32,000 nucleotides of DNA from Nostoc sp. PCC 7120 = FACHB-418 (GCF_000009705.1 NC_003272.1:1830001-1862000), one strand, 5' to 3'. Shown: positions 1 to 32,000, counted from the stretch's first letter. Made by a program: numbers and translations. Notes: generated by a model not told the origin, from the letters alone.

Positions 1-1683
1 TTTTATCTCGCTTATTCTCAAGTTTTTCGCTTTTTTGAGAACGGACGCAAGGTAGTTTTACTCACAGCAACACCAGAACCAGCTTGTGAATTAGCATTGC
101 AGAATTTAAAACAAGCTGGTGTGAAGATAGCAAGAATTGATGGAGAAGCTGGTAATACTAGTTTTTTACCGTCACAAACAGCAGTTAATCTAGAATTAAG
201 ACCAAAACCAGATATTAAGGAAGAGTGGTTAGCAGAGTTAGCAGCAGAAGTTATACAACGTTTTCGAGAAAGACCTGATGAAAATGGTGCTGTAATTCTT
301 GACTCTCTTGATAATATTAATCGTTTATCAGATTTACTACGACAGCAAGGACTTGGTGATGACATCGGACGCATTACAGGCCCTGCACCCAAAAAAGATA
401 GAGAAAGGGCTATGCAGTGTCAAATTATTTTGGCTACTAGCACTGTAGATGTAGGGTTTAACTTTGAAAGACACCCTAAACCGAAACGGCAAAATTTAGA
501 TTGGTTGATTTTTTCAGCACGCGATCGCGCCGCATTTTGGCAGAGAATTGGTAGAGTAGGGCGTGTTTTGGGTAAATCTGAAACTAATATTGATTCAGAA
601 GCCATTGCTTACTTACCTGCTAACGCCTGGGAAGAAGGTTTAACGTCTCTAGATACTACTGGGGGACGTACAGCGCTAAAAGATGTACTTGAAACACTTC
701 CTTGTTTGGATAAACCTTTTTTAAAAGCTTACTGGCGTTCAGAAGCATTTCTAGAAATTGCCCGTCCCTTATTAGAATTGGAAGAAATGCTTGAAGGTTT
801 AGCTGAGGAAAAATTAATTTTGGAGTTATTCAATACTCTAAAATCTATTTTTGAAGGAAACAGAACTTGGGATGATTATCGCTATAGAATGAAACTTTTA
901 CGAGGTGCTGAAACTATTGCCAAAAAAACGCCCAAAGAAATCAAAAAGGATTGGAAGTATATCAAAGGTGGTCAGGCTTTTGTCAGAACCTTTATCAAAG
1001 CCAAGTTTATTGAAGATTGGGAAGATTTACAATCCGGACGAGCCACCATAGAAGAATACATAAACTTATTGCTTAAACAAGATGACGATGTATTAGCTGA
1101 ATTAAAAGAATTTGCTGAAGTTTTTAGTATAAGTTATGCACCTTTATTTAGTTTTCGCTCTAGTCTGTTTGAAACTCTTTCCATTCGTGACCCTCATGGT
1201 TTGATTCTAGATGAATCGGAGGAAACAAGACTAGATACTTTTCACCTATTACGCTATTATGAATTTGTCCAAAATGGTGATTATATTGAAGTCGCCAGTC
1301 GTGCTAATGAAACTTATCAATTGAGTTTTGAATTACGCTACACCGATAACTGGCAAGAATTTATCAGTACAGAACTGAACAAACTAACAGCTTTTAAAAA
1401 TTGTCAAATTATCCGCAGTGCTGGAGGCGCAATAAGACCCACGCCCCTAATACAAGCTTTGAATAAGCATCTCTTACCAGGAGTAATTATTTGCCCAAGA
1501 ACAAATGCTACTGTTATTTTCCAATTGAACAAGCAAGGAATCACTTCTTATCCAATAACCATTGTTTGTAATGATATGGAAAAAGAATATAGATTATTTT
1601 CAGGCTTGTCAGGAATTTTAACAATAGCAATGAAGTTTAAACAGCTACGTCTGCCTGATGATGAAGTTTTTATTGCGGGATAA
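1..1683 (+). CDS. cas3: Cas3-type SF2 (DExD/H) helicase, 5'-truncated by the window edge
   Basis: Frame 1 is open from base 1, and the ORF-track start at 97 is only a TTG, so the gene begins upstream of the window. Helicase motif III-like VVLLTATPEP lies at nt 52-81, followed by motif V-like ILATSTVDVGFNF and motif VI QRIGRVGR at nt 541-564. A long C-terminal extension follows. Co-oriented with cas6-cas4-cas1-cas2. Subtype (I-D Cas3' versus other) cannot be decided from this fragment. Confidence 0.55.
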   Translation, partial: FYLAYSQVFRFFENGRKVVLLTATPEPACELALQNLKQAGVKIARIDGEAGNTSFLPSQTAVNLELRPKPDIKEEWLAELAAEVIQRFRERPDENGAVILDSLDNINRLSDLLRQQGLGDDIGRITGPAPKKDRERAMQCQIILATSTVDVGFNFERHPKPKRQNLDWLIFSARDRAAFWQRIGRVGRVLGKSETNIDSEAIAYLPANAWEEGLTSLDTTGGRTALKDVLETLPCLDKPFLKAYWRSEAFLEIARPLLELEEMLEGLAEEKLILELFNTLKSIFEGNRTWDDYRYRMKLLRGAETIAKKTPKEIKKDWKYIKGGQAFVRTFIKAKFIEDWEDLQSGRATIEEYINLLLKQDDDVLAELKEFAEVFSISYAPLFSFRSSLFETLSIRDPHGLILDESEETRLDTFHLLRYYEFVQNGDYIEVASRANETYQLSFELRYTDNWQEFISTELNKLTAFKNCQIIRSAGGAIRPTPLIQALNKHLLPGVIICPRTNATVIFQLNKQGITSYPITIVCNDMEKEYRLFSGLSGILTIAMKFKQLRLPDDEVFIAG

Positions 1684-1759
1684 GTAATTCAACTCTAGTA
1701 CCATTGGTGCGAGAATTTGTTGAACATCAATTTATAAGTATATTTCCCTCTCATCCTCC

Positions 1760-2377
1760 GTGAAACACTATCAACAACAAGCAAACGCCTTCCCTGGCGA
1801 CTACCTGAACAACTTGTGGGGAGAAATCCACGCTTGTCCTTACTTTGCAGTCAACAACCTTAACCGCGATTTTGTGGGAACAAAAGGCTTTTCTGTGGTG
1901 TTTAGGCGATCGCATATCTCCACAGTAGAACAAAAATTCCCCTACTTCAAACCCTATCTAGACTTGGCTCTCCATGCCAATTGTAACGCTTTTTACCTCA
2001 ACCCCTTACTCCTCAAAGAAGGTTCCCGCGTTGATCCACATATAGATCGTTCTCTGCGTTCCTACTGCAAAACCATAGAACCGCCTATGTTTGTCAGCGT
2101 CCTATATGTGCGTGTACCGGAAAATATGGACGGGGGAGAACTGGTACTCAAATCCCACAAACGTCAACTAGGGCAAATTAAACCACAAATGAACACCTTA
2201 CTTTACTTTCAAGGTGATTTAACCCATTCTGTTAACGCTGTGAAAACGCCAGGAAATCGTTTGAGTTTGGTTTGTGAACAGTATAGTTTAAGTGAGGAAG
2301 AACTCGCAGATATTCCAGAATTTACCATTGAATCCAGAGTTGCTCAAGCTACCACTAAAAAACGTAAGTCAGCTTAA
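1760..2377 (+). CDS. 2OG-Fe(II) oxygenase superfamily protein (prolyl-hydroxylase-like fold)
   Basis: GTG start. Facial-triad pattern H-x-D (DPHIDRS), GGEL, second His (LTHSV) and R-x-S (NRLSLV) occur in the canonical order and spacing of 2OG-Fe(II) dioxygenases. Sits 76 bp after the helicase stop and 29 bp before cas6, on the same strand. Confidence 0.65.
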   Translation: MKHYQQQANAFPGDYLNNLWGEIHACPYFAVNNLNRDFVGTKGFSVVFRRSHISTVEQKFPYFKPYLDLALHANCNAFYLNPLLLKEGSRVDPHIDRSLRSYCKTIEPPMFVSVLYVRVPENMDGGELVLKSHKRQLGQIKPQMNTLLYFQGDLTHSVNAVKTPGNRLSLVCEQYSLSEEELADIPEFTIESRVAQATTKKRKSA

Positions 2378-2401
2378 TTTTGAATTTTGAATTTTGAATT
2401 G
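2376..2401. repeat. Heptamer tandem repeat (AATTTTG) x3.6
   Basis: aattttg aattttg aattttg aattg read directly. It overlaps the stop codon of the oxygenase gene and fills the spacer before cas6. Confidence 0.9.
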
Positions 2402-2406
2402 TTAAA

Positions 2407-3279
2407 ATGCCTCATAGCTTAGTTTTAAACCTGCTTCCCCAATCTCCCATTCCTCCGCAATATCTCACCGGTAGACATTTACACGCCTTATTTCTCACCC
2501 TTGTTAGTTCTGTTGATAGCACATTAGGCGATCGCTTGCACGACTCCACCGCCGATAAAGCCTTCACCCTTTCCCCCTTGCAAATTCAGGGAGAGGAACG
2601 GGGTAGATATAAATCGAAAATCCCTAATAGCTACTCGTTGCAATACTTGCATCAGCAAGCCATCCCCGCCGGAACGCCTTGTTGGTGGCGCATATCTTTA
2701 CTTGATGACACCTTATTTAGCCAACTAACGCAACTATGGCTCAATCTTAACCCTAACCATCCTTGGCATCTCGGCCCGGCTAACTTGTATATTACCAGCA
2801 TTCAAGGCACGCCCCAGTCTACCCAACCTTGGGCAAATGCTATTACCTATACTCAATTATATGAGCAAGCTGGTGAGAATAATGACCTGCGATCGCTCGG
2901 CAACAATCACACGCTAAATTTTACCTTCACCACACCCACCGCCTTCCGCCAGGGAAAATTTGACACTACCCTTCCCACTAGAGAATGTGTATTTAACTCC
3001 CTCCTTTCCCGATGGAATAAATACAGTGGTATAGAATTTTCTGAAATTGCTCTTGAAGCAATATTTCCCTCATTTCTCAATATTCATACAGAAATATTAG
3101 CCGATTCTCGTAGTAAATTTATTGGCATTCTTGGAGAAATCAACTATCGGATTTTAGGTGATATAGAGCCAATCCAAATTAAGCAAATCAACGCCTTAGC
3201 TGACTTCGCTATGTATGCAGGGGTAGGGCGTAAAACCACAATGGGAATGGGCATGATTCGGCGGTTGTATTCTTCATGA
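2407..3279 (+). CDS. cas6: Cas6 CRISPR repeat endoribonuclease
   Basis: C-terminal glycine-rich loop GVGRKTTMGMGMI (GxGxxxxxGxG type). N-terminal LHALFLTLV ... KAFTLSPL is typical of Cas6. Position is upstream of cas4-cas1-cas2. Confidence 0.8.
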   Translation: MPHSLVLNLLPQSPIPPQYLTGRHLHALFLTLVSSVDSTLGDRLHDSTADKAFTLSPLQIQGEERGRYKSKIPNSYSLQYLHQQAIPAGTPCWWRISLLDDTLFSQLTQLWLNLNPNHPWHLGPANLYITSIQGTPQSTQPWANAITYTQLYEQAGENNDLRSLGNNHTLNFTFTTPTAFRQGKFDTTLPTRECVFNSLLSRWNKYSGIEFSEIALEAIFPSFLNIHTEILADSRSKFIGILGEINYRILGDIEPIQIKQINALADFAMYAGVGRKTTMGMGMIRRLYSS

Positions 3280-3316
3280 TAGAAGAGATGAAGAGGCAGA
3301 TCATGACTATTATAGC

Positions 3317-3346
3317 TGTTGACGGTTGACTGTTGACAGTTGACAG
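3317..3346. repeat. STRR-type heptamer tandem repeat (NGTTGAC x4)
   Basis: tgttgac ggttgac tgttgac agttgac ag. The reverse complement GTCAACA is a rotation of the STRR3 unit CAACAGT described for heterocystous cyanobacteria. Confidence 0.8.
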
Positions 3347-3469
3347 ACTTGTGTTGTCAGCGTTTGATCTTAGCTTGATGTCCTAATCTATCTGGCTACG
3401 GCTATAACTACGAAATATTGTGTACAGACTTTGCACCGCAATTTCTGCAATAACCAATAACTAAAAACT

Positions 3470-4060
3470 ATGAACATTGAATACATTCCTATTGCGGCAT
3501 TAAATCAATATGCCTATTGTTCCCATCGCTGTTGGCGGATGTTTTGTGCAGGCGAATTTATTGATAATCAATACACCATCGAAGGCACAACTTTACATGA
3601 TCGCGTCCACACTACCAGCGAAAATCAGCGAGAAGAAACTTGGCAAGTCCGAGCAATTTGGTTGAAGTCAGACAAGTATCAACTCATTGGTAAATCTGAC
3701 TTAATTGAATCAGCAGATGGTCAATTTTATCCTGTGGAATATAAACGCGGACGTAAAGGCGAATGGGATAATGATGAATTACAAGTCTGCGCTCAAGCTT
3801 TATGTTTAGAAGAGATGACAGGGCAAACTATTACGACTGGATATATCTATTATGCTCACTCTCACCAAAGGCAATTAGTAGAGATAAATCAGGAGTTAAG
3901 AAAAAGTGCGATCGCTACAATTCAAGCAGTCACAAATTTACTCACCACAGGCATAATGCCCATACCAAATTATAGCAAACGCTGTCAAGGATGCAGTCTG
4001 AATTTACAATGTTTACCCAAGGCTATTGATAGGGTTAAAACTTACCAAGAAGTTAGTTAA
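3470..4060 (+). CDS. cas4: Cas4 RecB-like exonuclease with 4-Cys cluster
   Basis: N-terminal YAYCSHRCW cysteine, nuclease core SDLIE ... PVEYKRGRK (D-E-K), and C-terminal CQGCSLNLQC cysteines. Size is 196 aa. Confidence 0.85.
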   Translation: MNIEYIPIAALNQYAYCSHRCWRMFCAGEFIDNQYTIEGTTLHDRVHTTSENQREETWQVRAIWLKSDKYQLIGKSDLIESADGQFYPVEYKRGRKGEWDNDELQVCAQALCLEEMTGQTITTGYIYYAHSHQRQLVEINQELRKSAIATIQAVTNLLTTGIMPIPNYSKRCQGCSLNLQCLPKAIDRVKTYQEVS

Positions 4061-4078
4061 CTTAGGCGTAATTTTAAA

Positions 4079-4122
4079 CGCAGAGGGGCGCGGAGATAAG
4101 CGCAGAGGAGCGCTGAGATTCA
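4079..4122. repeat. Two tandem copies of a 22-nt GC-rich unit (CGCAGAGG...)
   Basis: cgcagaggggcgcggagataag / cgcagaggagcgctgagattca match at 17 of 22 positions. Located in the cas4-cas1 spacer. Confidence 0.6.
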
Positions 4123-4183
4123 GGTTCTAGTTAATAATATTTTGTACTGATGAATAATCTTTACATCTATTGTAGGTGAAATC

Positions 4184-5185
4184 ATGGGAACTGTTTACGT
4201 TACACAAGATGATTCATTTATTAGTAAAGTTGATGAACGTCTGAATGTTAAATTTGAAAAAAAGGTAATTTTAGATGTACCTTTAATTAAAGTTGATGGG
4301 TTAGTTGTGATGGGACGGGCTAGTATTTCCCCTGCGGCTATTTTTGAACTCATTGACAAAAAAATTCCCCTCACATTTCTTACTAATAACGGTAAATATC
4401 TTGCGAGTTTAGAGCCAGAAATGGGTAAAAATATTTTCGTCCGTGCTGCTCAATGGAAAGCAGCTGGAGAGTCAGAGCAAGCAATTCATGTTACCCAAGG
4501 TTTCATTAGAGGTAAACTGAAAAATTACCGCCATACTTTACTAGAAGCACAGCGCAGATATGAAGTTGATTTAAATAGTAACATCAGTCAATTATCCAAT
4601 GCGATCGCCTCCATAGACAAAGCCAATTCAATTAATACAATCAGAGGTTTAGAAGGTGCTGGTAGTGCTGCCTATTTTGGTTGCTTTAATCAATTAATTC
4701 GAGTTGATAATTTCAGCTTTCATACCCGCAACCGTCGCCCACCCATAGACCCAGTAAATTCACTCTTGAGTTTAGGATATTCTTTACTACGTCACGATGT
4801 TCAAGGAGCTTTAAATATCGTCGGTTTCGACCCCTATTTAGGATACCTGCATACAGAGCGATATGGTAGACCTTCTCTAGCATTAGACTTAATGGAAGAA
4901 TTTCGACCCTTAATAGTCGATGCTGTTGTTCTCACAGCAATTAATCGCCGGATGCTTTCACCAAAAGACTTTATTACTGAACCTATAAGCAATGCCGTTT
5001 CACTGACTAAAGAAGGGTTACATATTTTCTTGAGATTATATCAAGAAAAGAAACAAACCCAATTCAAGCATCCTGTTATGCAGAAAAAGTATACCTATCA
5101 AGAAACCTTTGAAATCCAAGCTAGACTCCTCGCTAAATACCTCCTGGGAGAACTAGATAAATACCCCCCTTTGGTCATGAGGTAG
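4184..5185 (+). CDS. cas1: Cas1 integrase
   Basis: 333 aa with Cas1 signatures GLEGAGSAAYF, RRPPIDPVNSLLSLGYSLL, GFDPYLGYLH and SLALDLMEEFRP. Confidence 0.9.
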   Translation: MGTVYVTQDDSFISKVDERLNVKFEKKVILDVPLIKVDGLVVMGRASISPAAIFELIDKKIPLTFLTNNGKYLASLEPEMGKNIFVRAAQWKAAGESEQAIHVTQGFIRGKLKNYRHTLLEAQRRYEVDLNSNISQLSNAIASIDKANSINTIRGLEGAGSAAYFGCFNQLIRVDNFSFHTRNRRPPIDPVNSLLSLGYSLLRHDVQGALNIVGFDPYLGYLHTERYGRPSLALDLMEEFRPLIVDAVVLTAINRRMLSPKDFITEPISNAVSLTKEGLHIFLRLYQEKKQTQFKHPVMQKKYTYQETFEIQARLLAKYLLGELDKYPPLVMR

Positions 5186-5191
5186 TTGATA

Positions 5192-5212
5192 AATTTTGAA
5201 TTTTGAATTTTG
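5192..5212. repeat. Heptamer tandem repeat (AATTTTG) x3, same unit as at 2376-2401
   Basis: aattttg aattttg aattttg directly after the cas1 stop. A further partial copy, tattttgaattg, lies near 5235-5246. Confidence 0.9.
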
Positions 5213-5258
5213 TAGCTTTAGCTTCCCGCAGGGTATTTTGAATTGATTCATGTATTTA

Positions 5259-6286
5259 ACGCGATGTGCGACTTATTGTTTCGTTACACAAGTTCGGTGT
5301 ATGAACGATTGAAAAGAAAATTCCCACAATCCGCACTGGAGCGAGAAAATCGTTACCAGTGAATGGAATGCGGGAAAAATGTTTTCTATTGAAGAGTTTA
5401 TCATTGCCGTATTTTGCTGTGTTGACGACGTGCTGATGGAAATCACCCAGATATACCCAATCAAGAGACGAGGTTTTGCTCCGAGTTTAAGGGAGAGTGA
5501 AGTTTTAACAATGGAAGTAGTGGCAGAGTTTTTGGGAATAGATGCTGACAAAGACATTTGGAAATACTTTCACCGTCACTGGTTAGGGCTATTTCCTCAG
5601 TTAAAGAGTCGCTATGCTTTTATTCGTCAAGCAGCTAATTGTTGGCAGTACAAGGAACTCATACAACAAAAATTAGCACAGTATTTAGGAGCATACTCTG
5701 ATCAACTTCATTTGATTGATGGATTACCAATACCTTTGTGTGGCTTGAGTCGCGCTCCCAACTGCCGAAGTTTTAAATCCCTTGCAGATTATGGTTTTTG
5801 TGCTGCTAAAAAACAGACGTACTATGGGTTTCATGGGCATTTAATCGTTAGTGGCACAGGAGTTATTAGTGGATTTACCCTGACTCCGGCAAATGGCAGT
5901 GAACGGGACGCACTTTGGGATTTAATCACGCGAATTAAAGGTTTATTAATCGGAGATAAGGGCTATTTAAGTCAGTTCTTGTCAGGAGAACTTAAAGAAG
6001 TGGGTATTACTTTACAAACCCCTTTGCGTTCTAATATGTCTGACTCTCGTAGCCGATCTTCAGTGCGATTAATGCAACGCTTTCGTCGCCTAATTGAAAC
6101 AGTAATTGGTCAATTAGTTGAGAGATTTCATATAGAGAAGATTCGAGCGAGAGATATGTGGCATCTTACCAGTCGTCTCAATCGCAAGATTTTAGCTCAT
6201 ACCGTCTGTTTCTGGCTTAATCGCCACAATTGTGACCCTCTTCAGTTCGACGATCTTGTTACAGAATATTAAGTCGCACATGGCGT
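5259..6286 (+). mobile_element. IS982-family-like insertion sequence (1028 bp)
   Basis: Terminal inverted repeats ACGCGATGTGCGACTTA (5259-5275) and the reverse complement of 6270-6286, ACGCCATGTGCGACTTA, match at 16 of 17 positions. Flanked by a 6-bp direct duplication TATTTA (5253-5258 and 6287-6292). Carries a single transposase ORF whose stop codon lies inside the right IR. Confidence 0.8.
5379..6272 (+). CDS. DDE transposase, IS982-family-like
   Basis: 297 aa. The pattern LIDGLPIPLC ... AAKKQTYYGFHGHLIV ... TLTPANGSERD ... LIGDKGY ... LQTPLRSNM ... RRLIETVIGQL matches my recollection of IS982 transposases. Element length and IR/DR sizes are consistent. Confidence 0.65.
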   Translation: MFSIEEFIIAVFCCVDDVLMEITQIYPIKRRGFAPSLRESEVLTMEVVAEFLGIDADKDIWKYFHRHWLGLFPQLKSRYAFIRQAANCWQYKELIQQKLAQYLGAYSDQLHLIDGLPIPLCGLSRAPNCRSFKSLADYGFCAAKKQTYYGFHGHLIVSGTGVISGFTLTPANGSERDALWDLITRIKGLLIGDKGYLSQFLSGELKEVGITLQTPLRSNMSDSRSRSSVRLMQRFRRLIETVIGQLVERFHIEKIRARDMWHLTSRLNRKILAHTVCFWLNRHNCDPLQFDDLVTEY

Positions 6287-6556
6287 TATTTAGTAATTTC
6301 CTACGATGTACCAGAAGATAAACGCCGTACTAAAATTCACAAAGTTCTCAAATCTTACGGACAGTGGATGCAGTATTCCGTTTTTGAATGTGACCTGACA
6401 CCTACTCAGTATGCTAAACTGCGATCGCGTCTAGCCAAACTCATCAAACCAGACCAAGACAGCATCCGTTTTTATCACCTCTGTGCTTGCTGTCAAGGAA
6501 AAGTTGAGCGCATTGGCGGCGAAATGCCAATAGACACCACCGTATTTTTTGCTTAA

Positions 6557-6812
6557 CTTGTGCGTCAACCTATAGGTGTTGGGCAAACACACTGAAATTT
6601 ATCGTCCCAAACCCTTCCCACTCATGCTTTTGAACCCTCCAACACCACAATTGAGGTTGACGCAAACACCCCAAACCCTCACCATAAATACTTTTGCACC
6701 AATTTTCTCCAATTCACTCTTGACAACTCAGCTTCCGAAAAGCTACCTTAATCTGAGATTGACGAAACAGAACCTTGAAAACCAAATACAGCAAGCTTTC
6801 CACACCTGGGCG
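6557..6812 (+). promoter_or_regulatory. CRISPR leader
   Basis: 256-bp non-coding stretch between the cas2 stop and the first repeat. Candidate promoter: TTGACA (6720-6725), an 18-nt spacer, then TACCTT (6744-6749), about 60 nt upstream of repeat 1. The promoter hexamers are weak evidence on their own. Confidence 0.55.
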
Positions 6813-7723
6813 GTTTCTATTAACACAAATCCCTATCAGGGATTGAAACAATTTTCTCTGGTAAAACAAACTTTTCTTTGATGCGAGTTTCTATTAACAC
6901 AAATCCCTATCAGGGATTGAAACTTCGGCGGGCAATCTTAAAATACCCTGACCTGAAAGTTTCTATTAACACAAATCCCTATCAGGGATTGAAACGGCAG
7001 CACAATACTTATCACGGGCTAAATTCTGGTTTCTATTAACACAAATCCCTATCAGGGATTGAAACCTTTGGCTAATGCCTGCCAAGCTAATGGAAGTTAC
7101 GTTTCTATTAACACAAATCCCTATCAGGGATTGAAACCTATCTTCAGCGTATTGTAAAGCTTGCTTTAATTGGTTTCTATTAACACAAATCCCTATCAGG
7201 GATTGAAACTCTACACTGACCAATGTTGAAAGTATCAAGACAGGGTTTCTATTAACACAAATCCCTATCAGGGATTGAAACAAATGACAACTATTATTCA
7301 ATAACAACGATGCCAAAGTATGGTTTCTATTAACACAAATCCCTATCAGGGATTGAAACAGCTATTGCACATTTACAAAAGCTCGGATATCAAGTTTCTA
7401 TTAACACAAATCCCTATCAGGGATTGAAACTCGAAATCCGGTGAGGATACCTTACTTTTAGCCCGTAAAGTTTCTATTAACACAAATCCCTATCAGGGAT
7501 TGAAACCGGATAATCCCTTACGGATGGATTCACAGATTTGTTTCTATTAACACAAATCCCTATCAGGGATTGAAACTGAAACTCAGTTCGTGCCTCATCA
7601 AATTTAATCAAATGTTTCTATTAACACAAATCCCTATCAGGGATTGAAACTTGTGCTGTTCCTGCTGAGTAGCTGGAATAAGCAGCGTTTCTATTAACAC
7701 AAATCCCTATCAGGGATTGAAAC
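6813..7723 (+). CRISPR. CRISPR array, 13 repeats of 37 bp and 12 spacers
   Basis: Repeat GTTTCTATTAACACAAATCCCTATCAGGGATTGAAAC starts at 6813, 6887, 6959, 7029, 7101, 7173, 7245, 7323, 7394, 7470, 7540, 7614 and 7687. All copies are identical by eye. Spacer lengths are 37, 35, 33, 35, 35, 35, 41, 34, 39, 33, 37 and 36 nt. There is an internal 5-bp stem, TCCCT-atc-AGGGA. The ATTGAAAC 3' end (the usual 8-nt crRNA handle for Cas6 systems) and the cas-proximal leader support + orientation. Confidence 0.97.
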
Positions 7724-7760
7724 ATCAGATGCGGTAAACTTAATTGTCAGATTTTCAGCT

Positions 7761-8345
7761 TTATACCTTGCTCTCTTCGTTCTCTTTCACATTATCTTGT
7801 TTGTCATCATTACCATTGTCTTGCTGTTTCTTCTCTTGCACAACCTGAGTAGCATAAACTTCTACATCTCGCTGAATAATCTCTTCTACTTGATTGGCAA
7901 AGTTACTAAATGCTTTATCGTGGGTTTCATAATTCACATAAGGCCCAGTTAATTGAAAGAATTGCCAACCTTGTGTTTTCAAAGATTCGGCCGTGCGGCG
8001 ATAGTGTCGCCAGCGTTCTCCATAGTGGAAAAATTCTTCAACAGCTGCGCTAATTGCTACAACTTGGCTAAGGGAAAAAGTAGCCCAAACAAAAATTTCC
8101 CGCACCTGAGAACTGTTAATATTGAGACTTACCAAAGCGGGTAGAGCTACACCACCAATAATTGTGACCAATCGTAATCTGTAATATCTATTCCGTGATT
8201 TACCTGCTTGTCTTTCCATCCACAACATTTGGTCTAACCAACGCGAAAATAAGAATTGTGTTTGTAATTCTGAGAGATTCAACGAGTCAATTAAATTCGT
8301 AAATTTCCCCTTAAGAAATTCTTGATAATCATCTTTATTAGCCAT
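7761..8345 (-). CDS. SLATT / DUF4231-family two-transmembrane effector-like protein
   Basis: 194 aa. Two predicted TM helices (YYRLRLVTIIGGVALPALVSL and IFVWATFSLSQVVAISAAV) are followed by the DUF4231-like FFHYGERWRHYRRTAESLKTQGWQF motif and an acidic/Lys-rich tail. Starts 9 nt after the stop of the upstream SLOG gene. Confidence 0.7.
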   Translation of the reverse strand: MANKDDYQEFLKGKFTNLIDSLNLSELQTQFLFSRWLDQMLWMERQAGKSRNRYYRLRLVTIIGGVALPALVSLNINSSQVREIFVWATFSLSQVVAISAAVEEFFHYGERWRHYRRTAESLKTQGWQFFQLTGPYVNYETHDKAFSNFANQVEEIIQRDVEVYATQVVQEKKQQDNGNDDKQDNVKENEESKV

Positions 8346-8354
8346 AATTCAATC

Positions 8355-9092
8355 CTAATTTAAAAGTAAATTTGTCATCGTATCTATTAATTCTTCTGGT
8401 GCTGCTTCTAAGTCAATTGTTTGTATATGATCAGATGCGGCTAATTCTGTAGCTCGTTCATCAGTAGCATATCCACGCAAAGCAGAAGCAATTTTATCTG
8501 CTGTTCTCCCACTACCAGCAATCACTATCACCAACCGTCCAGCAATCACACTATTTAAGGCATCAATAAAGCTAATTTCACCACCATTAATTAGGACGGT
8601 AATCGAAGGTAAGCCGTTAGCTAAGAGAGTTGCTACCTTTACTATCCAGGGAGATTCATCACCCCATTTACTGCCAGGAATTAAGACAAAATGACTATGA
8701 TGCGGCTCCAGGGGTGTGGCATCGTCAGCTAGGATAGTAGTCTGATTGGGTAAAATTACCTTTGCTGTTGGCGCTACACCAATTAGCGGAAACTGCCCAT
8801 TGATTTGGCTACGGGCATCACCCATCAATCGCATCACTCCCGCATCCGTGCCACCATCTACTACATAAGCCCCCAAGCTTTGGGCAATTGGTGCTAGGAC
8901 TTCCACAAACAGGCTTTGGATACGCAAAAAGTCAGCTTCGCTAGTCTGACTAGCACCCCCAACAATGACTAAAACAGGACGGGAGTTACTTAGCCCTAAT
9001 TGCTCTAGCGCCTCCGGTAACTCTGCGGTTTCAGATACCGTAACTGCTGCTGCTTGGTTGGAGCTTAAATTTAGCCTGAAAAAATTTACCAT
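8355..9092 (-). CDS. SLOG-superfamily nucleotide-binding protein (prokaryotic TRPM/LSDAT-like)
   Basis: 245 aa with Rossmann-like glycine motifs in SLOG order: PVLVIVGGAS, VVDGGTDAGVMRLMG, PLIGVAP, HSHFVLIPGSKWGDES, TVLINGGEIS and VIAGSGRTADKIA. First gene of a 2-gene operon with the SLATT gene. Confidence 0.65.
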   Translation of the reverse strand: MVNFFRLNLSSNQAAAVTVSETAELPEALEQLGLSNSRPVLVIVGGASQTSEADFLRIQSLFVEVLAPIAQSLGAYVVDGGTDAGVMRLMGDARSQINGQFPLIGVAPTAKVILPNQTTILADDATPLEPHHSHFVLIPGSKWGDESPWIVKVATLLANGLPSITVLINGGEISFIDALNSVIAGRLVIVIAGSGRTADKIASALRGYATDERATELAASDHIQTIDLEAAPEELIDTMTNLLLN

Positions 9093-9676
9093 TTATTCGC
9101 AGTAGAAGTTGCAACAATTTAAGTATTTTACGTAGTAATTCTCGGTTTAATGTCTAATCTGCAATTCATAACCCTTATAACTTAATGTATTGAAATTGAC
9201 CTTAGATTCAGTTACATAGTAAAAATAACCAATTTTTTAGAGAATGAGTAGAGCCATAGCAAAAATTCTTGTAACTACTTCTGATAATAGGTTTATCTCT
9301 ATTGGCCAATGATTACATAGTGCTATTCCAGAAGCATATATAAAAAAATAAATTACAAAAAACTATGTTAAATTGCTAACCTGCTTTCTGATCGTTATGC
9401 TATTCACGCTCAAGTATAGCTGTCACCAGTAGGTTAGGAAATTAATAGATGATACAACCTAGATACAACAAGACTTTTTACCCAGTCCCCAGCTATAAAT
9501 TTGGCTCAAAGCCTTCTAGAACTAACAAAGAAGAGACGGGTTATTCCGAATTTATATTCTTGCTGTTTCACTTAAGTATGATTACCATAATTTAAGTATA
9601 CTTTATGCCTTCAATATATATCACTTGAGGATCTGTAACCCAGGCAATTTTCTCAAAATCAGCATTAATACGTAAT

Positions 9677-12600
9677 ATGAATAAATTTAAAAGTGCATTT
9701 ATTTCTTATGGAAGAGCAGATAGCAAAGCCTTCGCAACTAAGCTACATCAGCGATTTGTAGAAGCAGGGCTAGACATTTGGTTTGACCAAAATGATATTC
9801 CTTTAGGTGTTGACTTCCAAAATCAAATAGACGATGGAATTGAAAAATCAGACAATTTTCTCTTTATCATTGCGCCTCACTCAGTCAACTCTCCCTATTG
9901 TGGTAAAGAGATAGATTTAGCACTCCGCCGGAATAAACGCATTATTCCCTTGCTGCACGTAGAGCAAATTACTCAGGAAATTTGGCAGCAACGCAACCCT
10001 GGACGAGAAGCTAGTGAGTGGGAACAATATCAAGCCAAGGGGTTACATTCCAGTTTTCCTAATATGCACCCAGCTATTAGCAAGATTAACTGGGTATACT
10101 TCCGTGAGGGTATCGATGACTTTGAGAAATCATTGGCGGGACTACTAGAATTATTTCTCCGTCATCAGGACTATGTGCATCAACACACCTATTTTTTAGC
10201 CAAAGCCCTGGAATGGGAGCAAAAACAACAACAGTCACAATACCTGTTGATTGGTGAAGAACGGGAACAGGCTGAAAACTGGCTAAAACTTAGGTTTAGA
10301 GATGAACAACCGCCCTGCGAACCAACCGATTTACATTGTGCATTTATTTGTCAGAGTATCAAGAATGCTAACAACCTAATGACTCAGGTGTTTCTTTCCT
10401 ACTCAGAAAACGAGAGGCTGTTTATGGAGAAGATTGCCAAAATCTTGATGCGAGAAAGCTTCACAGTTTGGACAAACAAAACAGATATTCAATCTGGAGC
10501 AGATTTTACCGAGTCGATTAATCGAGGCATTGAGGAAGCAGATAATGTAGTTCTTCTCTTGTCGACGGCCTCTTTGCAATCAGAATACTGTCAAATGGAA
10601 CTATCTTATGCTTTTTCTCTGAAAAAGCGGATTATTCCCTTGTTGATTGAACCCGTAGATATAGAGCAGATTCCAGTGGAACTAAGTATCTTACAGTTCA
10701 TCGACTTTACAGATCAAGAAGAGCAGGGAAAAGAGTCTGCCGATACCGATAGGCTAATTAATGTGCTGCGTCGAGATGAAGCTTACTACGAACAGCATAA
10801 AATCCTACTGGCAAAAGCTCTCAAGTGGGAACGGCAAAAACGTAATCCTAGTATTTTGTTGCGTCATCACAATCTGCGTCATGCCGAGGACTGGTTAAAG
10901 ATAGCTCAACAAAACACACAACATCCACCCATACCTTTACAAGCAGAATTTATCGCTGAAAGCCTCAAGCAACCCCCACAAGCGGCGCTGGATGTATTTA
11001 TTTCTTACTCTCGTGCTGATTCTGACTTTGCGCGTAAGCTTAACGATACCCTGCAAATTCAAAACAAAACTACATGGTTTGATCAGGAAAGTATTGCCTC
11101 TGGTACTAACTTTGAGCAAGAGATTTACCGAGGAATAGAAAGCGCCAATAACTTCTTATTCATTATTTCGCCTAAATCTCTCAGTTCACCCTACTGCACG
11201 ACTGAGGTAGAGTATGCGATGAATTTAAATAAGCGAATCGTTACCGTTTTGTATCGGGAAATAAAGGGTGCAACTCTTCATCCTGGGTTAGCAAAAGTGC
11301 AGTGGATTGATTTTAGCCAACATAACACCGATTTTCTGACTAAATTCGGCGAACTAACGAGAACACTAGATTCAGATCCAGAATATGTGCGATCGCACAC
11401 TCGGATTTTTCTGAAGGCGAAGGACTGGGAGGAACACAACCGTGATGATAGCTTCTTACTCCGAGGCAAAGATTTGCTAGCCTCTGAGGAATGGCTAAAG
11501 CAATCTGATAATAAACAACCAGCCCCTACTACTTTACAATTAGATTATCTCGCTGCCAGTCATGCTTTCCCCTATCGCAAAATTAAGCTGCGTAGCGTCT
11601 TGCTGACTAGCTTGGTCGTGACAACAGTAATTTTCCTTGCTAGGTTACTCGGATTCACTCAGCCATTAGAACTAGCAGTTTATGACCGGATGATGTCGTT
11701 ACGTGGTGATGAACCACAAGATGAACGATTTTTAATGGTCGATGTTGATACGGAAAGTATTGAAAAGTTGAATGAAGACTATACAGGTGGCAGGGGTTCA
11801 ATTCCTGATCAGGCTTTAGACAAAGTACTCAAAATTCTTTCCCAGTACCAACCCAGTGTAATTGGGTTGGATTTTGTGCGTGATTTTCCCGCCGAAGGTA
11901 ACCTAAAAGAGCATTTGCAGCAAGCTGAAAACTTTATTGCAGTCTGTAAAAACAGTTATATAAGCGATCGCGGTGAAAAGATTCTTGGCCTTAAACATCC
12001 CCCAGAAGTGCCTTTAGCGCGAGTTGGGTTTAGTGACTTGGTTGATGATGATGCTAAAGGTGGTCGTTTTGTGCGCCGACAATACTTGATGCAAAACCCA
12101 GACCCTAAATATTGCAATACACGAGAAGCTTTTAGTTTAGTAATTGCTCGTCGCTATCTAGAAGCCCAAGGTCAAAAGTACATTTCTCCTCTAGATATCA
12201 AGAGCAAAGAATATGTGCAGGATATGCAATTTGGTAAAGCTCTCATTCCCCAACTTTTGGGAAAAGGTGGCGGCTATCAGGATATCAATAACCAGCTTGA
12301 AGGGTATCAAACGATGCTCAAATATCGTGTTTCTGGACGCGATCCCTATAATTTTGCCCCTAGAGTCAATATTTTACAAGTTTTGAACAATAAGGTTTCT
12401 GCTGAAAAAATTAGAAATCGGATTATACTGATTGGCTTTACTGATAGGCAAACTAGACAAGCTGATTACTGGAGTACAGTCTATGGTGATGTTCCAGGCG
12501 TGACATTGCATGGACAAATGATCAGTCAGATCCTCAGTGCTACTTTAGATAATCGCCAACTCATCTGGTGGTGGCCTCTTGGTTATGAAACACTCTGGAT

Positions 12601-12820
12601 GTTTGGCTGGGCTTTGGTAGGTGGTATTGTCTGTTGGCGATTGAACCGTACTCTCCATATAGGTATAGCGGTGGTTGGCTCTATCGCCTGTCTCTACATC
12701 ATCTGTTCAGTAATTTTAGTTTACCAGAGCGGTTGGATACCTTTTAAGCCACCGTTTCTAGCGTTACTGGGTACTGGGGCAGGTGTATTATATTTAACTA
12801 ATAATCTCCGTAGGAATTAA
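9677..12820 (+). CDS. Triple TIR-domain protein fused to a transmembrane CHASE2 sensor domain
   Basis: TIR1 starts about aa 6 (FISYGRADS ... SPYCGKEIDLA). TIR2 starts about aa 238 (FLSYSENE ... SEYCQMELSYA). TIR3 starts about aa 440 (FISYSRADS ... SPYCTTEVEYA). A TM helix lies at about aa 640-660 (VLLTSLVVTTVIFLARLLGF). The CHASE2-like region begins LELAVYDRMMSLRGDEPQDERFLMVDVDTESIEKL ... VIGLDFVRDFP. Three C-terminal TM helices follow (LIWWWPLGYETLWMFGWALVGGIV... to GTGAGVLYL). Confidence 0.8.
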   Translation: MNKFKSAFISYGRADSKAFATKLHQRFVEAGLDIWFDQNDIPLGVDFQNQIDDGIEKSDNFLFIIAPHSVNSPYCGKEIDLALRRNKRIIPLLHVEQITQEIWQQRNPGREASEWEQYQAKGLHSSFPNMHPAISKINWVYFREGIDDFEKSLAGLLELFLRHQDYVHQHTYFLAKALEWEQKQQQSQYLLIGEEREQAENWLKLRFRDEQPPCEPTDLHCAFICQSIKNANNLMTQVFLSYSENERLFMEKIAKILMRESFTVWTNKTDIQSGADFTESINRGIEEADNVVLLLSTASLQSEYCQMELSYAFSLKKRIIPLLIEPVDIEQIPVELSILQFIDFTDQEEQGKESADTDRLINVLRRDEAYYEQHKILLAKALKWERQKRNPSILLRHHNLRHAEDWLKIAQQNTQHPPIPLQAEFIAESLKQPPQAALDVFISYSRADSDFARKLNDTLQIQNKTTWFDQESIASGTNFEQEIYRGIESANNFLFIISPKSLSSPYCTTEVEYAMNLNKRIVTVLYREIKGATLHPGLAKVQWIDFSQHNTDFLTKFGELTRTLDSDPEYVRSHTRIFLKAKDWEEHNRDDSFLLRGKDLLASEEWLKQSDNKQPAPTTLQLDYLAASHAFPYRKIKLRSVLLTSLVVTTVIFLARLLGFTQPLELAVYDRMMSLRGDEPQDERFLMVDVDTESIEKLNEDYTGGRGSIPDQALDKVLKILSQYQPSVIGLDFVRDFPAEGNLKEHLQQAENFIAVCKNSYISDRGEKILGLKHPPEVPLARVGFSDLVDDDAKGGRFVRRQYLMQNPDPKYCNTREAFSLVIARRYLEAQGQKYISPLDIKSKEYVQDMQFGKALIPQLLGKGGGYQDINNQLEGYQTMLKYRVSGRDPYNFAPRVNILQVLNNKVSAEKIRNRIILIGFTDRQTRQADYWSTVYGDVPGVTLHGQMISQILSATLDNRQLIWWWPLGYETLWMFGWALVGGIVCWRLNRTLHIGIAVVGSIACLYIICSVILVYQSGWIPFKPPFLALLGTGAGVLYLTNNLRRN

Positions 12821-13957
12821 GCTAACAAGCCAGCAAACAAACAGGAGAGTGAAAAAAGCACAGAATTTGTTTGACTGTATTAGTCGGCTGTTTAGCAATT
12901 CCAGACCAGAGGGGAATGCGTCTGGACGTTCACGAGGAGGGGCGACGCGCATCTCAAACAGATAAAAATACACTGATTGTATTAGTTCCTCAGAGCAATT
13001 AAGGCTTGATTACTCAGGATCATCTTCAGTTCTTATTCTATATTACCTTTTGGTGGATTATCCCAGTCACCTCCAGCCAAATTTAGGTTATTAAATGAAC
13101 AGAAAAAGTCTGTTTTGACGAAGCCTCTACCATTATCTTTACCAGAAAAACAAGGTATCGTCAGTATCACCCTTCCTTCTACCGAAAAACCCCTATTTAT
13201 AAACTCAAACTCCAAAAGTAATAAGTAGCAGTTATTACTCCTATATTGGACATATATAATTAAATAATTATGAAATTTATAAACTTTTCAGTATTAACTT
13301 TTATTTAATTTTTTAAATCAAATTCATGCAATATTAATTTGCCAAATAAGTTAGGAAAACTGTGAAGAAATATTTCGCTAACAGCGAATCACTTTTACGG
13401 CGTATGGCAGCAATTTATCAAGCTGTCTAGCCCCAACCAAACCTAGAAACATAAGAACAGGATGTATTGCCTGCGGGTTATGGGCTACGTCACACTATAG
13501 GTGAAGCAGTCAAAAAAAACCTTAGTAATGCGTGTATTCCACATAGTTTACGTAATCTTACTGATTGACAGCTACGTTTTTATGGTGATGATAATATGAT
13601 GTTGTTTGCCAACGACATAACTTAAAAATTATGTAAATCAGAGGCAATATTCATCTATAAACTCAGAAATCGATTACTCAAAAGGTCTTCATTCTGACGA
13701 AAGGGGTTTGTATCCTAATTTACTGCAATCGGAATTAGCTCATTAGTGTGTTACTAGACTTGATAACAGGTAAACATTACGGACTTTTCTGGAAGAATTT
13801 ACTGGCACATTATTAAAAAGCCCGTTAGTGTTGACTCCCTTAAATCAGTAATGGAGCTTTCAATAAAGACATTGCTGAAGCAAAACTCCTCTCATTTCAT
13901 ATCTGGAGATATTGCCAAAGAGATTCGCGTCAAAGACCAACTTTTAAGGAATAATCT

Positions 13958-15817
13958 ATGAGCCTCAGTCAAATGGTAAATGTCGATTGTGACACAGTAT
14001 CTAAAACCGTTTATGATGCCGTCATAGTCGGAACAGGGGTAGCTGGAGCCATTGTTGCCAAAGAATTAAGTCAACAGGGTAAGAGGATTTTGATCATTGA
14101 AGCTACAGTACACAAGGATTTAACTCTTGCAGGCTTTCAAAGTTACGTTGATACCTTCTACAAAGCGGTGGATAAAAATCCTAACTCCCCATATCCCGCT
14201 AACTCCAATGTTCAAAGCCCCACTGATTACAACGACTATTTTATTGAGCAGGGCCCCATGCCTCTTGCTGGTTCCTATACAAGGGTTCTGGGTGGGACAA
14301 CCATGCACTGGGAAGCAAAAACCCCACGGATGTTACCGGAAGATTTCAAGTTATCGAGTACTTACGGACAAGGTCTTGATTGGCCGATTGACTATCATGA
14401 TCTTGAGCCGTACTACCGCAAAGCCGAGCATGAAATGGGCGTTTGTGGAGACGTAGATGAGCAGAGAGCGCTAGGCCTTGAATTTCCCCAAGACTACGTT
14501 TTCCCGATGGAAAAGCTCCCCCCCTCTTACTTGGATCAAAAAGTTATTGAGAAAGTCAATGGCACTAATGTTGAACTTTATGGCAAGACTCACACATTAA
14601 GCTTCTCTACGTTTCCTCAAGCTCGTAATGGAGTACCCAATCCTAAATATGATCAAGGTAACCTCTTTGTTCCTGATGGAGTTACTAGTGTCCATCCTGT
14701 TCAATATGGGGAACGTTGCCAAGGAAATGCTAACTGTGTTCCTATCTGTCCAGTTCAAGCAAAATATGATGCTCGCAGAACTTTAAGTAAAGCCTTTGAA
14801 ACAGGTAAAGTTCATGTACTTTACCAAGCAGTGGCTTATAAAGTGGAATACGATCGCCAAACTGGTCGCATCACTGCCATTCACTATAAGCACTATAAAA
14901 AACCCAATTCTAGCGAGTACACTACAGGAATTGCTAAGGGAACATTATTTGTCTTAGCAACGAATGCAGTTGAAAACGCTAGGCTATTGCTTGGTTCTGA
15001 CTTGCCTAACACCAGTAGATTGATAGGGCGGTATTTAATGGATCACCCTTTCACCTTAGCTTGGGCTTTGATGCCTGAAGTAACTGGTACTATGCGAGGG
15101 CCTCTCGTGACATCAGGAATTGGAACATTTCGTAAAGGCGACTTTCGTAAAAAACAATCCGCCTTCGCAGTAGATATTCACAATGATGGCTGGGGATGGG
15201 CTACCGGATCACCCAAAAGTGAAGTGGAAGATGCCGTCGATAATAAAAACAAATATGGCCAAGAACTGCGCCAGACATTGATTAGTCGGATTTCACGACA
15301 ACTACTGTTGGCTTTCATGTGTGAATTACTCCCTGAGTACGGTAACCGAGTAACTATCGATCCAAGGCACAAAGATAAACTGGGTAATTATCGTCCCGTC
15401 ATTAACTTTAACCTACCCGACTACAGTCGTAGAACCCTTGCTTACACCAGAAAAGTCTCCCGTGTCATCTTCGAGCGTTTAGGTGCGGAAGACTATACTC
15501 ACTACGATCCTCAAGACCCCGCCTATTTTGAGTTTGAGGGTGAAGGTTACGTATACAAAGGTGGAAACCACTTTTCGGGAACTCATATCATGGGAACAAC
15601 ACCATTGAATTCAGTTGTTGATAGTTATCTGCGTTCTTGGGATCATAAAAATCTTTTCCTGGTCGGCGCAGGAAGTATGCCAACCATTGGTAGTTCCAAT
15701 ACAACATTGACCATTGCGGCATTGAGTTTTAGAACGGCCGAGCATATGCTGCAAGAATTGAATTCTTATAACTTGCCAGTCAGTAATTTGCAAATAAGTA
15801 ATCTGCAAGCTAGCTAG
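13958..15817 (+). CDS. GMC-family FAD-dependent oxidoreductase
   Basis: 619 aa. N-terminal dinucleotide-binding motif DAVIVGTGVAGAIVAKEL. C-terminal GMC-like HFSGTHIMGT ... NLFLVGAGSMPTIGSSNTTLTIAALSFR. Confidence 0.75.
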   Translation: MSLSQMVNVDCDTVSKTVYDAVIVGTGVAGAIVAKELSQQGKRILIIEATVHKDLTLAGFQSYVDTFYKAVDKNPNSPYPANSNVQSPTDYNDYFIEQGPMPLAGSYTRVLGGTTMHWEAKTPRMLPEDFKLSSTYGQGLDWPIDYHDLEPYYRKAEHEMGVCGDVDEQRALGLEFPQDYVFPMEKLPPSYLDQKVIEKVNGTNVELYGKTHTLSFSTFPQARNGVPNPKYDQGNLFVPDGVTSVHPVQYGERCQGNANCVPICPVQAKYDARRTLSKAFETGKVHVLYQAVAYKVEYDRQTGRITAIHYKHYKKPNSSEYTTGIAKGTLFVLATNAVENARLLLGSDLPNTSRLIGRYLMDHPFTLAWALMPEVTGTMRGPLVTSGIGTFRKGDFRKKQSAFAVDIHNDGWGWATGSPKSEVEDAVDNKNKYGQELRQTLISRISRQLLLAFMCELLPEYGNRVTIDPRHKDKLGNYRPVINFNLPDYSRRTLAYTRKVSRVIFERLGAEDYTHYDPQDPAYFEFEGEGYVYKGGNHFSGTHIMGTTPLNSVVDSYLRSWDHKNLFLVGAGSMPTIGSSNTTLTIAALSFRTAEHMLQELNSYNLPVSNLQISNLQAS

Positions 15818-15981
15818 AGCTTATCATCAATGAAAATTATGCTCTATGACAAAAAGGCTTCAGCACTTTGAATCCAAAAATCCATAAGGGCTGAAACTCA
15901 GAGATAAATAGGATTCTACTCCTATTTAATGACACTCCCTATTACCCTTTACGAAGTCGAAAAAACATCGCAAATAAAACT

Positions 15982-17082
15982 ATGACTATAGCCGCCGATA
16001 GCTTAAAGTTGATTACAACAGTTGAACAATTGAAGTACTATCTCATCCAGGCAATGAAGATAGAACACGCAACCATTCCCCCTTACATGACAGCCCTTTA
16101 CTCTATTAAACCCGGAACAAATTTAGAAGCTTTTCATATTATCCGGGAGGTTGCTGTAGAAGAAATGTTACACCTAACTCTTGTAGCTAATGTTTATAAT
16201 GCCGTGGGAGGCTCGTTTGCATCACCAGTCCTGACAGCACCTAACTTTATTCCCAAATATCCGAGCTATCTACCTACAGGATCTACAGACTTTAAAGTAG
16301 GTTTAACCAAGTTTTCCAAAAAGACTATAGAGACCTTTCGTAAGATTGAACGGTCTCAGGATGTTGAAGAAGGTGATCCATTAGTTGAGTCTCGAACCTT
16401 ACAAGAATATTTACTAGAAGTTGTAGGCTGCGATCCGACCAAGACTTTCTACAGCATTGGCTTATTTTATGCAGAGATCATTCGTGGTCTCAACGCACTC
16501 TATAAAGAAAAGGGTCCTGATCTATTTTGTGGCGATCCTCAGCGACAAATCACCCCCGAATACTACTATAACGGTGGTGGAGACATCATCCCTGTGACCG
16601 ACCTGCGTTCAGCCATACGAGCTTTGAAAGTGATTCAAGATCAAGGTGAAGGGTCAAGAAGTGGAACAATCTATGATGCAGAACGAGAACTAGCCCATGA
16701 CTATCGTTTTCAGCAAATCTTATTAGAGCAATATTATGTGATCGACAAGGATGATCCGACAAAATCCGATCAGCCCAATGAGCCTACAGGCAAATCCTTT
16801 ACCGTAGATTGGAAGGCAGTTTATCCCATTAAAGATAATGCCAAACTGAGCGATTATCCAGAAGGTTCGGAAGTACGTACAGCAGCCTTAGAGTTTCACT
16901 CTGCCTATAGAGAATTCTTAACCAAAATTGAATACGCTTTTGATGGGCATCCTGAGCAGTTAATTCCCGCAGTTGGGGGAATGTTCCGCCTCAAAGAACA
17001 GGCTAATAGTTTAATGCGTAATCCTATTCCAGGAAATCCAGAGGTGAATGCGGCTCCTATTTTTCGGTTAGATAAGTTTTAG
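15982..17082 (+). CDS. Ferritin-like domain protein (VioB N-terminal-like family)
   Basis: 366 aa. LIQAMKIEHATIPPYMTALYSI and AVEEMLHLTLVANVYNAVGG resemble the four-helix 'ferritin-like' family as I recall it. No function assignable. Confidence 0.5.
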   Translation: MTIAADSLKLITTVEQLKYYLIQAMKIEHATIPPYMTALYSIKPGTNLEAFHIIREVAVEEMLHLTLVANVYNAVGGSFASPVLTAPNFIPKYPSYLPTGSTDFKVGLTKFSKKTIETFRKIERSQDVEEGDPLVESRTLQEYLLEVVGCDPTKTFYSIGLFYAEIIRGLNALYKEKGPDLFCGDPQRQITPEYYYNGGGDIIPVTDLRSAIRALKVIQDQGEGSRSGTIYDAERELAHDYRFQQILLEQYYVIDKDDPTKSDQPNEPTGKSFTVDWKAVYPIKDNAKLSDYPEGSEVRTAALEFHSAYREFLTKIEYAFDGHPEQLIPAVGGMFRLKEQANSLMRNPIPGNPEVNAAPIFRLDKF

Positions 17083-17128
17083 CTAACTTTGAGTTGAGAT
17101 TTAAACTTTTTGTGGAGGTAAATAATTG

Positions 17129-17605
17129 ATGGATATTAATACACCTGAATTTAGGGAGTATTTCCTTAATCTCTCAGTGGTTCTTACCGGTTTTTCCAAG
17201 TTTCAATTGCAGGGAACAGGCCTTGCTACTCTTTATTTTGAAAACATTCGGGACATCATTGGTGAAGATATATTTGGAGAACTCTTAACAAATTTTCATA
17301 AGTTGGAGGTTGAAAAAACAGAAAAAAACCACGAATCTATCAAACAAATATTGGCATCTGAAAAATTTGGCCCGATCGCCCGCAATATCATTAAGATTTG
17401 GTACATAGCTACTTGGTATGCACTGCCACAATCTTGGCGGGAAGTTTTTGGCACCAAAGAAAAGGATGGAACCTTTATTATCAGTCCGCAGGCCTATCCA
17501 GAAGGACTTTTATGGCCGGCGATCGGTGTTAACCCACCTGGGGCGAAAGGCCAGGGATACGGGACTTGGAGCGAACCCCCGTTAGTTAGCTTGAATAAAA
17601 GCTAA
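17129..17605 (+). CDS. Small protein, possibly the small subunit of a GMC-type sugar dehydrogenase
   Basis: The ATG at 17129 is preferred over the TTG at 17126, with GGAGG about 10 nt upstream. About 158 aa. The IIKIWYIATWY motif recalls small subunits of membrane FAD sorbitol/gluconate dehydrogenases. Linked to the GMC gene. Weak, memory-based call. Confidence 0.3.
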   Translation: MDINTPEFREYFLNLSVVLTGFSKFQLQGTGLATLYFENIRDIIGEDIFGELLTNFHKLEVEKTEKNHESIKQILASEKFGPIARNIIKIWYIATWYALPQSWREVFGTKEKDGTFIISPQAYPEGLLWPAIGVNPPGAKGQGYGTWSEPPLVSLNKS

Positions 17606-17709
17606 CATCTCTTCTGTGTAGGGGTTAACCTCAACCTCACCCAAGGGTAAAAAAAGACCCGTCTTTGATTTTGAAAAAATTGCACAATTTTCTAGTTTAA
17701 AGAGCAAAC

Positions 17710-18378
17710 ATGAGTATTAAATCCTGGTTTCTTAGAATCTCTACTATTGCCCTCTCAATTTTCTTTAGCTTAACGATCTTTATCTCACCCGCTAACGCTT
17801 TTGTTCCTTCAGATCAGACTAAGTTACTGGTAACAAACGCCTGTGTTAATTGCGATCTATCAGGAGCTGATCTATCGAATAAAGATTTATATGGTAGCGC
17901 ACTTGCTGGGGCAAATTTATCCAAAGCAAATCTTTCCGGTTCTCTACTCAATGATGCCAAGCTAGAAGGAGCTAACCTCACAGGAGCTAATCTATCAGAG
18001 GCTATCATGATGGGAACTGACTTATCAAGTGCCAATCTAACGGAGGCTAATCTTTCTCATGCAGATTTGTATAATGCCCTTCTGAGTAAGACAAAATTGT
18101 TAAACGCTAATTTAGGCGATGCAGATTTAACAGAGGCAGTTATCTCTGACGCAGATTTGTCTAATGCTTCGGGGAAAAATACAAAGCTCAAAGCGGCAGT
18201 TCTTTCTAGAGCAAATTTATCGAATGCAGATTTTTCCAGTAGCTACATGAGAAATACGAGATTATCATCTGCCATTCTTAAGGGAACTAATTTCTATAGA
18301 ACCGATCTGTCCAATTCGCTAATGCCTGACGGAACTACTTATAACGGAGATGTCGCTAAGTTTGGAGCTACTCAGTAA
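17710..18378 (+). CDS. Exported pentapeptide-repeat protein
   Basis: N-terminal signal-like segment ISTIALSIFFSLTIFISPANA, followed by about 30 consecutive A(D/N)LSx pentapeptides (ADLSN, ANLSK, ANLSG, ANLTG ...). Confidence 0.85.
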   Translation: MSIKSWFLRISTIALSIFFSLTIFISPANAFVPSDQTKLLVTNACVNCDLSGADLSNKDLYGSALAGANLSKANLSGSLLNDAKLEGANLTGANLSEAIMMGTDLSSANLTEANLSHADLYNALLSKTKLLNANLGDADLTEAVISDADLSNASGKNTKLKAAVLSRANLSNADFSSSYMRNTRLSSAILKGTNFYRTDLSNSLMPDGTTYNGDVAKFGATQ

Positions 18379-18534
18379 AACCTGAATCCTAACGATAATC
18401 TTGATGATGAGTCCTGAGAATATTTGAACACTCATCCTCGCAAAGGCATATCAATGAATTCTTCACTTGAAGCGGTGCTGACACTTGAAATTTAGAGAAA
18501 ATTTACACACCGCTTTAAGTTCACTCTCATGGTT

Positions 18535-18760
18535 AGCAATGAGTTTTATATGTGAATCCGATTTGATTTCTGTTGGCGTAGCCTGCGCTTGCACATAAAA
18601 TTATCCGTATCTGTAGGGTGGGCATTGCCCACCAGATCATGGTTTTGGTTGGCATTGCCCAATGCCACTTGCTCCAAGCCGGAACCCGTCCAACACAGTG
18701 GCTCCCCTACGTGTATTTCAAAAATCAAGTATGAGTCCTATATATATTTAACTCATTGCT
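18535..18760. mobile_element. MITE-like non-autonomous element with GC-rich internal palindromes
   Basis: 11-bp perfect terminal inverted repeats: AGCAATGAGTT (18535-18545) and AACTCATTGCT (18750-18760). The interior contains the palindrome GGTGGGCATTGCCCACC (18617-18633) and a related GGCATTGCCCAATGCC. It has no credible coding capacity, and I could not define a TSD. Confidence 0.45.
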
Positions 18761-18816
18761 GATTATTTGAGAGTTCTAATTTACATACCTGAGCAAAGAA
18801 TAGGAATCAATAAGTC

Positions 18817-19932
18817 ATGTTGGCAAAAAATGAGTGCAAGATTAATAGATCATCAATTTTGTCCAAAATCAAAGAGATTCGTCGTTTATTTGCCCTATCA
18901 TTTGTCTTTATCTTGGTGGGGATAAATAGCTTTATACTTCCCGCTACTGCTGCTCCAAGTGGAAACAATTCGGTTCTAGTATCTCTAGTTACTCCTTCAT
19001 CTAAACCTGCACTCTTAAACCCAACATTCGACCCCACAAAAGTCAATTTGGGCATCACACCGACTGGTTGGAGTAATAGTGATGATCTGACTATTGATCT
19101 TGACCCCCCTATCCCTTTTGAGCAGATTTTAAGTGAAATGGCACTATCTGGCTTCAAAGGTTCGCAAATGTCACCTAAGTTTCCCTCAAAAATCAAGGAT
19201 TTAAAAAAAGAGTTAAAACTTCGTGATTTGAAAATTTCTGAACCTTGGGTAGGAACTTTATTCACAGAGGGAAAGGACGATGAAACCCTTAAAGAATTCA
19301 ACAAGCAAGTAGCTTTCATGAAGGAAATGAAGGGCAAAAATATTGTGGTTGCTGAATTGGGTGGTGCTGTTCATCAAAAGAAATGTGTAGACCCTTTAGT
19401 TAACAGACCTCGTTTTACTGACGAGCAATGGGTGGATTTAGTTAAGGGGCTAAATAAACTGGGTTCCATCGCCAACGAAAACGGTATGCAGTTGGTTTAT
19501 CATCCTCATATTGGTACAGGAGTAGAAAACTTCGCGGATATTGACCGATTGATGAAAGGTACTGATTCTGAAAATGTTAAGCTGCTGCTTGATACTGGTC
19601 ATTTGTACTATGCAGGAGTTGATCCTCTAGCAGTCACTAAAAAGTATGCTAATCGGATCAAACACGTTCATCTGAAAAATATTCGTCAGCCAATTTTAGA
19701 TGCGTCGAAAAAAACTGGTCGTAGCTTTTTAGACTCCATCCGAGCAGGAATATTTACTGTTCCGGGAGATAAAGATGGTGCAATTGATTTTCAGCCAATT
19801 TTACAAGAGCTTGCTAAAGCTAAATATGAAGGATGGCTGATGGTAGAGGCAGAACAAGATCCAAACAAAGCTAATCCTTTAACTTATGCTTTAATAGCTC
19901 GTAATTATTTACGCCAAGTGACTGACTTATAA
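18817..19932 (+). CDS. Xylose-isomerase-like TIM-barrel protein, IolE (inosose dehydratase)-like, with N-terminal signal/anchor
   Basis: 371 aa. A hydrophobic N-terminus (LFALSFVFILVGINSFILPATAAP) is followed by LGITPTGWSNSDDL ... FEQILSEMALSGFKGSQ and HPHIGTGVEN ... LLLDTGHLYYAG ... GWLMVEAEQDP, which is typical of the IolE/AP-endonuclease-2 TIM-barrel family. Confidence 0.65.
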   Translation: MLAKNECKINRSSILSKIKEIRRLFALSFVFILVGINSFILPATAAPSGNNSVLVSLVTPSSKPALLNPTFDPTKVNLGITPTGWSNSDDLTIDLDPPIPFEQILSEMALSGFKGSQMSPKFPSKIKDLKKELKLRDLKISEPWVGTLFTEGKDDETLKEFNKQVAFMKEMKGKNIVVAELGGAVHQKKCVDPLVNRPRFTDEQWVDLVKGLNKLGSIANENGMQLVYHPHIGTGVENFADIDRLMKGTDSENVKLLLDTGHLYYAGVDPLAVTKKYANRIKHVHLKNIRQPILDASKKTGRSFLDSIRAGIFTVPGDKDGAIDFQPILQELAKAKYEGWLMVEAEQDPNKANPLTYALIARNYLRQVTDL

Positions 19933-19943
19933 CCTATTTCCAT

Positions 19944-19980
19944 GAATAGCATACCTTTAAAATTGCTATTCACTTTTGTT
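19944..19980 (+). terminator. Candidate rho-independent terminator
   Basis: GAATAGCA (19944-19951) pairs with TGCTATTC (19964-19971) across a 12-nt loop, followed by acTTTTgTTg. Begins 12 nt after the stop codon at 19932. Confidence 0.45.
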
Positions 19981-20342
19981 GTAATCTATTTCAACATTGT
20001 CATACTATCTACATCTGGGAAGCTGTTCCACATCTAAGTTTCATCTTTGCATCATATCCAAATATTGTGGAATAGATATTTTGCCAATCCTACTTATGTA
20101 ATTTAGATATGGAACAGCCTAGTCCTTACCTGTGTTTATGGGAAAAATAAAGGTAAGGATATAGGCTCTTCAGTTCCTTTTATGGAGTCGAATAAGAAAT
20201 AAAATCTAATCAGAGCCTATATTCCTTAGTAGGACTGGAGTTGAAGTTCTTAAGCCTTGCTATAAAACGGCTATTTCAATGCCACATCATAAAACCAACG
20301 CAAGAGCCAGAATATATAAGTTTTAGTAACCGAGGAAAACAA

Positions 20343-20732
20343 ATGAAATTGCATGATCAAGATCAGATCAGAAGCATATTTGAAGAAGTCTATCCCGATA
20401 ATGTCCGGGGGAGAGACTTATCTGCTTATGCCGATATGTATACGGAAGATGCTCTATGGATGCCACCGAATGGGCCCGATCGCTGCGGTATACCAGATAT
20501 TTTGGAAGGGTTTGCTGACACCATAGCTAATCAAGATATTGATCCGATTTTCACAGCCGAGGAAATCGAAGTTAAAGGCGATTGTGGTTATGTCATCGGT
20601 ATTTCTTTAGCCACAATTCGCCCAAAAGATGGCAGTCCATCAAGACAAGTCAAATATCGAGCTTTATGGTTAATGAAAAAGGATTGCGATCGCTGGAAAA
20701 TTTCTCGTCAAATTTGGAATGTAAAACCTTGA
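20343..20732 (+). CDS. NTF2-like / SnoaL-DUF4440-like small protein
   Basis: The ATG at 20343 has GAGGA 6-7 nt upstream and is preferred over the TTG at 20241. YTEDALWMPPNG ... WLMKKDCDRWKISRQIWN is typical of the NTF2-fold ketosteroid-isomerase-like family. Confidence 0.55.
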   Translation: MKLHDQDQIRSIFEEVYPDNVRGRDLSAYADMYTEDALWMPPNGPDRCGIPDILEGFADTIANQDIDPIFTAEEIEVKGDCGYVIGISLATIRPKDGSPSRQVKYRALWLMKKDCDRWKISRQIWNVKP

Positions 20733-20769
20733 TAATCTTGTAAAACTCTAATCCTGGGAATCTAAAAAA

Positions 20770-21159
20770 ATGGATACAGAAAAATATCATGAGATGCTTA
20801 AAACTTACTTTCGGTCTTTTGAAACTGGTGATTTTTCCCAAGTACAGTTTTCTTGTCACCTTGAGTTTCTGAGTCCTATTAGTGGTAATACTTTCAAAGG
20901 AATTGAGGAAGTTATATCTTTTCTAAAGGGTGTGACAACCCGTGTGTCAGAGGTGAACATCATGTCAACCACTGTTGAATACCCAAGAGCAAGTGGGGTA
21001 TGGCAGATGAGGACAACAAAAGGAATTCTATACACCCTACACAACTTCTTTCGTCTTGACGAAGAAGGTATTGTTTATATTTGGCCGATGTTTGATCCAA
21101 AAGCTGTGATAGAGAATCCCGACGCATTGATTCAATGGCTTACGGGTAAGGACTACTAA
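20770..21159 (+). CDS. NTF2-like / SnoaL-like small protein
   Basis: 129 aa. Size and pattern (YFRSFETGDFSQV ... FFRLDEEGIVYIWPMFDP) are consistent with the SnoaL-like fold. Weak call. Confidence 0.4.
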   Translation: MDTEKYHEMLKTYFRSFETGDFSQVQFSCHLEFLSPISGNTFKGIEEVISFLKGVTTRVSEVNIMSTTVEYPRASGVWQMRTTKGILYTLHNFFRLDEEGIVYIWPMFDPKAVIENPDALIQWLTGKDY

Positions 21160-21187
21160 GTAATACCAATTCAAAAAAAATAACAAA

Positions 21188-22192
21188 ATGAGTAAATTGC
21201 CAGCAAAGCCTGATATTTACATCAGCTTTTTTATGTTTACCACTAATTTGCAACCTGATAACTTAGATTATCGGCGAATTGTGGTAGCTCATATCAAAAA
21301 GCTGCAAACTTTTGGTTATAGTGGGTTTGAGTTTCCCATTGCTCCCGGACTTCCCGGAAATTACGCCCAAGATTTAAAAAATTACACGAATCTACGCCAT
21401 TGTTTGGACAGTGAAGGGTTAGAAAACGTGAAAATTTCCACTAACGTGGGAGCTACCCGCACCTTCGATCCTTCTTCTAGCTATCCAGAACAACGACAAG
21501 AAGCTCTAGAGTATCTAAAGTCACGGGTTGATATCACCGCCGCTTTAGGGGGTGAAATTATGATGGGGCCAATTGTCATCCCTTACGGCGTTTTTCCGAC
21601 AACAGACTTCAATGAACCTATCTGGAGTGATAAACTTCAAGAACATCTCAAAGTTCGTTATGCTAACGCCCAACCCGTTCTGAATAAGTTAGGCGAATAT
21701 GCAGAGAGAAAAAAAGTTAAATTAGCCATTGAACCGATCACCCATTGGGAAACACCAGGCCCCAACAAATTATCTCAATTAATCGAGTTTCTCAAAGGCG
21801 TTACGAGTAAACAAGTGGGAGTAGTCATTGATAGCGCCCATGAAATCTTAGATGGTGAGGGGCCAGAGATATTTAAAACACAAGTGGAGTATCTTGCCCA
21901 ACAAAGAAGACTGCATTATGTGCAAGTTTCTCCCCCAGATCGCGGCGCTCTTCATACCAGTTGGCTTCCCTGGAAATCTTTTTTAGCACCTATTCTCAAG
22001 GTTTATGACGGCCCGATCGCCGTGGAGATATTCAATGCTATCCCCGCTTTTGTGGACTCTCTGCGTCTGACCAGACGTAAGTTTTGGATACCTGATGAAG
22101 ATCCTCCAAATCAATACCCCAATGCTTACGATATTGCTCATGAGGCCATCAAGGTAACTCGAAAAGAATTAAATAAAATCAGCGCTAAATAG
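21188..22192 (+). CDS. Sugar phosphate isomerase/epimerase (xylose-isomerase-like TIM barrel)
   Basis: 334 aa. GYSGFEFPI, KLAIEPITHWETPG, VVIDSAHE and IAVEIFN are spaced as the metal-binding strands of this fold. Confidence 0.6.
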   Translation: MSKLPAKPDIYISFFMFTTNLQPDNLDYRRIVVAHIKKLQTFGYSGFEFPIAPGLPGNYAQDLKNYTNLRHCLDSEGLENVKISTNVGATRTFDPSSSYPEQRQEALEYLKSRVDITAALGGEIMMGPIVIPYGVFPTTDFNEPIWSDKLQEHLKVRYANAQPVLNKLGEYAERKKVKLAIEPITHWETPGPNKLSQLIEFLKGVTSKQVGVVIDSAHEILDGEGPEIFKTQVEYLAQQRRLHYVQVSPPDRGALHTSWLPWKSFLAPILKVYDGPIAVEIFNAIPAFVDSLRLTRRKFWIPDEDPPNQYPNAYDIAHEAIKVTRKELNKISAK

Positions 22193-22198
22193 TTGGCT

Positions 22199-24151
22199 AT
22201 GATAGTCTCCAAATCAAAACGCCTAACAATTGTCTCGGTTTTTCTAGTCTTTATCCTGGCTTTCGTTATTAGTATCTGCGGTTGGGAGCAGGCGATCGCT
22301 ACCCCCATAATTGGGACAAAAGAAGAAATGGGGGCTTGGGAAACTCTACCTATGCCCCCTCCAGAAGACAGAATGCAGTCTGTGCATACAATCTTGCTAC
22401 CTAATGGAAAAGTTTTAGTAGTTAATGGTAGTAGTTTTCGCACCACTCAAGTAAAAGAACAAGAGAACGTCGATCTTGTTGAGGGAGTTGATGTCAGAAA
22501 TTATGATGTCATCAATAATACAGGTCTTCTTGACCCTGTAACTGGAAAATTTGAGCGCATTCCCTCCCCACCATCTATCCAGGCTGGGGAAACCAATGAT
22601 TTATTCTGCACCGGACATCTGCAACTATCCAACGGTAACATTCTTTTTGTCAGTGGAACTGGACGCTATTACCCAGGAGGCGCATTTACAGGTAATAGAC
22701 AAATCAACCTGTATAACTGGAAAACCGGAACATGGTCGGCTCTAAAACCACTCAAACAAGGACGGTGGTATCCCAGTTTGATTTCCCTTGCTGATGGTAA
22801 AGTGGTTATCTTTTCAGGACTAAAAGTTGATGCGCCAAATCAGATTAATCCCACTTTAGAAATCTATGATCCCAAAACAGAAAAGCTCCAGTACATAGAC
22901 CTCACAACTATCAAGAATAGTCCTTTTAATACCAAACTCAAAGATGTAGATAGCTACGATAGTATAGACCTCTATCCTCGCGTCTTTCCTACTGCTGATG
23001 GTAGACTTTTGATTACCGGAGACGAGGCTGGTATTGCTGGGGTTTTAGTCCCACATAGCAGTAAAAAAAGCTATTTAATGTCTGTCAAAGAGAATACAGA
23101 GGGGGCATTATCTGTCAGCTTTGAAGTAGGCCCAGATAGGGCAGAAAGCTCCAAAGCCTATGGAACAGCCCTACAAGTTCCCAACTCAGAAGATGTCTTA
23201 CTCCTTGGGGGCATCATCGGCACTAATAGCATTAACTTTGGGCGATTAAATAATACTAATGGTTTCCCACCAGGATCAAGAGTTGCTACTAGTTTACAGC
23301 GTTGGCTATCTCCGGCAAAAAGTGGTGAAAAGAACGGCAAGTGGGAAATTGTGCCAAATTTTCTGGATAAGCCCAGAGCTAATCTCCAATCTGTAATTTT
23401 ACCGACGCAGGAAATATTAGTTGTTAATGGTGGCGAATATCCAGAGTATAAGCCTGTCTATGAGCCTCTGTTGATGACTGCTGCTGATGCTCCTGGGGGT
23501 TATCAAACCAAGCCGATGAATCCTGCAAAACTCCCCAGGCTATATCATAATGGAGCATTATTATTACCGGATGCTCGTGTTTTAGCGATCGGGGGCAATG
23601 CTAACCGCGCTTTAAGGGATGAAGATGGCACTGCTCATGTTGATATCTTACAAGATGCCAAGACCTATTATAAATTCGCCGATCTGAGAGATAAGTCTGG
23701 ACAGAATAAGAAGGAATTTAATCTAGAAGAATATTATCAAAATCCTCAAAGCTATTTTGCTAAAGATGACAAAGAACCCTTTGTGCCTGCGGAAATTTGG
23801 CAAGGGGAAATCTTCAGTCCTCCTTATCTATTTAAGCCTGGTTCTCGCCCTAAAATTCTTAAAGCTCCCAATAAGCTGGGATACAGTCAATCTAATACTA
23901 TATCTGTCAAGAATGCGACTAAAGATGGCTCTCTTGTCCTGGTAAAACTGGGGTCAGTAACTCACTCTTTCGATTATGGACAACGGTTAGCACAATTGCC
24001 ACTAGAAGATGTTGTTTTAGGAGATGAGTCTTCCATCAGCTTTAAAGCACCAGAGAATAAAAATCTTTATCCTCCTGGGTATTATATGATGTTTTACCTC
24101 AACAACTTAGGTAAGCCTTCCCTGGCGAAGATAGTCAAGCTTGCAGCTTAA
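22199..24151 (+). CDS. Galactose-oxidase/glyoxal-oxidase-type copper radical oxidase (GlxA-like), membrane-anchored
   Basis: The ATG at 22199 lies 6 nt after the preceding stop. N-terminal anchor LTIVSVFLVFILAFVISICGW. All galactose-oxidase-type active-site elements appear in order: LFCTGH (cross-link Cys, TGC at 22606-22608), GRWYPSL (Tyr), PRLYHNGALLLPDARVLAIGGN (Tyr-His) and SVTHSFDYGQRL (His). Kelch-like repeats plus a C-terminal beta domain. Confidence 0.75.
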   Translation: MIVSKSKRLTIVSVFLVFILAFVISICGWEQAIATPIIGTKEEMGAWETLPMPPPEDRMQSVHTILLPNGKVLVVNGSSFRTTQVKEQENVDLVEGVDVRNYDVINNTGLLDPVTGKFERIPSPPSIQAGETNDLFCTGHLQLSNGNILFVSGTGRYYPGGAFTGNRQINLYNWKTGTWSALKPLKQGRWYPSLISLADGKVVIFSGLKVDAPNQINPTLEIYDPKTEKLQYIDLTTIKNSPFNTKLKDVDSYDSIDLYPRVFPTADGRLLITGDEAGIAGVLVPHSSKKSYLMSVKENTEGALSVSFEVGPDRAESSKAYGTALQVPNSEDVLLLGGIIGTNSINFGRLNNTNGFPPGSRVATSLQRWLSPAKSGEKNGKWEIVPNFLDKPRANLQSVILPTQEILVVNGGEYPEYKPVYEPLLMTAADAPGGYQTKPMNPAKLPRLYHNGALLLPDARVLAIGGNANRALRDEDGTAHVDILQDAKTYYKFADLRDKSGQNKKEFNLEEYYQNPQSYFAKDDKEPFVPAEIWQGEIFSPPYLFKPGSRPKILKAPNKLGYSQSNTISVKNATKDGSLVLVKLGSVTHSFDYGQRLAQLPLEDVVLGDESSISFKAPENKNLYPPGYYMMFYLNNLGKPSLAKIVKLAA

Positions 24152-24200
24152 CCCTATTTTGTTACTTTGGCATGAGCATAATTGGCAAAGGAATTAATTC

Positions 24201-25610
24201 ATGGCACTGACTGAAAAAGATTTGAAAAACTTACCAGAAGATGGCATTGATTCAGAAAATCCTGGTAAATACCGAAATCTGCTGAATGATTTACAGGGTA
24301 ATATTCTGAAAGGACATGGACGAGATCATAGTGTTCATCTATTTTTACAATTCAAGCCTGAGCAAGTAGAAGTAGTTAAGCAGTGGATTCAGAGTTTTGC
24401 TCAAACTTATATAACCTCTGCAAAAAAGCAGGCAGATGAAGCGTTTAAATATAGACAAAAAGGCGTATCAGGAGATGTATTCGCTAACTTTTTCTTGTCT
24501 CGTCACGGATATGAATATTTAGAAATTGAACCGTTTCAAATACCTGGAGATAAGCCCTTTAGAATGGGTATGAAAAATGAAGAAATTAGAAGTTCCTTGG
24601 GTGATCCTAAAATTGCAACCTGGGAACTAGGATTTCAGAGTGAAATTCATGCCTTAGTTTTGATTGCCGATGATGACATTGTAGACTTATTACAAATTGT
24701 CAATCAAATAACGCAAAAGCTACGTCAAATAGCGGAAATTGTTCACCGAGAAGATGGATTTATTCTCAGAAATCAGGCTGGACAAATTATTGAACACTTT
24801 GGCTTTGTTGATGGTGTAAGTCAACCCTTGTTTATGAAACGAGACGTTGTGCGAGAGAGGGTGAACAACTGTGATTTTGATAAATGGGATCCGAAAGCTC
24901 CTTTGGATAGTATTTTAGTTGAAGATCCTAACGGGAACACAAAAGATAGCTATGGCAGTTATTTAGTCTACCGAAAACTCGAACAGAATGTGAAAGCATT
25001 CCGCGAAGATCAGCGTAAATTAGCTCAAAAATTAAACATTCAGGAAAATTTAGCTGGAGCGTTAATTGTAGGTCGTTTTGCTGATGGTACTCCAGTAACT
25101 CTTTCAGATATACCAACTTACGCAGTTACACCCACGAATAACTTTAATTATGATGGCGATTTAGCAGCAACTAAATGTCCATTTCATTCTCATACACGCA
25201 AGACTAATCCTCGTGGAGATACAGCTAGATTGCTAACTACTGATGGTCACTTTGATGAAGCATTTAAGGAAGAAAGAGGTCATAGAATTACTCGTCGGGC
25301 AGTGAGTTATGGCGAAAATAATCCGAGTAAAGAACCAGTTTCAGGTTCAGGATTACTGTTTCTTTGCTTTCAATCCAATATTGAAAATCAGTTTAATTTT
25401 ATGCAATCAAGATGGGCTAATCCTCAGAATTTTGTTCAGGTGAATACTGGCCCAGATCCGTTAATTGGTCAACCATCAGGAACTCAGAAATGGCCTAAAA
25501 AATGGGGTGAACCAGAAACAGAAGAATACAATTTTCAACTCTGGATAAATATGAAAGGTGGCGAGTATTTTTTCGCCCCTAGTATCAGTTTTTTGAAAAC
25601 ATTGGCATAG
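24201..25610 (+). CDS. DyP-type (dye-decolorizing) heme peroxidase
   Basis: 469 aa with GFVDGVSQP (the GxxDG motif), proximal-His region CPFHSHTRKTNPR, and LLFLCFQSNIENQFNFMQSRW. No obvious N-terminal signal peptide. Confidence 0.8.
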   Translation: MALTEKDLKNLPEDGIDSENPGKYRNLLNDLQGNILKGHGRDHSVHLFLQFKPEQVEVVKQWIQSFAQTYITSAKKQADEAFKYRQKGVSGDVFANFFLSRHGYEYLEIEPFQIPGDKPFRMGMKNEEIRSSLGDPKIATWELGFQSEIHALVLIADDDIVDLLQIVNQITQKLRQIAEIVHREDGFILRNQAGQIIEHFGFVDGVSQPLFMKRDVVRERVNNCDFDKWDPKAPLDSILVEDPNGNTKDSYGSYLVYRKLEQNVKAFREDQRKLAQKLNIQENLAGALIVGRFADGTPVTLSDIPTYAVTPTNNFNYDGDLAATKCPFHSHTRKTNPRGDTARLLTTDGHFDEAFKEERGHRITRRAVSYGENNPSKEPVSGSGLLFLCFQSNIENQFNFMQSRWANPQNFVQVNTGPDPLIGQPSGTQKWPKKWGEPETEEYNFQLWINMKGGEYFFAPSISFLKTLA

Positions 25611-25845
25611 TGAGACTATTTTTACTATGGAAAAAATTCTATCTGTCGTAGCTGTTTACAAGCGAATAGGAGACATTTTTATGCGAAATGCACCTGGGTA
25701 ATTTGAATGCAGATATCCCGAAATGTGCATTTCAGTCTATGTGATCCACTGGATCACAGGCAAAACCCGTACATTCACTTTCAAATTTGAATAGTCCATC
25801 AATACCAAGCTCAATTGTACTCACAAGGGAATACAACTCATCTAT

Positions 25846-28332
25846 ATGAAACGTTGGTTGTTAGTTAACTTAATTGCTCTTTGCTCGGTTTTGTTCTTAG
25901 GAACAAACGCTGCTTGGGCAGTCGGCGGTGGTATTGCACCAGGCGCACCGGGTGTTTCCTCTGTTTGGTCTTATGCTGGAAAGCAAGGCATTGGAACATC
26001 CTATGAACAGTATGTGAATAACAAATATAGCGATCGCGCTCCTACAAATGCCATCTCCAAGGTTTGGTTTTCGATTGCTCAAGGCATTGTGACGGAAACC
26101 GCTTATGGAGAAATCGATCGCGCCCAGATCAACGACTTACAATTTTTAGTCACAGGAAAAGGTTTTTTTGACGAAGAGAAGGTTGCTACCGAAAGCAAGG
26201 TGGACTATCTAGATAAAGATAGTGATGGTAGACCGCTTTCTCCCGCTTATCGTGTCATCAATACGGATAAAGAAGGCAAATACACTATTGAAAAGCACAT
26301 CTTTACCGATCCTGATCACCAAACCTTGTTTACAAAAGTGATCTTTACTGCGAATGAGGATAACATTACCCCCTACATTCTCATCAATCCTCACATGAAT
26401 AATACTGGCAAAGAAGATGTAGCTTTTGTCAAAAGCGATAGTCTCAATGCTAGGGAAGGAGAAATTGTTTATCTCAGTTTGAAGAGTTCATTACCTTTTG
26501 TGAAAACCTCAGCTGGATATGTAGCTCGTAGTGACGGCTATCAAGATTTAAAAGACAACGGGGTGATGGACTGGACTTATGACTACACTGATCAGAGCAA
26601 GCCGGGGAGTGTAGCTATGATAGGTCAACTGCCTGCCCTCAGTAAAGGACAAACTTCCACCTTTAATATTGCTGTAGGCTTTGGCAGCACCTATGAAGCA
26701 GCAACTGAACAAGCCGATGCTTCTTTAAAAGAAGGTTACGAAAGTCTGTTAGCAAAATACAACGGCAAAGGCAACGCTGTAGGATGGGAAGATTATCTAG
26801 CAAGTCTTAGCAATCTGCCGGCCATGATTGCCAACACTGGTGACAAGGGGAAACAGCTATATGCTAGTGCTTTCACCCTCAAAAGTATGGAAGATAAAGA
26901 AAATCCAGGGGCTTTAATTGCTTCTTTATCCGTTCCTTGGGGAGATACTGTGAACGCAGACACCTTTGCCACAGGCTATCGAGCGGTTTGGCCGAGAGAC
27001 TTTTATCAAGCGGCGATGGCGTTGTTAGCTTTAGGAGATAAAGAAACTCCTTTAACGGCTTTTAAATACCTCCCACAAGTACAAGTGCAATCAGATACAC
27101 TAGGTAACTCTGGGGCTACAGGCTGGTTTTTACAAAAAACTCACGTTGATGGAACCTTGGAATGGCTGGGAGTGCAGTTAGATCAAACTGCTATGCCCAT
27201 TATGTTGGGTTGGAAATTGTGGAAAGCCGGAGTCTTGTCGGATGGTGAAATCACTCAGCAATATCGCACGATGTTGAAACCTGCCGCAGAATTTCTGGCT
27301 AATGGCGGTAATGTCAATATACATACCTCTAATCAAGCAAACAACCGCAAGATAAATCCACCAAGCACTCATCAAGAACGATGGGAAGAACAATCAGGAT
27401 ATTCCCCCTCTACAACGGCTGCGATTATTACTGGGTTAGTTGCGGCAGCTGATATTGCTGAAAATGCAGCTGATGATCCTGGTGCAGCCGCATTCTATTT
27501 CAGTAAAGCAGATGAATATCAAAAGAATGTGGATAAATTTATGTTTACCACAACTGGAGATGTTAAGAACTGTAATGGCTCTAGTGAATATCTTCTGAGA
27601 GTTACCCCTAATGCAGATCCTAACGATGGAAGTCGCATCCACGACAACAATAGTTTACTAGAAGCGGATGAACGCCAGATTTTAGATGGTGGTTTCTTGG
27701 AACTGGTACGTTATGGAGTCAGAAAAGGAGATGATGCTCACATTGCTGCCAGTGTTTGCGCCTTGGATAATATCAACCTCTCAGAAGCTTTAAGGGTTAG
27801 GTATGACATAGCTTTTGATGGTAAAAAGTATCCAGGATTCCGACGTTATGGCAATGATGGCTATGGTGAACAAATCAACGATGGTAGTAACTTTCGGGAT
27901 ATTGATGACGGACAGAAAAAAGATCGCAGAGGAAGGATTTGGCCGTTCTTCACTGGTGAACGTGGTCATTATGAACTTGAGTTAGCTAAAGCTAAACATG
28001 GAGGAACTATTAGCGATCAAGAGGTTGCTAAACTACGGGATACTTATGTACGAGCAATGGAATATTTTGCTAACGAAAGTCTCATGCTTCCTGAACAAGT
28101 GTGGGATGGTGTTGGTGCTAATACTGCTCATAAATACATCACTGGTGAAGGAACGAATAGCGCCACACCTTTAGCTTGGGCGCACGCCGAATATATCAAG
28201 TTAGTCAAATCTTTGACTGATAAGAATGTTTGGGATTCCTACCCCATTGTTCAGGCAAGATACCAATCTTCCGAATCTCTGAGTGCATTAAGCTCTCATC
28301 CGAATGACACGAAGATAAGTGCAAATCCTTAA
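25846..28332 (+). CDS. Secreted glycoside hydrolase family 15 (glucoamylase/glucodextranase-like)
   Basis: 828 aa. Signal peptide LLVNLIALCSVLFLGTNAAWA. An N-terminal beta-sandwich region is followed by an (alpha/alpha)6 region with YRAVWPRDFYQAAMAL, HQERWEEQSGYSPSTTA (catalytic WEE context) and LMLPEQVWDG ... TPLAWAHAEYIKL. Confidence 0.75.
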   Translation: MKRWLLVNLIALCSVLFLGTNAAWAVGGGIAPGAPGVSSVWSYAGKQGIGTSYEQYVNNKYSDRAPTNAISKVWFSIAQGIVTETAYGEIDRAQINDLQFLVTGKGFFDEEKVATESKVDYLDKDSDGRPLSPAYRVINTDKEGKYTIEKHIFTDPDHQTLFTKVIFTANEDNITPYILINPHMNNTGKEDVAFVKSDSLNAREGEIVYLSLKSSLPFVKTSAGYVARSDGYQDLKDNGVMDWTYDYTDQSKPGSVAMIGQLPALSKGQTSTFNIAVGFGSTYEAATEQADASLKEGYESLLAKYNGKGNAVGWEDYLASLSNLPAMIANTGDKGKQLYASAFTLKSMEDKENPGALIASLSVPWGDTVNADTFATGYRAVWPRDFYQAAMALLALGDKETPLTAFKYLPQVQVQSDTLGNSGATGWFLQKTHVDGTLEWLGVQLDQTAMPIMLGWKLWKAGVLSDGEITQQYRTMLKPAAEFLANGGNVNIHTSNQANNRKINPPSTHQERWEEQSGYSPSTTAAIITGLVAAADIAENAADDPGAAAFYFSKADEYQKNVDKFMFTTTGDVKNCNGSSEYLLRVTPNADPNDGSRIHDNNSLLEADERQILDGGFLELVRYGVRKGDDAHIAASVCALDNINLSEALRVRYDIAFDGKKYPGFRRYGNDGYGEQINDGSNFRDIDDGQKKDRRGRIWPFFTGERGHYELELAKAKHGGTISDQEVAKLRDTYVRAMEYFANESLMLPEQVWDGVGANTAHKYITGEGTNSATPLAWAHAEYIKLVKSLTDKNVWDSYPIVQARYQSSESLSALSSHPNDTKISANP

Positions 28333-28347
28333 GATGTAGGGGTGTAA

Positions 28348-28405
28348 GGATGTAGGGGTTTAGGGGTTCAATACAAAAAACCTACTCTTGAAAGCCCCTA
28401 CATCC
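28348..28405. terminator. Long hairpin in a convergent intergenic region (possible bidirectional terminator)
   Basis: GGATGTAGGGG (28348-28358) pairs perfectly with CCCCTACATCC (28395-28405) across a 36-nt loop. An extra direct copy, GATGTAGGGG at 28333-28342, could pair alternatively. Starts 16 nt after the GH15 stop. Confidence 0.4.
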
Positions 28406-28552
28406 AGTTATACCAATTTGAAAAAGAATGCGACAAATAAACCATCTGTAGACAGGCGATTCATCGCGTCTTCACCCAAGGATGTGTTGCAATCATTAAT
28501 TGAATTGTTATTACACTAAGGTTTCACGTTTACACGCGTCACATTCAGCATA

Positions 28553-28584
28553 ATTTAACATCAATCCCTATCAGGGATAGCACA
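28553..28584 (+). repeat. Degenerate solitary copy of the CRISPR repeat
   Basis: AATCCCTATCAGGGAT (28563-28578) is identical to the core of the array repeat. The flanks partly match: TTAACA at 28555-28560, and G/A matches after the core. About 24 of 32 aligned positions match. Same orientation as the array. Confidence 0.6.
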
Positions 28585-28600
28585 ATAGCTTAGATCCAAA

Positions 28601-30655
28601 CTACTGCCCATTAATAATAGTTGAAGGCTCAAATTGCTCAGGCTGAGGCTGAGGTGCAGGATTGAGAAATTGCTGCCAAATTTTAATTTGTTCCTGCGCC
28701 GCACTATAGGCAGAACTACTGCGTGGAATCAACCGAGCAGTTTCGATCGCCTTAGACATATCAGAACTACCCTCAGAACGAGCAATATCTAGTATTTGCT
28801 GACCCCATTGATCAATAGCTACATTTGCATCCATCCGCAAAATACTATTATTAGATACCTGATTGGCTATGCGTATTGCTTCCGCTAGAGCTTGTGAAGT
28901 ACCAGCCGCCGCCACTTCCCTGGCGCGATTCCAGTTATCTCTGGCGCGAATTTGCGATCGCCAGTCATCAATTGCAGTTTGTGCTTCCCCAGACAGCGCC
29001 CGTCCGGAGGATGCTATGGTTTGAGCTGCATTAATCGCCGCCGATAAATCACCCCGTGCTGCAAATTCCCGTGCTTGATCTAAATAAGGCTGGTCTTGAA
29101 TGCGCTGTACCTTACCTACCCAAGTTCTAATTCTTCTACGTGCTTCTGGATATAAAGCCCGACCTTGACGAATTTGACCAGCTTCCGCGATCGCTGCCTG
29201 CAAAGAGTTAACATCGTCTAACAAGGCAATTTGTTCCGCCCGATCCAAATATGGTCTATCTTCGATAGTTTCAACTTGCGACTGCCAACGGTTGATATTT
29301 TGTCTAGCTTCCGAACCACGAGGATTACCACCAGGAATCATCTGTGCTTCTGCAATCGCCGCTACTAGGTCATTGATTGTACCTTGATTCGCTAATCCCT
29401 GCGCCCTTTCTAGACGGGCAACATCTTCAATTTCCAACTGCCAACGGCTAATTAACTGTTGAGCCTGATCATAGTTTGGTCGAGACGCGTTAATTTGTTG
29501 TGCCTGACTAATTGCCGTTTCCAAACCTGCAATATTACCCAACCAAGCGTTCCTTTGAGCATCACCCAAAGCCATAAAATCTTCAACTTCCGCTTGCAAT
29601 CCAGTACTTTCAGGGATTTGCCTAGCAATTTCTAAAGCTGTATCTGCATCCCGTGCATCCATCTTTGCCTGTGCCAACTCCAGCATCTTGCGTCCAAACG
29701 CGGGAATTGATTCTTGGGCTTTGCGATACAAGTAACTTTTCTGCTCAATCGACTCAGCCAGTTTAATTGCTTCTAGTAAATTATCTACAACTTTACTATT
29801 AGCCAATCTTTGGGCTTTGTCTAACTTGTCCACATCCTCCTTGGATGAGGTGATAATGTCGTTGAGTTGGTCGTATTTGGCGCTTGCCCAATATTTATTA
29901 TCTACACGCAGTAATTGAGAAGCGACCATGAACGCCGATTGCCAGCGTTGTTGCCGCAGTTCCTCTTCTGCTTCCGTGTATATGCCTTGAGCTTGGTTCC
30001 AAATCGTTTGCCACTTGCTGATTTGTTCATCTACCAATTTATAAACTTTCAGGTCTTGAGGTATTTTTTTGGCTGTAGCGATCGCCTGTTCTAAATTCCC
30101 TGCCTGAAAACTCTCGTCTGCTAATTCTAAAACATCCCGCGACCAGTCTTCTAAAAACCTGTCAGCTTCGCCCCGCAGTGGGTGATCTTGTGGCAGTTGC
30201 TTGACTAAAGCGATCGCTTGCAACAAGTCATCAACCGTTTGTTTAGAAGCTGCCAATTGAGCGCAATGTATCCGCACTGAAGCACTTGCCAAAGGCCAAA
30301 ACATCGCCGGACAGTTAGGCGCAGATGGCAACTTCAGCAACATTGCCATTGCCAGAAACCCGATACCACCAGGAAGGAGCGTTAACAATAAAGCCCAACC
30401 CACCCAACCCTGCATCCAGCGAGGCAACTTAACAAAACTTTTTTTCGTAATATTAGTTACTGGCGATTGCTGATTTATAGGTAATTCTTCGGTAGTATAA
30501 TCTATTCGTTGCCTCACCGTATTAGCAGAACCAGGAGCCGGGACACCAAATGCTTGGGTATCACCGACTTGTGGCGATCGGGACACACCATCTATCTCAT
30601 CTGGTTTTCTTCCTCTGGTTGGATGCCAACTTTCTGGGATATCCCGCTCTGTCAT
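28601..30655 (-). CDS. Membrane-anchored protein composed of about 10 tandem helical repeats, function unknown
   Basis: 684 aa. One TM helix (GWVGWALLLTLLPGGIGFLAMAMLL, about aa 83-108). Then repeated ~50-60-aa units of the form (D/N)L..AI..A..I........A...I..W(Q/R). Confidence 0.7.
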   Translation of the reverse strand: MTERDIPESWHPTRGRKPDEIDGVSRSPQVGDTQAFGVPAPGSANTVRQRIDYTTEELPINQQSPVTNITKKSFVKLPRWMQGWVGWALLLTLLPGGIGFLAMAMLLKLPSAPNCPAMFWPLASASVRIHCAQLAASKQTVDDLLQAIALVKQLPQDHPLRGEADRFLEDWSRDVLELADESFQAGNLEQAIATAKKIPQDLKVYKLVDEQISKWQTIWNQAQGIYTEAEEELRQQRWQSAFMVASQLLRVDNKYWASAKYDQLNDIITSSKEDVDKLDKAQRLANSKVVDNLLEAIKLAESIEQKSYLYRKAQESIPAFGRKMLELAQAKMDARDADTALEIARQIPESTGLQAEVEDFMALGDAQRNAWLGNIAGLETAISQAQQINASRPNYDQAQQLISRWQLEIEDVARLERAQGLANQGTINDLVAAIAEAQMIPGGNPRGSEARQNINRWQSQVETIEDRPYLDRAEQIALLDDVNSLQAAIAEAGQIRQGRALYPEARRRIRTWVGKVQRIQDQPYLDQAREFAARGDLSAAINAAQTIASSGRALSGEAQTAIDDWRSQIRARDNWNRAREVAAAGTSQALAEAIRIANQVSNNSILRMDANVAIDQWGQQILDIARSEGSSDMSKAIETARLIPRSSSAYSAAQEQIKIWQQFLNPAPQPQPEQFEPSTIINGQ

Positions 30656-30807
30656 CTCTCACACCAAAATAGTTGAATAGCGATCTGTTTTAGAATGATA
30701 ATGCTATTTTTGCCATAGTAACTTTCTCATAATTTAAAAGCTACTTGTTACATTATCTTTCCTTTAAATACCATTAATAATTAGTAGATCCAGATCCCTT
30801 TTATACA

Positions 30808-31713
30808 TTAACCCGACACAGAAGACTCAGTTTGCAAATCCACAATTAATTGAGCGAGATGCTCACTGCTTGCTTGATAAACCCTGCCACAAAAATCGCA
30901 AGTTGCTTCAGCTCCATCATCTTTAACAATCATATCTTGTAATTCGGCTTCTCCCAACATCTTTAATGCTCCTAACACGCGATCAAATGAGCAACCGCAA
31001 TGGAAGCGCAGTATTTGGCTTTCGGGAAAAATCGTCAGCCCCATATCACCCAGCAAATCATGAAAAATTTCCGGCAAAGTTTTACCTGCTTGCAACAACG
31101 GCGTAAACCCTGACAAAGCCCCCACCCGCGATTCTAGTTTTGCCACTAAAGCTTCATCTCTAGCCGCTTTCGGCAACACCTGTACCAGCAAACCGCCAGC
31201 CGCCGTTACACCACTAGCCCCAACAAACACCCCTAACATCAACGCCGAAGGTGTTTGCTCAGAAGTCACGAGGTAATGAGCCACATCATCACCAATTTCA
31301 CCAGAAACCAGTTCTACCGTACTAGAGTAAGGGTAGCCATAACCAATATCTCTGACAACATAGAGATAACCATTTCCTACCGCGCCACCCACATCTAATT
31401 TACCCTTGGCATTGGGAGGCAATTCTATATGTGGATTGCCTACATAACCGCGCACCGTCCCATCCAAACCAGCATCTACCAAAATCCCAGCCAAAGGCCC
31501 ATCACCCTTCACCCGGACGTTTACCCTAGAACCAACTCGTTTCATGCCAGAAGCCATTAGCAAGCCAGCCGCCATCGTCCGTCCCAGAGCAGCCGTAGCC
31601 ACATAAGAAAGCTTGTGACGCTGCCGTGCTTCTTCCGTCAACCGTGTGGTAATCACACCCACTGCACGAATTCCGCCATCGGCTGCTGTGGCGCGAATTA
31701 ATTGATCCGCCAT
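30808..31713 (-). CDS. hslO: Hsp33 redox-regulated chaperone
   Basis: The ATG at 31713 (MADQLIRATA...) is preferred over the TTG at 31728. Hsp33-type N-domain (IRAVGVITTRLTEEARQRH, ATAALGRTMAAGLLM) and C-terminal zinc centre CGCSFDRV ... CDFCGRVY. Confidence 0.9.
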   Translation of the reverse strand: MADQLIRATAADGGIRAVGVITTRLTEEARQRHKLSYVATAALGRTMAAGLLMASGMKRVGSRVNVRVKGDGPLAGILVDAGLDGTVRGYVGNPHIELPPNAKGKLDVGGAVGNGYLYVVRDIGYGYPYSSTVELVSGEIGDDVAHYLVTSEQTPSALMLGVFVGASGVTAAGGLLVQVLPKAARDEALVAKLESRVGALSGFTPLLQAGKTLPEIFHDLLGDMGLTIFPESQILRFHCGCSFDRVLGALKMLGEAELQDMIVKDDGAEATCDFCGRVYQASSEHLAQLIVDLQTESSVSG

Positions 31714-31862
31714 GAAGAACCTTACCAATAATAATTTCTTAACAAATGCTCTGGCTGTTAAGCTAGAGGCACAAAAATAATTATCCTATTATAACAAAAC
31801 TTAACTTATACAGAACTTACGCAAGCATCCACAGTTAAAGATGTTTTATGATGAGCGGCTTT

Positions 31863-31883
31863 GGTAATTGGTAATAGGTAATC
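31863..31883. repeat. Heptamer tandem repeat (GGTAATN x3)
   Basis: ggtaatt ggtaata ggtaatc read directly in the region upstream of hslO. Confidence 0.8.
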
Positions 31884-32000
31884 AAGTTGTTGATCTGTGA
31901 TTTAGGATGGCTATAGAAACCCATATTCATCCCGCTTTTACAAATGCTAGGTAATTTTCAACAAAGCCAACTGCGAATCGAAATTGTAGCATCAGCAAAC

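Follow-up and report, generated by a model that had tools for sequence, protein, structure and literature searches.

A predicted TIR-SLOG-SLATT signalling locus of Nostoc sp. PCC 7120, probably the core of a larger cyanobacterial gene cluster

Next to a CRISPR array in Nostoc sp. PCC 7120, a SLOG gene and a SLATT gene lie divergent from a gene for a membrane protein with three TIR domains and a CHASE2 domain. Do these three genes form one signalling circuit, as an earlier note on this DNA had suggested? We analysed the whole surrounding stretch of 32,000 nucleotides (the window; Table 1) together with about 160 related loci. The open reading frames in the earlier note had exact coordinates, and its distances were verified as well: 9 nt from the SLOG stop to SLATT, 584 bp for the divergent spacer, and 37 bp to the last CRISPR repeat. 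The reading towards which we lean, at slightly better than even chances, is that filamentous cyanobacteria have a larger modular cluster and that the trio is its signalling core, still intact.

Table 1. Features of the locus, in window coordinates
Feature	Position	Strand	Basis
SLATT/DUF4231 protein, two TM helices, 194 aa, predicted membrane effector	7761..8345	-	Pfam + NCBIfam
SLOG protein, stand-alone, TRPM/LSDAT_prok type, 245 aa, predicted ADP-ribose-family ligand receptor	8355..9092	-	Pfam, AF2/Foldseek
Intergenic region, divergent, deletion scar	9093..9676	.	blastn/tblastn vs L007
3xTIR-CHASE2 membrane protein, 1047 aa, predicted sensor fused to NAD-cleaving signal generator	9677..12820	+	Pfam
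TIR domain 1 (about aa 6-140), E78 at 9908-9910	9692..10096	+	alignment to AbTIR + Cat1
TIR domain 2 (about aa 237-352), E308 at 10598-10600	10385..10732	+	TIR_2 + ThsB-model stretches
TIR domain 3 (aa 440-559), E510 at 11204-11206	10994..11353	+	best TIR_2 stretch
TM1 (aa 641-659) + periplasm-facing CHASE2 (aa 649-984) + three C-terminal hydrophobic segments (aa 968-1038)	11597..12790	+	Pfam CHASE2, hydropathy
DUF928 pseudogene	12855..13216	+	hmmsearch, tblastn

Domain identities and conserved residues

Profile searches, which the earlier note had called for, recovered SLOG, SLATT, TIR and CHASE2 with Pfam and NCBIfam models. In the 1047-aa protein, three stretches matched TIR_2 (6e-86) and one matched CHASE2 (2.7e-54), and hydropathy placed the hydrophobic segments that follow TM1 at aa 968-986, 997-1015 and 1020-1038. 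The proposed order of three TIRs, a TM helix, CHASE2 and three further hydrophobic segments holds. The glutamate codons were verified (GAG for E78, GAA for E308, GAG for E510), and E78 does align with the catalytic Glu of AbTIR and Cat1, in agreement with its proposed role as the counterpart of the TIR NADase residue. Among 87 homologues the Glu is retained in 86/86 at E78, in 86/86 at E308 and in 80/87 at E510, where five have Gln. Over the 3xTIR part (N-terminal ~640 aa), identity to 86 homologues is in the range of 47-84%.

The 245-aa SLOG protein matched LSDAT_prok at 3.8e-72 and LSDAT_euk at 1.4e-13 (Pfam), and each of the motifs VIVGGAS, DGGTDAGVM, NGGEIS and GSGRTAD was found in it. A Foldseek search with its AF2 model (pLDDT 80.9, pTM 0.84) returned MHR1/2 of TRPM2 as the top match (E 5e-14), with TMq values of 0.73-0.76 for TRPM2 and up to 0.78 for TRPM4; the sequence profile matched TRPM2 at 1e-13. 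W143, R196 and DGGTDAGVM, all three invariant, align with the human TRPM2 ADP-ribose contacts Y295, R358 and the beta5-alpha3 loop, while the counterpart of R302 is I150, a contact that the alignment shows as not conserved. The protein thus retains 3/4 of the ADP-ribose contact elements of TRPM2 and, judged by sequence and model, looks like an ADP-ribose-family receptor. Profile searches with Pfam and PADLOC gave no match of ThsA models to SLOG, and no PADLOC model matched either SLOG or SLATT. By these profiles, the SLOG protein is of the TRPM (LSDAT) type and not of the ThsA type. The suggestion that it reads a TIR signal gains from its ADP-ribose-family likeness, and the predicted pocket is TRPM2-type (Pfam, PADLOC, Foldseek); the picture of a ThsA function split into SLOG and SLATT becomes an analogy, not a homology, because the SLOG protein is of the TRPM/LSDAT type and is missed by ThsA models.

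TRPM2 is the best match in both sequence and fold, and the two share an aromatic clamp (Y295 / W143), a phosphate-binding Arg (R358 / R196) and a glycine-rich loop. Both also couple a SLOG domain to a membrane-permeability device. In TRPM2, however, the ADP-ribose-gated MHR1/2 belongs to the chain of a six-TM tetrameric channel, whereas here the SLOG is a separate protein, lacking the R302 contact, beside an unrelated two-TM SLATT.

The SLOG superfamily includes enzymes, for example LOG-family phosphoribohydrolases, and the protein might instead process or degrade the nucleotide, tuning or ending the TIR signal, with SLATT sensing the TIR product directly. This fits type VII Thoeris, where the SLATT effector ThsH is predicted to bind cADPR directly, SLOG being absent (bioRxiv 10.64898/2025.12.03.692087). 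We consider it quite improbable for the present protein, as sequence and fold both place it nearest to MHR1/2 of TRPM channels, which bind ligand without catalysis, its conserved residues fall on ligand contacts, and SLOG and SLATT stay together as a pair, just about 4-17 nt apart.

The 194-aa SLATT matched DUF4231 (8.4e-37), SLATT_3 (4.4e-12) and also SLATT_1 in Pfam, and SLATT_1 in NCBIfam (1.9e-34), with TM segments at aa 59-77 and 84-102. With its relatives in view, it resembles an effector that acts on the membrane or by lysis. The PCC 7120 protein is a short form without a hydrolase domain; in relatives SLATT is often fused C-terminally to Phage_lysozyme, GH19 or Peptidase_C39_2 (C39-like). 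A nearby gene of relatives, c9, matches the phage endolysin family phrog_33083 at 1.8e-26, and this family matches both lysis parts of the relatives, the SLATT-fused hydrolase and the second endolysin-like protein. The output of the circuit is probably lysis, because the SLATT of relatives is so often fused to lysozyme or GH19 and lies near an endolysin-like gene. Similar to phage holin-endolysin cassettes, relatives couple a small membrane protein to lysozyme/GH19 and a second endolysin-like protein; unlike those cassettes, they use a SLATT in place of a holin-family protein and carry the hydrolase as a fusion to the SLATT. A scan of viral contigs with the SLOG and TIR-CHASE2 proteins found no relatives.

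A nine-gene block and its reduced copy in PCC 7120

In most relatives the three genes stand in a nine-gene block that encodes a TPS exoprotein and ShlB transporter (a two-partner-secretion pair), a TPR-CHAT protease, TIR-CHASE2, DUF928, SLOG, SLATT, c10 and c9. The trio is present in PCC 7120, as the earlier note had it, but it is not the whole unit: by sequence comparison it is part of this larger block, of which the PCC 7120 copy is a reduced version. Positions 2330-9727 of the closest relative, L007 (CHAT, ShlB and TPS; 7.4 kb), are absent from the window by blastn. The spacer between SLOG and TIR-CHASE2 (31% GC) is a scar, since this deletion took out CHAT, ShlB and TPS. It consists of a SLOG-proximal flank to about 9366, CHAT relics at about 9327-9551 and a TIR-proximal flank at 9549-9676. 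One relic is a 37-bp nucleotide match at 9496-9532 that maps within the L007 CHAT gene, and the CHAT protein matched the scar by tblastn (E 6e-4). Promoter-like matches within the spacer were no commoner than in shuffles.

DUF928 directly follows TIR-CHASE2 in 9/18 of the TIR-seeded loci whose downstream flank is long enough, and in 11 loci seeded on SLOG. In PCC 7120 it is a pseudogene in three reading frames, with one internal stop and roughly the C-terminal 100 residues missing. The DUF928 model matched the window at 1.3e-26 and 1.8e-11 (hmmsearch), and six orthologues (tblastn) cover aa ~36-155 at 12855-12950 in frame 3, 12946-13050 in frame 1 with the stop, and 13034-13216 in frame 2. The pseudogene and the scar nature of the spacer had both been missed by the earlier note.

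The PCC 7120 copy may be impaired, because its input-side partners are deleted or decayed. A stronger form of this, which we regard as rather unlikely, is that the locus is a decaying relic whose trio no longer works after the loss of CHAT, ShlB, TPS and DUF928, whatever the block does in relatives. The CHAT relics of the 7.4-kb deletion and the frameshifted DUF928 would agree with such decay, as would a region in flux, in which an IS982 element has cost the nearby cas2 its start codon, and the similarly degraded locus L036. Against it, none of the three ORFs in the window is truncated, all catalytic and ligand-contact residues are in place, and an identical protein occurs on >100 contigs of the PCC 7120 strain group. 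Pairwise dN/dS against L007, a comparison blind to selection after the deletion, was 0.10 for SLATT, 0.16 for SLOG and 0.10 for TIR-CHASE2 (N-terminal 683 codons), values that indicate purifying selection on all three genes. The same layout also occurs, as a trio alone and relic-free, in two distant lineages (L020, L037) whose TIR-CHASE2 is 58-60% identical to that of the window.

Linkage among relatives and the CRISPR neighbour

Among SLOG-seeded loci, a 3xTIR gene lies within 10 kb in 21/34 of the clade of the window compared with 1/45 of the other clade (Fisher p = 2e-9); metagenome loci were TIR-seeded, so TIR linkage there is by construction. The trio occurs in at least five arrangements: TIR divergent and adjacent, upstream on the same strand, downstream, ~8-9 kb off across TPS-ShlB-CHAT, and as a TIR+SLATT operon divergent from SLOG (L064, L066). 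SLOG and SLATT also accompany 3xTIR where CHASE2 and every envelope gene are absent (L146, L026, L137, L121, L143), for example in the compact operon of L146, in which SLOG, 3xTIR-WD40, SLATT-lysozyme, c10 and c9 follow one another and SLOG is 9 nt from TIR. Among TIR-seeded loci whose flanks reach at least 2 kb either way, 3xTIR-CHASE2 is accompanied by SLOG or SLATT in 5/9 and 3xTIR-WD40 in 5/17 (small counts), while DUF928 is found with 4/9 of the CHASE2 form and 0/17 of the WD40 form, and CHAT/TPS/ShlB with 6/9 and 0/17. This clean separation of CHASE2-side and TIR-side partners fits an input-to-output circuit, and the linkage of SLOG-SLATT to 3xTIR in several orders, even with WD40 in place of CHASE2, fits a TIR signal maker that acts through SLOG on SLATT.

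The neighbourhood survey thus bears out linkage in many genomes and several orders, but not an obligatory one, because a large monophyletic Nostoc clade carries SLOG-SLATT between housekeeping genes (the pair in 42/47 loci) with no TIR detectable within 10 kb. Likewise, the proposed route from TIR through SLOG to SLATT gains from the linkage, the receptor-like SLOG and the effector-like SLATT, and loses obligatory linkage and the trio as a whole unit. It is possible, though unlikely, that two independent modules share a variable locus. TIR-CHASE2 with DUF928, CHAT, TPS and ShlB would then be an envelope- or secretion-linked system whose TIRs are the final, NAD+-depleting output, and SLOG-SLATT an autonomous sensor-effector pair answering endogenous ADPR/NAD metabolites or a signal whose maker is encoded at another locus. 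The stand-alone clade, spread over three housekeeping contexts, speaks for this, and so do L029 and L032, where SLOG, SLATT-lysozyme, c10 and c9 accompany TPS-ShlB-CHAT with no TIR-CHASE2 within 10 kb. When loci are seeded on TIR, the gene found most regularly beside TIR-CHASE2 is DUF928, and at many of these loci neither SLOG nor SLATT is present. Linked and stand-alone SLOG paralogues also coexist in Nostoc sp. UHCC 0251 (L009/L051) and Nostoc sp. P9820 (L027/L053). However, SLOG and SLATT stay with 3xTIR when CHASE2 and the envelope genes are absent, L020 and L037 carry the clean trio only, the linkage survives at least five rearrangements, and a receptor with homology to a domain of an ADPR-gated channel is unlikely to stand by coincidence beside an ADPR-producing enzyme family.

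The CRISPR array (13 repeats, 6813-7723) belongs to a type I-D system, with matches to cas3' and cas1d models and Csc1 and Csc2 upstream; Alr1566 with array CR_4 is type I-D by experiment. Type I-D systems are not known to make cyclic oligoadenylates. That SLOG-SLATT serves this system, as an effector of Cas10-made cyclic oligoadenylates or as a CRISIS-type system repressed by a crRNA-like RNA, is suggested by the 37 bp to the array end and by Shaseng, an experimentally validated, CRISPR-supervised CRISIS system of SLATT and two TIR proteins (bioRxiv 10.1101/2024.12.27.630466). Several TIR domains and a SLATT beside CRISPR-Cas are common to both. Shaseng, however, lies within a type I-C cas operon, as CRISIS systems do, and is repressed by a crRNA-like RNA, whereas the present genes lie outside the cas operon of a type I-D system. 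Apart from the array, the window holds neither a solitary nor a degenerate repeat and no 14-mer match to a spacer; a crlRNA-like element was likewise not found, and spacer-seed complementarity to the promoter region equalled that of shuffles (4 mismatches in 16). SLOG is neither a CARF nor a SAVED domain (Pfam), and cas genes adjoin the trio only in L001 (this strain) and L007 among the roughly 160 loci. The CRISPR-ancillary alternative fails on these points, and we find it barely credible. The argument from a defence island keeps its closeness to the array but is weakened by this narrow adjacency and by the metabolic genes that fill the rest of the window. We know of no defence phenotype, and the neighbouring tags as we guessed them (all1571-alr1574, which may not be those of these genes) are without literature mention.

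Known systems and the proposed circuit

Burroughs, Aravind and co-workers reportedly predicted SLOG-SLATT two-gene conflict systems in 2015, as a sensor with a pore-forming effector. Judged by the Pfam family names, those pairs share with ours an LSDAT_prok SLOG followed immediately by a two-TM DUF4231/SLATT protein; added here are the linkage to a sensor-fused triple TIR, the fusion of SLATT to peptidoglycan hydrolases, and the envelope module. In type I Thoeris (ThsB TIR with ThsA SIR2-SLOG), similarly, a SLOG domain reads the TIR product and switches on a cell-killing effector, but the SLOG here is a stand-alone LSDAT/TRPM-family protein, with no SIR2 and no PADLOC ThsA match. The closest known system is type VII Thoeris, in which the TIR protein ThsB and the SLATT effector ThsH work through canonical cADPR, as validated experimentally (bioRxiv 10.64898/2025.12.03.692087). 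Common to both are a TIR signal generator and a SLATT membrane effector (SLATT and ThsH compared by description), occurrence in cyanobacteria and abortive infection as the predicted outcome. The present system differs in the separate TRPM2-type SLOG between TIR and SLATT, in a triple tandem TIR fused to transmembrane CHASE2 (WD40 in relatives) where type VII has a small soluble ThsB, and in the TPS/ShlB/CHAT/DUF928 block around most relatives. The TIR-SLOG-SLATT arrangement would be an undescribed variant of Thoeris-type immune systems. Its novelty is smaller than the earlier note had assumed, because TIR+SLATT systems are already characterised as type VII Thoeris and Shaseng.

For the preferred reading, in which the trio is a signalling core, we infer the following biochemistry, ligand identity and SLOG-SLATT interaction included. 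The periplasm-facing CHASE2 would receive an envelope signal, probably tied in full versions to the TPS exoprotein, the ShlB transporter, the TPR-CHAT protease and periplasmic DUF928. The three cytoplasmic TIRs would assemble and cleave NAD+ to an ADP-ribose-family nucleotide (ADPR, cADPR or an isomer), which the soluble TRPM2-type SLOG may bind in a pocket homologous to the TRPM2 ADPR site. Ligand-bound SLOG would then switch on the co-translated two-TM SLATT, permeabilising the inner membrane. In full versions, SLATT fused to lysozyme/GH19, together with the endolysin-like protein, would lyse the cell, as in abortive infection or programmed cell death; the biological role may lie in defence or in cell death during development. 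PCC 7120 has lost the accessory genes of the CHASE2 side, and its remaining TIR-CHASE2, SLOG and short SLATT are probably the surviving core of a bigger cyanobacterial cell-suicide circuit.

Domains and the predicted SLOG pocket

The three open reading frames lie where the earlier note had placed them (protein accessions BAB77939, BAB77940 and BAB77941), and profile searches bore out their domain assignments. The 245-aa protein matches Pfam LSDAT_prok ("SLOG in TRPM, prokaryote") with 242 bits against a gathering threshold of 25.4 (E 3.8e-72). The 194-aa protein matches Pfam DUF4231 at 8.4e-37 (126 bits against a threshold of 24.7), together with SLATT_3 and SLATT_1, as well as NCBIfam SLATT_1 at 1.9e-34; SLOG and SLATT are adjacent on one strand, both above the Pfam gathering thresholds. 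In the 1047-aa protein, Pfam TIR_2 covers three stretches (6e-86) and CHASE2 spans aa 649-984 (2.7e-54). Hydropathy places two TM helices in SLATT and, in the 1047-aa protein, TM1 ahead of CHASE2 (aa 641-659) and three hydrophobic segments after it (aa 968-1038). This is the organisation of a CHASE2 sensor protein, with CHASE2 bracketed by TM helices and the N-terminal 3xTIR as the output domain. The four SLOG glycine motifs, the three TIR Glu codons and the spacings were also verified (9 nt between SLOG and SLATT, a 584-bp spacer of 31% GC, and the last repeat of the CRISPR array 37 bp away). In alignments, E78 falls on the catalytic Glu of AbTIR and of Cat1. Among 87 homologues, 47-84% identical to the window protein, conservation of the three TIR Glu is 86/86, 86/86 and 80/87 for E78, E308 and E510. 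Each TIR domain is followed by a helical repeat module of ~70-90 aa (aa ~140-230, 365-435 and 565-630, within window 9677-11500; for example ...FLAKALEWEQ...LLIGEEREQAENWLK...), which PADLOC TIR-PNTD-type models also cover. No promoter or terminator scored above chance in window 7600-9800.

The earlier note had suggested searching a predicted SLOG structure for a ThsA-like ligand pocket. The best fold match of the AF2 model (pLDDT 80.9, pTM 0.84) was instead the MHR1/2 region of TRPM channels, with ADP-ribose-bound TRPM2 first (E 5e-14); TMq was 0.73-0.76 among TRPM2 entries and up to 0.78 for TRPM4, and TRPM2 was also the first match of the sequence profile (1e-13). In human TRPM2, ADPR is contacted by Y295 as adenine clamp, by R358 at the phosphates, by the beta5-alpha3 loop and by R302, and the pocket also takes 8-Br-cADPR (PMC6759353). 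In an alignment with native numbering, Y295 corresponds to W143 of SLOG within the invariant motif WGDESPW, R358 to the invariant R196 in GSGR, and the loop TGGSHTGVM to the invariant DGGTDAGVM, while R302 corresponds to I150, which is not conserved. Since the TRPM2 pocket accepts 8-Br-cADPR, ADPR or a cyclic isomer would by analogy be a plausible SLOG ligand. A receptor role is consistent with these matches, and we regard the alternative, that SLOG is an enzyme, as very unlikely.

Gene neighbourhoods of the relatives and the reduced copy in PCC 7120

For the neighbourhood survey that the earlier note had called for, a SLOG alignment yielded 545 species-level genomic matches, and the best 80 of these, all cyanobacterial, were taken with 10-kb flanks; their ORFs were clustered and one HMM was built per conserved component. 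The adjacent SLOG-SLATT pair is kept in 71/81 loci. The window's clade comprises 34 loci from the best 80 of the 545 matches, with SLOG at least ~67% identical. Here SLATT occurs in 29/34 and 3xTIR in 21/34 (within 10 kb), TPS and ShlB in 21/34 each, CHAT in 19/34, DUF928 in 11/34, SLATT-fused lysozyme in 15/34, and the genes c9 and c10 in 16/34 and 15/34. A one-strand order of nine genes, TPS > ShlB > CHAT > TIR-CHASE2 > DUF928 > SLOG > SLATT-lysozyme > c10 > c9, is exact in five loci (L022, L023, L025, L027 and L038), and L031 differs by one additional 120-aa ORF between SLOG and SLATT. In other loci TIR-CHASE2 < CHAT < ShlB < TPS is divergent from SLOG > SLATT, and several more orders occur. 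The three-gene circuit of the earlier note stands as to linkage, as TIR, SLOG and SLATT are found together in several orders including TIR-WD40 operons, but the trio is not the whole unit, being part of a nine-gene block in most relatives.

The remaining 47 loci belong mostly to one Nostoc clade, with SLOG-SLATT in 42/47 and housekeeping genes on the flanks; essentially no TIR was found within 10 kb in this stand-alone clade with TIR HMMs built from this 3xTIR family only. TIR linkage is 21/34 in the window's clade versus 1/45 in the rest (Fisher p = 2e-9), but the loci are phylogenetically related, and the variety of arrangements therefore carries more weight. In a SLOG tree whose metagenome members were found via TIR, linkage to TIR is the basal, paraphyletic condition, and the stand-alone loci form one derived clade. 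A trio-only layout without relics is found in two loci, L020 and L037, with TIR-CHASE2 58-60% identical to that of the window. Two Calothrix loci, L029 and L032, carry TPS-ShlB-CHAT divergent from SLOG > SLATT-lysozyme > c10 > c9, with no TIR-CHASE2 or DUF928, nor relics of either, within 10 kb. Two genomes contain a SLOG linked to the block together with a stand-alone SLOG(-SLATT) paralogue (L009 and L051 in Nostoc sp. UHCC 0251; L027 and L053 in Nostoc sp. P9820 bin 6), so cross-talk in trans is possible.

Seeding with the 3xTIR-CHASE2 alignment gave 79 metagenome loci, many of which carry the 3xTIR module fused to WD40 propellers in place of CHASE2 (56-67% identical over residues 1-630). 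Neighbours were counted only in loci whose flanks reach 2 kb or more on each side, in a set biased by TIR seeding and with small counts: SLOG or SLATT accompanies 3xTIR-CHASE2 in 5/9 and 3xTIR-WD40 in 5/17, CHAT, TPS or ShlB in 6/9 and 0/17, and DUF928 in 4/9 and 0/17. The secretion, protease and DUF928 genes therefore track CHASE2, the input, and SLOG, SLATT, c9 and c10 track the TIR module, the output. Locus L146 has the order SLOG > 3xTIR-WD40 > SLATT-lysozyme > c10 > c9 in one compact operon, SLOG and TIR being 9 nt apart; SLATT directly follows TIR there and in L137, L144, L149 and L157. The input/output split of partners and the L146 operon give the best comparative support for the proposed circuit logic. 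The stand-alone Nostoc clade, the position of DUF928 as foremost neighbour of TIR-CHASE2 and the Calothrix layout without TIR-CHASE2 all favour independent modules that simply share a locus; the TIR-WD40 operons and the clean trio loci speak against this explanation, and we consider it unlikely. In L108, L110 and L111, TPS and CHAT domains lie in one protein (ORFs of ~1260-1300 aa, downstream of TIR-CHASE2), which suggests that the CHAT protease can itself be two-partner secretion cargo.

In relatives, SLATT is fused to Phage_lysozyme, GH19, or Peptidase_C39_2 and GH19. Given the two TM helices, the fused hydrolase would stay on the cytoplasmic side as long as the membrane is intact. In PHROGs, a phage endolysin family, phrog_33083, covers the C-terminal half of c9 (1.8e-26), and the N-terminal part of this family matches the SLATT-fused lysozyme; neither c9 nor c10 has a Pfam or PDB sequence match, c9 is placed as endolysin-like by PHROGs only, and c10 gave no match at all. 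From the fusions and the c9 match, the full system therefore appears to end in a holin-endolysin-like lysis cassette. The SLATT of the window is the short form with no hydrolase part, and is predicted to be pore-only.

The PCC 7120 copy is reduced. Its closest relative among the best 80 of the 545 matches is the Nostoc parmelioides locus L007, 92% identical in nucleotides and, like the window, with type I-D cas genes beside the trio. The alignment of the two runs through both flanks, and L007 2330-9727, holding CHAT, ShlB and TPS, is missing from the window. A 37-bp match to the inside of the L007 CHAT gene remains at window 9496-9532, and a weak protein-level CHAT relic lies at window ~9327-9551. 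The AT-rich spacer, described correctly in size and composition, is therefore not a plain divergent spacer but a deletion scar with CHAT relics. At the site where relatives have DUF928 the window holds a pseudogene covering residues ~36-155 of ~254. In the close relative A. variabilis ATCC 29413 the accessions of SLOG (ABA23779) and TIR-CHASE2 (ABA23783) leave a spacing that fits three genes between them, so the genes lost from PCC 7120 are probably all three still present in this strain. The deletion and the pseudogene raise the reading of the PCC 7120 copy as a non-functional relic, which seems quite unlikely; dN/dS against L007 is 0.10-0.16 for the three full-length window genes, values of purifying selection in this pairwise comparison.

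Features of the window and of related loci (L-numbers) and gene families (c-numbers)
Feature	Location	Strand	Description
SLATT/DUF4231	window 7761-8345	-	194 aa
SLOG/LSDAT_prok	window 8355-9092	-	245 aa
3xTIR-CHASE2	window 9677-12820	+	1047 aa
DUF928 pseudogene	window 12855-13216	+	unannotated; just 3' of TIR-CHASE2 stop; three frames, one internal stop, without 3' end
2OG-Fe(II) oxygenase gene	window 1760-2377	+	within type I-D cas operon, between cas3' and cas6; also in L007 (203 aa)
IS982-family element	window 5259-6286		between cas1 and cas2; transposase 5379-6272
cas2	window 6284-6556		
SLATT/DUF4231 with C-terminal peptidoglycan-hydrolase domains	L023:10852-12270; L146:13732-15129; L121:3745-6165; L118:1723-4005; L107:6649-8169		
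Long SLATT			DUF4231 + Phage_lysozyme
c9	L146:15542-16885		448 aa; always accompanies SLATT-lysozyme
c10	L146:15167-15478		~110 aa; always accompanies SLATT-lysozyme
c2			TPS-domain exoprotein
c4			ShlB/FhaC POTRA transporter
c6			TPR-CHAT protease
c24			DUF928

The CRISPR-Cas neighbour and known defence systems

The neighbouring CRISPR-Cas system is type I-D, as identified by cas3' and cas1d models with Csc1 and Csc2 further upstream; published experiments assign the 290-aa Cas6 (Alr1566) and the array CR_4 beside the SLATT gene to this type. CRISIS systems such as Shaseng (bioRxiv 10.1101/2024.12.27.630466) are defined by two features: they are encoded inside a cas operon, and after them comes a solitary repeat unit with a spacer-like part complementary to the promoter of the system. 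The trio lies outside the cas operon, no degenerate repeat occurs outside the array, no 14-mer self-match was found and seed complementarity is no better than in shuffles. With adjacency to CRISPR-Cas not conserved among relatives either, we consider it extremely improbable that the trio is CRISPR-ancillary or CRISPR-supervised, and the alternative of the earlier note, SLOG-SLATT as a CRISPR ancillary, does not hold. A type III cOA effector was rejected on the same type and adjacency grounds, and because the sensor is SLOG, not CARF or SAVED. The downstream genes are metabolic or housekeeping (GMC oxidoreductase, ferritin-like, sugar-phosphate TIM barrels, galactose-oxidase-like, DyP peroxidase, GH15 and Hsp33) and make up the other 18 kb of the window, so the supposed defence island is CRISPR-Cas alone. 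A phage origin or carriage was also rejected, as no SLOG or TIR-CHASE2 relatives were found on IMG/VR contigs within the sensitivity of a pattern search.

CR_4 (window 6813-7761) is transcribed on the + strand toward the 3' end of the - strand SLATT gene. The two are 37 bp apart and a search for terminator-like sites found none, so read-through would be antisense to SLATT-SLOG. The right end of the IS982 element, which is absent from L007, replaces the native cas2 ATG (CGT-TAT-TTA-GTA in the window versus ATG-TAT-TTA-GTA in L007), and the first in-frame ATG after it leaves a 62-aa Cas2.

SLOG-SLATT pairs were reportedly predicted in 2015 by Burroughs et al. Thoeris combines a TIR protein bearing the catalytic Glu with a conserved effector gene beside it; both are present in the window and its clade, several gene orders occur, among them the same-strand operon L146, and the logic of the locus, read from sequence, is Thoeris-like. 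The locus is not type I Thoeris, as it lacks ThsA: the SLOG, 245 aa long, belongs to LSDAT_prok, stands alone and carries no SIR2, and no PADLOC ThsA model matches it. It is not type III because NF058526 ThcB4 scores 106 bits against an equivalog cut-off of 220 (NCBIfam). PADLOC (2023 version) and NCBIfam defence models gave no match for SLOG or SLATT. Among validated systems the nearest is type VII Thoeris, in which TIR acts with SLATT through canonical cADPR (bioRxiv 10.64898/2025.12.03.692087), with Shaseng next. As in type VII, TIR lies beside SLATT, the two genes being within 1.4 kb in the window; the extra SLOG gene is outside the described type VII layout.

A candidate relay from envelope to membrane

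The most likely mechanism, in which we place moderate confidence, is a relay from CHASE2 through TIR, SLOG and SLATT to the membrane. We infer its trigger, enzyme activity, ligand, SLOG-SLATT coupling and biological role as follows. An envelope cue would act on CHASE2, upon which the TIRs would come together and produce a nucleotide of the ADPR family by cleaving NAD+. This nucleotide would be bound by the TRPM2-type SLOG, SLOG would activate SLATT, and the membrane would fail, with lysis in the full versions. A more specific proposal, tentative and rather doubtful as a whole, is that the locus is a split-gene prokaryotic counterpart of TRPM2. Here TIR-made ADPR or cADPR would act via the TRPM2-type SLOG on a SLATT pore, endolysin-fused in full versions, and CHASE2 would wire this to an envelope module of secreted protein, protease and DUF928, for programmed single-cell lysis in cyanobacterial filaments (anti-phage altruism or developmental death, e.g. 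necridium formation).

In the literature we came across no triple TIR, fused to CHASE2 or WD40, that is combined with SLATT or SLATT-lysin and a TRPM-type SLOG as a separate protein, and no account of such a system embedded in a TPS/ShlB/CHAT/DUF928 block. Searches on the guessed neighbouring locus tags all1571-alr1574 found no literature, and a single passing mention of DUF928 was found.

If true, the relay would add to TIR immune signalling a triple TIR joined to a sensor, reading the envelope and not the cytoplasm, a free-standing receptor protein between signal and effector, and an output in which cell-wall hydrolases are coupled to a SLATT pore. TIR signalling in bacteria would moreover be connected directly with the domain of animal TRPM2 channels that binds ADP-ribose, a link relevant to how this gating mechanism arose. 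The TRPM2-counterpart proposal, if true, would make the locus a new type of Thoeris whose relay has three tiers (sensor-TIR, soluble receptor and effector), and a living model for the origin of TRPM ligand gating. PCC 7120 is a genetically tractable model and, together with A. variabilis ATCC 29413, would give a natural comparison of a minimal with a full system.
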